Shown here piece after piece: positions 1 through 64,000 of a stretch of DNA of 64,000 nt. The position numbers and the translations under genes are program-made. The DNA is from Candidatus Nealsonbacteria bacterium (GTDB taxonomy: Bacteria > Patescibacteriota > Minisyncoccia > Minisyncoccales > PWPS01), in assembly GCA_003557645.1 (NCBI GenBank), contig PWNV01000020.1:78328-142327 (forward strand), given 5' to 3'. The notes under the pieces are model-generated. The model worked only from the letters and a program-made list of their open reading frames with translations, ran no database searches and was not told the DNA's origin. The stretch's first letter is position 1. Every line of letters begins with the position of its first letter.

Positions 1-16
1 TAATTATTTTCATATT

Positions 17-625
17 TTAAATAAGTGGTACAAAAGAAAATCCCGGATATTCTGTTCTTTTAAATCCCTTTTTTTCTTTTGTTAAAAGAAAAATTGATGA
101 TCCTATGGGAATTACTGCTTTTCCTTTTGTTTTAAGTTGCTTTCTTAAAGGAAGTGGCAAGTCTTTGTCTGTGGCCGCAGAAACTAGTATCTTATCAAAA
201 GGTGCCTTCTCTTTTTTTCCTTCTTTTCCGTCACCACAAAAAACTTCTACTGTCCCTTTTTCTAAAAAGTTATACTTTCCAATATTTTTCCTTCCAAAAT
301 CATAAAGCTCTGGAACAGTCTCTATAGCTATTACCTTTCCCTTCTTTCCAACTAAAAAAGCTAGAAGTGCTGTAGTCCATCCCGATCCCGAACCAACATC
401 AAGCACTCTTTCTCCCTCTTTTAAATCAAGTAAATTAAGCATAAAAGCTACAACCATCGGCTGAGAAATGGTTTGTCCATAACCAATAGTCAAGGGCACA
501 TCTTCATAGGCATTTTGCTTTTCCTTTTCTAAAACAAAATTTCTCCGATCAATAAAGCGAAAAGCATCCTCAATTTTCTTTCTTCGTGATAACTCGTTTT
601 CTTCTATGGTTTCATCAAAGGACAT
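17..625 (-). CDS. pcm: protein-L-isoaspartate O-methyltransferase
   Basis: 202-aa ORF with PCMT signature GYGQTISQP and SAM motif VLDVGSGSGW. Its start overlaps the end of the upstream def ORF by 22 nt. Confidence 0.85.
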   Translation of the reverse strand: MSFDETIEENELSRRKKIEDAFRFIDRRNFVLEKEKQNAYEDVPLTIGYGQTISQPMVVAFMLNLLDLKEGERVLDVGSGSGWTTALLAFLVGKKGKVIAIETVPELYDFGRKNIGKYNFLEKGTVEVFCGDGKEGKKEKAPFDKILVSAATDKDLPLPLRKQLKTKGKAVIPIGSSIFLLTKEKKGFKRTEYPGFSFVPLI

Positions 626-1122
626 AGTTTCCGAAAATAAAAAAGAAAAAGTATGCCGAACTTCTTAAATGGGCCAACCTCATCTATGATAAGCCTGCCA
701 TTTAAGTGATCAATTTCATGCTGCAAGACTATCGCCATCATACCCTCTGCTTCTATCTGAGACTCTTGTCCACTTTCGTTTAGGAAAGTTACTTTTACTT
801 TTTTTGCGCGTCTAACATCAAAAAGCAACCCCTTCAAGCTAAGACACCCCTCCTTTATAATCACCTCTTCCTCACTTTTTTCTATTATCTCTGGATTAAT
901 GAGTCCATAGATTCCATTGTTAGCTTTAACCACAATCACCATCAAACTTTCTCCTACCTGAGGAGCAGCAAGACCAACGCCATCCTCTTTTCCAAGAACT
1001 TCTTTCATTTCCATTATCAGTGTACTTACCTCTCTGTAGTCTTTTACCTTTTCTGCTTTTTTTCGCAAAACAGGATTATGATAAGGCACTATTTCTTTCA
1101 TACTATCATTATAGCAAAACAT
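604..1122 (-). CDS. def: peptide deformylase (copy 1)
   Basis: All three PDF motifs are present: GVGLAAPQVG, EGCLS, HEIDHLNG. The true start is probably the internal Met at 1101 (MKEIVPYHNP). Confidence 0.9.
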   Translation of the reverse strand: MFCYNDSMKEIVPYHNPVLRKKAEKVKDYREVSTLIMEMKEVLGKEDGVGLAAPQVGESLMVIVVKANNGIYGLINPEIIEKSEEEVIIKEGCLSLKGLLFDVRRAKKVKVTFLNESGQESQIEAEGMMAIVLQHEIDHLNGRLIIDEVGPFKKFGILFLFYFRKLCPLMKP

Positions 1123-1199
1123 TTTTATTTGGACACTGTTTCATTTAAAAAAACAACCGCAAAATCGGCGTTTCAATTCTTAAAGATTATAAAGTTTTC

Positions 1200-2204
1200 T
1201 TATTTATTTTCCTTTTCTATCCTCTCTTTTAATTTTTCTATTATTTTCTTCATTTTTTTCATTTTCAACTCTCTTCCTACAGTAAGACGACGAAACTTTT
1301 CTAACTCATCAACTTTATCCTGTAACTCTTTTGTTCTTTCTTGTATTTTGCTTTCTAAGTTTTCGTTCAGCTCTTTTAATTCTTTCGCTTTTGAGTCTAT
1401 TTTAACTTCAAGCACATCTTTTGCCTCTTCTAAATTTAATTGATAATATTTCAAGTCCTTAATCATCTCATTAAAGCTGTCAATCAATTCTCCTATTTCA
1501 GTATTTGGCTCCGTGTCAATGCTCGGTTCCAGCCCACCATCCCTGGCATCTTTAAAGGCTTCAATAACTTTTTTAAGAGGAACTATAATACTGATTCTTA
1601 AAATAAGAAATATTGTCAAACTAATCATTACTAAACACCCTGTTATAATTAAGAATCCATAAAACACAATTTCTCTGCACATTTCTTCAACGCTTTCCAA
1701 AGAGAAACCTATCCAAATAAACTGCCCACCACTACCTGGATAAATGATTGACCTTATCTTTTCACCATTAAAAATAACATCTGCTTCTATAACGCTGCCC
1801 GCTAAAAAAAGATTTAAAATGTTAGGATTTGTGATCTTTTTGCCACTCTCCCCTTTAATGCTGCTTTGATTGATCCCACCATCTTCTGTGATTACTCTTA
1901 TATATCGTAAGTCACTAAATCCCGCCATCTCTTCAACCATAGTTTCCTTTATATTCTTTTGATAGAGCGCGGATGAAGAATAAGTCGTTCTATCAATAAC
2001 CTCAGCCAATTGCACAATTTCTTGAATCTTTCCTTCAGTTAACTTATTCCTCTGGTAATTAGCAAGAACCGATCCAAAGAAAAGAACAATAACCGCAATG
2101 GCTATAATAAGAACAAATACTATGGTATAGAGAGAGTATCTTTTTTTCATACGTTGTCTCCTTTTAACTCTTCTCATTCTACCGCCACTAAATATTTTTT
2201 TCAA
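1200..2204 (-). CDS. membrane sensor-like protein with HAMP domain and C-terminal coiled coil, no recognisable output domain
   Basis: Layout is N-terminal TM helix, about 150-aa extracytoplasmic region, second TM, then a HAMP-like segment (PLKKVIEAFKDARDGG...EIGELIDSFNEMIKDL). A heptad-rich tail ends the protein (ELEKFRRLTVGRELKMKK). Confidence 0.6.
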   Translation of the reverse strand: MKKIFSGGRMRRVKRRQRMKKRYSLYTIVFVLIIAIAVIVLFFGSVLANYQRNKLTEGKIQEIVQLAEVIDRTTYSSSALYQKNIKETMVEEMAGFSDLRYIRVITEDGGINQSSIKGESGKKITNPNILNLFLAGSVIEADVIFNGEKIRSIIYPGSGGQFIWIGFSLESVEEMCREIVFYGFLIITGCLVMISLTIFLILRISIIVPLKKVIEAFKDARDGGLEPSIDTEPNTEIGELIDSFNEMIKDLKYYQLNLEEAKDVLEVKIDSKAKELKELNENLESKIQERTKELQDKVDELEKFRRLTVGRELKMKKMKKIIEKLKERIEKENK

Positions 2205-2303
2205 GCTTCTTAAAGCTTGTAAAGTCCTGTTCTGTAAAAAAAGAAACCAGCAATCAGCGTCAGTATTATAATGAGAAGTAAAATATTCTTTGCCTTCATT
2301 ATT

Positions 2304-2747
2304 TTACTTTCCAATAATTTGTAATTGAACTTTTCTGTGCCGCGCACTATCAAGCTCAACAAGCATAAGGCTTTGCCACTGCCCAAGCTGAAGCCTTCCC
2401 TTTATAACGCACAATGTGATCGTTGATAATAAATTAATAGCGTTACAGTGCGAGTGCCCGTTTTTACACTCGTTGTCACACACATTAACAGTTCTTTTTG
2501 CAAGATTGTCATGCTTATAATCTTTCTCCTGCGGAGCACTCTCTTCTAAGTGATTTCTGATGTCTTCTAAAAGTAAGGGCTCGTTTTCGTTGAGGATAAG
2601 AGCAGCAGAGGTGTGTAAAATTTGCACATTCAAAAATCCTTCTTCTATTTTTGAAGAATCTAAGAACTCTTTCGCTTTACTTGTAAAGTCAATAAAATGA
2701 AAGATTTTTTCTGTTTTAAATTCTAATAATTTGTTACTTGTTTTCAT
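2304..2747 (-). CDS. YjbQ/UPF0047 family protein
   Basis: 147 aa. Family-typical HTSAALILNENEP and LGQWQSLMLVELD segments. Confidence 0.8.
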   Translation of the reverse strand: MKTSNKLLEFKTEKIFHFIDFTSKAKEFLDSSKIEEGFLNVQILHTSAALILNENEPLLLEDIRNHLEESAPQEKDYKHDNLAKRTVNVCDNECKNGHSHCNAINLLSTITLCVIKGRLQLGQWQSLMLVELDSARHRKVQLQIIGK

Positions 2748-2809
2748 AAATTTCTAAAACAAGAGCTCGAGAAAGTTCTCGAGCCCTTTATTAAAAAACA
2801 AAATTAAGA

Positions 2810-3193
2810 CTAATTTGTTTCTTGTACCTCTTCAAACATTCTCTCAATATCATCTGCCGTCAATGCCTTAAGTTCTTCTAGCGATAACTCCATAATTTTT
2901 TCATCTAAAAGAAGAAGGCTCTCAAGTAAATCCGGGTCCTCTTCTGCAGCCATCTGCATCTCTTCGGGAATAACCTCTTCGAAGGCTTCTTGTAATCTTA
3001 TGAGCTCTTCCTCCGTTAGTTGCATAATTGGAAGATCTTCTTGCTCCGGATCAATCACAATTTCTGCCTCTTGTTCTGGAGTAACAGGATCCTCTCCTTT
3101 TGGAGCAACAGGTTCCTCTTCTTTTGGAATAATCAAAAACACAATAGCAATTGCCAAAGCGCAGACTACTCCAATAAGTATATTTTTTGTCAT
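2810..3193 (-). CDS. hypothetical membrane-anchored acidic protein
   Basis: N-terminal TM helix followed by a Glu/Asp/Pro-rich low-complexity region. No recognised family. Confidence 0.4.
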   Translation of the reverse strand: MTKNILIGVVCALAIAIVFLIIPKEEEPVAPKGEDPVTPEQEAEIVIDPEQEDLPIMQLTEEELIRLQEAFEEVIPEEMQMAAEEDPDLLESLLLLDEKIMELSLEELKALTADDIERMFEEVQETN

Positions 3194-3271
3194 GTTTTGT
3201 TTTTTTTATTTTATCCGACCTTTAAGGCCTAACGTATCAAAAATAAAATAGTATGTAAACCCCCCACTCTA

Positions 3272-3874
3272 TCATTGTCTTACGTTTCTTCTTTTTTTAA
3301 TGAAAATTAAAGGAAAAACTATATCACTTAAACAACAAGGAACTATTACAGCAACAAAAACAATAAAAAAGGATATTAGAGCGTGAGCTAGGATAAAATC
3401 CGAACTAAAAGCTAAGAGATAAAACAGACTGGCAAACACAGAAAGAAGAACATGAGCAAAGTGAGGTGTCTTCGTTATCTTTAGAGCTATCCCAGCAATA
3501 CTTCCCAAAGAAGCAAAAAACAGAGTTAGAAAAGTTTCCTCAACTAAAGGAAGGTGAAAATGCAAATGAACGTCCAGGAAAATTCCACCTAAATATGGAA
3601 AAACTACATCACTTAAACTCCCAATAATTATTGCACCAGAAATACCTACAAAGAAAGCGTTAATAAAGGACGGTTTATACTTATAATAAAGTGCTCCTGT
3701 TGCCATGGCCGAAACAATAATATGCAAAAAGTGAAATATATGAAAAACATCTTCTCCAATCTCTCGTCTTAAAATATAATAAATGAAAAAAACAATCAAA
3801 ATCGCAACGAGCACCGCTAAGGCAGTAAAGGGAGTGTGCTCTTTTAGTTCTTCTATTACTTCCTTTGTTCTCAT
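3272..3874 (-). CDS. integral membrane protein, His-rich TM segments (possible metal-ion transporter)
   Basis: 200 aa with about 6 hydrophobic helices and conserved-looking His clusters (HIFHFLHII, HLHFHLP). The transporter function is a guess. Confidence 0.45.
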   Translation of the reverse strand: MRTKEVIEELKEHTPFTALAVLVAILIVFFIYYILRREIGEDVFHIFHFLHIIVSAMATGALYYKYKPSFINAFFVGISGAIIIGSLSDVVFPYLGGIFLDVHLHFHLPLVEETFLTLFFASLGSIAGIALKITKTPHFAHVLLSVFASLFYLLAFSSDFILAHALISFFIVFVAVIVPCCLSDIVFPLIFIKKRRNVRQ

Positions 3875-4389
3875 TGATAATGTAAATTAATAAACCTGGC
3901 AACAGCAAAAATAATTGCTTTTTCGTAACCTTCTGTTCTTGAAATTAAATTATTGGTTAAAATCCCCACCGCGCCTTGCTTCTGTTTTGTGTCCTTTTCG
4001 CCAATAACTTCATCCATCACAGGACCAAGTTCTTCTCCTTTTCTAATCTTACAAGCGATCTTCTCTGGTAACGGTAACATTCCACCGTTACCAATTCCAA
4101 CCTCCCCACTCTTGTCTACCGCAACAACCCAACCTGTAAGAAACATGCCAAAATGAGAATCATAAACACATGCCTCTATCCCAATACCGATGTCGGCATC
4201 AACTTCCTTTAGAGATGACTGTGCTCTGTTCTTTGCTCCCTCGATACCCTCTTCGTTTGATGTCGGTTGCTCTTTCACACCCGAAGAAGCAATCGTTCCA
4301 ATAACTTCGGCTTCCGGCCAAATCTTTGCAACAACGTTTCTCACAGCTGCCACTTTTACAGGACTTTTTGAACCTACGCTTATTTTCAT
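3871..4389 (-). CDS. inosine/xanthosine triphosphatase, YjjX/DUF84 family
   Basis: 172 aa. N-terminal VGSKSPVKVAAV and C-terminal GAVGILTNNLISRTE resemble the YjjX NTPase family. 4-nt overlap with the downstream ORF. Confidence 0.7.
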   Translation of the reverse strand: MKISVGSKSPVKVAAVRNVVAKIWPEAEVIGTIASSGVKEQPTSNEEGIEGAKNRAQSSLKEVDADIGIGIEACVYDSHFGMFLTGWVVAVDKSGEVGIGNGGMLPLPEKIACKIRKGEELGPVMDEVIGEKDTKQKQGAVGILTNNLISRTEGYEKAIIFAVARFINLHYQ

Positions 4390-4418
4390 AAAACTACTAA
4401 CTGTTTACATAATATGGT

Positions 4419-4841
4419 TTAAAGTAAGTACTGCCAAAATAGCACTAACAAGAATATAATCAGAAGAACGGCGAAGGCCTTGGGAGAAATTAACAACCTT
4501 TCTAATCTACTTTTCCAACCCGCTATTGCATCAAGCTCTCTTGCTAGCATAAAATCATTTTCTGTTAATCCCCCGCTTTCTCGTGTAGTAAGTCCAACAG
4601 TTACCATGCGAAAGCGAACAATCATTACGTCTGGATAATGATTTATTTTGGTAGCAAGACTTGCTGCTCCGTTAACAAAGTCAATAGTCTCACTAAATGT
4701 CTTAAAGTGAAAGCTTTTGAAAATCTTTTTTTCATCTAACGAAAATTTCCATACCTCCATCTCCTTCAAGCGTCTCTGTGCTTCTTTTTGACTTAAAATC
4801 TTATTTCTTCCTTCTGAAAAGTTTTCTGTTCTCTTATTCAT
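4419..4841 (-). CDS. pterin-4a-carbinolamine dehydratase-like protein with C-terminal TM helix
   Basis: PCD/DCoH core (FHFKTFSETIDFVNGAASLATKINHYPD...GGLTENDFMLARELD). Start chosen at ATG 4841, which overlaps the GNAT stop (ATGAATAA); the ORF track extends to 4931. Hydrophobic tail FAVLLIIFLLVLFW. Confidence 0.65.
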   Translation of the reverse strand: MNKRTENFSEGRNKILSQKEAQRRLKEMEVWKFSLDEKKIFKSFHFKTFSETIDFVNGAASLATKINHYPDVMIVRFRMVTVGLTTRESGGLTENDFMLARELDAIAGWKSRLERLLISPKAFAVLLIIFLLVLFWQYLL

Positions 4842-5319
4842 CGTTTTTTTTATCCAACGTATATTTGTTATATCCTTCATCTGAAAACTCAATTTTCTTA
4901 AAGCCATGTTTCCCGAAAAACTTTTCCGCATCCTCTCCTCCTCTTAGATTAAGGGAAATTTCGCTTTTCTCCATACTTTTCATTGCTACCTCTAGAATAT
5001 TACTTGCAAGACCGGAAGAGCGATACTCTTTTTTAACCCACATCATTTCTATAAAATTTGTATCGTCTTCCTTTTCTGTATAAACAATAAATCCTACAAC
5101 ATCCTCGCCCTCTTTTGCTACTAGCAACTTTGATTTCTCAGACTCAATCATCCCTTTCAAATTCTCATAGTTAAAACTAAGAGCTCCTAACTTTATCCCC
5201 ATTTCATCTTCCTCCTCCCTTTCTTCCACTCCTAAGTCTCTGGGAAGATTTTCAAGGTCATCCACGCTTCCCCAAGTTATCTCTGGTAATTTTATATTTT
5301 CAAAATTTCTTTCAAGCAT
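4834..5319 (-). CDS. GNAT family N-acetyltransferase
   Basis: 161 aa. Acetyl-CoA binding-like motif WVKKEYRSSGLASNILE. Confidence 0.75.
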   Translation of the reverse strand: MLERNFENIKLPEITWGSVDDLENLPRDLGVEEREEEDEMGIKLGALSFNYENLKGMIESEKSKLLVAKEGEDVVGFIVYTEKEDDTNFIEMMWVKKEYRSSGLASNILEVAMKSMEKSEISLNLRGGEDAEKFFGKHGFKKIEFSDEGYNKYTLDKKNDE

Positions 5320-5827
5320 TTTCTTTCCCTTTTCTAGTCAAAAAGAAAACTATAATAAACATGGCAAGAATAGATCCAACCGCCACCAAAGCCACCCTTG
5401 TTGAAGAGTCCTTTTGTGTTTCTTCTGCTTCTTTTTGATGAATAGATATGTTCTCAAAATATGGTCCAAAAAAATTAAGAACTGTTCCCTCGATAATATT
5501 TCCCTCCCCTATAATGTCTTCGTCAGGAACATCTTCTACCGCTACATAAATTTCTGTAACTTCATTGACGGGATATAGCTCATCACAACTATCAAAATCA
5601 TGCTCCCACTCTCCGATCAAATCAACTTCGTTTACAAAAACATCCAAAATAAATCTCTTCGGATATGAAAGAGCAGGAAGATTTGGTTGTGACTGTTCTT
5701 CTGCTTCTTGAAAACTAATACTTAAAATTTCACCCCTAACAAAACAATCCGGAAGATACATCGGGCTAAGCCCATTCACAGAAACGGGAATTAATAACAT
5801 TATTACAATTATTATTTTTTTAAACAT
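5312..5827 (-). CDS. hypothetical secreted protein with C-terminal membrane anchor
   Basis: Signal-peptide-like N-terminus, acidic middle region, C-terminal TM helix (VALVAVGSILAMFIIVFFL). Confidence 0.4.
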   Translation of the reverse strand: MFKKIIIVIMLLIPVSVNGLSPMYLPDCFVRGEILSISFQEAEEQSQPNLPALSYPKRFILDVFVNEVDLIGEWEHDFDSCDELYPVNEVTEIYVAVEDVPDEDIIGEGNIIEGTVLNFFGPYFENISIHQKEAEETQKDSSTRVALVAVGSILAMFIIVFFLTRKGKENA

Positions 5828-5849
5828 TTTTTATTTTACAATTATTTTT

Positions 5850-6314
5850 TTAAACATTTTCTATTAATTTTTCTGCAAAAGACTTTGCAGCCTCAATATC
5901 TTTTTTACTCGGTCTTCCCTTGTTTACTCCTCCAATATACTTTATCGGCCCGTAAGTGTCATATCCTAAACAGTTAAAATCTCCCATCAACTCAAATCCC
6001 TTTTTTTCAAGAATTTTTTCCATGTGAGCATGGGATCTATTTAAGATAATATTCTTCTTCATTCCGCTTGTTGAAAAAATAAAAGCTTTCTTCTTATCCA
6101 CTTTTGGAAGATTTTCGACTAAATTAATTAATCCTTTATGAAACTTTGAAAGATAAACTCCTGAACCAAAACCCACTAGCTCAATCTCTTCTAATTCTTC
6201 TTTTTTTACATCAGAAAAAGAAACTACTTTGGCACTCAAAACGTTTCCTATTTCCTTGGCAATTTTCTCTGTGTTCTTGTGGTGAATAGAGGCATAAATG
6301 ATTAGAGTGTTCAT
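5850..6314 (-). CDS. flavodoxin-like protein
   Basis: 154 aa. N-terminal LIIYASIHHKNTEKIA pattern typical of flavodoxin-fold proteins. Confidence 0.65.
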   Translation of the reverse strand: MNTLIIYASIHHKNTEKIAKEIGNVLSAKVVSFSDVKKEELEEIELVGFGSGVYLSKFHKGLINLVENLPKVDKKKAFIFSTSGMKKNIILNRSHAHMEKILEKKGFELMGDFNCLGYDTYGPIKYIGGVNKGRPSKKDIEAAKSFAEKLIENV

Positions 6315-6328
6315 ATATATTTTTATTA

Positions 6329-7048
6329 TTATATCTCACTGTATCCTGGAAAATAATCATGTCTTATCTGCTCTTCTTTGACTCCAAGAGCTATAAGCAT
6401 ATCGCTTGCCGAGTGCACCATCGATTCCGGGCCGGAAACGTAAAAAATACAATCATTGATATTTTTTATATATTTTTTAATCATACCTTCATCAACATAT
6501 CCTGTTTCCCCCTGCCAATCTATGCTTTCATTTTTTACTATATAAATGGTTTCAAGGCCGAAAACTTTTCTTGCCTCATTAAAGATGTCACGAAAAACAA
6601 TTTCTTTTTCCAAGTTTGTTCCGTAAAAAAAAGTAATATCTCTCTTTTCTTTTCTGTCAATTAAACTCTTAACCATACTCCTGAATGGAGTAACTCCTAT
6701 TCCTCCAGCAATAAAAACTAACTTTTCAGTACTTCTCTCGGGAAGAACAAAATCCCCATAAGGACCTTCTGCTGTAATATTGTCTCCTAATTGAATTTTT
6801 TTTAGCTGTGTTTTAAATGTGCTTGCACTTTCAATAATTTTTGTTACAAGCAAGATTTTTTCTTCTGCCGGTGAAGAAGCGATCGTAAAAAATCTCCGAG
6901 ACCCCCTACTATCAGCGTTTTCATGTTTTAACGACCACTCCAAAAACTGTCCTGACCTAAAATTAATCTTTTTTTCACTTTTAAACCAGAATCCATAAAT
7001 AGAGTCCGCGAGTTGTTCCTTTTTTCTTAGAGCCAGTTCAAAACTCAT
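6329..7048 (-). CDS. FAD/NAD(P)-binding oxidoreductase (ferredoxin-NADP reductase-like)
   Basis: RRFFTIASSP (FAD-binding RxYS-like motif) and GGIGVTPFRSM (NAD(P)-binding motif). Confidence 0.75.
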   Translation of the reverse strand: MSFELALRKKEQLADSIYGFWFKSEKKINFRSGQFLEWSLKHENADSRGSRRFFTIASSPAEEKILLVTKIIESASTFKTQLKKIQLGDNITAEGPYGDFVLPERSTEKLVFIAGGIGVTPFRSMVKSLIDRKEKRDITFFYGTNLEKEIVFRDIFNEARKVFGLETIYIVKNESIDWQGETGYVDEGMIKKYIKNINDCIFYVSGPESMVHSASDMLIALGVKEEQIRHDYFPGYSEI

Positions 7049-7050
7049 TT

Positions 7051-7278
7051 TTAAATTTTAGATTTAGGGTCCTTCCCTGTTTCGCAATAATAGTAACTTG
7101 AAAAGCGGTTAATTTTCCAAACAAAACACTTCGAGCAAACGCATCCCTTTCTCTTTATTTCAAACTTACTCTTCCCAAACTCACAATAAGTTTCCAGATC
7201 TCCTTTCTTCGGATAACTTGGGCACTTTGAACAAGCACAAAAAAGTGAGATTATTTTTCTAAGAAACTTTTTAAACAT
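7051..7278 (-). CDS. small Cys-rich protein (DUF2769-like)
   Basis: 75 aa with CxC, CPSYP, GCVCSKC and YYC spacing recalled from the DUF2769 family. Sits tightly between the SDR and FNR-like genes. Confidence 0.45.
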   Translation of the reverse strand: MFKKFLRKIISLFCACSKCPSYPKKGDLETYCEFGKSKFEIKRKGCVCSKCFVWKINRFSSYYYCETGKDPKSKI

Positions 7279-8016
7279 TTACTTTGCAGTCCACCCTCCA
7301 TCAACATGAAGAATATTTCCAGTAACATATTTGGATTCGTCAGAAGCAAGATAAACAGCAGCATTTGCAATGTCCTCAACTTCACCAACATGTCCAAGTG
7401 GTGTTGAGGACTTTACCATAGCATTAAAATTATCATCTTCTAAAACGTCTTTTGTCATATTAGTCCTAATAAATCCAGGAGCAATAGCATTTACACGAAT
7501 ACTACTTTCTGCTAAATCCAAAGCACCAGAACGAGTAAGCTGAACTACTCCTCCTTTAGACGCAGAATACGCCAAAGCACCGTTAAAACCAACGCTACCC
7601 AAGATAGAGCTTATATTGATAATAGAACCTTTTTTATTTTGTTCCTTCATTTTCTTTGCTGCCTCTCTCATCCCATACATTGTTCCGCTTAAATTAACAT
7701 CTATAACTTTCTGCCAATCCTCGTCGGTTACATCAAGAATTCCCCCAAGTGACCCTATTCCTGCGTTATTTACGATAACATCAATTCCTCCAAACAGATC
7801 AATTGTCTTTTCTATTAAATCAATAACTTCGCTGGCAGAAGAAACATCACATTTTAAGTACTTTGCATCACCTTCTAAATTTTCAATTTCACTAAAGTCG
7901 TCATGAATATCAGAAAAAACAACTTTTGCTCCCTCTCTTAGAAAGGTTTCTCCTATCTCCTTTCCAATCCCCGATCCTGCTCCTGTGACTACTGCTACTT
8001 TGTTTTTTAGTCTCAT
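7279..8016 (-). CDS. SDR family oxidoreductase (FabG-like)
   Basis: TGAGSGIGK cofactor motif, NNAG, and catalytic S...YSASK. Confidence 0.9.
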   Translation of the reverse strand: MRLKNKVAVVTGAGSGIGKEIGETFLREGAKVVFSDIHDDFSEIENLEGDAKYLKCDVSSASEVIDLIEKTIDLFGGIDVIVNNAGIGSLGGILDVTDEDWQKVIDVNLSGTMYGMREAAKKMKEQNKKGSIINISSILGSVGFNGALAYSASKGGVVQLTRSGALDLAESSIRVNAIAPGFIRTNMTKDVLEDDNFNAMVKSSTPLGHVGEVEDIANAAVYLASDESKYVTGNILHVDGGWTAK

Positions 8017-8250
8017 ATTTTTTATTTAATTAATTTTTAAAAACTTATAACATAATTTAATTCACCCTCCTTTCGTATTGATTTTGTCCACCGCTTTATG
8101 CGCGCTAAAAACACTAAACATCATCAAGGCAGAATACAAGATAAACCCTATCAAGAAAAACTTTGATAAAATGCAAACTACTCCATTCGTCATGAAAACA
8201 TTATTACATAAATCGCTCCATCTTGCCACTTAACTCACATAACTTTACAT

Positions 8251-8376
8251 TCAGTAAAGATCTTCAGAACTATAATTAAGCTTAAAAGCAAGATGTGCAT
8301 AGTCTCTTTTAGTGCTGTTTATGACAATGTGCCTATCGTCTGGATCAATAATTAAAACATCTCCTTTTTTGAAAAG
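8251..8376 (-). pseudogene. possible remnant of a cupin-domain C-terminus
   Basis: Open frame with no start codon directly after the stop of the 8381..9322 ORF. Reads LELLFKKGDVLIIDPDDRHIVINSTKRDYAHLAFKL, which is cupin beta-strand-like. Confidence 0.25.
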
Positions 8377-8380
8377 AAGT

Positions 8381-9322
8381 TCAAGCTATTTCTTTGCAAA
8401 CATCTATAATATTGTTAAAAGTTTGATCGCTGGGAACTGCTTCTTTGAAATATATCCCCTCCTTCTCTTTTTCCTCAATGACTTCATTAATAATTTTTAA
8501 AAGAGATTCACACTGATCAATAAATTCTTTGTTTTCTTCTCCTATGATACTTTTGTAAGTTTCTAATTGAATTTTAATTTCTTTTAAAAAGACGCCTTGA
8601 AGAGGATCTTTGTTCAGTTTTTTTATCAGATCATTTTTCCACTCTTCCACAAACCCACCTTTATCTTCTTCTAAAGACTTTAGCTCTGCAAAAGTATCAA
8701 AAAGATTATCTACATTGTTTTTGTCTGCCCCCACTACCACCGGAATTAAATTTTTAAGGCTTCCTTGATAATATTCTCCATTAGCATCTTTTATTTGAGA
8801 ATTAAAATACTTAACCTCTTGCATATCCTTTTTCTTTCTTATTTTCTCTATATTTCTCCTTATTTTCTCTTCAATAACTTTAACATTAGAAGATGTGGAG
8901 GCATCCACTGCAATGGCCATTCTTTCTGGTCTTTCTTTGTCAAACTCAATAACCATATCCACTCCATTTATCACGTCATCATATTCAGATGTTCTGGATG
9001 TCTTTACGTCTTTTCCAAGCCATTCTCCTTGATGTATTCGATCACCTAGAACTATTTCAAAACACCTCCCTCTTTTTTTGTTTTCTTCCATAATCCTTTT
9101 TTCTGTTTCTCCTAATCCAGAGTTACTTTTTTCGATTCCTTTTTTAGTTAACCTTAATTTGTTAAGGTCTTTTCCAATTGGGTTTTCTTTCCCATGATAG
9201 ATATGCATGAAGTGTCGGGGATCAGGAGCTTCAAGAGTTTCGCCATACTCTAAAATAATATCATAAACTTTTCCCTTATTTTCTTTTTCTTCAACGCAAT
9301 AATTTTCAAAAATATTTCTCAT
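8381..9322 (-). CDS. hypothetical protein
   Basis: 313-aa charged soluble protein. No family recognised. Confidence 0.4.
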   Translation of the reverse strand: MRNIFENYCVEEKENKGKVYDIILEYGETLEAPDPRHFMHIYHGKENPIGKDLNKLRLTKKGIEKSNSGLGETEKRIMEENKKRGRCFEIVLGDRIHQGEWLGKDVKTSRTSEYDDVINGVDMVIEFDKERPERMAIAVDASTSSNVKVIEEKIRRNIEKIRKKKDMQEVKYFNSQIKDANGEYYQGSLKNLIPVVVGADKNNVDNLFDTFAELKSLEEDKGGFVEEWKNDLIKKLNKDPLQGVFLKEIKIQLETYKSIIGEENKEFIDQCESLLKIINEVIEEKEKEGIYFKEAVPSDQTFNNIIDVCKEIA

Positions 9323-9429
9323 ACTCTTTAATCTTTATAAAATAATATCTTATTTACCCTCTTTCCGCAAACAAAATTTTAAAAAAATGATAGATATAAA
9401 AATAGGGAGCATAACAACATGCTCCCTTT

Positions 9430-10260
9430 TTAAAAAAGGTAAAAGGATATTCCAATAATTGCTAACCATATGTTTGTAATATTACTTACAAGTATATTAT
9501 TGCCAGCAACTTTTACTCGATTATCTCTTAAAAGAACCAAACAACTCTTAAACTCTGGCCAACTCGAGAGTGTGGCCAGCACCAAAAAACCAATCAAGTT
9601 CTTTGGAACGCCAGAAACTTCCCTAGCAAAATCCACCGCTAAATCAAGAAAAGATCCCGCTAAAAAAAGTAGTATGACTGCTGGAACTATGGCCCAACTT
9701 GCAACATCAGAAGATCTTTCTCCTCTCCTCTCTTCTTTAGGTCTTAAAAAGAAAAAGAGTGACGTCGTTAAAAAAGCTATTACCATCCATCCCAAATAAA
9801 AGTTTTCGGGCACGATGTAAAAAATCAAGGAAAGAGCAGCGGTAAAAGCGATGCAAAGCAAGCCATAAGTAAGCTTTGTTTGTAATAATTTAATAGCTCC
9901 CCCACTTAGTAACATCGCTAGCACAAGCATTACTGGATTAATGACGCTCGAACCTAACGGAGTGCTGGTGCCAAAAAGTGCATCGCCTGTCATAATCCCT
10001 ACCACGAGCACTATCAACTCAGGCCCATTAGTTAAAAAGCCAAGAATAGCTCCAAGTCCTCGAACATTACGAAGAATTTCAATGATGATCTCTATCGCCA
10101 CTCCTATTACGCTCATTATTAGAATAACACATAAAGAAGCTAAGACAGTAACTCCAGGACTCCCTCCACTCTTTAGAGAAAAGGAAAGGAAAAAAAGCAA
10201 AACTCCTGCCCAGATATAAACATCTAAAACATCAATCCATTTCCTTGCACCATAAAACAC
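9430..10260 (-). CDS. Ca2+/cation antiporter (CaCA)-like membrane protein
   Basis: Two internal repeats resemble CaCA alpha-repeats: TNGPELIVLVVG...GSSVINPVML and LSSWPEFKSCLV...VSNITNIWL. Confidence 0.55.
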   Translation of the reverse strand: MFYGARKWIDVLDVYIWAGVLLFFLSFSLKSGGSPGVTVLASLCVILIMSVIGVAIEIIIEILRNVRGLGAILGFLTNGPELIVLVVGIMTGDALFGTSTPLGSSVINPVMLVLAMLLSGGAIKLLQTKLTYGLLCIAFTAALSLIFYIVPENFYLGWMVIAFLTTSLFFFLRPKEERRGERSSDVASWAIVPAVILLFLAGSFLDLAVDFAREVSGVPKNLIGFLVLATLSSWPEFKSCLVLLRDNRVKVAGNNILVSNITNIWLAIIGISFYLF

Positions 10261-10350
10261 TTTTTGTCACCTCCTCCAAAAAAAATATTAAAAGAACAAA
10301 CCCTTTTACACTATAACTATATTATACAATAAATTATCAATTATAGCAAT

Positions 10351-10377
10351 GAAAAAGCCCTCTCGATAACGAGGGGC
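10351..10377 (-). terminator. rho-independent terminator after the MraZ-like gene
   Basis: 8-bp GC-rich stem with one bulge (gccc(t)ctcg/cgaggggc), followed by U5 on the minus strand. Confidence 0.6.
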
Positions 10378-10395
10378 TTTGGGAGAACATAATTT

Positions 10396-10716
10396 CTAAA
10401 AGCACTCAATACTTAGTCTTTCGGCTATCTCCTCCATTCTTTCTTTTGCTATAAAATTCTTAAATCTTTGAGGGTTCCATATCTCAAAGAAGTTCCCGCA
10501 TCCAACAACTAAAGCCTTATCTGTAATCTTGGCAAACTCTTTCTCTTCTCTGGATAAAGCAAGCACTTTTCCCTTTGTTTGTGGGATGACAAAAAGGCAA
10601 CCTTCCTCCTTGTGCCTTCCTATCTTTCCAGCACAAAAGTTTTCCGGGAGTCTTATTTTATCATTTCTAATTTTTACCGAATGCTCTCCGTACATATCTC
10701 TTTCTCCCTTCTTCAA
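10396..10716 (-). CDS. MraZ/AbrB-fold-like small protein
   Basis: 106 aa. The C-terminal VVGCGNFFEIWNPQRF resembles the MraZ repeat end. Only one degenerate repeat is present and it is not next to a dcw cluster. Confidence 0.4.
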   Translation of the reverse strand: MKKGERDMYGEHSVKIRNDKIRLPENFCAGKIGRHKEEGCLFVIPQTKGKVLALSREEKEFAKITDKALVVGCGNFFEIWNPQRFKNFIAKERMEEIAERLSIECF

Positions 10717-10839
10717 GGTACAAAATAACTTTTCGAATGTATTTATTTATACAATAAAAAGGAGTATAGTCAATAATTGCCTTTGACAAGAGATCTTTTT
10801 TCATTATAATACAGTACAATTTTAAAGGGAGGTTTTAGA

Positions 10840-11115
10840 ATGTACACTGTAGAAGGTTATATTATACCAAAGGAAGAAGGTTATTTTTCTATTGAAATGC
10901 CAAAACAATCAATACTACTATCTGTGCGAGAGGTACAATATGGATTCCCCTGTCTTTTTGCGTTTGTAAATCACGAAGCGTCCAAGGAGAGAAGAAATTT
11001 TTTGCATGTTGCTACCGGAACTATTATTGAAGAAAATCCTTCTAACTTAAATTGTATTGGTACGTTTCATCTTAAAATCAGTAACCATGTGGGACATATT
11101 TTTGAGATTGAGTAA
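10840..11115 (+). CDS. hypothetical small protein
   Basis: 91 aa with SD gggagg 8 nt upstream. The pattern ...ILSV..Q.G...LFAFV......R.F.....G......IGTF......HIFEI recalls small beta-proteins often seen in prophage regions. That link is from memory only. Confidence 0.4.
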   Translation: MYTVEGYIIPKEEGYFSIEMPKQSILLSVREVQYGFPCLFAFVNHEASKERRNFLHVATGTIIEENPSNLNCIGTFHLKISNHVGHIFEIE

Positions 11116-11130
11116 TATATCTTCTTTCCT

Positions 11131-11158
11131 AAAAAAGACAGCCTTGTGCTGTCTTTTT
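11131..11158 (+). terminator. rho-independent terminator
   Basis: Stem agacagc/gctgtct with a 5-nt loop, then T5. An A6 on the other side makes it potentially bidirectional. Confidence 0.7.
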
Positions 11159-11257
11159 CAATAAACAAGCCAAATCTTGCCATAGTAATAAAAAAATGAT
11201 AAGTTTTTAGCAAGAAAGACAAAGGTCGACTACAGTTAAAAATAAATAAAATTATTT

Positions 11258-11530
11258 ATGAAAAAAGAAGAACTTGTCGAAAAATTAGCCAAAAAAAGTA
11301 ATGTTTCCAAAAACGAAGCAAGAAACTTCTTGAATACTGTTTTGGATGAAATTAGTGGGTCTCTTAAAAAGGGAAAGGATGTAACTCTGACCGGCTTTGG
11401 AACTTTTTCCGTGGCTAAAAGAAAAGCACGCCAGGGAATCAATCCCAGAACACAGGAAAAAATCAAAATTGCCGCATCAAAGGTTCCCAAATTTAAAGCT
11501 GGACAAGCATTGAAAAACCTAGTTAAGTAA
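11258..11530 (+). CDS. hup: HU family DNA-binding protein
   Basis: 90 aa. Motifs GFGTFSVAKRKARQGINPRT and KVPKFKAGQALK. Confidence 0.9.
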   Translation: MKKEELVEKLAKKSNVSKNEARNFLNTVLDEISGSLKKGKDVTLTGFGTFSVAKRKARQGINPRTQEKIKIAASKVPKFKAGQALKNLVK

Positions 11531-11550
11531 AGTCACTTTTGCTTTAAGTT

Positions 11551-11576
11551 AAAAACACCGATTTTTCGGTGTTTTT
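11551..11576. terminator. bidirectional terminator between hup (+) and maf (-)
   Basis: Hairpin aaaaacaccga-tttt-tcggtgttttt, flanked by an A-run and a T-run. Confidence 0.75.
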
Positions 11577-11585
11577 AATTTGACT

Positions 11586-12167
11586 CTATGTTTGCCAATA
11601 TCCTACCCTTTGGAGCATTGTAACTACCAACGACAAAGGAATGCCCATCAAGTTAAGGTGGTTTCCATTAATTTTTTCAATAAAAGAAGCGCTCAGATGT
11701 TTTTCTGTATCATAGCCAAGCGCAAAACGCTTAAATTCAGAATCTTGTTCAAGGTACGCTTCAATCTCTTTGTCTGAATATTTGCGCATAAAGATTTTAA
11801 CCTCATCATATTCTAGGGCGGTTTCGTTAGTTTTGGTGTTCACCATGTAAATCCCGGTATAATGCTGATGCTTTTCTCCCGAAAGAGATTGTAGTCTCTT
11901 AAAAGCTTCTTCTTTTGATTTTGGCTTTTCAAGAATTTTTCTTTTAAAAAATCCTACCGAATCAAATCCGATAACAATATTATTACTATAATCTGCAGAA
12001 ACCGCTTCCGCTTTCATTTTTGCCAGCTCCTTCACCAATTCTTCTGGCCTGTTTCTTTCCAGCTGCGTTTCATCAACATTACTTGCTACTACCTGAAAAG
12101 GAAACCCTAAGGTAGCAAATATCTCTTTACGATAGGGGGAGGTTGTCGCTAAAATTATTTTTTCCAT
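11586..12167 (-). CDS. maf: Maf family nucleoside triphosphate pyrophosphatase
   Basis: 193 aa. ILATTSPYRKEIF N-terminus and overall Maf layout. Confidence 0.85.
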   Translation of the reverse strand: MEKIILATTSPYRKEIFATLGFPFQVVASNVDETQLERNRPEELVKELAKMKAEAVSADYSNNIVIGFDSVGFFKRKILEKPKSKEEAFKRLQSLSGEKHQHYTGIYMVNTKTNETALEYDEVKIFMRKYSDKEIEAYLEQDSEFKRFALGYDTEKHLSASFIEKINGNHLNLMGIPLSLVVTMLQRVGYWQT

Positions 12168-14142
12168 TTTCTTTTTTTGTTAAGACCAAGATTTCTTGAT
12201 CAAGATTAAAGATTTCTTCCTCTTCTTCGGGGACAATCTTCTTCCAGTCTCCAAGGAAAACATTAAAACCACAAGAAGAAGCTAACTCCCTTATCTTCTC
12301 TGCGGAGTGAAAGTGCCTTAGTATCTCTGATCCTTCAATATATCCGCCGTCCGGATTGCCTGACTCCTTGAAAAACTTAATTGTAACAACATCACCATCC
12401 TTGAGTCGTTTCGTTTCGTTTTCAGGAAACTCTTCTCCCTGATAAAGATAACGAGCATTTGTAGAAGAACTTTTTAATTCTGAGCTCGTGTTTACTGTGG
12501 CAATAAGCTTCCCTCCTTTTTTAAGTTTCTTAAAAAGCAAGAGAAAAAGCTCATTCAGGTCCTCTACGTGATCAATCACATACTTCATTATAACAACATC
12601 CAAGGATTTATTTCTAAGTCTACTAAGATAGGATGTCATCTCCTTGTTTTTAAAAGAAATTACGCTTTTACGTTCTTTGTATTCTGGGGTAGAAATGTAC
12701 TCCTTTGCAAGCTTAATCATCTCTGGAGAAACATCTACCCAGTCAATTCTGCTTTCTGAATTTCTAAGTAGTCTTTGAAAAAGACCGTGATACCTATCAG
12801 GATGTGCTCCTCCCCCTAGCTCAGCAACATAGAGCGGATCAGAAAAGCTTTCTGTTTCTTTCATGATAACCCGATCAACCACCTCGGCAACTTGGAAATT
12901 CTTTTCGTTTTGCTCTTGCTTGGCAAATTCCTTAGAAGTAGTAGGAGAAAAATACATCTTGTAATTTTCTGCAAGATGATTTTTTTTGTCTTTTCCAAAA
13001 AAATACCCAGACAAAATCGGACCCACAAAAGTGGTAATAATACTTAAAAATATAAGTGCCGTTATAAGCTCTTCGTCAATGATCTCAAGGTTCTGTCCAA
13101 CTGCGACTACTGCAAGTGTCGTAGATAGTTGTGGAATCCCACTTACTCCAACAAAAATACTCTGCAGATCATTAAAACCAGCCAATCGAGAAGAAATCCA
13201 CCCTCCTATAAACTTTGAAGTTGTTGATGCTAAAACAATCACACCAAGCAAAAGAACGCTCTCTCTTGCTTCTAAAAAGATTAGAGGATTTGTCTGCGTC
13301 CCGATTACGACGAAAAAAATAGGAATAAAAAGGCCGTAAGCAAGAACACGTATTTTCTCTTTAAGAGATGTTCCTGTGATAGCTTCTGAAAGAATAATCC
13401 CTGCAAAAAAAGCACCAATAATAGAGTGTAATCCCAGTGCTTCTGAGATAAGTACCATTCCTACTAAAACCGCAAAGATAAGGCGAAGATCTTTCTCAAA
13501 AACATCTTTATAGTCTTCGTCAGGGTGCGAAAGACTCTTTTTTAATCGAGGAATTCCCCACCTTACAACACCCACCACAAAAAGAATGATAATAAAAACT
13601 ACCAAAAACAATGGTAAAGGAAGAGGTGTGGTAACAAAAAGATATTGTAGCGCTACGGCAAGAAAAATTAAGCTTGCAATGTCTTGAATCATGATTGCCG
13701 AAACCACCGTACGTCCAATTCGTGAATGAATGAGCCCTCTTCTTTCAAGAAAAGGAATAATGACAGCAATAGAAGAAGAGATAAAAATTATTCCTAACAA
13801 AATAGAAACTGCGATATTATATCCAAGTAAAATACCTATTCCCATCCCTGCACCAAAAGAGATTAAACCGGAAATACCGGCAATCAAAGTAGCCTCTTTC
13901 CAGACAAGTTTCATTCCAGAAAAACGGATATGGAGCCCTGCCATAAACATTAAAAAAACAAGCCCTAGGTTTTTAAAAAACTCTAAAGTAACATCAGGAT
14001 TTACAATTTTAAATCCATGAGGACCCACAATCATTCCTCCTACGATAAGAGCAATTATCCAAGGAACATGAAAACGTCCAAAAACTTGGGAAAAAACAAG
14101 AGCCGTAAGAATGATGATAAAAAATGATGCAAATTCAAGCAT
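12127..14142 (-). CDS. cation:proton antiporter (CPA2-type) fused to a C-terminal class I SAM-dependent methyltransferase domain
   Basis: The N-terminal ~390 aa form a polytopic Na_H_exchanger-like region. The C-terminal ~270 aa carry MTase motifs VAELGGGAHP, WVDVSPEM, DVVIMKYVIDHV and LKKGGKLI. Confidence 0.8.
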   Translation of the reverse strand: MLEFASFFIIILTALVFSQVFGRFHVPWIIALIVGGMIVGPHGFKIVNPDVTLEFFKNLGLVFLMFMAGLHIRFSGMKLVWKEATLIAGISGLISFGAGMGIGILLGYNIAVSILLGIIFISSSIAVIIPFLERRGLIHSRIGRTVVSAIMIQDIASLIFLAVALQYLFVTTPLPLPLFLVVFIIILFVVGVVRWGIPRLKKSLSHPDEDYKDVFEKDLRLIFAVLVGMVLISEALGLHSIIGAFFAGIILSEAITGTSLKEKIRVLAYGLFIPIFFVVIGTQTNPLIFLEARESVLLLGVIVLASTTSKFIGGWISSRLAGFNDLQSIFVGVSGIPQLSTTLAVVAVGQNLEIIDEELITALIFLSIITTFVGPILSGYFFGKDKKNHLAENYKMYFSPTTSKEFAKQEQNEKNFQVAEVVDRVIMKETESFSDPLYVAELGGGAHPDRYHGLFQRLLRNSESRIDWVDVSPEMIKLAKEYISTPEYKERKSVISFKNKEMTSYLSRLRNKSLDVVIMKYVIDHVEDLNELFLLLFKKLKKGGKLIATVNTSSELKSSSTNARYLYQGEEFPENETKRLKDGDVVTIKFFKESGNPDGGYIEGSEILRHFHSAEKIRELASSCGFNVFLGDWKKIVPEEEEEIFNLDQEILVLTKKENGKNNFSDNLPLS

Positions 14143-14232
14143 TTCTTTCTTTTATATTGAAAAGTATTTTAAATTCTAATGTAATCTCTTATTTTTAACA
14201 AACAAAAACAAGATAATTCGTCCTGATTAAAA

Positions 14233-14769
14233 TTATTTTTTTCTAGCAATTCTTTTTCGATATTCTTCTGAGCTCATAATTTTCTTAATATCTGTAATCT
14301 TTTCTGTAAACTCAATTCCCTCTAAATGGTCATATTCGTGCTGAATTACTCGACTTAAAAGTCCGTCTGCTTTGATTTCAAACTTATTCCCCCTCCTGTC
14401 AAATGCTTCAATAGTGATTTTTTGAGGTCTTTTAACGGGAGCAAACAATTTCCCGTAAGCTACACTTCCACACCCTTCATAAATAACTACTTCCTTTTTG
14501 GACAACCAAGTAATTTTTGGATTGATATACACTCTTGAGCCATCTTTCTCCTTTGGGTTTCTATTCTTATTTCTCCGAATCTCTGTAACAAAAATTCTCT
14601 TCTTTTCTCCAATTTGAGAAGCTGCCATCCCAACAAGATTATGATAGCGCATTGAATCAATAAGATTTTGCACAATTTTTTGCGTCTTTCGAGAATTGAT
14701 GTCAGAAACCGTCTTAGAGTTTTGTCTTAAGAGAGGATCTCCTACCTGAACAACATTTTTGACAATCAT
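14233..14769 (-). CDS. def: peptide deformylase (copy 2)
   Basis: Motifs GMAASQIG, EGCGS and HEYDHLEG. Confidence 0.9.
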   Translation of the reverse strand: MIVKNVVQVGDPLLRQNSKTVSDINSRKTQKIVQNLIDSMRYHNLVGMAASQIGEKKRIFVTEIRRNKNRNPKEKDGSRVYINPKITWLSKKEVVIYEGCGSVAYGKLFAPVKRPQKITIEAFDRRGNKFEIKADGLLSRVIQHEYDHLEGIEFTEKITDIKKIMSSEEYRKRIARKK

Positions 14770-14791
14770 TTCAAAATTAATAATTTAATTT

Positions 14792-15319
14792 CTATAGGCA
14801 GTTTAAAATAAACCTTGCTCTCTTTTGCGGTGAAAGCACTGGCACTTTTACAACTTTAAACCCAAAATATTGATACGCTTCTTGAATTAGCTCGTAAAGC
14901 CTTCTTTGTTGCTCCGGACTTTCTGTTCTTACATAGTCGTCTTTATACGGCAACATATCTAGAAGAAAAATCTTTTTGTAGCTAGCCTTTTTCAGCTTGT
15001 TCTCCAGCGTCAAATCAAAAGGAATTTCATATAAATTATAATATGCATAAATATCAGGAATTCCTCGATCTAAAAACACTGTCTCTTCCGTGCAGAGACC
15101 CTTCTCCGTCTTTATCTGCATTTTCATTATTTCGTCTTGAAACGTTTTTGCATCCTTTTTAATTTCCTGTATCGTTAGCTTCTGATTGAGTTTTTGATTA
15201 ATATAGGACCGAGCAATTTCATGAACAACATGATATCCCTCCCCCTCCAAAGAACTTATAACCGTCGTTTTCCCAGAAGAGGGTGCGCCGGTTACAACAT
15301 ACCAGTTATTTCTTTTCAT
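14792..15319 (-). CDS. P-loop ATPase/kinase (AAA_28, NadR C-terminal-like)
   Basis: Walker A TGAPSSGKTT. Start taken at the internal Met (MKRNNWYVV) so that it does not overlap the upstream ORF; the ORF track extends to 15364. Confidence 0.6.
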   Translation of the reverse strand: MKRNNWYVVTGAPSSGKTTVISSLEGEGYHVVHEIARSYINQKLNQKLTIQEIKKDAKTFQDEIMKMQIKTEKGLCTEETVFLDRGIPDIYAYYNLYEIPFDLTLENKLKKASYKKIFLLDMLPYKDDYVRTESPEQQRRLYELIQEAYQYFGFKVVKVPVLSPQKRARFILNCL

Positions 15320-15338
15320 GAAAATTTTTAAATAACGT

Positions 15339-15734
15339 TTACAAAATAAATATCTCCCAGACAACCCAGGTCATAAGGCCAAGCCAAATAAGAAGCGAAA
15401 ACCAGTATTTTTTTAATATACCTCCATCTCTTTCTAAATGATTTATCATTCCCTCAAAAATTTTCTTTATATCTGGTGCTAGAGTTAATATGGCCAAAAG
15501 GAAAGCAAAAACAACCGCAACAAAAACTTCAACAATACTAATCTCCATCAAAAGATAAAATAAAACAATACCGCCAAAGATTAATGCAAAAATAGTGGCT
15601 GAAATCTTATTCCACACCAATCTTATTATCGGATTACTGGGACCGTACCACGCTCTAGGGCTAATAATAAGTGTAATTAATTTAACAATAGAAAGAGCAA
15701 TGAAAACTAAGACGATTATTTCTATATTATTCAT
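15339..15734 (-). CDS. hypothetical membrane protein
   Basis: 131 aa, four hydrophobic helices. Confidence 0.4.
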   Translation of the reverse strand: MNNIEIIVLVFIALSIVKLITLIISPRAWYGPSNPIIRLVWNKISATIFALIFGGIVLFYLLMEISIVEVFVAVVFAFLLAILTLAPDIKKIFEGMINHLERDGGILKKYWFSLLIWLGLMTWVVWEIFIL

Positions 15735-15859
15735 TTTGTTATAATTTTTAAATTATTACTGCTAAAGCATTTACCCTTATAATAACATAAAATAAAAGCT
15801 CTCTAAAGTATCTAAGAGAGCTAAAAAACTTCTAAAGGTTCAAAACGAAAGGAATAATA

Positions 15860-16267
15860 TTACCTGCTCGCAGCATCAACATATAGCATGATCTTAACGA
15901 CCTCTTTTCGCACTTCCTCCGTTATTCCAGGAGTTCTGGAGGCCTCTTTAATCACCTTCTGAAACTTTCTCTTTATTCTATCCTTTTCATTTCTTGTCAT
16001 CTTTTTCCAGGGAGAAAGGCCCCACATATCTTCTCTTTCCCCGATAACCCTTTGCACATTTTTTAACACAATAGTGCAACTCTCTCTGCGATCGCTCTCA
16101 CTACGAGTTGTATCTCTTGAAAGGGAAATACAGTGATTAGCATGTCCAATGATTTCTCGAAGGATAATATCAATTTTCTTCTTTGTTTCTTTATCTCTTT
16201 TATCGTAAAGAAAATCTTCGAGATCATTTAGCATTTCAATAAAAAACATTAAAAACTCTCCTTTCAA
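15860..16267 (-). CDS. hypothetical protein
   Basis: 135-aa charged helical protein. No family recognised. Confidence 0.35.
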   Translation of the reverse strand: MKGEFLMFFIEMLNDLEDFLYDKRDKETKKKIDIILREIIGHANHCISLSRDTTRSESDRRESCTIVLKNVQRVIGEREDMWGLSPWKKMTRNEKDRIKRKFQKVIKEASRTPGITEEVRKEVVKIMLYVDAASR

Positions 16268-16447
16268 TTAAATTATGTAAAGGGCAAGACACCTGACCCC
16301 TCCATTGATACTATACCATATTTCTATAAAAAAACAAACTATACAAATTGCACTTCTTAAGCTTTTCTTTCTGCTCTACCTGATAATATTTGGTTTGCTT
16401 TTTTAAATAATGTATAATTTCAGAAATTAATTTATTAATAAAAAAAT

Positions 16448-17215
16448 ATGAAAATTTTAATTAAGTTGGGCATTGTTTTGGTTTCTTTAGTAGTATTACT
16501 CTTTGGGGGAATTTATTTCATCTTTAACACGGGCAAACAAGTTCAAGTGGAATGGACAGAAAATGATCTCTCTTCAGGATTAGAAAAATCAAAGGTTCTT
16601 ATTGGAGATTTAGAAGAGATTAATCTAAGCACCCTTGCAGAAAACAACTTCTCTACCTCAGGAACTAATGAGATAGAAGATTATTTTACCAGCGAAGAAA
16701 TGAGTGCACTACTATCAACCGCAAACATAAACGGTCCAATTAAAAATATTAATGTATCTTTTGGAGAAAATAATAATGGAGAAGTTAGCTTTGTTCTTTC
16801 AGAAACCTTTACTGATTTCTTGAGAGAACAAGGAATGATCGAAAGGTATGTTGGTCCAGTTGTGTATGCCGCAGAAATTCAGGATTACGTTGACAACACT
16901 CCCTCCGGATTTTCTGTTACTGAAATTATTATTGGATATATTACAAACCTCGTAAACAGAAGTCCTGTTTATGCAACAGGAGAACTGTACCGTGATTCAG
17001 AAAACACGGTAAGAATAAATATTAATAGCCTAAGAGTAGGAAGAATCTCTCTTCCACAAGACACAATAAGAAAAGTAGAATACGAAACGCTAAGAGTAGT
17101 AAATACCATTATTTCTCCAGAAAACGGATTTCATATCGAGGAATTACATATCAAAGACGGAAAATTTCACTACAAAGGAACTCTTCCCGCTGAAGTTTAC
17201 GGAGAGAAGTTATAA
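16448..17215 (+). CDS. hypothetical membrane-anchored protein
   Basis: 255 aa, N-terminal TM helix. One of the few plus-strand genes. Confidence 0.4.
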   Translation: MKILIKLGIVLVSLVVLLFGGIYFIFNTGKQVQVEWTENDLSSGLEKSKVLIGDLEEINLSTLAENNFSTSGTNEIEDYFTSEEMSALLSTANINGPIKNINVSFGENNNGEVSFVLSETFTDFLREQGMIERYVGPVVYAAEIQDYVDNTPSGFSVTEIIIGYITNLVNRSPVYATGELYRDSENTVRININSLRVGRISLPQDTIRKVEYETLRVVNTIISPENGFHIEELHIKDGKFHYKGTLPAEVYGEKL

Positions 17216-17223
17216 AAAATTTA

Positions 17224-17637
17224 TTAATTCTCCCCTGCTTCCTTCTTCCATAATCCATGCACATTGCAGTAAGCTCTCACAGAAAGAATATCTTTTCTAT
17301 TGTAAAACTCTGCTTCTGGCTTTTCTCCTGGCTTTAAAAACTTCTTTCCAGATTTCCCATCAGATACATTTATCTCTATCCATTCTATGTAATGTGCTTC
17401 TTCCATCGGATGTTCTTCTTCTCCTATCTTTATACTGAAACCATCTTTCCCCTGGCATGCATTGGCGGGAAGCTCTTCTATCACTGGTAGATGTTTTTCC
17501 TCTCCCTCTTCTTTCACTTTTTCTTTTAATAGTTCCATTGCCTCATCACAGCAAACAAGCTCCCCTACCCCAGCGTGAAATATTTCTACTACATTTCCGC
17601 AAATATTACACTTATAGATTTCTTTTAATTTTGTCAT
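17224..17637 (-). CDS. desulfoferrodoxin (superoxide reductase, 2Fe class)
   Basis: N-terminal desulforedoxin Cys motif CNICGNVV...VCCDEAM. C-terminal SOR centre residues: HPMEEAHYIEWIE...CNVHGLW. Confidence 0.85.
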   Translation of the reverse strand: MTKLKEIYKCNICGNVVEIFHAGVGELVCCDEAMELLKEKVKEEGEEKHLPVIEELPANACQGKDGFSIKIGEEEHPMEEAHYIEWIEINVSDGKSGKKFLKPGEKPEAEFYNRKDILSVRAYCNVHGLWKKEAGEN

Positions 17638-17684
17638 GTTTTTTTTATTTTAGTTAATTTTATATAACATCTTATAGGTAGGCA

Positions 17685-17903
17685 TTATAACAAGAAACTT
17701 TGATTTTTACTAATAACAAGAGATATTGTAAAAAAATCGGGTTGTAACCCGATTTTTGAAAGTAACTTTAAAAGGAACTCATCTAACTTCTCTAAGTCAA
17801 TAGAATCCGAATCAACTACTCCTCCGACAAGCAGTATGCCAAATATTCCAGTCAAAGAAAAAATAAATAACAAAATAAAAAAGAGCACAATGTATTTTTT
17901 CAT
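17685..17903 (-). CDS. small membrane protein
   Basis: 72 aa with a hydrophobic N-terminus. Confidence 0.3.
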   Translation of the reverse strand: MKKYIVLFFILLFIFSLTGIFGILLVGGVVDSDSIDLEKLDEFLLKLLSKIGLQPDFFTISLVISKNQSFLL

Positions 17904-18079
17904 GAAAAATCCTCCTCATTTAGATCATTTTTCCTTTTATATAATACCATTATTTTAGAAAAAGTCAAATATACTAATTCAGGATGCTTTTTTTGATACA
18001 AAGAGTAAAGATGCTTCCTTTTTAAATGAAAACAAACCCCTAAACGAGGATATCTGTTTTGTATTTAAAATTACACCCG

Positions 18080-18289
18080 CTAATCAAGTCCGGTGAAAGA
18101 GACTATGCTCTGAACTCTTCCCACTCTTCCATCTTCTAGCTTCACCTTTATTCCTCGAGAATGTTCTTTAGAGCTCGTAAGCACGCTCTTTACAATGCCT
18201 CTGGTGAGTTTGCCAGAAGACTGATCTTCTTTTAAAACAATATCTACTTCTGTCCCTGGAAAAATATATTTTCTTTCTTTTCCGTTCAT
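18080..18289 (-). CDS. YwbE/DUF2196 family small protein
   Basis: 69 aa. Pattern VDIVLKEDQSSGKLTRGIVKSVLT...HSRGIKVKLEDGRVGRV. Confidence 0.6.
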   Translation of the reverse strand: MNGKERKYIFPGTEVDIVLKEDQSSGKLTRGIVKSVLTSSKEHSRGIKVKLEDGRVGRVQSIVSFTGLD

Positions 18290-18403
18290 TTATTTCTTTC
18301 TAAAATTTTTGTAAAATTGATTGCTCCAGGTTTTAATTAGAAAAATTTTCATTTTTCTCAAATAAATCAAATTAGATTAATTCTTAGCAAGAACGTTGAA
18401 AAA

Positions 18404-18955
18404 TTACATTTTCGCTACACAGCTTCCGGGACCATCACAATCGTCTGTGCAGATCTCTATCCCCATCTCTTCGTCAAAACTACAAACACTAGGCATGCAG
18501 AGTGCTAGGCAATCTTCTGGACAAGTAGTATAAGTATAGTTCTCACAAACAACAGAGGTACTCTTTTCTTCGTTGCTATCGCTTCTTTGGTGTTTATCTT
18601 TAATGTAAGCACACTTTCCTTCTATACATTGCGGGTTCGGTGCCGGAGCACATTCATTGATAATAGTAACACAATCATCGTAATAATCTCTCATTCTTCC
18701 GTAAAAATAATTTTTATCTGTCTCTTTGTTGACAAAATGATAACATCCAAAATCAATATAACTGCCACCAAGAACTAAAACGTCACAGTCACTATCAACT
18801 TCACAGTAGTTCTTTTCTTCAATTTCTTCCCTTATCTCTTTGTAAAGATTATTGCAGTGTCTACTTTCCTTCTTCTCTAAATAATTATCTTGAGCAAAAA
18901 AGAAAGCACCAGCTGTAATTAATAAAAACGATGTTAAAGCAATTATCTTTCCCAT
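18404..18955 (-). CDS. secreted Cys-rich protein
   Basis: Signal or anchor helix followed by more than 20 Cys in 183 aa. Confidence 0.45.
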   Translation of the reverse strand: MGKIIALTSFLLITAGAFFFAQDNYLEKKESRHCNNLYKEIREEIEEKNYCEVDSDCDVLVLGGSYIDFGCYHFVNKETDKNYFYGRMRDYYDDCVTIINECAPAPNPQCIEGKCAYIKDKHQRSDSNEEKSTSVVCENYTYTTCPEDCLALCMPSVCSFDEEMGIEICTDDCDGPGSCVAKM

Positions 18956-19032
18956 AATATTTTTTGATTTAATTATTTTTTTCTTTAATTTGTGGCTCTA
19001 TTTCTTTTATCTAAAATTTAAAACATACATTT

Positions 19033-19830
19033 CTATTTTTCAATCTTCTCCTTTATTAGCTCAATATTCTTCTGAGTTATTTCGCTCCCTTTCTCGATAA
19101 TGCATCTTCCTTTCTCCTTTTTTAGAAAACTGGATATATCCAAAAAACCATCTTCGTTTTCAAGTTCCGGTTCTAGCAAGATATCTGCTCCAACTCTGTG
19201 ATAATTAGCCAGGTGATGCTGAAGAGATCTAATCGCCATTCCCACACTTCTTCGGGCACTCATTTTCCTTCTACCTCTAAGGGATTGAGGATATTTATCA
19301 AGATTAACAGCCAATACTACACCAGAATCCTTTTTCGCCCTTTCCACCGGCAAGGGATCAGATAAGCCACCATCCCAAAAAATATTTCCATCTTTTCTTA
19401 GTGGCTCAATAATCATCGGAAAAGCTATACTTGCGTGAACGCCTTCTGATAAACTGCCTTTATTGAAATAGACCGGTTGAGCTGTGAAGTAATCCGTTGC
19501 CACCGTTTCTAGTGGTATTTCAAGATCCTCAAAATTAGTTTTCCCAAAAAGATTGTCTAGCTCCCTTCTTAGCTTTTCTCCGCCAATCAACCCCCTCCTT
19601 ATATCCAATCTCAAAAGTGAGCAAAGCTCTTTCCAGTCAAAATCAAAAGAAAATTCCTCTGCCTTTTTGTAGCTTCCGAATTTACAAAAAAAACCTCCAA
19701 CAAATGCTCCTATGCTTGAACCAATAATACGATCAGGAACAATCCCGTTTTCTTCCAATGTTTTTAAAACTCCTAGATGCGCAAATCCTCGTGTTCCTCC
19801 TGAGCCCAAAACTAATGTTATTTTTTTCAT
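19033..19830 (-). CDS. patatin-like phospholipase
   Basis: Oxyanion GSGGTRG, lipase GSSIG, and a later catalytic Asp region DGG. Confidence 0.85.
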   Translation of the reverse strand: MKKITLVLGSGGTRGFAHLGVLKTLEENGIVPDRIIGSSIGAFVGGFFCKFGSYKKAEEFSFDFDWKELCSLLRLDIRRGLIGGEKLRRELDNLFGKTNFEDLEIPLETVATDYFTAQPVYFNKGSLSEGVHASIAFPMIIEPLRKDGNIFWDGGLSDPLPVERAKKDSGVVLAVNLDKYPQSLRGRRKMSARRSVGMAIRSLQHHLANYHRVGADILLEPELENEDGFLDISSFLKKEKGRCIIEKGSEITQKNIELIKEKIEK

Positions 19831-19842
19831 TTTTAAGAATTT

Positions 19843-20334
19843 CTATTTTATGGTATCTAGAACAAGAGAAATGTTATTTTTTACTCCTTTTTCGGATTCT
19901 ATGTTCTTCAATCTGTAGTCAAGCTCCCATATCGCCGACTTGTTACTGTCGTACCTTAGCTTTTCCATAGCATCCTGCAAATTTGTCCAGATATACTCGC
20001 TGTGCTCTTCTCCAATAACCAAGTCCTTAGAAAATACTTTTATACCAAAAGATATCTCAGGAATCATTACAATCTCCTTCCCCCATTCCATTCCGCGAAT
20101 GTTTTCCGCTGGAATTGTTGTCGTTGAGGCAAGCCTAATATACTCTACACCTGAAGAAACTGAAATCTCTTCATAAACTTCTCTTTTAACCGTATCTATT
20201 GGTCTTTCACCCTCTTCACCTCCTCCGGCAACTCCTTGCCAGATTCCCGTATTTTTTCTTTTAAATATTGCGTAGTAATAATTTTCACCTTCCTTTATAA
20301 AAGGAAAAGCCAGTATCTGATAAGGGGATCTCAT
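19843..20334 (-). CDS. NUDIX hydrolase
   Basis: Nudix box GGGEEGERPIDTVKREVYEEI. Confidence 0.8.
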   Translation of the reverse strand: MRSPYQILAFPFIKEGENYYYAIFKRKNTGIWQGVAGGGEEGERPIDTVKREVYEEISVSSGVEYIRLASTTTIPAENIRGMEWGKEIVMIPEISFGIKVFSKDLVIGEEHSEYIWTNLQDAMEKLRYDSNKSAIWELDYRLKNIESEKGVKNNISLVLDTIK

Positions 20335-20431
20335 GTTTTTATTAGTTAGTTATTTGTTAATTCTATCACAAAACAGAAGCCCTGGAAACTTCAGGGCCTC
20401 AGTTAAAGAGAAAAGTTTTCAACAAAATTAC

Positions 20432-21097
20432 TTATAATCCACGTCCTTTTCCTTTCCTTGCTCTACGTGATAGTTCATCACGAAGTTCTTCTGCAACCTT
20501 CTCAGAGAGACCAGGCAAAAGGCCTTCTGCGCCTGCGCTTCCGGAACCCCCTGTCCCGGCAGTAAATATCTTCAAGCTTGAAAGTCCTAATATGCGATCT
20601 ATTATTCCTCGCTGAACATTGATGTTCTGAATTCTTTCGTAGGGAATGGTTGTGTATTTTTTAGCTATAACTCCATACTCTTTACGAAAATCTTCTTCTG
20701 CAAGCTCATAACGATAATATTTATAGGCTAACTTCGCCCAGATGTAAGAAAGCAACAAGAGAACTAAAATAAAAATCAGTGAAATAGTTGGAACTCCGAT
20801 TTCTGCTGCACTTAAAACTGGGCCAAGCCATAAAAATAGAAAAAACAAACCGACGATGACAGACATCACAGAGGAAAAGAAAAAAACCCACGTTGCTTTT
20901 GGATCAAGTTGTTTTAATCCGGTAGAAGAAAATGGTGTGCTCGGTGGAGGTGGCGGTGCTTGATCAAAAATTCCAAGCGCTTCGTTAACATCATTCTCTT
21001 TCCATCCTGCGTTCAGAAGGCTATTCTTTATCTCCTCTTTGCTTTTTCCTTTTTCTGTTTGATTTTTAATATAATCTGATAGTTGTTGATTGCTCAT
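20432..21097 (-). CDS. membrane protein with bacterial PH (YdbS/bPH_2-like) domain, tandem paralog 1
   Basis: Small N-terminal helical domain (SDYIKNQ..GKSKEEIKNSLL.AGW), a poly-Pro linker and two TM helices. The C-terminal YRYELAEEDF...TIPYERIQN..VQRGI..R.LGLS segment is typical of bPH_2. Confidence 0.7.
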   Translation of the reverse strand: MSNQQLSDYIKNQTEKGKSKEEIKNSLLNAGWKENDVNEALGIFDQAPPPPPSTPFSSTGLKQLDPKATWVFFFSSVMSVIVGLFFLFLWLGPVLSAAEIGVPTISLIFILVLLLLSYIWAKLAYKYYRYELAEEDFRKEYGVIAKKYTTIPYERIQNINVQRGIIDRILGLSSLKIFTAGTGGSGSAGAEGLLPGLSEKVAEELRDELSRRARKGKGRGL

Positions 21098-21106
21098 ATT
21101 AATTTT

Positions 21107-21787
21107 TTAATTATTTTTTAAATACCTTGATCTATATGTTAACTCATCACGAAGCTCCTCTGCCTCTCTTCGAGAGACTCCAAGCAGTAATCCTTCTGCA
21201 CCATCCATTCCAGAACCTCCTGTTCCAGCCGTGAATATTTTTAAGCTTGAAAGTCCTAAAATACGATCTAGGATACCTCGTTGAATACTGATATTCTGTA
21301 TACGCTCATATGGAATAGTCGTGTATTTTTTGAAAACAACTCCTAACTCTTTACGAAAATCTTCTTCTGCAAGCTCATAACGATAATATTTATAAGTCAG
21401 TTTTGCCCAAACATAAGAAAAAGGTAATCCCAAGAGCAATATAGCTACAGAAAACATTAGCAACGCCTCCATATTCAAATCATGAACTGCCGTCGGATCA
21501 AGTAAGGGAATTATTATCATTAGAACAGGGAAAAAAAGTATAACTATAAAAGGAATTATAAACCTTAAGAAGAAAGCCCAAATTACTTTTGGATCAAGTT
21601 GTTTTAATCCGGTAGAAGAAAATGGTGTGCTCGGAGGAGGTGGCGGTGCTTGATCAAAAATTCCAAGCACTTCGTTAACGTCATTCTCTTTCCATCCTGC
21701 TTCCAGAAGGCTATTCTTTATCTCTTCTTTTCTTTTCCCTTTTTCTATTTGATTTTTAATATAATCTGACAGTTGTTGATTAATCAT
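21107..21787 (-). CDS. membrane protein with bacterial PH domain, tandem paralog 2
   Basis: Same architecture as 20432..21097. Long stretches of the N-terminal coding region are nearly identical at the nucleotide level. Confidence 0.7.
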   Translation of the reverse strand: MINQQLSDYIKNQIEKGKRKEEIKNSLLEAGWKENDVNEVLGIFDQAPPPPPSTPFSSTGLKQLDPKVIWAFFLRFIIPFIVILFFPVLMIIIPLLDPTAVHDLNMEALLMFSVAILLLGLPFSYVWAKLTYKYYRYELAEEDFRKELGVVFKKYTTIPYERIQNISIQRGILDRILGLSSLKIFTAGTGGSGMDGAEGLLLGVSRREAEELRDELTYRSRYLKNN

Positions 21788-21975
21788 ATATTATATTTAC
21801 TTATTAATTTATATTAACTTTACCATATTACAAAACAAAAACCCAAGGGTAGTCGTAAAATTAATCATCTTCTATCATATGAGACTACAAAATAACAAAC
21901 AATACTTTTCTTATCTAAATCCTAAAAAAATTTCAATAAAAAATTGGCAAGCTCAAAAAAATATCCTAATTATCT

Positions 21976-22479
21976 TTATTTTTCCTTAAATTCTTTGATC
22001 AAAATATTTAATTCATCTAGGGAAAGCGTTGAAAGAACCGAGTTTGCTGCCCAATTTTCTTGTGTTATGTCTTCTCCAAACCAACTAGGTGCATCAAATT
22101 TACTTCTTTTTTCTTCACTTGGAAACTCAACTTCCACCATTGCAAAACCATTAAGCCTATCTCGAAAAACATCCACTTCTGCGGTTAAGTCTCCTAAAGG
22201 ATAAAAATATCTTTTCTTTGATATTTTTTTAAGACAAACTTTCCACAAAAGATTAAACTCTTCTTCTTTTATGGTAATGCTTGTTTCGTTGAAACGACTA
22301 CAATCACATTCATCTATCTTGACCTTTTTTGTGAGGGTAAAAATTTGATTGTTTTCGCTTCTTATTCTAAGCGGACTCGGAAGGCCTGAAAAATAACCTT
22401 GCTTTATTTCAATCCTTTTTTGTTCTTCTAGATCCTTTGGAAGGTTTTTGATTAAAAAAGTTAGTTCATTTTCAAACAT
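21976..22479 (-). CDS. CYTH domain protein (triphosphate tunnel metalloenzyme)
   Basis: ELTFLIKNLP...IKQGYF...LRIR...LTKK...VDVF...GFAMVEVEF pattern. Confidence 0.75.
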   Translation of the reverse strand: MFENELTFLIKNLPKDLEEQKRIEIKQGYFSGLPSPLRIRSENNQIFTLTKKVKIDECDCSRFNETSITIKEEEFNLLWKVCLKKISKKRYFYPLGDLTAEVDVFRDRLNGFAMVEVEFPSEEKRSKFDAPSWFGEDITQENWAANSVLSTLSLDELNILIKEFKEK

Positions 22480-22495
22480 TATTTAATTTTGTTAT

Positions 22496-23236
22496 TCATT
22501 TTTTTTCCATAACTGCAATATATCGAGGACCCTCCTTTTCATCAATAAACTCTTTAATCCTCCACCCAGTATCTTTTAAGATATTTTTCATTTCACTCTT
22601 GGAGGCAAGGAGATAATCAAACCAATCTCCTGTATAATTTTTAAACCTTATTCTTATACGATTCTGTCCAACCATTCTTCCTCTCTCTTTGTTCTTTCTA
22701 TGATATGCAAGATGTGCAGGATTCTTAGTATCATATGGATTCGTAGTTTCTGCAATAATCAAAGCGCTGTCAGTCGTAATTCTATATAATTTCTTAAGCA
22801 ACCTTTTCGCCTTTTTAAAGTTACCAAAAAGACCAAAATTGTTACCAAACATAAAAACGGTATCAAAAGACTTCTCTTTAAAATAGTCAACATCTTCAAT
22901 AGCAAGTACTTTTGCCTTCTTTACTCCTCTCTCCTTGCAAACTTTAATTGCTAGTGGTGAGTTATCAATAGAAGTTACACTAAATTTTTTTTGTTGAAGA
23001 TAAAGGGCAAGTCTTCCTGCTCCAGCACCAATATCAAGAACTTCTCCTTTCGCTTTCTTTACCGCCTTTTTTTGAATATCCGGCCACTCTCTATAGTCGC
23101 TGAAATATAAGGCTGGTGCATTTACGGAAATATCAAGAAAGCCATCATCCCTTTCAACAGCTTCATAGGCATCTTCTTTTTTCAGGAAAACCATTAACTC
23201 TTGCCCATAAGCATCTTTGTTTTTATCCATTTCCAT
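22496..23236 (-). CDS. class I SAM-dependent methyltransferase
   Basis: Motif I VLDIGAGAGRLALYL, followed by SIDNSP. Confidence 0.8.
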   Translation of the reverse strand: MEMDKNKDAYGQELMVFLKKEDAYEAVERDDGFLDISVNAPALYFSDYREWPDIQKKAVKKAKGEVLDIGAGAGRLALYLQQKKFSVTSIDNSPLAIKVCKERGVKKAKVLAIEDVDYFKEKSFDTVFMFGNNFGLFGNFKKAKRLLKKLYRITTDSALIIAETTNPYDTKNPAHLAYHRKNKERGRMVGQNRIRIRFKNYTGDWFDYLLASKSEMKNILKDTGWRIKEFIDEKEGPRYIAVMEKK

Positions 23237-23335
23237 TATTAACCTTTAATAAAAAGGTTGATTTATTTACTAATTAATTATTCTGCTGAATATATTATAA
23301 CAGAATTAATGGGATGCTGAAAAGTGAAGTTCAAT

Positions 23336-23363
23336 AAAAAAGCGGCTGTTGAGAGGTGCCGCT
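23336..23363 (-). terminator. rho-independent terminator closing the micro-ORF operon
   Basis: Stem agcggc/gccgct followed by U6 on the minus strand. Confidence 0.6.
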
Positions 23364-23397
23364 TGAACCTTTTTTTAAGAAAATGAACAAATGTGAT

Positions 23398-23565
23398 TTA
23401 GAGCAAATCATTTCTTCTCTGTCGCTCTATTCGTGCATATATATTTTTTTCATCTCTTTCTTTGATCTCTCTTGCAAACGCTTCGCTAAAAGCGTCGTCC
23501 TCTGAAAAATATTCTCCCCTTTCATGAGATTTTTCTGTCGGTTTATAATCTTTCTTCTTTTTCAC
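23398..23565 (-). CDS. micro-ORF, 55 aa, highly charged
   Basis: Below the ORF-track cutoff. GTG start 7 nt after aaaggaggagag. Translates to (M)KKKKDYKPTEKSHERGEYFSEDDAFSEAFAREIKERDEKNIYARIERQRRNDLL. Confidence 0.4.
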   Translation of the reverse strand: MKKKKDYKPTEKSHERGEYFSEDDAFSEAFAREIKERDEKNIYARIERQRRNDLL

Positions 23566-23592
23566 CTAATCTCTCCTCCTTTAAATAATCCT

Positions 23593-23646
23593 CTACCACT
23601 TCCACAATCCGCTGTACAAAAACAATTTTCCTAGAAATCTTTTCAC
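23593..23646 (-). CDS. micro-ORF, 17 aa, cationic amphipathic Trp-rich peptide
   Basis: GTG start 7 nt after aaaggagg. Translates to (M)KRFLGKLFLYSGLWKW. Ends about 12 nt before the SD of the next ORF. Confidence 0.25.
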   Translation of the reverse strand: MKRFLGKLFLYSGLWKW

Positions 23647-23722
23647 ACTGATTCCTCCTTTAAGTCTTTTGACTTAACTTCTAGAGCATCCCTTAATCTT
23701 CCTCAAAAATAATTTCAAAGAG

Positions 23723-23881
23723 CTAAAGAGCTTTTAAGTAGTTTTGCACTGCTTCTATTTTTGCTTTGTCTTTACTTCCAATAAGCGCGCTTACTATACG
23801 ATATTTTTCGCTAGACATCACACCCTTATCCTTTTTTTCTTTTAGCTTTTCTAGTAATTTTTGTTCCTTATTATTTTCCAA
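23723..23881 (-). CDS. micro-ORF, 52 aa, Lys-rich helical
   Basis: TTG start 6 nt after aaaggaggg. Translates to (M)ENNKEQKLLEKLKEKKDKGVMSSEKYRIVSALIGSKDKAKIEAVQNYLKAL. Confidence 0.35.
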   Translation of the reverse strand: MENNKEQKLLEKLKEKKDKGVMSSEKYRIVSALIGSKDKAKIEAVQNYLKAL

Positions 23882-24028
23882 AACAAACCCTCCTTTCAAA
23901 GTTTAAATTTTTAGAAAACCTAAAAAGTGCTTATATTCTAAAATATTTTAATTGTTTTGTAAAATTTAAGAAAAATATTATAAGATAAGCATGACGCTCT
24001 ATACTGGTAAATTCCGAGTTTCTCTTCC

Positions 24029-24056
24029 TTGACATTCTGAAAGAAAGATTTACAAT
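24029..24056 (+). promoter_or_regulatory. near-consensus sigma70-type promoter
   Basis: TTGACA (24029-24034), 16-nt spacer, TACAAT (24051-24056). No annotated plus-strand gene lies downstream, only the hairpin-rich region. Confidence 0.4.
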
Positions 24057-24062
24057 AGAGAA

Positions 24063-24400
24063 AAACTTTTGAAATTACTATGAAAGAAAAAATTAATCAA
24101 TCGTTATCTATCGTCGTAGTAGTCCTCCTTTTAAGGAGGGGGGCTTTGTTTTTCTAACCACTCAAGAGAGTGAACAAAAACAAACCCTCCCTAAAAACTT
24201 AGGGAGGTTTTTAATTGCCCCCGTGCCAAAGAAAAAATCTTTTTTGGTACGGGGGGAATAAGGGAAGAAATCCTTACCAGGATACCGGTCAAACTCCTTG
24301 CGAGAAAACCTCCAAATTGAGTTACCGGGACTTCCTCCCTCCTCCCGTAACCAGATGGAGGGAAGCACAAAAAAGGCCCTTATTAAAAAGGGCTCTTTTT
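24063..24400. ncRNA. candidate structured RNA of unknown class (GC-rich multi-hairpin island)
   Basis: At least six stable hairpins lie in an otherwise AT-rich ORF-free region, e.g. 24124-24139, 24159-24172, 24182-24210, 24218-24256 (13 bp) and 24331-24366. A terminator-like hairpin sits at 24376-24400. The strand is unresolved. Confidence 0.4.
24080..24157 (+). CDS. possible 25-aa hydrophobic micro-ORF
   Basis: ATG..TAA encodes MKEKINQSLSIVVVVLLLRRGALFF, starting 17-18 nt after the predicted TSS. No SD is present, so it may not be translated. Confidence 0.2.
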   Translation: MKEKINQSLSIVVVVLLLRRGALFF

Positions 24401-24497
24401 ATACTAAAAAAACCTTATATATGTTTTTATTTTTGAAAGCGCCCCTTTAAAATGTAGAGATGTTAATTTAATTTTTTTAAAAAAAGAGCGTAAGTAT

Positions 24498-24866
24498 TTA
24501 GATACCACGCCCCAAGTAAAAGATCACAAAAGCAATTCCTGTTGTATTGATAATTACGGCCAACAAATAGTATGCATTAAATATATACAGCAACGTGAAA
24601 GAACTTAATTTGAAACTTCTCCCAAAAACAATAAAGGATTGCTTCTGGAGTCCAAAACGATAATAGAGATACACGCATATAGCAAGTGGCACTATAACTT
24701 TTACATATACCGCAAAATTTGACGATATTCCTCGGAAATGTTCTATTACCAAATTAAGTTCCTGTAAGTGATAATGCCTTATTCCAATCTCGGTTATTAT
24801 CATATCAGCAGCACTCAGAAAAACTAGCAACGTTGACAGTAATAGGAATTTTCTTTTTGCCATCAA
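24498..24866 (-). CDS. small membrane protein (DUF5658-like)
   Basis: 122 aa with four TM helices. N-terminal SAADMIITEIGI...ELN resembles DUF5658, recalled from memory. SD aaggagg lies upstream. Confidence 0.4.
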   Translation of the reverse strand: MMAKRKFLLLSTLLVFLSAADMIITEIGIRHYHLQELNLVIEHFRGISSNFAVYVKVIVPLAICVYLYYRFGLQKQSFIVFGRSFKLSSFTLLYIFNAYYLLAVIINTTGIAFVIFYLGRGI

Positions 24867-24950
24867 TTAAATTACCTCCTTTAATTTTTCAGGGTACAAA
24901 CTTTGTTCATTATACAATAAGTTTTTAAAAATGCAATATTTTTCTTATCA

Positions 24951-25268
24951 CTAAGAAATTTTTGCACCTGGAGCTATGTCTTTGTCCGGTACAAGGAGGG
25001 AAAGATCTTCTTCATCGACAGCAAGAAGCATTCCTTGACTCTCTAATCCAAATATCTTTCTAGGTTTTAAATTGTAAACAATAACTATATTCTTTCCTTC
25101 AAGCTCTTTGGGAATATAGCTTTCAGCAATTCCAGAAACAATTTGTCTTTTCTCTTCTCCCACATCTACTTCAATCTTCAAAAGTTTATCTGTTCCGTCC
25201 ACTTTTTCTGCTTTTAAGATCTTCGCTGCTCTTAAATCTACTTTTTTAAAATCATCAAAATTTATCAT
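24951..25268 (-). CDS. tRNA-binding domain protein (CsaA/EMAP-like)
   Basis: DFKKVDLRAAKILKAEKVDGTDKLLKIEVDVGEEKRQIVSGIA. Start taken at the internal Met (MINFDDF) to avoid overlap with Pif1; the ORF track extends to 25376. Confidence 0.8.
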   Translation of the reverse strand: MINFDDFKKVDLRAAKILKAEKVDGTDKLLKIEVDVGEEKRQIVSGIAESYIPKELEGKNIVIVYNLKPRKIFGLESQGMLLAVDEEDLSLLVPDKDIAPGAKIS

Positions 25269-25326
25269 TTTAAATATATTATCTTTATTAATTTTCAAAC
25301 TTGGGTTTTTAAAGTAGCGTGAAGCT

Positions 25327-26622
25327 TTACACTCCTCGCCTCTTTTCTTTAAGTGTTCGCCAAAACTCTTTCCCATCTTCTTCTGATGCTTTCTTGAAAG
25401 CCCTATCTATTTTGATAACCTCTTCATTTGCCTGAAGCGCTGTTTTATTTAATCCTATAAGACGTAAGCCTTCAAGTGAACGAATTCTTGAAAGAGCAAC
25501 ATATCCCATTCCCGGCTCAAAAGCCCTACTAAGATCAATCTCTGCAGCATCTAGTGTTGTTCCTTGGCTTTTATGCACCGTAACTGCCCACGCTAAGCGC
25601 AGTGGCAATTGCCTTACCTCTGCCTTCACCTCCCCCTCTTCTTCAATATTCCACTTTTCTTGCTCTACTTTCACGTACCTTCCTTTCTGTGTTCTTACAA
25701 CCGGCATTTCTTCCTGAAATCTTACAACACGTCCAAGAGTTCCATTAACATACCCTTTCTCTGGATTATTTTTAACAAACATCACCACTGCATCTTTTTT
25801 AAGCTCCAGTCTCTTTGGAGTAAGAAGATTTTTCTCTAAAGTGCTCGCTAGTCTTTCCGGCCCACTCTTTTTCATGTTAAAAACTTTTTGTTTGCCGGAA
25901 AGTTTTTCCAGTTCTCTGGCATTTATATTATCCACATTCACATTGTGAGTATAGAGTTTTGTAATCTCTTCTCCTTCTTTTATCTTAGCCATATATCGTC
26001 CCTTCAAAAGATTTATAACATCCTCATTCACTTCATTCTTCCTTATGGACTCTAAAACAAAAAGAAGATCCTTTTCCTTGTGTCGATGCTGCTCTGTAAG
26101 ATAACAAACTCTTAAATCTAATTCTCTCCATGCTCTGCCCTTATAGGCAAAACCTGTTCCCTGGGAGTAAAGATTGTGATCACTTTTTATCGGTGGAAGC
26201 TGAAAAAAATCACCACAAAGAATTACCTGCATTCCTCCAAAAGGTTCTTCACTTTTTAAAAAACTACGTATAATTTTGTCAGCTATATCAAGCTGATCCA
26301 AAGAAAGCATTGATATTTCATCAATAATGAGAACTCGAGTTTTCTCTAATTTCTTAATAAGGTAACTTTTTTTGAGGACACGATTAAGGTCACTAGAAGT
26401 AAGTTGATTTAAGACCCCCATGCCACTAAAGGAGTGAATCGTTACTCCCCCAATATGAGTTGCCGCAATTCCTGTAGAAGCGGTTATTCCAACTGAAACT
26501 CCTTTCTTTTTCAAAAAACTTATATAATCACTTAAAAGATGAGTTTTCCCTGAGCCTGCACACCCAGTAAGAAACACATTGTAACCCGCCTTTAAAATTT
26601 CAAAAGCTTCCTTTTGTTTCAT
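25327..26622 (-). CDS. Pif1/RecD-family SF1B DNA helicase
   Basis: Walker A GCAGSGKTHLL, motif II LIIDEISML, GDFFQLPP, and C-terminal TVHKSQGTTLD. Confidence 0.85.
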   Translation of the reverse strand: MKQKEAFEILKAGYNVFLTGCAGSGKTHLLSDYISFLKKKGVSVGITASTGIAATHIGGVTIHSFSGMGVLNQLTSSDLNRVLKKSYLIKKLEKTRVLIIDEISMLSLDQLDIADKIIRSFLKSEEPFGGMQVILCGDFFQLPPIKSDHNLYSQGTGFAYKGRAWRELDLRVCYLTEQHRHKEKDLLFVLESIRKNEVNEDVINLLKGRYMAKIKEGEEITKLYTHNVNVDNINARELEKLSGKQKVFNMKKSGPERLASTLEKNLLTPKRLELKKDAVVMFVKNNPEKGYVNGTLGRVVRFQEEMPVVRTQKGRYVKVEQEKWNIEEEGEVKAEVRQLPLRLAWAVTVHKSQGTTLDAAEIDLSRAFEPGMGYVALSRIRSLEGLRLIGLNKTALQANEEVIKIDRAFKKASEEDGKEFWRTLKEKRRGV

Positions 26623-26675
26623 CTAATTATTTTCTAAAACTTTGCCTCTCAGTTCTTATATCTTTTTTAAACAAG

Positions 26676-27401
26676 TCAAAAATATTTACTAAACCGCTTC
26701 TTAATTTCAACGAACTCCTGTTTTTTGAAATTAAACCTATGCCCTGGTCTATCATTTAAACTTTTTAAAAGTCTACAAAATTTTTCGTGATCAAGGGTCT
26801 CTATATCAAGATCTTCACACTCTTTTCTTATCCTCTCGTTAGCTTTTTCAATATTTTTAGACTCAGTTACAACTTCCGCTTCAAAATAATATCCCCAATC
26901 AGGAACCTCTACCAAGGAAAAATCGACTTCCTTGTAGCGATAAAGATATGTTTTTGTTGCCTGAAGAACACCGTGATAGTGTCCCAGTATCTTTAAAAAC
27001 TCTATCATCTCATCAATCTTTTCTTTTTCAATTGGGAAAAGAAACTCTTTCCGCGCATCATTCCCGCTCCACCTTCCATGCTTTAAAACCAACTCCCCTT
27101 TTTTATTGGTTATTCTAACCTTTAAATCTACTGGATGTTCGTATACCTCTTTACTTTGATCATCCTCTCGTTGTGAGTATATAACAGAAAACCTATCAAT
27201 TATTCCTAGGAAATCAGCTTCTTTATCAAAAAAAACCTTAAGTCTTTTAAACTCATCTTTTTTTAGTGCTCCCCTGTGCTCAACTTCTATTTTTGTCATA
27301 TTTCTCTTTATCATCATACCAGACCTCGAAGAAAAGATAAATAAAAAAGGAAACCTTTTCAGAGCTCCCTTTTTGTGTTTACCGACTCGTTTAGATGACA
27401 A
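26676..27401 (-). CDS. CYTH-like domain protein
   Basis: EVEHRG...DLKVRIT...LVLKHG...RKEFLFPI...VDFSLVEVPDWGYYFEAEV beta-strand pattern. The true start is probably an internal Met at 27317 or 27299. Confidence 0.55.
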   Translation of the reverse strand: MSSKRVGKHKKGALKRFPFLFIFSSRSGMMIKRNMTKIEVEHRGALKKDEFKRLKVFFDKEADFLGIIDRFSVIYSQREDDQSKEVYEHPVDLKVRITNKKGELVLKHGRWSGNDARKEFLFPIEKEKIDEMIEFLKILGHYHGVLQATKTYLYRYKEVDFSLVEVPDWGYYFEAEVVTESKNIEKANERIRKECEDLDIETLDHEKFCRLLKSLNDRPGHRFNFKKQEFVEIKKRFSKYF

Positions 27402-27452
27402 AACTTACACTTTAAAGTATAACTTTCTTTTCTTTGTGAAACTCATATAAAA

Positions 27453-29102
27453 TTATTCTGCAACCTCTCTTGCCTCTTTGTCTTCTAAAGAAAACTCTAT
27501 AATTTTCTCTTCTGCTGGGAAATAACTTCCCTTCTCAAATCTAATTACTCGCCTTTCTTTATCATAGCTACATTTTTGAGCACACATGTCTTCTTCTTTC
27601 CTATACACTTCTTCAAAATCTGAAACGCTGTAAATCGCTTCATAACACTGCCCGTACATTTCATTGCTAACACAAGCGAAAAAATAGTCCTCTTCTTCTG
27701 TGAAGGCAGAATTATTAAAATGAGCCAAGTCTAAACTTAAAACCTTTTCTTTTTCATTTAAGTTATATATATCTATTCCTCCAAATCCAAAAAAGCTGAA
27801 ATAACTCATTAAATAGTTACCTTTCGGAGAAAACTTCAATGGTCCTAAGAGCATCTTTTTATCACCCCTTTCAAATGAAAATTCTGCAACTCCTTCATCT
27901 AAAACTTTTTCTTCCCCATCTTCTAAAACCACTAAATAGCTATTACCTTGTCTTTCTTTTGTGAAAGCAATCATGTCTTCAAATTGAAAAAACTCTGTAA
28001 GAATTTTTTCTGAAGAAATCGGGATGATCTTTTCTTCTTCAACTTCCATAGTTACGTGGTATAGTTCTTTTTCCCTGTTTTCATCTTGAAAGTAAACTTT
28101 AAAGCGATATCTATTATCTCCTATCTCTTCAAAATCGCTAGGCTCAGCTAAAATTGTTTCTTCGTACCAGCTCTCGTATGTTTCAAAATCAATATCTCCT
28201 TCTTTGTACATACCATAAGCATCTTCTAAATCTCCTTTTACTATCTTATAGTAGTACTTGCGAATAGTTGTTATTCTCGGATCTTCACCTTCTATAACCT
28301 CAAAATCTTTTTGTTCCGATATAGTAGGTGGAAAAACGTCAATACTACCAACAAAAGCAGAAAACTTTGCTTTCTCCTTTTCATAGCTTTCTCCTGCTTC
28401 CATAAAAATATCTTCTGGACCTAATATTTCATCAAAAGATTGTTTTCCTGCATGAAAATAACTGATAACTGCATTATCAAAATAATTGTTTTGCAGTTTC
28501 ACGAAAGCATAGTCTGTTAGATTGTAATTATAATAAGTGTCTCCTCCTTCTCTCTTGACTCTTGTTTGACGAATTGATGTTTTAATATCTTTCCTACACT
28601 CAGAATAAATTTCTTCTAAAACATACCAATCAACATTCGGTCTTTTATCGAACTCAAAGCGATAATCACAGATGTCGTGACTTTCTTTTATCTCAAGAAA
28701 ATTATCAATGGGACCCAAAGACATCAAGCGGAGATTCGAAGGTAGTTTTCCTTTGAATTCATCGTTATATATTTCTATTCTTGGAACTTTTTCTCCAGAA
28801 AAATACAAATCAACCCTGTAATCTAATTCCGACACGTAATCTGTATTCTCCCTACCCTCTTTTCTTAGCTCGTTAATTTTTTCTAAATTGGTAATTGTTG
28901 TTCTGGGAGATGTGATTGGCTCTCCCCACTCAGGTGGATAGTGAAAAGAAATCCCCAAAACATCATGCTCGTAATAAATCCAATCTTTCGTTAATATCCT
29001 CTCTTCTGATTTTTCTTGCAACAAGGAGATAACCGATGCTATTATCCCGATAACAACAAGAATAATCAAAAAAACAATTATTAGTAGTGCTACTTTTTTC
29101 AT
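27453..29102 (-). CDS. hypothetical large secreted/anchored protein
   Basis: 549 aa with an N-terminal TM helix. No family recognised. Confidence 0.4.
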   Translation of the reverse strand: MKKVALLIIVFLIILVVIGIIASVISLLQEKSEERILTKDWIYYEHDVLGISFHYPPEWGEPITSPRTTITNLEKINELRKEGRENTDYVSELDYRVDLYFSGEKVPRIEIYNDEFKGKLPSNLRLMSLGPIDNFLEIKESHDICDYRFEFDKRPNVDWYVLEEIYSECRKDIKTSIRQTRVKREGGDTYYNYNLTDYAFVKLQNNYFDNAVISYFHAGKQSFDEILGPEDIFMEAGESYEKEKAKFSAFVGSIDVFPPTISEQKDFEVIEGEDPRITTIRKYYYKIVKGDLEDAYGMYKEGDIDFETYESWYEETILAEPSDFEEIGDNRYRFKVYFQDENREKELYHVTMEVEEEKIIPISSEKILTEFFQFEDMIAFTKERQGNSYLVVLEDGEEKVLDEGVAEFSFERGDKKMLLGPLKFSPKGNYLMSYFSFFGFGGIDIYNLNEKEKVLSLDLAHFNNSAFTEEEDYFFACVSNEMYGQCYEAIYSVSDFEEVYRKEEDMCAQKCSYDKERRVIRFEKGSYFPAEEKIIEFSLEDKEAREVAE

Positions 29103-29162
29103 AAAATATTTATTTAACTTTTGATATTTTTTGCTTATCCTCTACTGTTGTCATTAAAGATT

Positions 29163-30317
29163 TTAACTAAGCAAATAATAAGAAGCGAGATAGAAAAGAA
29201 TTGCTGCGCCAAAAAGTGTAACCCCAATCATTGCTTTGGAATTTACTAACCATATCCTTTTGGTCAAAACAGCGCTGGTAAAGACCGCTACTTCAATTAA
29301 CATATAGGAGAAGAGATAGAGCAAGATATAAAGAATAGATGCTGTAAGAGAAACTCCTGCCTCAGCTAATAAGCCAGCATAAATTATGGGCAAGCCGATC
29401 GAACAAGGAAGCTCTACTAGCGTTATTATAATAGCAAAGGAAACAACACTTCCGGTCAAGGCAATAGCACTTTTTTTAGGATCACTGAAAGATTCTTGAA
29501 GTTTTTTTGCCACATTGATAGCGAGCCTGCTTTCAGAAGAATCACACGTTGGTCCGTATTTAACAAACCTCCACGCCTCTTTCAAAAAATATAATCCCCC
29601 CAAAAATGCTAATACTCCAATAACAAAACCCAGGCTTTCAGTGTATGCTGATAACACTTCGTAGAGACCTCTCCAAGCAAAAACAATTCCCCCATAGACC
29701 GCCACAGTAATAAAGATAAATAATCCTCCATAAAAAAATATTTTTTTTCTGGAATCAAAGGCAATAACAATAGACAAAATCAAAATAAGGGCCCCGAGAG
29801 AACATATATTAAATCCATCGATTGTACCCAAAGCGATAGTTATAAAAGGCAAAGACCAATCACTAGTATCAACTTTTAATCCAATAAGTGGAACTGTAAA
29901 AATACAGCAATCACTCACAATATCTCTTCCTTCGATTGCAGCAATCAAATCTTTCTCTTCTTCCTCGGAAAACTGAATAAATTGAAGGTGATAATCTTTA
30001 TCGTTGCTATGAATAAAAATAGTTGGCGCCATCATGTCTGGTGACTCTACTCCATGCATCTCCCCTACTTCATCTAAAAGCTCTCTGTCAGATATAGGAT
30101 AGGTAATAATTTCTAGTCCCTCATAATCATCTTTAATCTCTTCAAAAAAATACTTCACTTTCCTACAAACCTCACACCATCTGTCTTCAAAAAAGTAAAT
30201 GGTTACCTCTTTCTCATTAACGCTGTTTTCTGTAATCAAATCTTCGCTGGCAAGCAAAGGACTTGCCGTAAACAAAAAAATAAAAGAGATTAAAAGAAAT
30301 ATTGCTTTTTTTGCCAT
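29163..30317 (-). CDS. thioredoxin-like domain fused to CcdA/DsbD-type thiol-disulfide transporter
   Basis: Signal peptide and a WCEVC redox motif, followed by a polytopic domain with DGFNIC and LPCS motifs as in CcdA. Confidence 0.7.
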   Translation of the reverse strand: MAKKAIFLLISFIFLFTASPLLASEDLITENSVNEKEVTIYFFEDRWCEVCRKVKYFFEEIKDDYEGLEIITYPISDRELLDEVGEMHGVESPDMMAPTIFIHSNDKDYHLQFIQFSEEEEKDLIAAIEGRDIVSDCCIFTVPLIGLKVDTSDWSLPFITIALGTIDGFNICSLGALILILSIVIAFDSRKKIFFYGGLFIFITVAVYGGIVFAWRGLYEVLSAYTESLGFVIGVLAFLGGLYFLKEAWRFVKYGPTCDSSESRLAINVAKKLQESFSDPKKSAIALTGSVVSFAIIITLVELPCSIGLPIIYAGLLAEAGVSLTASILYILLYLFSYMLIEVAVFTSAVLTKRIWLVNSKAMIGVTLFGAAILFYLASYYLLS

Positions 30318-30335
30318 AGAAACATTTAATTAACT

Positions 30336-30713
30336 TTATAATCTACATCCTGTCTCTTCTGATAAGTTTTCCGGGGAACCCCAATCATCAAAAACCTCCC
30401 CCTTTATCTGTACTTCAGGAACAACGTTTGTCTTCATTTCACTCCTACATCTCACTGTCTCTCCTGTAGTGCCACGCCCTGAACAATCTAGATAAATGAA
30501 TTTTATTGTTTCATAATCATCATATTCCCGTTCTAACTTGGTACAAGTCGGACAAGTACTACTACCATAAATAATTACACCAGAGTCTGCTAAACACTCA
30601 ATAAAGGAATGATCACTATTGTTTTTATCTCCCTTTTCCTCAATATTTACAGCATAAACAACTCCAACAATAACTAGAGCCGTCGCCATTAATATTAAAA
30701 TTGCTTTCTTCAT
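30336..30713 (-). CDS. secreted glutaredoxin/thioredoxin-fold protein
   Basis: Signal or anchor helix. YGSSTCPTCTKL is a CPxC motif. Confidence 0.55.
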   Translation of the reverse strand: MKKAILILMATALVIVGVVYAVNIEEKGDKNNSDHSFIECLADSGVIIYGSSTCPTCTKLEREYDDYETIKFIYLDCSGRGTTGETVRCRSEMKTNVVPEVQIKGEVFDDWGSPENLSEETGCRL

Positions 30714-31001
30714 GAATTAGATTTTTATAAATTCCTAAATCTCACAAACACACCCCAAGCACATAAACAATTCTAAACCTATTTTACTCAGAAATCAACT
30801 CCAAAAAATTACTTAATTTAATTAATTCTTTCTAAAAGAGTTCTTATTATTACAACACTCCGTTTTATTTTCTTTCATTTTACTGTTAAAGTCGTGAAGG
30901 CTGTGAACTAAAAATAGGGAGACCACAAATAATTACTAAAAAAAACACTAATTCCCTATATAGAAGACAACGAGCTAGTAGAAGCTACCCCCAAGCAAAA
31001 C

Positions 31002-31030
31002 AAAGCCCCTGGTTGAAAGCAGGGGTTTTG
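31002..31030 (-). terminator. terminator-like hairpin downstream of QueC-like A
   Basis: Stem cccctg/cagggg with an 8-nt loop, followed by a U-rich tract on the minus strand. Confidence 0.5.
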
Positions 31031-31048
31031 TAGATGTTTGTGCAAAGA

Positions 31049-31882
31049 CTAAGCATCATATTTTGTTCTGTCTTCTATTCCCGCCTTTTTAAATGCTTCT
31101 ATTCTGTTAACGCAAGCGGGGTAGCACTTCCCACAATGTTTTTCTTGATCTTTATAACAACTCCTTGTTTTTTCAATAGGAAGATTGTGTTTATCAGCCC
31201 ATCTCAAATAAACATCTTTCCCATAAAAATTATTATACTCCCTCTCTATAGGAAGGCATATCACTTGCCAAGAATAATCGCCCATAATCTGACAAATTAA
31301 TAGATTTAAAATCCTCATGGATGTAAGAGTTGAGTGTCTCGGTGGATCTTCTTTCATGCAAGAAATAAAAACTGTCTTTGGGAAAACTTTTTTTGATTGA
31401 AGAGAGTAAGCATATTCTGCTGCTGTTAATATTATTGCTGGATTTCTAGCAGGATAAGCTATTCTCGTTCTTGACTCTATTCCGTCCCCTAAATTTTTTA
31501 CACTCCTTAACATGTCCTTGTATTCAGAGGCAGGAGTCGGTACTTGAATTTCAATAGTTTTATTAAACAGTTCAGGATATTTCTTCGAAAAGTAATCATC
31601 AAAATAATTTACAGCTTCTCTTTCATACTTTAAATTGCTCTGATCTCTATTTATAAAAGCAGGATAAACACTAAGCTTAAAATCCTCTAAGAGAATAGCA
31701 ATATTGGTTGTAGAATCCATTCCTCCAGAGTGAACTGCAACAACCGGAGACCCGGGTTTGGGAATTTTTGCAACATTTAATCTTCTCCTCTTTATTATCC
31801 CGTCAATATCCTTTAGAACACTCGGATCCTCTTGTCTTTTCTTCTCTAAACCAAAAGTATTAGTGTTTATTATCTTCGTCAT
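31049..31882 (-). CDS. QueC-like PP-loop ATPase, paralog A
   Basis: PP-loop HSGGMDSTT, YPARNP segment, and a C-terminal Zn-type cluster SCYKDQEKHCGKCYPAC. A ~40-aa N-terminal extension precedes the PP-loop. Overlaps the upstream TS-like gene by 23 nt. Confidence 0.75.
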   Translation of the reverse strand: MTKIINTNTFGLEKKRQEDPSVLKDIDGIIKRRRLNVAKIPKPGSPVVAVHSGGMDSTTNIAILLEDFKLSVYPAFINRDQSNLKYEREAVNYFDDYFSKKYPELFNKTIEIQVPTPASEYKDMLRSVKNLGDGIESRTRIAYPARNPAIILTAAEYAYSLQSKKVFPKTVFISCMKEDPPRHSTLTSMRILNLLICQIMGDYSWQVICLPIEREYNNFYGKDVYLRWADKHNLPIEKTRSCYKDQEKHCGKCYPACVNRIEAFKKAGIEDRTKYDA

Positions 31883-32594
31883 ATTTTTTAATTAATTCTT
31901 TAGCATCTTCTATGCACTCTCCATATATGTGCACATCTGTTATAAAACCATCCAATGACTTTGTATTAATTGGAACATTTAATTTTTTGCTAAGATCTTC
32001 TGCTATCTGATTACAAAGTATTGATATCGCCAACATATTTCCATTTCCTTTCTGAAAACCATCTAAGCTTCTTGCATACCAAACGCAATTCATATCCCAC
32101 CCTTCATTGTTTTTAATGAGCCTAAATTGAACGTTGCAAAGACATGGCAAATAATCATCGTAGTGATCTGCCATCACCAGCTCATAATCCTCCCAGTTTA
32201 TGAAGCTCATCACTGCCTTCTTGCTTTCAGGTATAGTGCTCAGCCTGTCAATAATATACTCATACATTCTTCCCTCTTTAATTCTGGAATAGTAACTTTT
32301 AGGTCCCGCAGTAAAGCTTGGAACTACATCAAAATCATACATCTCTACTCCCCCTCCAACAGTTAAATAAACTATGGCATCCAAGTTGTCTTTATTTCCG
32401 TATTCTTCCAGAACAGGATCGGGCATAACCGGTTTTTCTATCTTAATTCTTAAATTTTGAAGAGCTACTCTATCTCTTTTTTCATCAGGTGAATTTTCTC
32501 CGAAATCAATTATTGAGCGAATTAAATCAACCCAAGCTTTGCCTACGGTTTCGTTGTGAATATGGACACCAAACGGCTCTATATTTTTGTACAT
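31860..32594 (-). CDS. divergent thymidylate-synthase-fold enzyme (archaeal-type TS-like)
   Basis: LPCLCNVQF (catalytic Cys region, compare PPCH..FQF), WYARSLD (compare YQRSxD), DVHIYG (compare H.Y). Lacks several canonical ThyA motifs. Confidence 0.65.
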   Translation of the reverse strand: MYKNIEPFGVHIHNETVGKAWVDLIRSIIDFGENSPDEKRDRVALQNLRIKIEKPVMPDPVLEEYGNKDNLDAIVYLTVGGGVEMYDFDVVPSFTAGPKSYYSRIKEGRMYEYIIDRLSTIPESKKAVMSFINWEDYELVMADHYDDYLPCLCNVQFRLIKNNEGWDMNCVWYARSLDGFQKGNGNMLAISILCNQIAEDLSKKLNVPINTKSLDGFITDVHIYGECIEDAKELIKKYDEDNKH

Positions 32595-32792
32595 ATTTTT
32601 TTTAAAAAAAACAATATTTTTTATTGCTTTTTTAATTAATAATTATGTTTAACATTTATACTTGATTGGCTCTGATGAAATAATATATTTACATTATATA
32701 ATAAAATATATTTTTGTCAATAATAAGCCTTAAAACTGTGTCCCCCGCCTCATTTACCTTTACAAAACAAGAAAATATGTTATTGTAAAAAA

Positions 32793-33668
32793 ATGAATAA
32801 TTTAATCAACACAAAGACTGGTCATTTAAATAGAGAAAGAAGGACTGAAGATGGATATCTTATTGAAAAATTTAATGAAATTTTGAAAGAAAAGAGAGGT
32901 TACGTTGTTAAAATACCAAAAGAAAGCTCCGCTGTAACAATTCCTGTATCTGGAGGAATTGACAGCATATGTCAGCTGTTTATTTTGCTTAATGATCTTA
33001 AGCTAAATGTTTATCCATGCTTCATAGACAGAGGACAGTCAAACATTAAAGCAGAAAGTGCGTCAGTAGATTATTTCAATAAATACTTTTCAAAAAGATT
33101 TCCAAATCATTTTCACGAGATAAAAAAAATAAAAGTAGAAACCCCTGCAAAAGAGTATAAAGAAGACTTAATAGCTACTAAAAAACTAAAAGACGATATA
33201 TTGCTAAGAACCGATATTAGCTATCCTGTAAGAAATCCAATTATCTTTCTAACCGCAATGGAGTACGCTTATTCTCTTCAGTCAAAAGGTGTTTATATAG
33301 ATACCGTATTTCTTTCTCTTTGCAAAGAAGATAATTTATACCACTCTTCCCTAACTTCACTGAGGTCCTTAAATATTTTGATTTGTCATATTACAAATAA
33401 CTGGAATTGGCAAATAATATCTTTACCAATTGAAGAAGAGTTTCAAAATTGCTACGAAAAAGAGGTTTACATGAAGCATTGTCTTGAAAATGGGCTTCCA
33501 TTAGAATTTACTAGAACGTGCACAAACAAAGGGAAAAATCATTGTGGCCAGTGTGCTTGTTGCTGGGACAGGAGAAATGGATTCAAGAACGCAAAAGCAA
33601 AAGACTTAACTGTTTATGATAACCCATTAAACGATAATCTTTCTTATGCCGAAAGAAGGCTTTTATAA
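32793..33668 (+). CDS. QueC-like PP-loop ATPase, paralog B
   Basis: VSGGIDS, YPVRNP and TCTNKGKNHCGQCACC. Roughly 45% identical to paralog A by eye, including the N-terminal extension (INT.T..L...R.ED). Confidence 0.75.
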   Translation: MNNLINTKTGHLNRERRTEDGYLIEKFNEILKEKRGYVVKIPKESSAVTIPVSGGIDSICQLFILLNDLKLNVYPCFIDRGQSNIKAESASVDYFNKYFSKRFPNHFHEIKKIKVETPAKEYKEDLIATKKLKDDILLRTDISYPVRNPIIFLTAMEYAYSLQSKGVYIDTVFLSLCKEDNLYHSSLTSLRSLNILICHITNNWNWQIISLPIEEEFQNCYEKEVYMKHCLENGLPLEFTRTCTNKGKNHCGQCACCWDRRNGFKNAKAKDLTVYDNPLNDNLSYAERRLL

Positions 33669-33671
33669 AAT

Positions 33672-34199
33672 ATGAAAAAAGAAATAGAAGTTAAATTTCA
33701 ATTAAAAAACAAAGATAAGATTCTTGAAAAGCTCTCTGCTTTGGGAGGAAAAGCAAAAAAACCATATGACCAAATAACATATGGATTTTTTTCAAAAGAC
33801 TCTGTTGAGAGAGGTATTTTTCCTAGAATAAGGAAAGAATTTGGGAAAAGTGTTTTAACCGTGAAAGTAAGGCCACAAAAAGAATCTTCCTTTTTTGAAA
33901 GAAAAGAATATTCAATAACAATTGATGACGAAAAGGAAGGTATAGAAATACTAAAATCTCTGGGATTTGATCGTATCAGAGAGTTTTCAAAGAAAAGACA
34001 AGAGTGGGAATTTCCTGATGTTGAGGTGTGTGTTGATGATCTGTACTTTGGCACTTTTTTAGAAATTGAAGGAGAAAAGAAAGACATTGAATCAATGATT
34101 AAAAAACTAGGACTTGAAAATAATGAAAGAATAACAAAGGCGTACTTAGCCATTGAAGATGACTATAAAAGTATGTTGAAGAAAGATAATAAGAGTTAG
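33672..34199 (+). CDS. CYTH domain protein (CyaB/class IV adenylate cyclase-like)
   Basis: EIEVKFQL...PRIR...LTVKV...ERKEYSI...VCVDDLYFGTFLEIEGE pattern. Starts 3 nt after the stop of QueC-like B. Confidence 0.75.
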   Translation: MKKEIEVKFQLKNKDKILEKLSALGGKAKKPYDQITYGFFSKDSVERGIFPRIRKEFGKSVLTVKVRPQKESSFFERKEYSITIDDEKEGIEILKSLGFDRIREFSKKRQEWEFPDVEVCVDDLYFGTFLEIEGEKKDIESMIKKLGLENNERITKAYLAIEDDYKSMLKKDNKS

Positions 34200-34254
34200 T
34201 TTTGTTATTTTTCTCCGACATATCAACTCTGTCGGAGGAGGGAAACTGATCTTT

Positions 34255-34872
34255 ATGAGTAAAATATTTGTTTTATACGGGATTAATGGAGTTGGTAAAG
34301 ATGCTATTGCTGCTGCTCTACAAAGAGAGAATTCAGAAATTGTAATTGTTACCGTGTCAAGGCTAGTTATGTATCATCTAGGAATTATAAGAGACTTTTC
34401 CTATAATTTAAGTATCAATGAAAGCGCATATCGTGAACTTGAAAAAACAAGTTCCGAAAGAAAGGAAGAAGTCTCAAATACTCTCTGTTTTGAGACCATA
34501 GCAAGTCTTTCTGAAAACGGTAAAATTGTTTTGTGCTTGAGTCACCTAGCAATATCAAAAAGATACGGCAAAAATAACTGGACATGCAAGCCATCATCCC
34601 CTTCAAAGTGGATTAATAGTGCAAATGGATTAATTCATGTCACCGCTGATCCAGAAGATGTTTTAATTTGGAGAAAAAACGATAAGAGAGAAAGGGTAAA
34701 CTGCATCAAAGAAATCCAAGAGCAACAGATAACAACGACCAATGAGTGGGAGAAAATCATCAACAACACCCAAGTTCCTTACATCACCGTTTTAAACAAG
34801 AATCATCAAAAAAGAAAAGCTGTACGTGCTATCGAAAGATTTATTTTCCAAAACAGCAGAAAAGAGGATTAA
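34255..34872 (+). CDS. P-loop protein resembling archaeal-type adenylate kinase
   Basis: GINGVGKD P-loop. Collinear with my recollection of archaeal AdkA (…HL.I....G…W…, ADPEDVLIWRKND..RER, IQEQQ). SD ggagg lies upstream. Confidence 0.5.
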   Translation: MSKIFVLYGINGVGKDAIAAALQRENSEIVIVTVSRLVMYHLGIIRDFSYNLSINESAYRELEKTSSERKEEVSNTLCFETIASLSENGKIVLCLSHLAISKRYGKNNWTCKPSSPSKWINSANGLIHVTADPEDVLIWRKNDKRERVNCIKEIQEQQITTTNEWEKIINNTQVPYITVLNKNHQKRKAVRAIERFIFQNSRKED

Positions 34873-34919
34873 CCATCCTCTCTTTTTTTTAAAGAATACA
34901 TTTTTTGGGATTACTCCAT

Positions 34920-36104
34920 CTAGGCATTACTTTCATTTTCACAAGAAAAGCACCCTTCTTTGCCTGCAAAATAACTAGCAAAAAAACTAGATACTGGAAC
35001 TCCAAGTATCAGCGAAACGCTTCCAACTATTGCCCTAATAACTTCTTCAGCGACAAACTCACTATTTAGCATTACCCATAGTGGTGTATGATCTATCCCC
35101 ATAATTAATAAAAGAAAAGGAAGAGATGCGCCAACATAAACCAAAATAAGAGTGTTTACCAGAGAAGCAATATGCTCTCTTCCGACTAAAGTCCCTCTTT
35201 GATACAGTTCCTTCATTTCTAACTCCGGATTAGCTCTTTTGATTTGCCAAATTGCAGCTGTTTGTGTAGAAGCAACATCAGTAATAACACCAAAAACTCC
35301 GATAACAAGTCCTGCAAGTAGCAATCCTTGCAAACTAATATGCGAGTATTCTCCGTAGTGGAAAGAAAGACCGACATCGTTTCCTCTCCCAAAAAGACTA
35401 GTTATCTCTACGAAGAAATGCGACAAAAAGATGGCAATCAATAAAGTAATTACTGTGCTTAACCAAATAACATTTGCCTTTTTCCCAATTCCATGAGCAA
35501 GAAAAATTGAAACACCAGATATTATTAAAATACCAGTCAAAGCAACTTTTATTATTTCTTCTCCAGTAATGATTGCTGGAACAATATAATTAATTAAAAC
35601 CAAAAAACTAAAACCAAGTCCGCAAATAGCACCAAGTCCACGCATTCTCCCAAAATATAAAATAGCTATCAAAAAAATAAAAAGAGATAAAATTAATCCG
35701 TTTCTCCTTAGGTGATCGCTAATATAAAAATTACTTTCATCAATTGTTCTTAACACAACAATGTCTCCCTCTTTGAAAACATTCGATTTGTCCAGGTCAA
35801 ATATGGACCCGTGTTCAACTAGAAATACTTTTCCAGTAAAATCACCATCCAATACTTCTACCTTTAATTCTTGTTTTACACTCTGGTAACCCGCATCTTC
35901 GTGTTGGTAACCTATCTCTTCATGCTCCACCCTCAACACTCTTCCCTTATAAAAAGATACTTCGCTCTGATGAAAAACACTCTCTTCCTCATATAAAACA
36001 ATTTCTTCATCTACCCTTATTCCAGAAGAAAAAAATGCACAAAGAAAGAAGGCAATAAGAGATATTGATATAACAAAAAACGAAATAAGATTCTCTTTCT
36101 TCAT
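34920..36104 (-). CDS. YibE/F family membrane protein
   Basis: N-terminal TM plus a soluble domain, then a polytopic region with GVITDVASTQTAAIWQI and VGREHIASLVNTLILVYVGASLPFLLL. Confidence 0.7.
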   Translation of the reverse strand: MKKENLISFFVISISLIAFFLCAFFSSGIRVDEEIVLYEEESVFHQSEVSFYKGRVLRVEHEEIGYQHEDAGYQSVKQELKVEVLDGDFTGKVFLVEHGSIFDLDKSNVFKEGDIVVLRTIDESNFYISDHLRRNGLILSLFIFLIAILYFGRMRGLGAICGLGFSFLVLINYIVPAIITGEEIIKVALTGILIISGVSIFLAHGIGKKANVIWLSTVITLLIAIFLSHFFVEITSLFGRGNDVGLSFHYGEYSHISLQGLLLAGLVIGVFGVITDVASTQTAAIWQIKRANPELEMKELYQRGTLVGREHIASLVNTLILVYVGASLPFLLLIMGIDHTPLWVMLNSEFVAEEVIRAIVGSVSLILGVPVSSFFASYFAGKEGCFSCENESNA

Positions 36105-36142
36105 GATTTTTGGATTGTTTTAATATAAAAACAAGAAAGCAA

Positions 36143-36916
36143 TCAGTATTTATTTTTTGGTGGGAGTGGCACAAAAACACTTGTCCTCTTTTTATAGTCA
36201 TCAAAATCCGGGTGCTCTGCCATCTTTTTTTCAAGCATAGGAATTCCTGATACTTTTAATACTAAAAAAGTAATGACTATCGGACTAACAAGAAGCCAAA
36301 TAGATTCTGTAACAGAAAAAGAAATTATCCAGACCCCCCACCACAAAAGAGCCTCCCCAAAATAATTCGGATGCCTGGTGTATCTCCAAAGGCCTTGCGT
36401 CATCAATTTTCCTTTGTTTTTTGGATTTTCCAAAAACTTGGCAAGCTGAGCATCTCCTACAGATTCAAAGAAAAAACCAATACACCAAACAAAAACTCCG
36501 ATAAAGTCTAAAATTTCAAAACTGCCCCCTGCTTCTTTGTTAATAAAAAGTACCGGCAAAACAATAATATATAGAAGAGCTCCCTGTAATATATAAACTT
36601 GGAAGTAAGATCTCAGATAAAACCATCTCCCCCACTTTTCTCTCCACTTTAGATAACGATAGTCTTCTTCCTTTCCCTTGTTTCTTGTGTAAACATGTCC
36701 AGCAAGCCTAATTCCCCAAACACTAACTAAAGCACAAATAATGATATGTCTCAGCTCTGTTTCAGGAGAGAGGAAAAAAGAAACCCAAGCAAGCATAACA
36801 AAACCAATTCCCCATGCAACATCAGCAACATCATTTCTTTTTTTGATCAAAGAAACCAAAAAAAAGGCCGTCATATAAAGAAAAAGAGTTCCCGCAAGAA
36901 GTAAAAAATAATTCAT
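36143..36916 (-). CDS. DUF1295 / steroid 5-alpha-reductase-like membrane protein
   Basis: RYTRHPNYFGEALLWWG motif. Confidence 0.8.
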   Translation of the reverse strand: MNYFLLLAGTLFLYMTAFFLVSLIKKRNDVADVAWGIGFVMLAWVSFFLSPETELRHIIICALVSVWGIRLAGHVYTRNKGKEEDYRYLKWREKWGRWFYLRSYFQVYILQGALLYIIVLPVLFINKEAGGSFEILDFIGVFVWCIGFFFESVGDAQLAKFLENPKNKGKLMTQGLWRYTRHPNYFGEALLWWGVWIISFSVTESIWLLVSPIVITFLVLKVSGIPMLEKKMAEHPDFDDYKKRTSVFVPLPPKNKY

Positions 36917-37311
36917 GACAAAAACTTAGTAACAACAAAATAAGTTAAAACACAGACAGTTCCTCCCAGAAAAGCCCCCCACATAATGTCAACAACGGCA
37001 ACAATAATCGGCCAACTTTTTAGTGTAGCAAGATTGGTAAGATCGTAGGTGGCATAAGCAATAAAGCCAAAGAAAGCACCATACAAAAGTGCATGTATCC
37101 ATGAGTTTTTCTCAAGAGAAGGAGTGATGACAAATACAACAAGAGCAACAACAAAAAGAAGATAAAAAATGATTGCAGGAGGCCAGTTAACGTTATCCCT
37201 TAAAAGATGACCAAGGTATTTATCATAGAAATTTTTGGCAACCAGTCCAAGCCACAACATATCTACTGCTAGAAATATAAGAAACGCAACTAAAAAAGAT
37301 TTAAAAAACAT
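36913..37311 (-). CDS. DUF2177 family membrane protein
   Basis: 132 aa. AYATYDLTNLATLKSWP and VDIMWGAFLGG segments. 4-nt overlap with the DUF1295 gene. Confidence 0.65.
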   Translation of the reverse strand: MFFKSFLVAFLIFLAVDMLWLGLVAKNFYDKYLGHLLRDNVNWPPAIIFYLLFVVALVVFVITPSLEKNSWIHALLYGAFFGFIAYATYDLTNLATLKSWPIIVAVVDIMWGAFLGGTVCVLTYFVVTKFLS

Positions 37312-37425
37312 AAGCTTTATTTTAAAGAATAATATTCCTATTGCAATGCAAAGCAGGATTCCTAAAAAAATGTCGAGAATTGTCGATAAAGAAAATTAGA
37401 AAAAATTTTCTCTTTATAGACATTT

Positions 37426-37959
37426 TTATGCTTCTGGAGCTCTTTCTTCGCTCATCAGAGGAACCCAAAACCACTCATCATTTAATTCAGCTACAGAAAT
37501 TAAAAAATTAAAATCTTCTGATTCGCCAATTATATTCAAAAATTTTTCAGGAGAAACAGGAAGATACAAGGACTCTCCATTGCCTCCGCTAAAATAATTA
37601 TCTAGTAATTTATTTTCTTCGTCATAAACTCCTGCATTGCTTATGTCCTCTGTAATGTCATTTACAATAAATGAGGGTTTTGTTTTTTTAAAAATGCTTG
37701 AGGAATAAGTAATTAAATCTTCTACCTTTTCTCCTTCTTTCTCAGGGCCTAATGAAGAAAAATAATCTCGAGATTCAGGGTGTATCAACATTTTAAGGCT
37801 TTCACTGTCCTGTTGATATAAATAATCAACAAACACTTCAGTAAAGTTATATATTTCTTTGTTATCTGTTTTTCGAAAATTATCTCCAATAAGGAAGATT
37901 CCAATAGCGAAAGAAAATATTATTCCAATTGTTATAATTTTAAATATTTTTTTATTCAT
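37426..37959 (-). CDS. hypothetical membrane-anchored protein
   Basis: 177 aa, N-terminal TM helix. Confidence 0.35.
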   Translation of the reverse strand: MNKKIFKIITIGIIFSFAIGIFLIGDNFRKTDNKEIYNFTEVFVDYLYQQDSESLKMLIHPESRDYFSSLGPEKEGEKVEDLITYSSSIFKKTKPSFIVNDITEDISNAGVYDEENKLLDNYFSGGNGESLYLPVSPEKFLNIIGESEDFNFLISVAELNDEWFWVPLMSEERAPEA

Positions 37960-38123
37960 AAATTATTTGCTTAATTTATATTGTCTTCAGTATATCACAA
38001 AACAAAAATTCGAAGAATGCTTTGAAAATACTAATATTAAAAGTTTAACTAAAGAAAGGCTATATCAAAGCATCTTTATTGAAATAAAAACCCATCATTT
38101 CTCTCTTTGATAGTTTTGCAAGT

Positions 38124-39242
38124 TTATGCTCTATACCCTGTTTTTAATTCTTTTTCTATTTTAAATCTTTTCAAGGAAAGATTAATAAGCTCTGTAATTA
38201 AGTCTTTATAAGAAACGCCTGAAGCCTCCCAAAGCTTTGGATACATGCTTATTTTTGTAAACCCCGGCATTGTATTAATCTCATTAACAAAAAGCTCTCC
38301 ATTTTCTTTTAAGAAAAAGTCAACTCTTCCTAATCCCTCGCAATACAAGGCCTTAAATGTTTTTACTGCTAAGTTCTGAATTTTTTCTGCTATCTCACTA
38401 TTAACGTCTGCCGGAACTTTAAGACTAGCCCCTTCTTCATCTATATATTTTGACTCATAGGAATAAAAGTCATGACTTGGAATAACTTCCCCTAAAACAG
38501 ATGCTCGAGGATTGCTGTTTCCTAAAACCGAACACTCGATTTCCCTTCCTTCTACAAACTCTTCAACTATTATTTTTAAATCGTAATCAAACGCCAGAGA
38601 AATTGCTTTGTGATAATCTTTTTCTTTGTAGACTTTACTTACTCCGACAGAGGACCCCATGTTTGCTGGCTTCACAAAAAAAGGACTCTTAAGTCTTTTT
38701 ACCACCTCTTCATAACCTAAAATTTCTTCATCCTTATAGAAACATAAATAATCGGCTACAGGAATAGAGTTGTCTTTTAAAATCTTTTTCATGGCTTCTT
38801 TATCCATGCCAACTGCAGATCCTAAAACGCTTGAACCAACAAAAGGAATATCTGCTAATTTCAAAACTCCTTGAACCGTTCCGTCCTCACCAAAAGGACC
38901 GTGAAGTATAGGGAAAACAACATCAATTTTTATTTTTGTTTCTTTTCCTGTTAAAAAAATAACTTTCCCTTCACACTGTGGAGTTAGTGCTACATAGTCT
39001 TTTTTAATGTCTTTCATTAATCTTCCATCCAGCAAGACAGATTCAAGGTCTTCGCTTACGAACCACTTTCCCTCTTTATCAATTCCAATTAAAAATGGAT
39101 TATAAAGGTCTTTATCAATTTCCTGGAAAATGCTCTTTGCCGATTGCAAAGATACTTCATGTTCAGCAGATTTACCTCCAAACAAAATCGCAATATTTTT
39201 TTTATTATTCATGTTAGCTTGATTATACATCATCAGCTTCAT
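38124..39242 (-). CDS. ddl: D-alanine--D-alanine ligase
   Basis: ILFGGKSAEHEVSLQSA N-terminus and ATP-grasp body. The real start is probably the MNNKKNIAILFGG Met. Confidence 0.9.
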   Translation of the reverse strand: MKLMMYNQANMNNKKNIAILFGGKSAEHEVSLQSAKSIFQEIDKDLYNPFLIGIDKEGKWFVSEDLESVLLDGRLMKDIKKDYVALTPQCEGKVIFLTGKETKIKIDVVFPILHGPFGEDGTVQGVLKLADIPFVGSSVLGSAVGMDKEAMKKILKDNSIPVADYLCFYKDEEILGYEEVVKRLKSPFFVKPANMGSSVGVSKVYKEKDYHKAISLAFDYDLKIIVEEFVEGREIECSVLGNSNPRASVLGEVIPSHDFYSYESKYIDEEGASLKVPADVNSEIAEKIQNLAVKTFKALYCEGLGRVDFFLKENGELFVNEINTMPGFTKISMYPKLWEASGVSYKDLITELINLSLKRFKIEKELKTGYRA

Positions 39243-39302
39243 TTGTTAAAATCATAGTTATCACCTCCCCCGATACACTGTACTACATATACTCATCTAT
39301 TA

Positions 39303-39328
39303 TAAAAAATCCCCCTATAAAGGGGGGT
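39303..39328 (-). terminator. rho-independent terminator after the GGDEF gene
   Basis: Stem ccccc/ggggg with a 6-nt loop, followed by U6 on the minus strand. Confidence 0.55.
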
Positions 39329-39494
39329 GGAGTTAATTTAAAACATCAATGTTGTTTACTTTAACTCTTTTAAAAAGATCATTGTAGGGTTTGAGAGGAT
39401 CTCTGCTCTTCGTGAAACATTTTTTTATTTAAAGCAAATACTTTTCACTTACTAAGCTAGTATATAATCTTCATTCCCTAATTTCTCCTTTGCA

Positions 39495-40022
39495 TCAATT
39501 ATTTCTAATCAAATCCCTCTTGCTTTTTTTCTCAATGTACATTCTCTTTTCAGCAAGCTTCATAACGTCACGAAGATTTTCTTTCTTCCCAGAATACTGA
39601 GAATAACCCACAGAAATGTTGTTTTTTTTCCTTAATCTTGAAACAATTTTTTCTGCATCACTCTCACTTGTCTCAGGAAAAATAATAACGAATTCATCTC
39701 CTCCAGTGCGAGCAGCAAAATCCATAATACGGCAACTTTGCTTTATCGTTTCCGCTAGAAAAATTATTGCATCATCACCAGCATCGTGTCCCTCGTCATC
39801 ATTTATCTCTTTCAAATTATCCATATCAATATAAACAACAAGAAAAGGATAGCTATACCTATCTGAACGTTCCTTTTCAACTTCTACCCTCTTTTCAAAA
39901 CCTCTTCGATTTAAGAGACCTGTGAGGTAGTCTGTCGTTGCCTCTTTCTCTAATTTTTCTATCCTATCTGGTCCCATCCGAAGAACAAGCACTACAGCTT
40001 TAAATATTTTTCTTATTATCAT
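39495..40022 (-). CDS. stand-alone GGDEF diguanylate cyclase
   Basis: DYLTGLLNRRGF, active site GGDEF, and an RxxD I-site (RIMD) exactly 5 residues upstream of GGDEF. Confidence 0.85.
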   Translation of the reverse strand: MIIRKIFKAVVLVLRMGPDRIEKLEKEATTDYLTGLLNRRGFEKRVEVEKERSDRYSYPFLVVYIDMDNLKEINDDEGHDAGDDAIIFLAETIKQSCRIMDFAARTGGDEFVIIFPETSESDAEKIVSRLRKKNNISVGYSQYSGKKENLRDVMKLAEKRMYIEKKSKRDLIRNN

Positions 40023-40173
40023 TTTGCTAACCCCCTCTCCTTAATATTTAATTTTAAGAGTTCTGATAAAATCCCTCGCTTATAATATTATACAATATTT
40101 TACACAAAAAAACAACTCATTATACTGATCCATATAATAAAAGGCGCTCCTTCAGAGCGCCCAATTGTAACGT

Positions 40174-41217
40174 TTAAGCCAAGAAATCCTCCTTTTTAAA
40201 AGGAAAAGAAGCAAAATCATCTACTTTTAATCCTTTAATATTTTTTAAAATTTCTTTAATACCTAGATCTTCTATAGCGCTATCTTCGGAGGCCAAAGCG
40301 ATAGCATTAACATCTTCTTCATTGATTAAAGCAAAAACAATAACCGGGTCACACTGTGAAAAAATTTCACTCTCCCCGATTCGTTTATATGCTTTTTCCA
40401 AGATCGAAAAATCAATATCCTTATCCGCCTCTGCATAAACGTTTTCAAACATAAAATTACTTGCACTACTAAATATTTCGGCCATCTCGCTTTTTTCAAA
40501 AGAAACTTTTCCTTTTTCCGCACTTTCTTTTATTACCGCTCGCAAAACATTAGCTATCCTTTTCCTTTGACTGCTTCCCATTTTTTCAAAGCAATCATTC
40601 TTTTTAGAAATATAGCCCATACGCATCGCATCATTGTAATCAGCAACAGTATAAGCAAGCTTATCTGCGATTTTTACAACGAGATACTCTTGAGGAAGCT
40701 TATAATCAAAGTTTTTCCAATCACCAGAATGATGATATATCCCCTCAAGGGTTTCATAGCTTAGATTTAATCCTCCACCAGATCTTTCAATAAATTCAGC
40801 GACAATAGTGCTAAAGGCATTGTGTCTAAATTTACCTGCTAATTTTTTAGAAAGAAATCGTTCCCCCAAATGACCAAAGGGAACATGTCCAATGTCATGC
40901 CCAGCTGCTATTGCCCTTGCAAGAGAAACATTTAATCCCAAAAATTTAGCCAAAAAAGATGCTATTGCAACAACTTCTATTGTGTGAGTCATTCTTGTCC
41001 TTGTATAAGGCGTGCCAGAACAGTAAAAAACTTGCACTTTTTTCTCCATTCTTCTTGTTGCTTTGCTGGGAATTATTTTTTGACTTTCATCAACTGCAAA
41101 TGAGCTAGCTAGCCCAAAATAAAAAAAATCGCTATCATCTTCTAAAAAGCTTCTTCTTCCAGCAGTATTCTCCGTAATGAACCTTTGCGCTTTTAAACAT
41201 CCTTGGTATTTTTCCAA
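40174..41217 (-). CDS. HD-domain dNTP triphosphohydrolase-like protein (dGTPase family)
   Basis: RMTHTIEV...GHDIGHVPFGHLGE motif. Confidence 0.8.
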   Translation of the reverse strand: MEKYQGCLKAQRFITENTAGRRSFLEDDSDFFYFGLASSFAVDESQKIIPSKATRRMEKKVQVFYCSGTPYTRTRMTHTIEVVAIASFLAKFLGLNVSLARAIAAGHDIGHVPFGHLGERFLSKKLAGKFRHNAFSTIVAEFIERSGGGLNLSYETLEGIYHHSGDWKNFDYKLPQEYLVVKIADKLAYTVADYNDAMRMGYISKKNDCFEKMGSSQRKRIANVLRAVIKESAEKGKVSFEKSEMAEIFSSASNFMFENVYAEADKDIDFSILEKAYKRIGESEIFSQCDPVIVFALINEEDVNAIALASEDSAIEDLGIKEILKNIKGLKVDDFASFPFKKEDFLA

Positions 41218-41339
41218 AACTCTTCCCTCCTTTAATTTTTAAATGTGCAGTGCCATCGCTTATATTATGAAACAAAAATCTTTTAAAGTAAATAACTTTT
41301 AAAAAAGGTAAAGAGGTATCTTTTGATGACACCTCCTTT

Positions 41340-41579
41340 TTATTGCCCCTCTCTGGATAAATGAACATATTCTGCCGGAGAAATATCGTCAGGAATCCTG
41401 ATATCAATAAAACTTATATCAAATTCATCTTTTTCTGTTCTTGCATAGTTTATATCATTTGTTTCATTAAGATGATAGCCAGATTTTTCCCGCTCTTTAA
41501 TATCTACTTCTTTTTCTTGATAACTGTTAGGCACTGTAATAAGTAAAAAAAAGACTAAAAAAAAGAACAATTTCTCCAT
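41340..41579 (-). CDS. small secreted protein
   Basis: 79 aa with a signal peptide. Confidence 0.35.
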   Translation of the reverse strand: MEKLFFFLVFFLLITVPNSYQEKEVDIKEREKSGYHLNETNDINYARTEKDEFDISFIDIRIPDDISPAEYVHLSREGQ

Positions 41580-41823
41580 TTTTCACCCTCCCTTTTTTGT
41601 ATTTTATCTTATAATACCACAGAACAAAATTATAAAAAACATCTTTTCGAATTTCTAGGTCTTAAAAATTTGAAGAAAAAAAGAAAAGAAAATTGGTTTT
41701 TTTATAAAAATACACGGACTTGCCCTAGTCTAAAATATTGATAGTCAAAGTAATTATTTTTCTTCATAAAAATAAGAGCACTTTTAAATAAAGTGCTCTC
41801 ATTACTAAAAAGAAGATTACCTT

Positions 41824-42156
41824 TTATTTTGAGAATCTTCCCTTTCTTGTCTGCATTTTCTCTAGCATCTCACTTTCTGTAATACATCCTCTTTCAACAG
41901 CTACCATTAATCTTTCCTCTCTTTGTTCTAGTCTACTTTGTCTGTGTTGTTCTCTAGTTTCATTTCTATAGACATGAAAGTCTTCTTTTGACATATCCAA
42001 TTCTTGAGCAGAGAAACTGTCTTCTCCTCTAAACCTTGTCATCGATTCCCAGGGCTTTGCATCTTCAGAGGCAAAAACTGACCCTGTTGAAAGAAAAGCA
42101 ACTCCTGCTAAAAGAATCATTCCAACAATTAATCTTTTTGTCATTAGAGTAATCAT
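41824..42156 (-). CDS. small secreted protein
   Basis: 110 aa. Signal peptide followed by a charged helical region. Confidence 0.35.
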   Translation of the reverse strand: MITLMTKRLIVGMILLAGVAFLSTGSVFASEDAKPWESMTRFRGEDSFSAQELDMSKEDFHVYRNETREQHRQSRLEQREERLMVAVERGCITESEMLEKMQTRKGRFSK

Positions 42157-42212
42157 TATTTTTTAATAAATTATTATCGACCTTTCTGTATATTAATACA
42201 AAAAAGTCATAT

Positions 42213-42974
42213 TTATCTTTCATTTAATCTTTTGCTATTGTATCTAAAACGCCTTTCAACAGTTTTGAAACTAACTACATCTATCTTTCCTTCATCCATC
42301 TCACCAATGACAAGAACTTTTTCCCCTTCTTCTGTCTGCAAATATAAACGTCTTCCTCTTGTTTCTTCGGTTATTTTCAAATCAACTTTTTCTCCGTCAT
42401 CAAGCTCCATTATCCAAAGATCATTCTGCTTTTCTAAGATTATTCCAAAATAAGCATTATCAATGTCAAGATTACCTAAATTTCTATACATTCTTCCAGC
42501 CACTGGCAATCTTTCCTCCTGTGCTAATTTAAAAAAAGAATAGTGCAAAGAGGATTTCTCTATCAAAAAGCTACTAACAATAACTATAACTAATATCGCA
42601 AACAAAGAAAAAATAAGTGGCTTCCGGTAAACAAATTGAAACTTCCTTCCAATTACACTAATCAACAAAGCCAAAATAAAAATCAAAAAAACAAGATACC
42701 AAGGAAACGACAAGAGAATATTTCTTATCGCATAAAATCCAATTCCATGAAAAAGTAAAATATCATTTATTCTTAAAACAAAAATAATCAGACTTCCGAA
42801 GTAAAAAAGAAGTAAAAAAAACAAAGACAATAAACCGATTATTAAAAACGACCTAGCAATAAAATAAGATCTAGATTTCATCTTCACCTCCCCTCTCTCA
42901 ATCTTAGAAACAATTTTTTCAGTTATTGAATTTTCACTGTTTTCTTTTTTCATGTAATAGTTTTTTAATTTCAC
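42213..42974 (-). CDS. membrane protein, putative anti-sigma factor
   Basis: Immediately downstream of the ECF sigma gene and overlapping it. Several TM helices plus a C-terminal soluble domain. The anti-sigma function is inferred from position only. Confidence 0.4.
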   Translation of the reverse strand: MKLKNYYMKKENSENSITEKIVSKIERGEVKMKSRSYFIARSFLIIGLLSLFFLLLFYFGSLIIFVLRINDILLFHGIGFYAIRNILLSFPWYLVFLIFILALLISVIGRKFQFVYRKPLIFSLFAILVIVIVSSFLIEKSSLHYSFFKLAQEERLPVAGRMYRNLGNLDIDNAYFGIILEKQNDLWIMELDDGEKVDLKITEETRGRRLYLQTEEGEKVLVIGEMDEGKIDVVSFKTVERRFRYNSKRLNER

Positions 42975-43497
42975 TGCGCCCTCTTTTTAGTCTTGTGCCA
43001 ACGGTAGAAATCGGAATCTTTAAAATATCAGAAATTTCTTGGTAATCTTTTTCTTCAAAATAGTAAAGCACTATTGGTTCTCGATACTTTTCTTTTAGTT
43101 TATGTAAATATTTTTCTATCTCTTCTTTCATTTCTTTCATTTCAATATCTTTTAAAAAATTTTCTTTTCCAGCAAAAGAAAAAATAACATCTGTCTCAAG
43201 GAAAAGAAAAGGTTCTTTTTTTTCTTTCTTAATAAGATTTATAAATTCATTATGAGCAATCCTGTAAATCCAAGGTGAAAATTTTCTTGAAGGATCAAAG
43301 CTTTTGATATTGACATACGCTTTAGTGAGAACATTTTGCACTACATCTTCAATGTTTTCATAATTGTACAAAAATCTTTTTCCATATCTTAGCAGTTTCT
43401 TCTCGTAACGTTTAGCAAGAATATCAAAAGCTCCTGTTTTATTTTTCAAAACCAACCGAACTAATTCTTCATCAGTTTTATCATCTATTTGCTTCAT
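42934..43497 (-). CDS. ECF-type RNA polymerase sigma factor
   Basis: Region 2 (FSPWIYRIAHNEFIN) and region 4 HTH (YQEISDILKIPISTVGTRLKRGR). Confidence 0.85.
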   Translation of the reverse strand: MKQIDDKTDEELVRLVLKNKTGAFDILAKRYEKKLLRYGKRFLYNYENIEDVVQNVLTKAYVNIKSFDPSRKFSPWIYRIAHNEFINLIKKEKKEPFLFLETDVIFSFAGKENFLKDIEMKEMKEEIEKYLHKLKEKYREPIVLYYFEEKDYQEISDILKIPISTVGTRLKRGRSEIKKLLHEKRKQ

Positions 43498-43599
43498 CTA
43501 GATTATTTTTAGCTATATTATAGTTATACACCATTTAATAATATTTATTTCACTTTTAAAAGAAATAATAAAAAAAAATCCTTTTAGAAAAAAGGAATT

Positions 43600-43785
43600 T
43601 TAAAGATCGAAAAAAATGACAATAAAAGAACCATTGTCGCTCTCTTTATCAAAATATTTAATCATAATATTTTCATCTTCAGGCTCTATCGTTGCTACAA
43701 CCTCTCCTCCTTTAATTACATCAACAAATGTTTTCTTCTTTCTTACCAATCCCACTTTCGGCGTTCTTAATTTAAAAGAAATCAC
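43600..43785 (-). CDS. small hypothetical protein
   Basis: 61 aa. SD gggaggg lies upstream. Confidence 0.3.
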   Translation of the reverse strand: MISFKLRTPKVGLVRKKKTFVDVIKGGEVVATIEPEDENIMIKYFDKESDNGSFIVIFFDL

Positions 43786-44084
43786 GAAAAACCCTCCTTC
43801 TATTTATTATTTTTAAATTAACTATTTGATAATGAGCTTTAAGATAATAATATTTATCATTATTATAATTTCTTTATATCAGATATATAACTATTTTACA
43901 ACTCATAATATAAATTTTTATTAATTGTTTTTTCAAAAAAATACTACAATTCCCATATCTGAAAGAAGCCTATTTTATTCTTTTCTAGAAAGAATATTTA
44001 ACACAATACCCGATGCAAGAATTACACCGGGTTTTCAAATAATTTATATGTAAATTTATTATTTTGTTCTTGTATTTTTTATTT

Positions 44085-44690
44085 TTACATATAACCACAT
44101 ATTGGCTGATCAATTTCTAGTTCTTCTACTTTTCTAGAAATAACCTCTTCAATCGTTTCTGTAACCTTTCTAAATATCTCTAAATGAGGATCTTCTTGAT
44201 AGTAGTAATGACTTAAATATGATATTTTTTTTATTTTCTCTCCTCCAGAATAAATTTCCAACACTCTGCTAGTTGGCGGTATAACGGTAACACAATTTTC
44301 TCCTGCTTCATCACAGTTATCTGTAAATTCATCTTTTATTTTCATTAAATCGTTATCTTTAATAAAAATACATATTTCTTTTTTCTTGCTATCACTAAGA
44401 ATAAACTCATATTCAACTGGTTCTTCTCCGCACATGTCTGGAGAATAAAAGTTTTCTTTTGTATTCAAGGTAGATTCACCAACTCCAAAGCTATAAATAA
44501 AATCAATTTTATTATCACATTCTATAGTATTGCCATTTGAAACATCATAATTATTGTTTTTTTCATAAACATCTTCATCAAAAATTTTTTCTGTTGTTTC
44601 TTGTTGCTTTAAAAAAACAAATAATCCCATTGCCACTGCAAAAATAAAAATTATTAAAATCCCTACTGTTGTTGATATTTGTTTTTTCAT
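44085..44690 (-). CDS. hypothetical membrane-anchored protein
   Basis: 201 aa, N-terminal TM helix. Confidence 0.4.
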   Translation of the reverse strand: MKKQISTTVGILIIFIFAVAMGLFVFLKQQETTEKIFDEDVYEKNNNYDVSNGNTIECDNKIDFIYSFGVGESTLNTKENFYSPDMCGEEPVEYEFILSDSKKKEICIFIKDNDLMKIKDEFTDNCDEAGENCVTVIPPTSRVLEIYSGGEKIKKISYLSHYYYQEDPHLEIFRKVTETIEEVISRKVEELEIDQPICGYM

Positions 44691-44726
44691 ATACTTTATG
44701 TCTATTATTGCTGAATTATATCACAA

Positions 44727-44806
44727 AACAAAAACCCGAGGAATATCTCGAGATTGTTATTAGAAAAAAAATAGAAAGGGCTGCCCGGATGGGACAATTT
44801 CCGAAC
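44727..44806. repeat. direct repeat copy A (degenerate tRNA-Gln 3' end plus downstream flank)
   Basis: Aligns with 45928..46002 at about 85% identity. The block ttgttattagaaaaaaaatagaaag is identical at an offset of exactly 1200 nt. The tRNA-derived part carries a 5-nt insertion. Confidence 0.75.
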
Positions 44807-45026
44807 TTTTAAGTGGTTAAATAAGGTTGAAAATATAGATGATGTGTTAGAAGAATCAAAGGTTTTACTAGAAATATAGTTACCCCACACCCCCGCACAC
44901 TATTGTTCTATTAAAAAGCCAAATTCTCCGACTAAAAGGGACCTGCCCCCTGTTTCCTCTGTCTCACACGTAAAATTTTTTTGCCAAAGTTAGGCGATGG
45001 AAACGGAAAAATTTAAAGATTTAAGA

Positions 45027-45860
45027 TTATAAGTCCCGGAGACAACGAACCGAAAAGCCGAACTCCTGACCGCGGGTATCGCGATAGACGGTAGAGAAAC
45101 CGGAAAGATGGTACCGGTAGTAACTACTCCAGGGACGGGAATCAACTTCGGAGGAAGACCAAAAATTGGCGAACGAACCGAGATAGTAGAAATTGCCGTA
45201 AGTGTCCCGGAAGCCACCTGGGAGAGCAGAAAAGTCGTAGTTATCCGTTCCGGTGTTCATGTCCCACAAGGCAGTGTTTGCTTTTAGTATTGTTCCAGCA
45301 GGTGAGCAGCCCCAATTATTTCTTGTATCACTACAGTTATCAGTTGCAAGATAGTCTTCCAGTGTGTGCCACTCTTCATCTGTTGGCAGATGCCAACCTA
45401 TTGGACAGGAATTGTCTGCTGCTAGATGGTTGTAAAGAACACCGTAGGTTTGGTAGTTACTGGTTGCTTTAGCTGCTTCTACATCTGTGCCATCGTATCC
45501 GTAAACATAGTAATACTTGGTTGCTGTGTCTCCCGTAGCAGGTCCTACTACTTCTGGAAGGTAGGCTAGGTTTTCTGACATCCAACATTGATTACCTATC
45601 TTTGTCGTAGAATAAGTTTGGTTGTCTCTTTCATCTATAAAATCATCTCCACAAGACCACTCTTCGTCAACAACCGGCTCATCTATTTCCGGTTCTTCGG
45701 TTTCTACTGCATCCTCATCAATAACCGGCTCATCCACCTCCGGTTCTTCGTTTTCTACTACATCTTCTACCGGCTCCGGACTTTGGAGTGCCAAAGCAAC
45801 AAGACTTCCTAATACGACAACTCCCAAGAAAATTAAAAATATTTTTAAGTTTTTAGTCAT
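45027..45860 (-). CDS. FISUMP (Fibrobacter succinogenes major paralogous) domain protein
   Basis: TM anchor and an acidic tandem repeat. Then FIDERDNQTY...IGNQCWMSENL...GWHLPTDEEW...FSALPGG...FWSS...GFSVRCL. Local GC is much higher than the surroundings: 35/60 in 45041-45100 versus 19/60 in 44101-44160. Confidence 0.8.
   Translation of the reverse strand: MTKNLKIFLIFLGVVVLGSLVALALQSPEPVEDVVENEEPEVDEPVIDEDAVETEEPEIDEPVVDEEWSCGDDFIDERDNQTYSTTKIGNQCWMSENLAYLPEVVGPATGDTATKYYYVYGYDGTDVEAAKATSNYQTYGVLYNHLAADNSCPIGWHLPTDEEWHTLEDYLATDNCSDTRNNWGCSPAGTILKANTALWDMNTGTDNYDFSALPGGFRDTYGNFYYLGSFANFWSSSEVDSRPWSSYYRYHLSGFSTVYRDTRGQEFGFSVRCLRDL
45668..45769. repeat. 2 x 51-nt tandem repeat inside the FISUMP gene
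   Basis: Units start at 45668 and 45719. They encode EEPEVDEPVIDEDAVET / EEPEIDEPVVDEE. Confidence 0.7.
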
Positions 45861-45927
45861 AATAATTTGTTATTTTATTATATATCACCGCCTTGCTAAT
45901 ACCTTAGCATAAAGAGAATAAATGTTA

Positions 45928-46002
45928 AACAAAAACCCGAGAAGTCCTCGGGGTTGTTATTAGAAAAAAAATAGAAAGAGCTGCCGGGATAGGACTCGAA
46001 CC
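45928..46002. repeat. direct repeat copy B (includes the genuine 3' end of tRNA-Gln and its terminator)
   Basis: Partner of 44727..44806. Confidence 0.75.
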
Positions 46003-46051
46003 TATACTACGAGTGCCAGAAACTCGTGTCCTACCATTAGACGACCCGGCA
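45982..46051 (-). tRNA. tRNA-Gln (anticodon CUG)
   Basis: Manual cloverleaf. Acceptor TGCCGGG/CCCGGCA with the U1-A72 pair typical of tRNA-Gln, anticodon loop TTCTGGC, T-loop TTCGAGT. No encoded CCA. Confidence 0.9.
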
Positions 46052-46055
46052 AAAT

Positions 46056-46967
46056 TTATACTTTCAAATATTTCCCAGTGGCTATTAGGCTAGAAAATAC
46101 GCCTAAAACAATTCCCACAGTAAATTGAAGTAAGAGAATCACAGATATGTTTTGCAAGAAGTATTGATGAAAATCAATCCCCATCGTAATGTTATGGGTC
46201 TGAGGAACTAGAAAAGCAAAAATCAAAAATAACGTGAAAGAAATAAAGCCTGCAAAAAATCCCATTAAAATCCCTTGAATAATGAATGAACCTTGAATAA
46301 AGAGATTAGAAGAACCAACCAAACGCATCACTCGTATCTCTTCTCTTAACCCGTAAATAGCAAGTTTTGTTGTGTTATAAACAAGGACTATGGCGATAAA
46401 GCCCAAAATAGTGCTCACAATAATTCCTCCCCTTCTAACGCTTTCTGTTACAGAAAAAATTCCTTCAATAATGTCTTTCCTTTGATGAAAATCAACACTA
46501 TAAATTAAATCTGAATGAGATTCCTTTAAAAAATCTGCTACTTGAGCATAAACAACTGCATCATCTGCCTTAATGTTTAAAGAGGCTGGAAAAGGATTTC
46601 CTACTTCTTCCAGGGACTCCATTAGTGCAGGTCGATCTCCATACCTTTCAATAAACTCTACCCTTACATCTTCCTTGGAAAGATACTCTATTCCACTAAT
46701 CTCAAATTTTTCTTCAATATCATCTCTCACCCTAAAAATATCTTCTTCTACAACAGTAAGGTTAAAGTCTATGCTAATATCTGCTCTTCCCTCAACGTCA
46801 TCTATTATGATTCCAGCGATGTCCTGAAGAAAAAAAAGTGAGGTAGTTAGCGATATAGTAACTACCAAAACAAACACCGCAACAAAAGAAAGTCCTCCTT
46901 CTCGAGAAAAATTCTTCCATCCCAAGCTACAAACTCTTTTTAGTGAAGTAATTATTTTTTCTTTCAT
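46056..46967 (-). CDS. ftsX: cell division permease-like protein FtsX
   Basis: 303 aa with typical FtsX topology (TM, large loop, 3 TM). Overlaps ftsE by 4 nt. Confidence 0.85.
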   Translation of the reverse strand: MKEKIITSLKRVCSLGWKNFSREGGLSFVAVFVLVVTISLTTSLFFLQDIAGIIIDDVEGRADISIDFNLTVVEEDIFRVRDDIEEKFEISGIEYLSKEDVRVEFIERYGDRPALMESLEEVGNPFPASLNIKADDAVVYAQVADFLKESHSDLIYSVDFHQRKDIIEGIFSVTESVRRGGIIVSTILGFIAIVLVYNTTKLAIYGLREEIRVMRLVGSSNLFIQGSFIIQGILMGFFAGFISFTLFLIFAFLVPQTHNITMGIDFHQYFLQNISVILLLQFTVGIVLGVFSSLIATGKYLKV

Positions 46968-47659
46968 AATATAAATCTTCCTTCTTTAATATCATTTACA
47001 ATTTTACCATCTCTCAAGGAGATAACCCTTTTTCCAAGCGCATTTACACAATCCTTGTCATGCGTAGCAAGTAGTACTGTCGTTCCACACTCGTTAATAC
47101 GCAAAAGTAAGTTTAGTACGTCACGACTGTGATATGGATCCAAGTCTCCTGTAGGTTCATCCGCTAAAATGACATCAGGGTTGTGAATTAAGGCACGAGC
47201 GATAGCTGTTCTTTGCTGCTCTCCTCCTGAAAGTTGATGTGGAAACTGATGTGCTTGCAGTCCAAGGCCAACCATCTCCAGTATTTCCGGAACATCTCTT
47301 TTCACTTCTTTATCTAATGATCCCGTTACTTCCATAGCATAAGCAATATTTTCATAAACTGTTTTTGAGGAAAGTAATTTATAGTCCTGAAATATAGTCC
47401 CAACTCTTCTTCTTATTTTATAAAACTTGGAGGGAGAAACTTTATGCACGTTCTGCCCATCAAAAAAAATTTCTCCTTCTGTTGGTGCCTCTTCTCCAAG
47501 AAGCATACGAAACAGGGTTGTTTTTCCAGCCCCAGACCTTCCGACAACAGAGACAAACTCCCCTTTATCCACCTTAAAAGAAATATTCTCCAAGACAACA
47601 TTTTCTTTTCTGGTAAGGTGTGGAGGAAAAACCTTGGTAATGTTATTGAAAAAAATCAT
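46964..47659 (-). CDS. ftsE: cell division ATP-binding protein FtsE
   Basis: Walker A GRSGAGKTT, signature LSGGEQQR, Walker B ILADEPTG. Start taken at the MIFFNNITKVF Met; the ORF track extends to 47704. Confidence 0.9.
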   Translation of the reverse strand: MIFFNNITKVFPPHLTRKENVVLENISFKVDKGEFVSVVGRSGAGKTTLFRMLLGEEAPTEGEIFFDGQNVHKVSPSKFYKIRRRVGTIFQDYKLLSSKTVYENIAYAMEVTGSLDKEVKRDVPEILEMVGLGLQAHQFPHQLSGGEQQRTAIARALIHNPDVILADEPTGDLDPYHSRDVLNLLLRINECGTTVLLATHDKDCVNALGKRVISLRDGKIVNDIKEGRFIL

Positions 47660-47660
47660 T

Positions 47661-48759
47661 TTATTTCTTAATTCCTGACTCAATAAAAGAGTCAAGACTT
47701 CCATCTAATACTTCTTCAACGTTCGAAGTTTCAACCTTTGTTCGTAAATCTTTTGCTAGTTTATAAGGATGGAGAACATAGTTTCTTATCTGATTTCCCC
47801 AGCTTGCCGATGCTAACTCTCCCCTCTCTTTTTCCATCTTTCTCTTTTTTTCTTCTTCTTGTAGTTGCTCTATCTTGGACCTTAGAATGTTCATTGCTTC
47901 TTTCTTGTTTTCACCTTGCAACTTTCCACTTTGTGAGCTAGCTGTAAGTTTGGTAGGAAGATGAGTGATACGCACCGCTGTTTCTCTTCTGTTTACATGC
48001 TGCCCTCCTGGTCCAGAAGAACGAAAAGTATCGATACGTAGATCTTCCTCTTTGATCTCCACTTCTGAATCTTTTTCCTCTATTTTCGGAATCACACTAA
48101 CTTGCGCAAAAGAGGTGTGTCGGACACTAGCTGAAGAAAAAGGAGACTTGCGAACAAGTCGATGAACTCCACTTTCCTTCTTTAAAAATCCGAAAACATA
48201 AGAACCTTTTATCTCTAGGGAAACATCTTTTATCCCTGTTCTTCCTTCCGGGCCACCAGCCTCTCCAAAAGAAGTAGATATCACTTTTACCTTGTAATTC
48301 TTTCTTTCTGCATAACGCTCGTACATCCGAAGAAGCATTGCGGCAAAATCTTCTGCATCTCTCCCACCTGCTCCAGAAGATATTTCTATTATAGCATCAT
48401 TTCTATCAAATTTACCAGACAGGAAAATACGGAATTCTTCCTTTTTGATTTTTTCTTTAAGCTCTATCACTTCTTTCTGTAATTCCTTCATTATCTCCTC
48501 ATCCTCTTCTGTTTCTCTATGAATATCTTTTATATCCTCTACTTTTTTCTTTAGCTCTGTCATCTTCTCTATATCGTCCTCGAGCAAAGAAAGTTCTTTT
48601 TGTTTTTTAACCGCACCTTCAGGCTTATTCCAGAAATCAGGATGGGAAACTTCCTCTCTAAGCTTTTCTACTTTTTTTGTTTTACCTTTTACATCAAAGA
48701 CACTCCTCCATGTGGAGGATTTTATCTTCAATTTCTTTAATGTCTTTTTCTATTTCCAT
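47661..48759 (-). CDS. prfB: peptide chain release factor 2, with programmed +1 frameshift
   Basis: Frame 0 runs from ATG 48759 to CTT TGA at 48699-48694, preceded by the SD-like GGAGGAG. A +1 shift continues as DVKGKTKKVEKL... into the 47661..48731 ORF. SPF and GGQ motifs are present. Confidence 0.9.
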
Positions 48760-48777
48760 AATTATAATAAATTAATG

Positions 48778-48849
48778 AGCCAGCGACCGGAATTGAACCG
48801 GTGACCTGCTCTTTACGAGAGAGCTGCTCTGCCTCTGAGCTACGCTGGC
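48778..48849 (-). tRNA. tRNA-Thr (anticodon CGU)
   Basis: Manual cloverleaf. Acceptor GCCAGCG/CGCTGGC, anticodon loop CTCGTAA, T-loop TTCAATT. Confidence 0.9.
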
Positions 48850-48864
48850 AAACTGAATTTTCTG

Positions 48865-48935
48865 AGCGAGTGAGGGGAATCGAACCCCCGTCTCAACCTT
48901 GGGAAGGTTGCATTCTGCCACTGAACCACACTCGC
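48865..48935 (-). tRNA. tRNA-Gly (anticodon CCC)
   Basis: Manual cloverleaf. Acceptor GCGAGTG/CACTCGC, anticodon loop TTCCCAA, T-loop TTCGATT. Confidence 0.9.
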
Positions 48936-48943
48936 ATCGATTC

Positions 48944-49306
48944 TTACGGCAAAACATCAAGAAGCCTGTCCCAAAAGTCCTTTTCTTCTTCAATCTCTTC
49001 TTCCTCTTCTTCCTCTTCTTCTTCTCTGGAAATAACAACAACTTCTTCTCCCTCTCTTCTAAGTAAAAGTTGCTCTCTGGCTATTTGCTCAATTACTTCC
49101 ATCTTGTCGTAACTTCCTACTTCTGCCTTTAAATAGTCTTGCCTTAAGGTCTCTCTTTCAATCTTTTCTTCAAGAGATTCAATCTTTGCAATCTTTTCAA
49201 CTCTTTCCTGCCATATGTTAAAATTTATATAAGAAAGGAGCAAAACAGCAAAAACAACAAAAACAAGGACTACATCAATATTTCTTTTTTTCTTCTTCCT
49301 TGTCAT
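48944..49306 (-). CDS. FtsB/DivIC-like septum formation initiator with poly-Glu tail
   Basis: TM helix, coiled coil, EQIAREQLLLRREGE motif, then EEEEEEEEEIEEE. Ends 9 nt before tRNA-Gly. Confidence 0.6.
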   Translation of the reverse strand: MTRKKKKRNIDVVLVFVVFAVLLLSYINFNIWQERVEKIAKIESLEEKIERETLRQDYLKAEVGSYDKMEVIEQIAREQLLLRREGEEVVVISREEEEEEEEEEIEEEKDFWDRLLDVLP

Positions 49307-49336
49307 ACTGTATTATATCTTTCATGAAGGAAAATA

Positions 49337-51112
49337 TCAATTACCCCTAAAAGCCTTAAAATACGCTTCTTGAGGAATATTGACCTTACCCTCCTTTTCT
49401 AATCTCTTCTTTCCTTTCTTTTGTTTCTCTAAAAGTTTCCTTTTCCGAGTCACATCTCCCCCATACAAGTCTCCAGTAACATCTTTTCTTCTTGCCTTGA
49501 TGGTTTCTCTGGCAATAATTTTCCCTCCCACCTTTGCCTGCAGTGCTACCGCAAACTGTTGTGGAGGGATTACTTCCTTAAGCCTGGCAACCATCTTTTT
49601 ACCTTCTTCGTAAGCTTCTGTACGAGGAACTATTGTAGAAAATGCTTCATCGGGCTTATGGGCAATCAAAATCTCCATTTTGACAAGATCTTCTGGATAA
49701 AAGCCAATAAACTTGTATCCCGCAGAGGCATACCCCTTGGTAAAGCTTTTTAGCTTATCGTGAAAATCAACAACAACATTCCGAAGAGGTGCATTGTAAA
49801 GAGTCAACACCCTGCTCTCAGAAAGATAACGGGTATCTGCATAATTTCCCTTTAAACTGTTTAAAGTCTCCGTTGTACTGCCTAGCATATTCTCTGGTGT
49901 AATCACTTCCAGTTGTACCCAGGGTTCTTCGGTTCGATCTATCTCTGATCCATCTGGGAAATCGGAAGCTGATCTAATTTCTATCTCCTCTTTGTTTCTT
50001 TTTATCACTTTAAACGTTACCGATGGCGCGGATATTATAAGGTCAAGATTAAATTCTCTTCTCAGTCTCTCTGAGATAATCTCTGAATGAAGGGATCCCA
50101 GATAACCACAACGAAAACCTCTTCCAAACGCCTCCCTGAACTCTGGGTCAAATATAAACGCAGGATCAGTAAGCTTTATCTCATACAAGGCGTTGCGTAA
50201 AACATTGTAACTCGCAGCTTCACGAGGATAAAGACTGCTGAACACCATCGGTTTTGGTTCCTTGTATCCAGGGAGAGGAGTTGCACTTTCTCCTTTTCTA
50301 CAAATAGTGTCTCCCGATCTTACCACCCCTATATCCTTTATACCAGTAGCTATATACCCTATATCCCCTTCTTTAATCTTTGGCTGGGAAACTTGAAGAG
50401 GAGAGAAGAAGCCCACCTCTTTTGCTTCTCCACTTTCTTTTGAAGCAGAAAGATAAATATGTTCTTTCGTTTTGACCTCTCCACTCACCACTCTTACATG
50501 GGCAATAATTCCTTTATAAGAATTATACTCTGAATCAAAAACAAGAGCACGAAAAAAGTTATCATTCTCTACACTTGGAGGAGAAATTCTTTCAACAATA
50601 GCGCCAAGTACTTCTTCTATGTTAATCGCTTGTTTTGCGGATATCTTGATAATTTCTTCTCTTTTCACTCCCAGAGCTTCTACCATCTCTTTCTCTGTCT
50701 CCTCTATCATTGCATTATCCGAATCTATCTTGTTAATTACCGGGATAATTGCAAATTTATCTCCTTTCTCTTTAGCAAGCTGTAAGTTTGCCAAAGTCTG
50801 AGCTTGAATCCCTTTTGTTGCATCAACTAAAAGCACTGCGCCTTCAACAGCAGCAAGTGAACGAGACACCTCATAAGAAAAATCAACATGGCCAGGAGTA
50901 TCGATCATGTTAAGTATATACTCTCCATAAATCATGCGTACTGGACGCAATTTAATGTTAATTCCTCTTTCACGCTCAAGGTCCATGCTGTCAAGGAACT
51001 GTTCTTGCATGTCTTTTTTTGAAACAGTTTTCGTGATCTCTAAAAACCTATCGGCAAGTGTAGATTTTCCGTGATCTATATGAGATATAATGCAAAAGTT
51101 TCTTATTTTCAT
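49337..51112 (-). CDS. lepA: translation elongation factor 4
   Basis: GTPase motifs HIDHGKST and DTPGH, plus the LepA-specific C-terminal region. Confidence 0.95.
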   Translation of the reverse strand: MKIRNFCIISHIDHGKSTLADRFLEITKTVSKKDMQEQFLDSMDLERERGINIKLRPVRMIYGEYILNMIDTPGHVDFSYEVSRSLAAVEGAVLLVDATKGIQAQTLANLQLAKEKGDKFAIIPVINKIDSDNAMIEETEKEMVEALGVKREEIIKISAKQAINIEEVLGAIVERISPPSVENDNFFRALVFDSEYNSYKGIIAHVRVVSGEVKTKEHIYLSASKESGEAKEVGFFSPLQVSQPKIKEGDIGYIATGIKDIGVVRSGDTICRKGESATPLPGYKEPKPMVFSSLYPREAASYNVLRNALYEIKLTDPAFIFDPEFREAFGRGFRCGYLGSLHSEIISERLRREFNLDLIISAPSVTFKVIKRNKEEIEIRSASDFPDGSEIDRTEEPWVQLEVITPENMLGSTTETLNSLKGNYADTRYLSESRVLTLYNAPLRNVVVDFHDKLKSFTKGYASAGYKFIGFYPEDLVKMEILIAHKPDEAFSTIVPRTEAYEEGKKMVARLKEVIPPQQFAVALQAKVGGKIIARETIKARRKDVTGDLYGGDVTRKRKLLEKQKKGKKRLEKEGKVNIPQEAYFKAFRGN

Positions 51113-52758
51113 CGTTTAGAAAAAGATTCAACTGTTCTAACAAGCTCAGGAGAATTAAGCGCTTTTGAGGTTAGAACATAAACTAATAATCCAGTACAGA
51201 AAGCAACAATAATTTGAATAAAAACATCCAGGAAAGTGTCAACATCTAAGATGGTCCCCGTTACACGTAAGGAAGCAAAGATTACCGCTCCCGTCAAGAA
51301 AGAAGAAGCGATGATTCTGATTAATGACTCGCCTATCTCTCTTTCTTTGAAAAATCCCATCTTTTTTTTCAAGAAAAATACAAGGAGAAGCAGATGCAAA
51401 ATAGTAGAAAATAAAATCGCCAAAGGAAAGGCAATAACTTCAATATGAGGAAGCAGCTCTTCGAGCCTTAAAAAACTTACAAAAAATGAACGAAAAAAAT
51501 TATCAAATCCAAGCGCCCAAATAAAAAGAAAAGAAAGCACTACATTAAAGGTCATCGAAGTAACCGACGCGATAACAGGCGTACGAGTGTCCTGGAAGGA
51601 AAAAAATGCACGTACAAACACATGTACAAGAGCGGTAGCAAAAAAAGAAAAAGAAAAAACGCCGAGAGAAGCGGCTGTTAACTGTGTTGCTCCCCACCCA
51701 AAAGCTCCTGTTCCAAGAACAAGACGAACAATTTGTGCTCGTAATAGAAAAACCGCTATACTTACCGGAATAATAAGAAAAAGAACTTGTCTTACAACCA
51801 TAGAAAAATGCTCTAAAAACATTTCCTTGTTCTTGGATGCAAAAGACCGTGAAAAAGCCGGGAAAGCAGCAACTGCAAAAGCTACTCCGATTATTCTTAC
51901 AGGAAAAGCCTGTAGATGTTCAGCAAAATAGAAAACAGAGATACTTCCCGCAGCGAGTGAGGACCCTAAGGCCGTGATTACAATCAAATTAATTTGAGTT
52001 GCAAACTGCCCGATAAAACGAGGTATTATTAAATGAAAAATACGCTTTAATTCTTTCTGTTTTAAGTCAATAAACCATTTATAGGAAAATCCTGAAAACT
52101 TAGCAGGAAATATTTGAATTGCAAAATGTAAAATTGACCCGATAACCACTCCCGCAGCAACACCCATGATAGCTTTTTCGGGATGAAAAAGCGGAACCAA
52201 AAAAATAATTCCAAAAATGATTCCTATATTATAAAGCACAGGCGCCAAAGAATATGCAAAAAAACGATCAAAGTACTGTAGTACCCCCGAAAAAAGACTA
52301 GACATCCCAAGGAGTACAGGGCTTATCATCATAATCCTGGTTAGTGGCACCATAAACTCTCTGTCTGCATCTGTAAAGCCAGGGGCGATGATTCGTATCA
52401 CTAATGGAGCAAAAATAAAGAGTAAACTACCTAAACAAAAAAGTATTAAACACAAAACATTTAATACATTATTTGCTAATTTCCACCCCTCTTTTTCGTT
52501 TTTTTCAAATGTTTCTGCAAAAACAGGAAGAAAGGCAGCTACAATTCCTCCTGTTATTAAGACTCCGTACACAAAGTCTGGAATCCTAAAAGCAGCAAAA
52601 TAAATGTCAAGATCAACTCCCGCTCCAAAGTTTCCAGCCAGAAGACGATCTCGTAAAAGACCTAAAAGCGCACTTACTCCTACAGAAAAAGCAATCAAAA
52701 CAGCAGAAAAGGTAATCGTATTAGATCTTTTGTTGAGTATGCGCTTTATCATCACCAA
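51109..52758 (-). CDS. murJ: lipid II flippase MurJ
   Basis: 549 aa, about 14 TM helices. N-terminal LGLLRDRLLAGNFGAG...DIYFAAFRIP is typical of MurJ/MviN. Confidence 0.85.
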   Translation of the reverse strand: MVMIKRILNKRSNTITFSAVLIAFSVGVSALLGLLRDRLLAGNFGAGVDLDIYFAAFRIPDFVYGVLITGGIVAAFLPVFAETFEKNEKEGWKLANNVLNVLCLILFCLGSLLFIFAPLVIRIIAPGFTDADREFMVPLTRIMMISPVLLGMSSLFSGVLQYFDRFFAYSLAPVLYNIGIIFGIIFLVPLFHPEKAIMGVAAGVVIGSILHFAIQIFPAKFSGFSYKWFIDLKQKELKRIFHLIIPRFIGQFATQINLIVITALGSSLAAGSISVFYFAEHLQAFPVRIIGVAFAVAAFPAFSRSFASKNKEMFLEHFSMVVRQVLFLIIPVSIAVFLLRAQIVRLVLGTGAFGWGATQLTAASLGVFSFSFFATALVHVFVRAFFSFQDTRTPVIASVTSMTFNVVLSFLFIWALGFDNFFRSFFVSFLRLEELLPHIEVIAFPLAILFSTILHLLLLVFFLKKKMGFFKEREIGESLIRIIASSFLTGAVIFASLRVTGTILDVDTFLDVFIQIIVAFCTGLLVYVLTSKALNSPELVRTVESFSKR

Positions 52759-52775
52759 ATATTAATATAAAAAAA

Positions 52776-53107
52776 GCTCAAGTAGGACGTAAGCTGAATT
52801 CTGTTATTCCTACAAAAAGTAGAAACGATAATCATTTATCTTGGCTTCGAATTACTTCGAAGCTCCAGCGGGCTACCAAAATTTGCCCTTGCACTCGGAT
52901 AGGGATTTAGCCGTTTCACTCCTAATGTCTCCATTAGGACTATTCCCGAAGGAATCGTCTTTCCTTACGAAAAAACGCGTCTCTGCTCGCACCCCTCGCT
53001 TTACAGCGTGCGGGAATTACCCGCTATCTTTTTACTTAAAAAGTGAGTGTTCAGACTTTCCTCCCTTCTTCATTAAAAAGAAGAGCGATTACCTCACCTA
53101 CTTGAGC
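52776..53107 (-). ncRNA. rnpB: RNase P RNA (bacterial type A-like)
   Basis: On the minus strand: P1 GCUCAAGUAGG pairs with CCUACUUGAGC. Conserved regions are CR-I GGGAGGAAAGUCUGAAC, GUGCAAGGGCAAA, CR-IV AGAUAAAUGAUUAUC and CR-V ACAGAAUUCAGCUUAC. P4 complementarity is AAGUCUGAA/UUCAGCUU. Confidence 0.85.
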
Positions 53108-53151
53108 CGAATTTAATAGTGACACATCTAGGGTAAAGTGTCAATAAATGT

Positions 53152-53181
53152 TAAAGGAGAGAGTGGTGTTCTCTCTCCTTT
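53152..53181 (-). repeat. 30-nt hairpin element, copy 1 (3' of the 139-aa Gre-like gene)
   Basis: taaaggagagagtggtgttctctctccttt, 100% identical to 53712..53741. 8-bp stem GGAGAGAG/CUCUCUCC. Only a 3-nt U tract follows on the minus strand. Confidence 0.8.
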
Positions 53182-53203
53182 AGCTTCCCAAGACTTTTAA
53201 CTC

Positions 53204-53623
53204 TTAAAGCTCATACAAATCAATGATTGTTATATTTAGCTTTCCTACGGGAGCATCTACAGTGACTGTTTCTCCAGGGCTCTTTCCCTGAAGAGCTTTA
53301 GCGATCGGTGCTTCTTCGGATATAAACCTGTAAAGATTATTGTTATTTTCAATAGGAGGTAGCTGCTTGCAGAATATAAGATCAATTTCTTCAGGACCGA
53401 TTCCTCCTACTTTCGCAACAAAAGAAAATTTGCTGTTTTTCATGAAATCATCAATCTCACGAAGACTCTTATTTACTCTTTCTAGCTCAAAATGAAGAGC
53501 ACCAGCAGTACTCCCCTTTTCGTCTCTGCATCCTGGGCCATTTTTGACATTACAGATCTGCTGATGTAACCTCTCTTTGCTTTCAAGTAATCTCTGCTTT
53601 TTTTCTTCTATTTCAATGAACAC
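53204..53623 (-). CDS. GreA/GreB-family-like protein (139 aa)
   Basis: N-terminal coiled-coil hairpin plus a C-terminal Gre domain: ISEEAPIAKALQGKSPGETVTVDAPVGKLNITIIDL. GTG start with SD aaggagg. Confidence 0.65.
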   Translation of the reverse strand: MFIEIEEKKQRLLESKERLHQQICNVKNGPGCRDEKGSTAGALHFELERVNKSLREIDDFMKNSKFSFVAKVGGIGPEEIDLIFCKQLPPIENNNNLYRFISEEAPIAKALQGKSPGETVTVDAPVGKLNITIIDLYEL

Positions 53624-53711
53624 TATATAACAACCTCCTTAAATTTTTAAAGCTTTGGGAAGCTTTGGTGATATAATATATTAATTTTTCTAAAAATCAA
53701 TAGATTACGTG

Positions 53712-53741
53712 TAAAGGAGAGAGTGGTGTTCTCTCTCCTTT
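53712..53741 (-). repeat. 30-nt hairpin element, copy 2 (3' of the 141-aa Gre-like gene)
   Basis: Identical to 53152..53181. Confidence 0.8.
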
Positions 53742-53759
53742 TTTGGGGTTTCAAGGGTT

Positions 53760-54185
53760 TTATTGTGGTATGTACATGTCAATGATTTCGACTTCCTGTT
53801 TTCCTCCCGGAGTAACAATGGTCACGCTATCTCCAGCGCCTTTTTCGTTAATAGCGATGGCGATCGGTGCTTCTCGAGAGATAATTATAAACGCTTCATC
53901 TTCCGATGCTATCGGAGGAACATTTTCGCAAACAAGCAGGTCCATTATCTTTCCCTTTATTCTGACAGTGGCGATAAAGCACACCCCGTTACCAACAAGA
54001 CATAAATCCACTCCTGCAATACTTCTTTCAGTTATTTTCATATCTTGCAGAATTGGAAGAATCATCTCCCGCTTGTTTTTCGCACTATCTGCGGCTTGAT
54101 TAATTCTACTGATCTCTTCCCTTCTTGTTAGATTTTTTTTAACCAGGTCACTTTTAATTCTTTCTAGCTCTTTTTTAAAGATCAA
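53760..54185 (-). CDS. GreA/GreB-family-like protein (141 aa)
   Basis: Coiled-coil N-terminus plus ISREAPIAIAINEKGAGDSVTIVTPGGKQEVEIIDM. TTG start with SD aaggagg. Promoter-like TTGACT-N16-TATTAT lies upstream. Confidence 0.65.
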   Translation of the reverse strand: MIFKKELERIKSDLVKKNLTRREEISRINQAADSAKNKREMILPILQDMKITERSIAGVDLCLVGNGVCFIATVRIKGKIMDLLVCENVPPIASEDEAFIIISREAPIAIAINEKGAGDSVTIVTPGGKQEVEIIDMYIPQ

Positions 54186-54266
54186 TTGGAATCCTCCTTA
54201 AAAGAAATTTGAAACCCCAAACCCTTGTCGTTATAATACAATATTTATAAAAAAAGTCAATAGCAA

Positions 54267-55043
54267 CTAATTATCGCTATGGTTTTTTTCATCTAAAACT
54301 TTGCGAACTTCTTTGCGATAGAGACAAAAATCACAATCATCACCAGATCTTGGCAAAAGATCACTATCTAAAAGATCTTTTATTTCATAGAGAGTTTTTT
54401 CTACCCAATGATCACTTCCTTTGTAAGGGATAAGAGTAACATCAAACTCTATTTTTCCATCAAACGCCTCTACATCAGTCCTTCCGTTGCAGTAAACAAA
54501 GTATCCTGTATCGGAAACATTCAATCCGTTTTGTCGTAGAAGCCACTGATAAACTTCCATTTGTCTCTTGTATGAATCTTGCCAGTCTTTATTAAGCTCT
54601 ATAATCTCTCCTTCCTTGCTTGTTGCTTTGTAATCAACCACAATATATCTCCCCTCTTTGTCTATCCATAAATCATCAATCGCTCCCGTCACAATGAAGT
54701 TTGTTGGCTCGTGAAAAGCTCTTACTCCTTTAAAGTTCTCCCTCCATTCGTTCATCTCTTCTCTTTTTGCCGGAACAGCATCCACTCCGTACTTTTCAAG
54801 AAGAGGATGTCGAGACCCCTCCGCTCTGTGCAGATCAAACTCTTGTTTCAAAAGAGTGTCTACCGCACTATTTATTGCAAACGGGTATCCAGGAGGAGTT
54901 CCTACGCCGAGCCTCCTATCTATATAAAAACAACGAGGACAGTTCAAAAAAAGATCTATTTTTGATCTACTCAAGCAAAAAGCTTCTTTCCTTTTCGGAT
55001 CATAAATATTTCGACTTCTTTTTCCTTTGTAATATTGTGACAT
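54267..55043 (-). CDS. PD-(D/E)XK nuclease, Cas4/RecB-like with Cys cluster
   Basis: Catalytic D...VDYK, QMEVYQW (QxxxY), and N-terminal CPRC plus C-terminal CDFC, consistent with Fe-S ligands. Confidence 0.75.
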   Translation of the reverse strand: MSQYYKGKRSRNIYDPKRKEAFCLSRSKIDLFLNCPRCFYIDRRLGVGTPPGYPFAINSAVDTLLKQEFDLHRAEGSRHPLLEKYGVDAVPAKREEMNEWRENFKGVRAFHEPTNFIVTGAIDDLWIDKEGRYIVVDYKATSKEGEIIELNKDWQDSYKRQMEVYQWLLRQNGLNVSDTGYFVYCNGRTDVEAFDGKIEFDVTLIPYKGSDHWVEKTLYEIKDLLDSDLLPRSGDDCDFCLYRKEVRKVLDEKNHSDN

Positions 55044-55047
55044 ATAT

Positions 55048-55551
55048 TTAAATTTTTCTTGGATCGTAAGCCCAGTGTAAAAGCACTTGTCTTTGTTTTT
55101 TCCGACAATTTAAATCTCTTGCTTTACAGTTTTTCTTAACCGCACCCAGGTGTCTTTTTATTGCTTTCCATCGCTTGATCTGCCTCTCATCTTCCTCCTT
55201 AATTCTTCGCCCTTGATAATATCTGCAGTACCACTGAAACCATCCTCGAGGGTCATCTTTAAAAATCCATCCCTTCTTTATCCAGTGTGACAAGGGCATG
55301 CTTGCGTCAATTTGAAAATAATTAAGAAGACAGTTCCTTTTTTCTGGAGAAAGCTTTGCTCTCTGAAACCAATTTTTTGGGAACTCATTCTTGCAGTCCG
55401 TCATATATTTCCCACAAAAAACTCCGAGCTCCAACATTTCTTTGGGCGTAACTTCTGGTCTGAAGTCAGAATGAAAATTCCTTCCTGAGGTCTCTACAAG
55501 CACATACTGATAACCTCTCTGCATCTTATCATTAACTGTTATTTTCTTCAT
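55048..55551 (-). CDS. conserved hypothetical protein
   Basis: 167 aa from the MKKITVND Met; the ORF track extends to 55647 through a hydrophobic overlap. Distinctive DPRGWFQWYCRYYQGRR...DERQIKRW motif, family not identified. Confidence 0.45.
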   Translation of the reverse strand: MKKITVNDKMQRGYQYVLVETSGRNFHSDFRPEVTPKEMLELGVFCGKYMTDCKNEFPKNWFQRAKLSPEKRNCLLNYFQIDASMPLSHWIKKGWIFKDDPRGWFQWYCRYYQGRRIKEEDERQIKRWKAIKRHLGAVKKNCKARDLNCRKKQRQVLLHWAYDPRKI

Positions 55552-55553
55552 TT

Positions 55554-55787
55554 TTAAAAAAAGAAAGCAATAAAAATAATAGTCGATGAAAACAAAAATA
55601 AGAAACAAAAAAATCCGAACAGTGTCCAAGAAACAAGATACGGCCACCTCTTAATTTTCTTTTCAAACCAAAGAAGAAAGGCTCCCAAAAAGAAAAGAAA
55701 ACAAAAAGAAAAAATAACCACAAAAGAGTGAACCGAAATAAAAACTTCGCTGTGAGATGTTATAAATTCAATCATTTTTGGAAGCAT
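55554..55787 (-). CDS. small membrane protein
   Basis: 77 aa with 2-3 TM helices. Its stop is 2 nt before the next ATG. Confidence 0.35.
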   Translation of the reverse strand: MLPKMIEFITSHSEVFISVHSFVVIFSFCFLFFLGAFLLWFEKKIKRWPYLVSWTLFGFFCFLFLFSSTIIFIAFFF

Positions 55788-55962
55788 CTATTTGTCCTGC
55801 AAATACATATATTACATATCCCCCGCAAATCAAAAGCAAAAGAAGAAATAAATAAAGAAAATCTACAAAAAAATAATGCCAGTAGGATCCAATAATAATT
55901 CCAAAAGAAAGAACTGCGATCTCGTAGGGAATAAGTTGCCACCATTTTATCTTAAAGTGCAT
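55768..55962 (-). CDS. small membrane protein
   Basis: 64 aa with 2 TM helices. Overlaps the next ORF by 20 nt. Confidence 0.35.
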   Translation of the reverse strand: MHFKIKWWQLIPYEIAVLSFGIIIGSYWHYFFVDFLYLFLLLLLICGGYVIYVFAGQIDASKND

Positions 55963-55973
55963 ATATATTACTT

Positions 55974-56002
55974 AAAAAAAGGAGGCACGCAAAGATGCCT
56001 CC
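55974..56002 (-). terminator. rho-independent terminator after the 97-aa Gre-C-like gene
   Basis: Stem ggaggca/tgcctcc followed by U7 on the minus strand. Confidence 0.7.
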
Positions 56003-56295
56003 TACTTGTTTTTTACATCAAGAATTTTAACAACAATTTTTTCCATTTTTCCAGTTTCTCTGCTAGCTACTTCATAAAAAACTTTTTCTCCTGGACCTGC
56101 ATTCATTGCTGCTTTAGCAAAAGGGGAAGAAAAAGATATTTTTAAAACCCCTTTCTCGCTCTGTGCTTCATCTGTGCTGACCATCCGTTCTTCTACAATT
56201 TCAATAGTTTCAATTTTCCCTGTATCTTGAAATTCAATTTTTGCTCGCGATCCTAGGTTAATTCTTGAGCAGTCATTTTTGACTGACATCATCAA
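56002..56295 (-). CDS. GreA C-terminal-domain-like small protein
   Basis: 97 aa. ISFSSPFAKAAMNAGPGEKVFYEV...KIVVKILDV. Confidence 0.55.
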   Translation of the reverse strand: MMMSVKNDCSRINLGSRAKIEFQDTGKIETIEIVEERMVSTDEAQSEKGVLKISFSSPFAKAAMNAGPGEKVFYEVASRETGKMEKIVVKILDVKNK

Positions 56296-56352
56296 CCCCT
56301 CCTTTTATTGGGATTATCTTAATCCTACCAATAAAAAGAAAAACTATCAACC

Positions 56353-57855
56353 TTAATAGGCTTTTGCGAAGACCGCTCTTTCCAGAGAAGGTTTTCCACT
56401 CTTTACACACCTCCCTTCTTCTTTCTCTTGCCTAAAGGGAATATAACGGATTGTTGCTTTTGTCTCACTTTTGATCTGAGCTTCCACTTCTTTTTCTCCG
56501 GACCAGTGAGCATGAACAAAGTTACCTTCTTCAATTGCTTTTACAAAATCTTCCCAGTTGTCCACAAATTTTGTTTTTGCATTTCTATACTCTAATGCTC
56601 TATTATATAGATTCGTTTGTATCTCTTCTAAAAGCAAATTAATGCTCTTTGGAAGATCTGGTAATTCTACTTTGACCTTTTTGCCGTTATCGCGACGAAC
56701 AAGTACTACTGAATTATCCGCTATATCTTTTGCTCCTAGCTCTATACGAACAGGGACTCCTTTTCTTTCCCATTCATAGAACTTCTCCCCAGGACGAAGA
56801 TCCCTTTTGTCAACAAAAACTCTTACACTTTCTTTTTTGAGCATGTTTTCAATCTCATTCGCTTTTTCTACAATTTCTTCATTGTCACTACTTTGGCTGA
56901 TCGTGGTAATAACGGCTTGAGTTGGCGCTAATCGTGGTGGAAGAACCAAACCACTATCATCACTATGAGTCATAATAAGACCACCAATGGCTCTTGTGCT
57001 AAGCCCCCACCTTGTTTGCCATCCATACTGCTTTTCTCCGTTTCTTCCCAAAAAAGAAACATCAAAAGCCTTAGAAAAATTTTGTCCAAGATTATGAGAT
57101 GTTGCAAACTGTAGAGCCTTGCCATCTTGCATCATCGCCTCAATCGTATAGGTTCGCAGTGCCCCCGCAAACTTTTCTGATTCGGACTTAACTCCTGTAA
57201 ACACGGGAATAGCCATAATATTTTCTGCAATATCTCGATAAACCTCTAGCATTTGCCGTGCTCTCTCATCTCCCTCTTCCTCTGTTTCATGGACAGTATG
57301 ACCTTCCTGCCATAAGAACTCTGTTGTTCTCAAAAACAAACGAGGTCTTAACTCCCAACGCACAATATTTGACCACTGATTAAGAAGCAGTGGTAGATCA
57401 CGATATGATTGAATCCAGTTACCAAAAGTATCGTACATAATAGTTTCTGATGTTGGACGAACAATCAAAGGCTCTTCCAGCTTTTTGCCACCTGCATGAG
57501 TAACAACCGCTACTTCCGGGGCAAATCCTTCCACGTGATCTTTTTCTTTATTTAAAAATTTTTCAGGAATAAAAAGAGGAAAATAAACATTAGAAACACC
57601 TGTTTCCTTAAATCTATCGTCAAGCACTCTCTGGATGCGCTCCCATATACTGTAGCCATGCGGTTTAATAATCATACATCCACGAACAGGAGCATTTTCA
57701 GCAAGGTCAGCCATATTTACTACGTCCAGGTACCACTGAGAATAATCCTCACTTCGTGAAGTAATTTTATTCTTTGTGGCTTTGTTGTTTGCTTTGTCTA
57801 TCATAGTAAGTAATTTTAATCTTCTTAACTTCTTGGTAACTATAATATAAAGCAC
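56353..57855 (-). CDS. proS: proline--tRNA ligase (archaeal/eukaryote-like type)
   Basis: YSQWYLDV..MADL...VRGCMIIKPHGYSIWE and class II aaRS motifs. The true start is probably the MIDKANNK Met at 57804. Confidence 0.95.
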   Translation of the reverse strand: MLYIIVTKKLRRLKLLTMIDKANNKATKNKITSRSEDYSQWYLDVVNMADLAENAPVRGCMIIKPHGYSIWERIQRVLDDRFKETGVSNVYFPLFIPEKFLNKEKDHVEGFAPEVAVVTHAGGKKLEEPLIVRPTSETIMYDTFGNWIQSYRDLPLLLNQWSNIVRWELRPRLFLRTTEFLWQEGHTVHETEEEGDERARQMLEVYRDIAENIMAIPVFTGVKSESEKFAGALRTYTIEAMMQDGKALQFATSHNLGQNFSKAFDVSFLGRNGEKQYGWQTRWGLSTRAIGGLIMTHSDDSGLVLPPRLAPTQAVITTISQSSDNEEIVEKANEIENMLKKESVRVFVDKRDLRPGEKFYEWERKGVPVRIELGAKDIADNSVVLVRRDNGKKVKVELPDLPKSINLLLEEIQTNLYNRALEYRNAKTKFVDNWEDFVKAIEEGNFVHAHWSGEKEVEAQIKSETKATIRYIPFRQEKEEGRCVKSGKPSLERAVFAKAY

Positions 57856-57903
57856 TAAATATTACAAACATAGACGCATCACATGCACCTAATCCTATAC
57901 AAC

Positions 57904-57930
57904 AAAAAAGCCCGAAATTTTCGGGCTTTT
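57904..57930. terminator. bidirectional terminator
   Basis: Hairpin aaaaaagcccgaaattttcgggctttt. Confidence 0.7.
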
Positions 57931-57951
57931 CTGTATCTTAGACTACTAAAA

Positions 57952-59040
57952 TTACAGCCCCAATTCTTCCATCATCTCCATTTCTTCTGGAGTAAGTTCA
58001 TACTCTCCGGAATGAGGAATGGGAGTTTGCATAAATATTTCCATGACCTCCTCTGTCGTCAAATACTCACTCGGAGCAGTGATATCAAACTCTTCATTGA
58101 AGTTATCATAATTTACTTCAAAGAAAAAAACTACTCTGCTTACTTCAGGAAGCTCATCGAGATCAATATCTTCATCACTTACATCCACATCTATTTCTGC
58201 TCTTATCCTGTAGATATATTCACCGTCTGTCCAGATATGCAACTCCATCATTTCTAAGATTCTCTCCATCTCTTCTAAATTCTCCTCATCCTCAAATTCT
58301 ATTTTGGCTTCCGCTATCATAGACAACACTTCATCTAGTTCTTCTTGACTCATCTCAAGGACCTCTCCAAAAAATTCCATAAAGGGAATAAAATCTTCTT
58401 CCAAAAACTCTGGCATTTTCTCAGGATCAAAAGAAACGAGATACTTGTCAACACTTACACCGTTTATTTCATCTCTCTCCTTTTCTCCTAAAAGAAGAAG
58501 TTCCTTTTCCCAGAATGCAATGAGGAGCTTCTCTACCTCCTCCTCAACCTCCTCTTCCCTCATATCCAACTCCTCCTCTATTTCTTCCTGAACTCCTTCT
58601 GCTAAAAGAATCCATCTGCCAGTAAGTTCAGAAACAACGTCTGCCTGAATAGCTGGTAAGAACCCTAAAAGAGGGGTCGGGAAGGTTTCTAGTTTTCCGT
58701 AAAAATTATCATCTACAAGCATGAAGCCTCCTTCTAAGGAAAACCTCATCTCCATTCCACCCATCTGATAGTCAACATCCAAAATACCGCTACCTTCAGT
58801 GGCATTTCTGACATCGTCAACATCAGCATTAGCAAGAAGGGAGATGCTAGCAACCTCCTCTTCTCCGTCAAAAGCTGTAGCCCCAAAAATAACTTGAGTA
58901 CTGTAAGTGTCAAGCTCTGCTGTGTTCTGCATGGCTCTCACGACTGCTTCTTCGTCGGTGAGAGACATCTGAGTATAGTAGTAAGCACCTCCGCCAACAA
59001 TAGCTACAGCGAGCAAAGCAACTAATAATTTAATTTGCAT
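57952..59040 (-). CDS. hypothetical secreted acidic protein
   Basis: 362 aa. Signal or anchor helix, very Glu/Asp-rich. Confidence 0.4.
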   Translation of the reverse strand: MQIKLLVALLAVAIVGGGAYYYTQMSLTDEEAVVRAMQNTAELDTYSTQVIFGATAFDGEEEVASISLLANADVDDVRNATEGSGILDVDYQMGGMEMRFSLEGGFMLVDDNFYGKLETFPTPLLGFLPAIQADVVSELTGRWILLAEGVQEEIEEELDMREEEVEEEVEKLLIAFWEKELLLLGEKERDEINGVSVDKYLVSFDPEKMPEFLEEDFIPFMEFFGEVLEMSQEELDEVLSMIAEAKIEFEDEENLEEMERILEMMELHIWTDGEYIYRIRAEIDVDVSDEDIDLDELPEVSRVVFFFEVNYDNFNEEFDITAPSEYLTTEEVMEIFMQTPIPHSGEYELTPEEMEMMEELGL

Positions 59041-59209
59041 AGTTTTCTATTTTAAATTTTTCATTCTCGACCTTTTATTAGATGATACCCTCCTTTTCTT
59101 TTCTTGTAAACCTATATCTGAGTTTATCATTGCAATCTCTCCCAATACTCTTTCTCTTTTAATTATTAGAAAATATGGTATAATAAAAATCAAAAGGAGG
59201 AGATGATCT

Positions 59210-59668
59210 TTGAAAAATTATAATCCAGAAAAACCATGGACGACAAGAAAGGGAGATACTTTGGAGTTGATGATGTTTAATAATTACTCAACTCTTCAAA
59301 AATGGTTACAGCAAACAAAAGATTCTTTTACAGGGAAAAGAGAAAAAAACAACTATCATCGTCACTTAGAGTGGCTCTTTAAAAAAGGAGAAGATCGTTC
59401 CCCTGTAATGCTCTGCCCACACTGCGGGAAATTACCTGTAAAATATTTCACTATTAGGTATTCCTACGAAATAACTATAAACTGGGAGCATACTTACTGT
59501 GAAAGTTGTGTTGATCTTGCAGAGGGAGTTCCTCTTCAATTTAAGTTCTCTGCGCTGAAAGGAAAAAGTAAGTGGGAACAAGAAAAAATCATAGATCTCT
59601 ATAAGCAGGTCTTTGATATTAAAACGCCCTTAACTAAAAAAAGAGCGTTCCAATTCTTTAAGAGATAA
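59210..59668 (+). CDS. hypothetical protein with CxxC...CxxC zinc-ribbon-like motif
   Basis: 152 aa. TTG start 9 nt after SD aaggagg. CPHCG...CESC. Confidence 0.4.
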   Translation: MKNYNPEKPWTTRKGDTLELMMFNNYSTLQKWLQQTKDSFTGKREKNNYHRHLEWLFKKGEDRSPVMLCPHCGKLPVKYFTIRYSYEITINWEHTYCESCVDLAEGVPLQFKFSALKGKSKWEQEKIIDLYKQVFDIKTPLTKKRAFQFFKR

Positions 59669-59675
59669 GTATCAC

Positions 59676-59702
59676 ACACCGCAAATCAAGCGGTGTTTTT
59701 TT
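59676..59702 (+). terminator. rho-independent terminator
   Basis: Stem acaccgc/gcggtgt followed by T7. Confidence 0.75.
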
Positions 59703-60867
59703 AATAGTGCACATAAACCCACGTTCCTTTTCCTCCAAACGGAGAAACTTCTCTTTGATTTGGGAGGAGCTCTGGATCAGACCAGTGAAAAAACCAGTGT
59801 GCGTCGTGAGGACTTAAGTTCACACATCCCGAGCTTTGCACTGTTCCAAAATTGTCGTGCCAATAAGTGCCATGCCAAGCATAATTTCCTGAGAAATAGT
59901 AAATCCACGGAACACTTGCAAAATCATACGCAAAATTTTGACCTTGCATGGGAGCAGCTCTAGTTTTAACCCTGGCCCAAAAAACACCAGTGATAGTTTC
60001 ATGTCCGTATCTGCCCGTAGAAGTCAATGTTGCATAAATCGGATTATCTCCCTCGTGAGCAAATATGACCTGTTCGCTTAAATTAACTTCTATCCATTTA
60101 TCATTTTCTCCAATGTTTGCTGGTCTTTTACCCGGAGTTAAATTACGAACATAAGTACTGTGAACCCATTGATCTTCTGCTATTTTGTACCACACATTAC
60201 CATTAACCACTCTTTCTTCCTGAACTGAAAGTAAGCTGTATTTAGGTAAACGGCCAATCGCGGTATCTTCTCCTATATCTCCTGGGAAAAGTCGCACATT
60301 TAGCGAATCAACATACACCATTGCTAAGCGTTCGTCTAATCGCTCTTTTATCTCTATTCCTTTTAGTCTGGAGAGTATCGCTTCAAAACTTACATTATTT
60401 TCTGTAATCCAGCCAGAGCGTCCCCATCCCCACTCTACCTTGTAAAATTTGCTTCCTTCGATGATAAGCTCTTCAACTACATTCACCCACGCAATCTCAC
60501 TGTTTTGCCTTATAGAATACATTCCAGCCATCGCCATCTCAGCCGAGGAATAAATAGGAGCATTTCTAGTGAGCTTTGCATAGTTTTTTCCTTCAGGGAG
60601 ATACTTGGAAGGATCCGCAACAACACTAAGCTCTCCAGCAATTTCTATCGGCTTATTCTCTTCTTCCTCTCTCTCAATCACTCTTTCCTGTGGTTTAATC
60701 GGTGCCAATACTACAGGTTCTTCGATTTCAGGTACCTCATGAAACCATAAAAAATAAGAGAAGAAAGCTCCATTGAAAATAAAAATTACTAAAATTGTAA
60801 AAATAAAATCTTTACTCATAATTCTTTCACATTGTATCACAATTTCATAAAAAACAAACTTTCCCAT
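59701..60867 (-). CDS. L,D-transpeptidase (YkuD) with SH3-like domains
   Basis: Catalytic HGTYWHDNFGTVQSSGCVNL. N-terminal TM helix. The start is probably the MSKDFIF Met at 60819. Confidence 0.8.
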   Translation of the reverse strand: MGKFVFYEIVIQCERIMSKDFIFTILVIFIFNGAFFSYFLWFHEVPEIEEPVVLAPIKPQERVIEREEEENKPIEIAGELSVVADPSKYLPEGKNYAKLTRNAPIYSSAEMAMAGMYSIRQNSEIAWVNVVEELIIEGSKFYKVEWGWGRSGWITENNVSFEAILSRLKGIEIKERLDERLAMVYVDSLNVRLFPGDIGEDTAIGRLPKYSLLSVQEERVVNGNVWYKIAEDQWVHSTYVRNLTPGKRPANIGENDKWIEVNLSEQVIFAHEGDNPIYATLTSTGRYGHETITGVFWARVKTRAAPMQGQNFAYDFASVPWIYYFSGNYAWHGTYWHDNFGTVQSSGCVNLSPHDAHWFFHWSDPELLPNQREVSPFGGKGTWVYVHY

Positions 60868-61590
60868 CTCCTATCTCTACTCTCTTTAAGTTAAGTAAGA
60901 CTGCTCCTGGACCGATTATCCTTCCTGCTTCGTGTGCTAAGCTCCTTATGTAGGTTCCACTACTGCAAGATACTGTAATTTTTGCTTCCCAGAAACAGTC
61001 TCTCTCTTGAAATAAGCGCCTCCACTCCTTCTTTATTTCTTCCTGCCTAAAGTCTCCTTCTACTTTTTCTAAACTCTCTAAAATCTCTTTTTCCAATATA
61101 TCTGAAGAAGTTTTCTCTATTTTATTTACTTGCAAGTTATATATATCAACCTCTCTTTCAGGAATCCTGATTTCTTTAAGTCGCTTTTCTAATGCCCATT
61201 TAAAGAGTGGCTTTCCTTTAATTTTGTATGATGAAAAGGGCGGAAGAAGAAAGGAAAATTTTCCCTCAAAAGACAAAAGTGTTTTTTTAATATTTTTTTC
61301 ACTAAGAGCTCCTTTCCCCTTTTTGGGATCCCAAGAATATCATATGTATCAGTATGAAAGCCAAAAAGAAGAGTTGCTTCATACTTTTTATTAAGTTTTA
61401 AATAGTCATCAAAATTTTTTAATTCATTTCCTGCAATCATTAAAAGAACTCCTTCTGCCATCGGATCAAGTCTCCCTGCATAAGCCATCTTAACCTCCTC
61501 GTACTCTGGCTTTCTTTTTTTAAACTCTAAAACAGCATCAAGAGGAGAGATTCCTTTTCTTTTATGAATATAAAAAACTTCTTTCTCCAT
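60845..61590 (-). pseudogene. truB: tRNA pseudouridine55 synthase TruB, interrupted by a frameshift
   Basis: The N-terminal half (61189..61590: GRLDPMAEGVL, KKYEATLLFGFHTDTYD) and the C-terminal half (60845..61276: PPFSSYKIKGKPLF, SSGTYIRSL) lie in frames offset by 1 nt. The frames overlap around two A7 runs at 61282-61288 and 61293-61299. Confidence 0.75.
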
Positions 61591-61594
61591 AGCT

Positions 61595-62680
61595 CTACTT
61601 AATCTTTTCCTCTACCTCTGGGAAAGACTTGCTCTTTACCACTCGAAAAGTCTTTCTTGCCACTGTTTGTCCTATTTCCGTTTTAATGTTTACTCTCCAT
61701 ACTCCAGGCCAAACAGTGCGATAAGTGTACCAACGATATCCAATATCTCTTCCACCAGCAATAAAAAATGGTATCTTTGATACGGTTTCCCATTTTTTGT
61801 TTTCCTCATTATAATATTTCCACTCATGAATCATCTCAAGATCTATCCCTCGTGGCGCAAAAACAGAGCTATAAACATATACTGTTTTCGATGAATCGGT
61901 AACATGAATCTCTTCGTGAGAAAAAAGACATTCATGCCAAGCGCACTCTTCTTCTGCGATTACCCTGTAGTTATCATTAACTCTCTCAACTCCGTGATAA
62001 ACCCCAATATCTCTAAGAGTAAGAGGAATAGGAGGAATAAGGTTGGTGAAATAAAAAATATTCATTAACGCAAAAATTCCTATAATACCAAATCCGTACT
62101 CCTTTCTTTTTTCTCTGATCGACAAACTTCGCGAAGATAATATTTGTAAAAAGAGATGAATTAAAAGCAGGCTCAATGCACCACTTGAAAGAAAGACAAA
62201 AACGCTCAGATCCTTGAAAATATGAGGAAGAATAAGGTTGGTGTAAGAAAATATTGCAAAAAAATAAACACTAACGTGAATTTCTGGACGAACGTTGTAT
62301 TTTCTAAAGACTTCATTGGCAATCATTAAGAAAATCAACTTCAAAATAAATGGCCAACTCGCTGCTATTGATCCACTGTGAGAATAGAAAATTAAAAACG
62401 CACTAAAAAGAACTCCAAAAGAATACTGCAAAGCAAGAGGTGATAAAAGATAGGCATAGGAAAAAAACTTCCCAGGAGATACGCGTGTTTTGTAAAGATT
62501 AAGAACTGAGATTGCACTTCCAATTACTATAAGATGCCCAAAAAGAAGGCTCATCGCTAAAGGAAAATTGATAAAGCGAAAGGTTATTACATCAGTAATG
62601 AAACCAAAAATAAGAGCACCTGGAATTAAGTACCTTTCATATTTATTATAAAATTGGCCAAGCTTTTTTAACTTCTCCAT
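61595..62680 (-). CDS. membrane protein with DUF2914-like C-terminal domain
   Basis: About 6 TM helices plus a soluble C-terminal beta-domain (GVWRVNIKTEIGQTVARKTFRV). The family assignment is from memory. Confidence 0.5.
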   Translation of the reverse strand: MEKLKKLGQFYNKYERYLIPGALIFGFITDVITFRFINFPLAMSLLFGHLIVIGSAISVLNLYKTRVSPGKFFSYAYLLSPLALQYSFGVLFSAFLIFYSHSGSIAASWPFILKLIFLMIANEVFRKYNVRPEIHVSVYFFAIFSYTNLILPHIFKDLSVFVFLSSGALSLLLIHLFLQILSSRSLSIREKRKEYGFGIIGIFALMNIFYFTNLIPPIPLTLRDIGVYHGVERVNDNYRVIAEEECAWHECLFSHEEIHVTDSSKTVYVYSSVFAPRGIDLEMIHEWKYYNEENKKWETVSKIPFFIAGGRDIGYRWYTYRTVWPGVWRVNIKTEIGQTVARKTFRVVKSKSFPEVEEKIK

Positions 62681-63642
62681 TTTTTCTTTCCTATCAGTGT
62701 TTGCAAAATCTTTGTTACTGCAAGAAAACTTTCTTCGTCAATAATTGATATTGGTACAGCTTTTTTGTTTATTTTCTTGAATTTTTTAACTAAAGAAGCA
62801 ACAGCTTTTTCAGAAATCTCGTCTTTCTTGCTTATAAAAACATACTCATCCTTTTCCAGTAACTCTTTGTTGTGCATCTTGATTTCTTGCCGCACTGCTC
62901 TGTAGTCCTTGATCGGTGAAGACGAATCAGCTGCAACGAGGTGAAACAGAACCCTCGTTCGCTCTATATGTCTTAAAAATTTAAACCCAAGACCCTTTCC
63001 CTTTGAAGCCCCACTGATAAGCCCAGGGATATCAGCTATGATCAGTTCATTGTAAACTCCAAGATGTGGCTCCAGTGTTGTAAATCGATAATTAGCAACC
63101 TTGCTTTTTGCTCTAGTAAGCTCGTTTAGCAAACTAGATTTCCCAACATTAGGTAGTCCGATTAGACCTACGTCAGCGATCATTTTCAGTTCAAAGCGAA
63201 AGCAGAATGACTTCCCAGATCTTCCCTCTTCTGCTTCTTGAGGGCTGGTGTTAGTCGAGGAACGAAAGTGAAAATTTCCCCTCCCTCCTCTACCACCTCT
63301 TGCAAGCGTTTTTTCTTCATTAATTTTGGTTAACTCGGACACCTCTTCGGTATCAAGATTATAAATAACCGTTCCCACAGGAACATAAAGCCAGAGATCA
63401 TCTCCATTTTTCCCATCTTGATGCTGCGGACCTCCTGGCCTTCCGTCAGGTGCTCGGAACTCTTTCTGAAAACGAAATCTATCAAGAGCGCCAAGATCAG
63501 ATACTGCCCTAACACAAATGTCTCCCCCTTTACCTCCACTTCCTCCTGTTGGGCCAAGTGCTTTTGCTTCTCTATTAAAAAGAACAGCACCATCACCCCC
63601 TTTTCCTGCAGTCACTTTTATTTTTACATCATCAACAAGCAT
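62668..63642 (-). CDS. obg: GTPase Obg/CgtA
   Basis: Gly-rich Obg fold (GKGGDGAV...GGSGGKGGD) plus G-domain motifs GLPNVGKSS and DIPG. Confidence 0.9.
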   Translation of the reverse strand: MLVDDVKIKVTAGKGGDGAVLFNREAKALGPTGGSGGKGGDICVRAVSDLGALDRFRFQKEFRAPDGRPGGPQHQDGKNGDDLWLYVPVGTVIYNLDTEEVSELTKINEEKTLARGGRGGRGNFHFRSSTNTSPQEAEEGRSGKSFCFRFELKMIADVGLIGLPNVGKSSLLNELTRAKSKVANYRFTTLEPHLGVYNELIIADIPGLISGASKGKGLGFKFLRHIERTRVLFHLVAADSSSPIKDYRAVRQEIKMHNKELLEKDEYVFISKKDEISEKAVASLVKKFKKINKKAVPISIIDEESFLAVTKILQTLIGKKKWRS

Positions 63643-63738
63643 AATAATTTAATTTTATCACTGAAATCATGATATTGCCATAATATTGTAATATTTTTTT
63701 AAATGGAGTATACTCCTCACTATAATCTAACCTCATTT

Positions 63739-64000
63739 ATGAAAGATTTAAAAACAATTGTAAACTACTCTAAAAGTAAAGGATTCATCTTCCCTTCCTC
63801 GGAAATATACGGTGGCTTTTCTGCAATATACGACTTTGGTCCTCTTGGAACAGAGCTAAAAAACAATGTAAAGCACTTGTGGTGGAAGGAGATGGTATGG
63901 GAGAATAAGAACGTTGTTGGTCTTGATTCTTCCATTTTTATGCACCCTAAAATCTGGGAAGCAAGCGGGCATGTTTCTGGGTTTAGCGACCCTCTTGTTG
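63739..64000 (+). CDS. glyQS: glycine--tRNA ligase, N-terminal fragment (runs off the window)
   Basis: GFIFPSSEIYGGFSAIYDFGPLGTELKNNVK..WW is typical of dimeric GlyRS. Confidence 0.85.
   Translation, partial: MKDLKTIVNYSKSKGFIFPSSEIYGGFSAIYDFGPLGTELKNNVKHLWWKEMVWENKNVVGLDSSIFMHPKIWEASGHVSGFSDPLV

Follow-up and report, generated by a model that had tools for sequence, protein, structure and literature searches.

Complementarity between the two untranslated ends of predicted Gre-like mRNAs is kept through sequence change in a soda-lake Parcubacteria clade

Two adjacent genes for Gre-like proteins in a soda-lake Parcubacteria (Patescibacteria) bacterium raise an unusual question. Each is followed by the same 30-nt element (TAAAGGAGAGAGTGGTGTTCTCTCTCCTTT on the plus strand), and the start of each predicted 5'UTR is complementary to a segment between the stop codon and the element. 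Are these mRNAs selected to pair their two ends and, if so, for what? The original prediction saw here a post-transcriptional control of the two paralogs. Our analysis of the 64,000 nt of DNA that hold the locus (hereafter the window) and of the matching loci in related genomes supports this central idea at the level of sequence. As for the kind of control, which may concern stability, processing or translation, we argue by comparison with known systems.

The two genes, Gre139 and Gre141, lie in tandem (Table 1), flanked by a PD-(D/E)XK nuclease gene on one side and by the RNase P RNA gene (rnpB) on the other. The latter is the next transcription unit after Gre139, and its position is kept in all relatives. 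The genes are as diverged as was first noticed (28% protein identity), both proteins match Pfam PF01272, the GreA/GreB C-terminal domain, and the third such ORF of the window was recovered as well. The profile of the Gre-like family matches Gfh1, GreA and GreB over nearly their full length (residues 8-137, E 1e-12 to 7e-11). The AF2 model of Gre139 (pLDDT 84.5) has helices at 2-28 and 35-63 plus a beta domain, and its top Foldseek match is Gfh1 in an RNAP complex (3aoi_X, TMq 0.70). By these matches both proteins have a Gre fold, an N-terminal coiled-coil hairpin followed by the GreA/GreB C-terminal domain. Like GreA, GreB and Gfh1, they combine an antiparallel helical hairpin with a C-terminal beta domain. 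Unlike them, Gre-like proteins are shorter (136-172 aa against about 156-158 aa), lack clearly conserved acidic residues at the tip, and evolve extremely fast, with 21-52% identity where the neighbouring MurJ has 62-81%. The tip loops read NGPGCRDE in Gre139 and NQAADSAK in Gre141; acidic residues occur there but do not align confidently. When 1.8 billion representatives were searched exhaustively with HMMER, only the two proteins themselves and weak generic Gre matches came back, and a word-index protein search for orthologs returned the same protein only. Relatives were found via MurJ, and not via the Gre-like proteins.

Table 1. Features of the Gre-like locus; positions count from the first letter of the window, and the last three rows come from units of related genomes
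Feature	Position	Strand	Basis or remark
Gre141 gene, 141 aa, TTG start	53760..54185	-	ORF; Pfam GreA_GreB C-term
Gre139 gene, 139 aa, GTG start	53204..53623	-	ORF; Pfam GreA_GreB C-term
Third Gre C-terminal-domain ORF	56002-56295		Pfam E 1.2e-9
Predicted Gre141 promoter TTGACT-16-TATTAT	54233..54260	-	layout common to 6/6 units
5' arm of Gre141 mRNA, UUUGGGGUUUCAA	54209..54221	-	predicted +6..+18
Shine-Dalgarno AAGGAGG of Gre141	54193..54199	-	read from sequence; 9 nt past 5' arm
3' arm of Gre141 mRNA, UUGAAACCCCAAA	53742..53754	-	5 nt past stop codon, abuts hairpin
Terminator-like hairpin copy 2, AAAGGAGAGAG-AACACCA-CUCUCUCCUUU then A	53712..53741	-	fold and covariation
Predicted Gre139 promoter TTGATT-16-TATTAT	53673..53700	-	starts 11 nt past hairpin copy 2
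5' arm of Gre139 mRNA, AGCUUCCCAA	53655..53664	-	predicted +3..+12
Shine-Dalgarno AAGGAGG of Gre139	53634..53640	-	read from sequence; 14 nt past 5' arm
3' arm of Gre139 mRNA, UUGGGAAGCU	53182..53191	-	12 nt past stop codon, abuts hairpin
Terminator-like hairpin copy 1, identical to copy 2	53152..53181	-	fold
-35 box TTGACA of predicted rnpB promoter	53139..53144	-	7 nt past hairpin copy 1
RNase P RNA gene (bacterial class A)	52775..53104	-	Rfam RF00010, 137.5 bits, E 4e-42
Complementary arm pair in relatives, GCUUUUCCGGGGGUUC / GAACCUCCGGGAAAGC			
Complementary arm pair in relatives, UAGGGUUUUUUGCUC / GAGCAAAAAACCCUA			
Complementary arm pair in relatives, GGUUUUCCCGAG / CUCGGGAAAAUC			

Both inverted repeats are present as first described. 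The arms of Gre141 are perfect complements over 13 nt, and those of Gre139 over 10 nt, extendable to 26 nt at 77%. Taken one by one, the two pairs differ as evidence. That of Gre139 stands alone: it is significant against dinucleotide shuffles (p about 0.001), with a UTR duplex of -21.7 kcal/mol (z -4.3). That of Gre141 (p 0.14 by energy, 0.03 by helix length) is unconvincing alone, since its UTRs are of low complexity, G/U-rich on one side and A/C-rich on the other; nonetheless its 5' arm pairs with the 3' arm in the minimum-energy fold (P at least 0.9). When upstream and downstream regions of the window are paired without matching, perfect complements of at least 10 nt arise in 5% and of at least 13 nt in 0.15%, mostly as A/T runs. 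Among the 78 ORFs of the window only Gre139 and Gre141 stand out for UTR complementarity. In a genome so rich in A and T, energy by itself discriminates poorly: when the other terminators were scanned by energy against upstream intergenic regions, Gre139 came out strongest and Gre141 was no outlier. The same scan gave one other candidate.

Promoter-like boxes had been read as placing the start of transcription right at the 5' arm. This holds in the window, where the predicted +1 lies two nt (Gre139) and five nt (Gre141) before the arm, but not in the more distant relatives, where the arm begins 12-25 nt later. The promoter regions of the two genes are 70% identical. A promoter on the plus strand (TTGAAA-17-TATAAT) over the 5' arm of Gre141 was considered as the cause of arm conservation and rejected by eye, since the matching positions of L051 and L054 carry no good -35/-10 pair on that strand.

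We regard UTR pairing as a selected RNA feature because relatives keep it with different sequences. In four related genomes (L051, L054, L063 and L066) the corresponding position holds one Gre-like gene only. The nearest, L051, thus has one unit in place of the two of the window, and its sole syntenic Gre-like protein is 52% identical to Gre141. L054 is identical to L055 and L056, and the sequence of L053 ends inside the region. In L068 and L070 (MurJ identity 59% and 54%) we found no Gre-like gene upstream of rnpB. The comparison thus covers six units from five lineages of one soda-lake Parcubacteria clade. All six units share one layout: a predicted TTGNyT-16-TAnnAT promoter, the 5' arm, the Shine-Dalgarno (SD) sequence, the coding sequence, the 3' arm and the hairpin. 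The 5' arm falls between +3 and +25 of the predicted start, with the SD 9-22 nt later. The 3' arm lies 0-19 nt past the stop codon and 0-7 nt before the hairpin (0 nt in both units of the window, 4-7 nt in L054, L063 and L066). A promoter follows 4-37 nt past the hairpin in every unit, and TTGACA is found 3' of the hairpin in all four relatives too. The helices measure 10, 13, about 8-12, 16, 15 and 12-15 bp in Gre139, Gre141, L051, L054, L063 and L066, respectively.

The arm sequences vary across these lineages yet stay complementary, as the idea of a 5'-3' panhandle preserved by compensatory change had foreseen. Cognate UTR pairs have a mean RNAduplex energy of -22.6 kcal/mol, against -13.6 for non-cognate ones. 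Of the 720 permutations the cognate assignment ranks first, and five of the six 3'UTRs find their best partner in the cognate 5'UTR. Individually, four of the six units are significant against shuffles: Gre139, L054 (p 0.004), L063 (p<0.001) and L066 (p 0.02). The ortholog of Gre141 in L051 is likewise weak alone (p 0.64 by energy), with about 8 bp left at -9.4 kcal/mol between UTRs of the same low-complexity, G/U-rich versus A/C-rich kind. When the full-length predicted mRNAs (518-655 nt) are folded, the helix is part of the minimum-energy structure in all six, with pair probabilities of at least 0.9; such thermodynamic folds leave out ribosomes and co-transcriptional kinetics and start from predicted transcript ends. 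The compared structures contain five G.U pairs, of which the L054 helix has two and the L066 helix and the hairpins of L051 and L063 have one each, and inside the helices of the compared units we saw no position pairing on the opposite strand only. The G.U pairs are valid on the sense RNA only, which points to selection acting on that strand.

The element that follows both genes was described as two copies, 100% identical, and indeed it has exactly two matches in the 64 kb of the window, even at three mismatches, where none is expected. The identity stops exactly at the hairpin edges. The stem was put at 8 bp, which is right for the core containing G/C pairs; the whole stem reaches 11 bp with three flanking A-U pairs, and these consume its only U run. 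The predicted fold has a stem of 10-11 bp, a loop of 7 nt and about -16 kcal/mol (z -6.7). What is conserved in relatives is the structure and not the sequence, which covaries as in an ordinary terminator stem. In an alignment of the five lineages, with loops padded with N, all cells (100%) are paired, both partners change in 5 of 11 stem pairs, and the covariation score is reached by none of 500 shuffles. Hence, that the two window copies are 100% identical is a separate fact. The arms are purely polypurine and polypyrimidine in all lineages.

These properties are best explained by a structurally conserved, U-poor intrinsic terminator that stands between each unit and the next promoter, first that of Gre139 and then that of rnpB. 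Like intrinsic terminators, the element is a stable stem-loop directly 3' of a gene, with an A tract before it, U residues after it and a promoter next, and its stem is kept by covariation. Unlike the other terminators of the window, which have 5-7 U, the Gre hairpins have 3-4 (UUU(A) or UUUU), already paired with the A tract as part of the stem; their arms are all polypurine or polypyrimidine, and the two window copies do not differ by a single base. Termination there is uncertain given this short U tract, and a consensus terminator scan called copy 1 on the minus strand and not copy 2. The possibility of a generic repeat was checked in the window and with the pattern AAAGGAGAGAG-N7-CTCTCTCCTTT in 185,579 GTDB species genomes, whose representatives do not include the source genome, and in JGI metagenome contigs. 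Beyond the contig of the same organism, all 48 matches were single unrelated terminators with other loops; the stem with its AACACCA loop was found nowhere but at the Gre locus in the window and in these two collections. A dispersed repeat (REP- or MITE-like) or an integron attC-like site was rejected on the two copies in 64 kb at three mismatches and on this outcome in the two collections.

What could the pairing do? Our preferred explanation, which we hold with moderate confidence, is a long-range interaction between UTRs beside a weak intrinsic terminator, of the type described for hbs, that probably controls mRNA decay. Each Gre-like gene would be transcribed alone, as a small monocistronic unit, and its mRNA would close on itself when a segment of 10-16 nt at its 5' end pairs with a 3'UTR segment just before the terminator-like hairpin. 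This can happen only if transcripts start upstream of the 5' arm, and the starts used here are predicted ones. The helix would leave the AU-rich spacer, the SD and the start codon unpaired and bury single-stranded RNA near both ends of the molecule; in the two units of the window it could stack directly on the hairpin. Most probably it would thereby limit decay nucleases at both ends, i.e. 5'-end-dependent and endonucleolytic attack on the leader as well as access from the 3' side, and the half-life of the mRNA would depend on this restriction. Ribosomes that terminate 0-19 nt before the 3' arm would open the helix for a short time.

The precedent is the Bacillus subtilis hbs mRNA, which is stabilised by a long-range interaction of its two UTRs and in which compensatory mutants showed that the pairing restricts cleavage by RNase Y (Braun, Durand & Condon 2017, PMC5737220). 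The similarities are several: a small monocistronic mRNA, a fully complementary stretch between 5'UTR and 3'UTR (14 nt in hbs), a 3' arm just before an intrinsic terminator and an SD left free. There are differences too. The Gre units belong to a different phylum and concern a different gene; in the window their 5' arms begin at +3 to +6 and their 3' arms run right up to the hairpin. Compensatory change in the Gre units is of the natural kind, and it appears in the permutations and in the G.U polarity. Pfam scans of ten larger ORFs of the window found no gene for RNase III, Y or J. Their pairing is kept across lineages with changed sequences, whereas, according to a review, the 3'UTR element of hbs is not conserved in close relatives; the same review leaves open whether the mechanism extends to other bacterial genes (PMC7821165).

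A duplex between UTRs may also invite cleavage. In this reading, which we consider unlikely, the helix, with or without the hairpin, would be a substrate of RNase III and serve to process or destabilise the mRNA, as in icaR or in rRNA stalks. The duplex would measure 15-16 bp as the helix alone, or 21-24 bp in the window if stacked on the 11-bp hairpin, and cutting it would shorten the mRNA, inactivate it, or free it from read-through transcripts into Gre139 and rnpB. The lengths of the helices (10-16 bp), the lack of any gap to the hairpin in both units of the window, the weakness of the U tract relative to the other terminators and the direct neighbourhood of rnpB are all compatible with it. 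Against this, the arm lies apart from the hairpin in L054, L063 and L066, which thus have no continuous helix, and every unit, as well as rnpB, has its own conserved strong promoter. Typical RNase III substrates span about two turns, and the Gre helices are shorter. The icaR duplex is the precedent for cleavage by RNase III (PMC7821165); there initiation is blocked because the ribosome-binding site is paired with a UCCCC anti-SD motif (PMC3868564; summarised in PMC7821165). The SD is never within the duplex of the Gre units. Their 5' arms end 9-22 nt upstream of it in six of six cases, in full-length folds it is unpaired with the 3' region, and the sole anti-SD-like sequence, the 3' arm of the hairpin, is masked by its own polypurine arm.

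In another reading, to which we give a low probability, the helix would bring the stop codon near the ribosome-binding site, let terminating ribosomes re-initiate on the same mRNA and raise the output of a small protein. In all six units SD and stop codon are indeed close to the helix and on its inner side, and the SD and the AU-rich spacer stay unpaired. Yet, this argument is purely geometric, the distances vary more than twofold, and we found no precedent in the literature consulted on UTR pairing. Moreover, a terminating ribosome would melt a 3' arm placed 0-8 nt past the stop codon, as in Gre141 and L051.

Could the helix instead help the U-poor terminator? The 5' arm might free the hairpin from competing pairing, or stack on it, raising termination and shielding the promoter downstream, of Gre139 or rnpB, from read-through. 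The constant placement of the 3' arm before the hairpin and of a promoter after it would suit such a role, as would the short U tract and the ability of the 3' arm of Gre139, when not so engaged, to fold into a local hairpin with the region of the stop codon. However, no terminator-disrupting structure is predicted when the 5' arm is absent, a partner 450 nt away is slow within the time window of termination, and the hbs precedent acts on decay, not termination (PMC5737220). We see only a slim chance for this role.

An equally slim chance is that helix and hairpin together make a dedicated lock of the mRNA ends, a lineage-specific autoregulatory or circularising device for secondary-channel factors in Patescibacteria. 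In the units of the window, the two could stack into one helix of 21-24 bp, with the 5' end (2-5 free nt) facing the 3' end as at a nick. In L054 and L066 there is a second, start-proximal match of 7 nt, placed in pseudoknot order with the main helix. A specific protein, perhaps the fast-evolving Gre-like factor at its own weak terminator, could recognise such a closed or knotted end, which might even be joined by a ligase. If true, this would explain the base-for-base identity of the two hairpins.

Least of all do we credit a chance or DNA-level feature (ends of a mobile or invertible cassette, protein-binding sites, compositional complementarity, a dispersed repeat hairpin): hairpin copies identical up to their edges, one unit in L051 against two in the window and the non-significant arms of Gre141 and L051 would fit, but this is largely refuted by arms that are mismatched as DNA at the G.U pairs of L054 and L066, by arm pairs that differ within one genome and per lineage, incompatible with one recombinase or binding protein, by the lack of a recombinase among the neighbour genes examined, by the restriction of the hairpin with its loop to the Gre locus in the collections searched and by the permutation result. 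An inverton in particular was rejected on the different arms of the two units, the G.U mismatches and the neighbouring genes.

To our knowledge, bacterial mRNAs that pair their 5' and 3' UTRs are only a handful (RNAIII/hld, icaR and hbs). At the Gre locus the pairing has been kept through sequence turnover in several lineages and in two paralogs of one genome, and the comparison is evidence, drawn from sequence alone, that selection acts on 5'-3' UTR interactions. The example belongs to an uncultured phylum with reduced genomes, about whose mRNA decay we know of nothing, and it concerns paralogs of factors that bind the secondary channel of RNA polymerase. The Gre mRNA of about 520 nt is also a small and defined construct for studying the effects of end closure on decay, termination and translation.

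For a cis-acting structure in the mRNA of a secondary-channel factor of the Gre family there is a parallel in the greA leader of Escherichia coli, in which termination gives rise to GraL (Potrykus et al., PMC2836576, PMC6829880). The Gre139/Gre141 locus differs in having the 5'-3' interaction in place of a leader terminator. Closer to GraL are distant short Gre-like genes (L057-L062), which carry a terminator-like hairpin in their leader and in which we found no 5'-3' pairing. This family (P0004, P0140, P0147) was dropped as evidence on its gyrA or xerC-like context, its leader attenuator and its lack of such pairing.

Each of the two Gre-fold genes lying side by side on the - strand, Gre139 and Gre141, was predicted to carry a private complementarity between the 5'UTR and the 3'UTR of its mRNA, preserved by compensatory change. 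We showed that in related genomes these segments, hereafter the 5' and 3' arms, indeed stay complementary despite altered sequence. All features claimed in the original prediction were also found in the window where it had placed them. In both window units the 5' arm begins 2-5 nt past the predicted start site, behind the predicted promoters TTGATT-16-TATTAT and TTGACT-16-TATTAT, and the 3' arm abuts the hairpin with no spacer. Just these two genes among the window's 78 ORFs have an upstream/downstream complement of such quality; unmatched upstream/downstream pairs reach at least 10 nt in 5% of cases and at least 13 nt in 0.15%, mostly in A/T runs.

Features of the Gre locus in the window, with arms and hairpins of the related genomes L051, L054, L063 and L066
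Feature	Position or sequence	Strand	Remarks
30-nt element TAAAGGAGAGAGTGGTGTTCTCTCTCCTTT	53152-53181 (copy 1) and 53712-53741 (copy 2)		window scan
Gre141 gene	53760-54185	-	141 aa
Gre139 gene	53204-53623	-	139 aa
Gre141 inverted repeat	53742-53754 / 54209-54221		13 nt, perfect
Gre139 inverted repeat	53182-53191 / 53655-53664		10 nt, perfect; extendable to 26 nt at 77%
TTGACA promoter box	directly past hairpin copy 1		followed by RNase P RNA gene
RNase P RNA gene (rnpB)	52775-53104	-	Rfam 137.5 bits
Gre C-terminal-domain-only protein	56002-56295	-	97 aa; directly after proS, 2 kb from Gre pair
L051 arms	GGGUUUU / AAAACCC core		~8-12 A/U-rich pairs
L054 arms	GCUUUUCCGGGGGUUC / GAACCUCCGGGAAAGC		16 bp, two G.U
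L063 arms	UAGGGUUUUUUGCUC / GAGCAAAAAACCCUA		15 bp, perfect
L066 arms	GGUUUUCCCGAG / CUCGGGAAAAUC		12 bp, one G.U
L051 hairpin	AAGGGGGAGAG-AACACCA-CUCUCUCCCUU
L054 hairpin	AAAGGAGAGC-UCA-GCUCUCCUUU
L063 hairpin	AAAGGGGAGUU-ACGAA-AACUCCUCUUU
L066 hairpin	AAAGAGGAGU-CUAGU-ACUCCUCUUU

The host is a Patescibacteria (Parcubacteria) bacterium with 35% G+C, and a 2.6-kb contig from a soda-lake sediment metagenome is identical to the window. Upstream of the Gre pair lies a PD-(D/E)XK nuclease gene, with proS further on; past rnpB come murJ and then lepA. The gap between rnpB and the murJ start codon is only ~17-22 nt, too short for a promoter (52752-53104, - strand; 8222-8568 in L051), and the order rnpB-murJ-lepA is constant in all relatives, also where the Gre-like gene is absent. 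Hence, murJ may lie on a transcript that runs through rnpB and be freed from it by processing.

Related genomes were retrieved via MurJ. In L051 (MurJ 81%) the interval from the nuclease gene to rnpB contains one Gre-like gene, an ortholog of Gre141; L054 (to which L055 and L056 are identical), L063 and L066 (MurJ 61-62%) have one each, and L068 and L070 (MurJ 59% and 54%) have rnpB-murJ-lepA and no Gre-like gene at the locus. This gives six units from five lineages, two of the units being weak and all transcript ends predicted. They share one layout: promoter, 5' arm (+3 to +25), 9-22 nt, Shine-Dalgarno (SD), coding sequence, stop, 0-19 nt, 3' arm, 0-7 nt, hairpin. Between Gre141 and L051, whose 5'UTRs align without gaps, a C-G pair became U-A; from L054 to L066, in what seem to be homologous arms, C-G became G.U and G-C became C-G (all read from the sequences). 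The mean duplex energy is -22.6 kcal/mol for cognate UTR pairs against -13.6 for non-cognate ones, and the true 5'UTR/3'UTR assignment is the best among 720 permutations. Dinucleotide shuffles of the 3'UTR gave p ~0.001 for Gre139, 0.004 for L054, <0.001 for L063 and 0.02 for L066; Gre141 (p 0.14) and L051 (p 0.64) were not significant because their UTRs are of low complexity. When the full predicted mRNAs are folded thermodynamically, the main helix, i.e. the pairing of the two arms, is in the minimum-energy structure of all six units with pair probabilities of at least 0.9. Two units have a second 7-nt match between a start-proximal segment and one just past the stop codon: CCGUCUA / UAGACGG in L054 (5600-5608 and 6106-6112) and GUCCUUU / AAAGGAC in L066 (~1833-1839 and ~2428-2434). 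Both stand in pseudoknot (crossing) order relative to the main helix, and that of L066 competes with a local 5' hairpin.

Five G.U pairs occur across helices and hairpins, and no position pairing only on the opposite strand was seen inside the helices, which points to the sense RNA as the molecule under selection. A DNA-level element (an inverton, cassette ends or an operator pair) is a misfit, since two different arm pairs occur in one genome, G.U would be a mismatch in DNA and no recombinase lies nearby. On the strand opposite to Gre141 (54209-54237, +) there is an 11/12 sigma-70 match, TTGAAA-17-TATAAT, whose -35 box is the Gre141 5' arm and whose -10 box overlaps the - strand -10. We judge it incidental because the corresponding positions of L051 and L054 lack it (by eye).

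The hairpin is conserved as a structure, and is neither a conserved sequence nor, in the window and the collections scanned, a dispersed repeat. On the gene strand (-) the 30-nt element forms an 11-bp stem, AAAGGAGAGAG / CUCUCUCCUUU, with a 7-nt loop (~ -16 kcal/mol). In a loop-padded alignment 53/53 stem cells are paired, with both sides changed in 5/11 pairs; the covariation score was reached by 0/500 shuffles and slid registers fall to 51-81% paired. In both of its G.U cells the G stands on the 5' arm, so these pairs are valid on the gene strand only. The element has just two matches in the 64 kb, even allowing three mismatches. That it might be a generic repeat, a possibility raised with the original prediction, did not hold: in 185,579 species genomes and a metagenome collection, stem plus loop occurred only at the Gre locus, and the other 48 matches to the stem were single unrelated terminators. 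We call the hairpin U-poor and terminator-like because only 3-4 U follow it, against 5-7 at other terminators of the window. A promoter comes after it in every lineage.

The two window copies are identical over all 30 nt and their identity ends exactly at the hairpin edges; around them promoters are 70% alike, arms are unrelated and the proteins are 28% identical. With a stem that otherwise drifts by covariation from lineage to lineage, such identity needs an explanation: the hairpin may be recognised sequence-specifically, gene conversion may have acted, or recombination at the hairpin may have brought in the Gre139 unit. The hairpin's 5' arm consists of purines only in each of the five lineages and resembles an SD (AAAGGAG, AAAGAGGAG); its 3' arm consists of pyrimidines only and resembles an anti-SD (CUCCUUU). 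Distant anti-SD-like sequences are able to pair with the ribosome-binding site (PMC12697547, a recent preprint), as would be expected of a free pyrimidine arm; here it is masked by the purine arm.

What might the main helix do? In B. subtilis hbs, compensatory mutants showed that 5'-3' UTR pairing limits cleavage by RNase Y and influences 3'-side decay (PMC5737220). Following this precedent, we propose that the helix closes the small monocistronic Gre-like mRNA. By analogy it would shield both UTRs from decay nucleases, leaving the AU-rich spacer and the SD open outside it, and shielding would be strongest in the window units and L051, in which pairing begins no more than 2-5 nt from the 5' end. 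Termination of a ribosome 0-19 nt before the 3' arm would briefly unwind the helix, and mRNA stability could in this way be coupled to translation. The helix might instead be a site at which RNase III processes or destabilises the mRNA, which we regard as unlikely. Closed-loop re-initiation strikes us as rather improbable, and it is very doubtful that the helix supports a weak terminator, protecting the next promoter. An anti-SD mechanism of the icaR type is a misfit because the SD lies outside the duplex in all six units. As 5'-3' UTR interactions the literature consulted names only RNAIII/hld, icaR and hbs, and it states that close relatives do not share the hbs 3'UTR (PMC7821165). Judged from sequence, the closing helix of the Gre-like mRNAs would belong with the hbs type; notable are the comparative (covariation) support, the two paralogs side by side and the host phylum.

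The products of Gre139 and Gre141 are Gre-fold factors. Pfam detects only their C-terminal Gre domain; the family profile matches Gfh1, GreA and GreB over almost their whole length (E 1e-12 to 7e-11), and the AlphaFold model of Gre139, a helical hairpin plus a beta domain (pLDDT 84.5), finds its best structural match in Gfh1 bound to RNA polymerase (TM 0.70). The family is nearly orphan and very fast-evolving. When 1.8 billion representatives were searched exhaustively, just the two proteins themselves passed E 1e-5, and syntenic orthologs are 21-52% identical against 61-81% for MurJ in the same comparison. Several members have cysteine pairs near the coiled-coil tip, e.g. C24 and C32 in Gre139. 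The Gre C-terminal-domain-only protein is conserved in L051 (88 aa; 5606-5872); a canonical terminator with seven consecutive T (55981-56004) closes its gene, which showed no 5'-3' complementarity in the window ORF comparison.

A second candidate long-range pairing on the - strand joins ~16285-16305, in the leader before ORF 15860-16267, with 11595-11612, the end of ORF 11586-12167 just ahead of a strong terminator (11550-11579). Its 14 bp, four of them G.U, are joined by a further 4 bp (-26.3 kcal/mol); the partners are 4.7 kb apart, and the match may be due to chance. Distant short Gre-like genes (L057-L062) lie beside gyrA, convergent with a xerC-like integrase gene. Their leader, ~70 nt before the start codon (e.g. 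2430-2500 in L057), can fold into either of two hairpins, of which the second ends in GAGAGGUUUUUU ~25 nt ahead of the ATG. This leader resembles an attenuator and recalls the leader terminator of E. coli greA from which GraL arises (PMC2836576).
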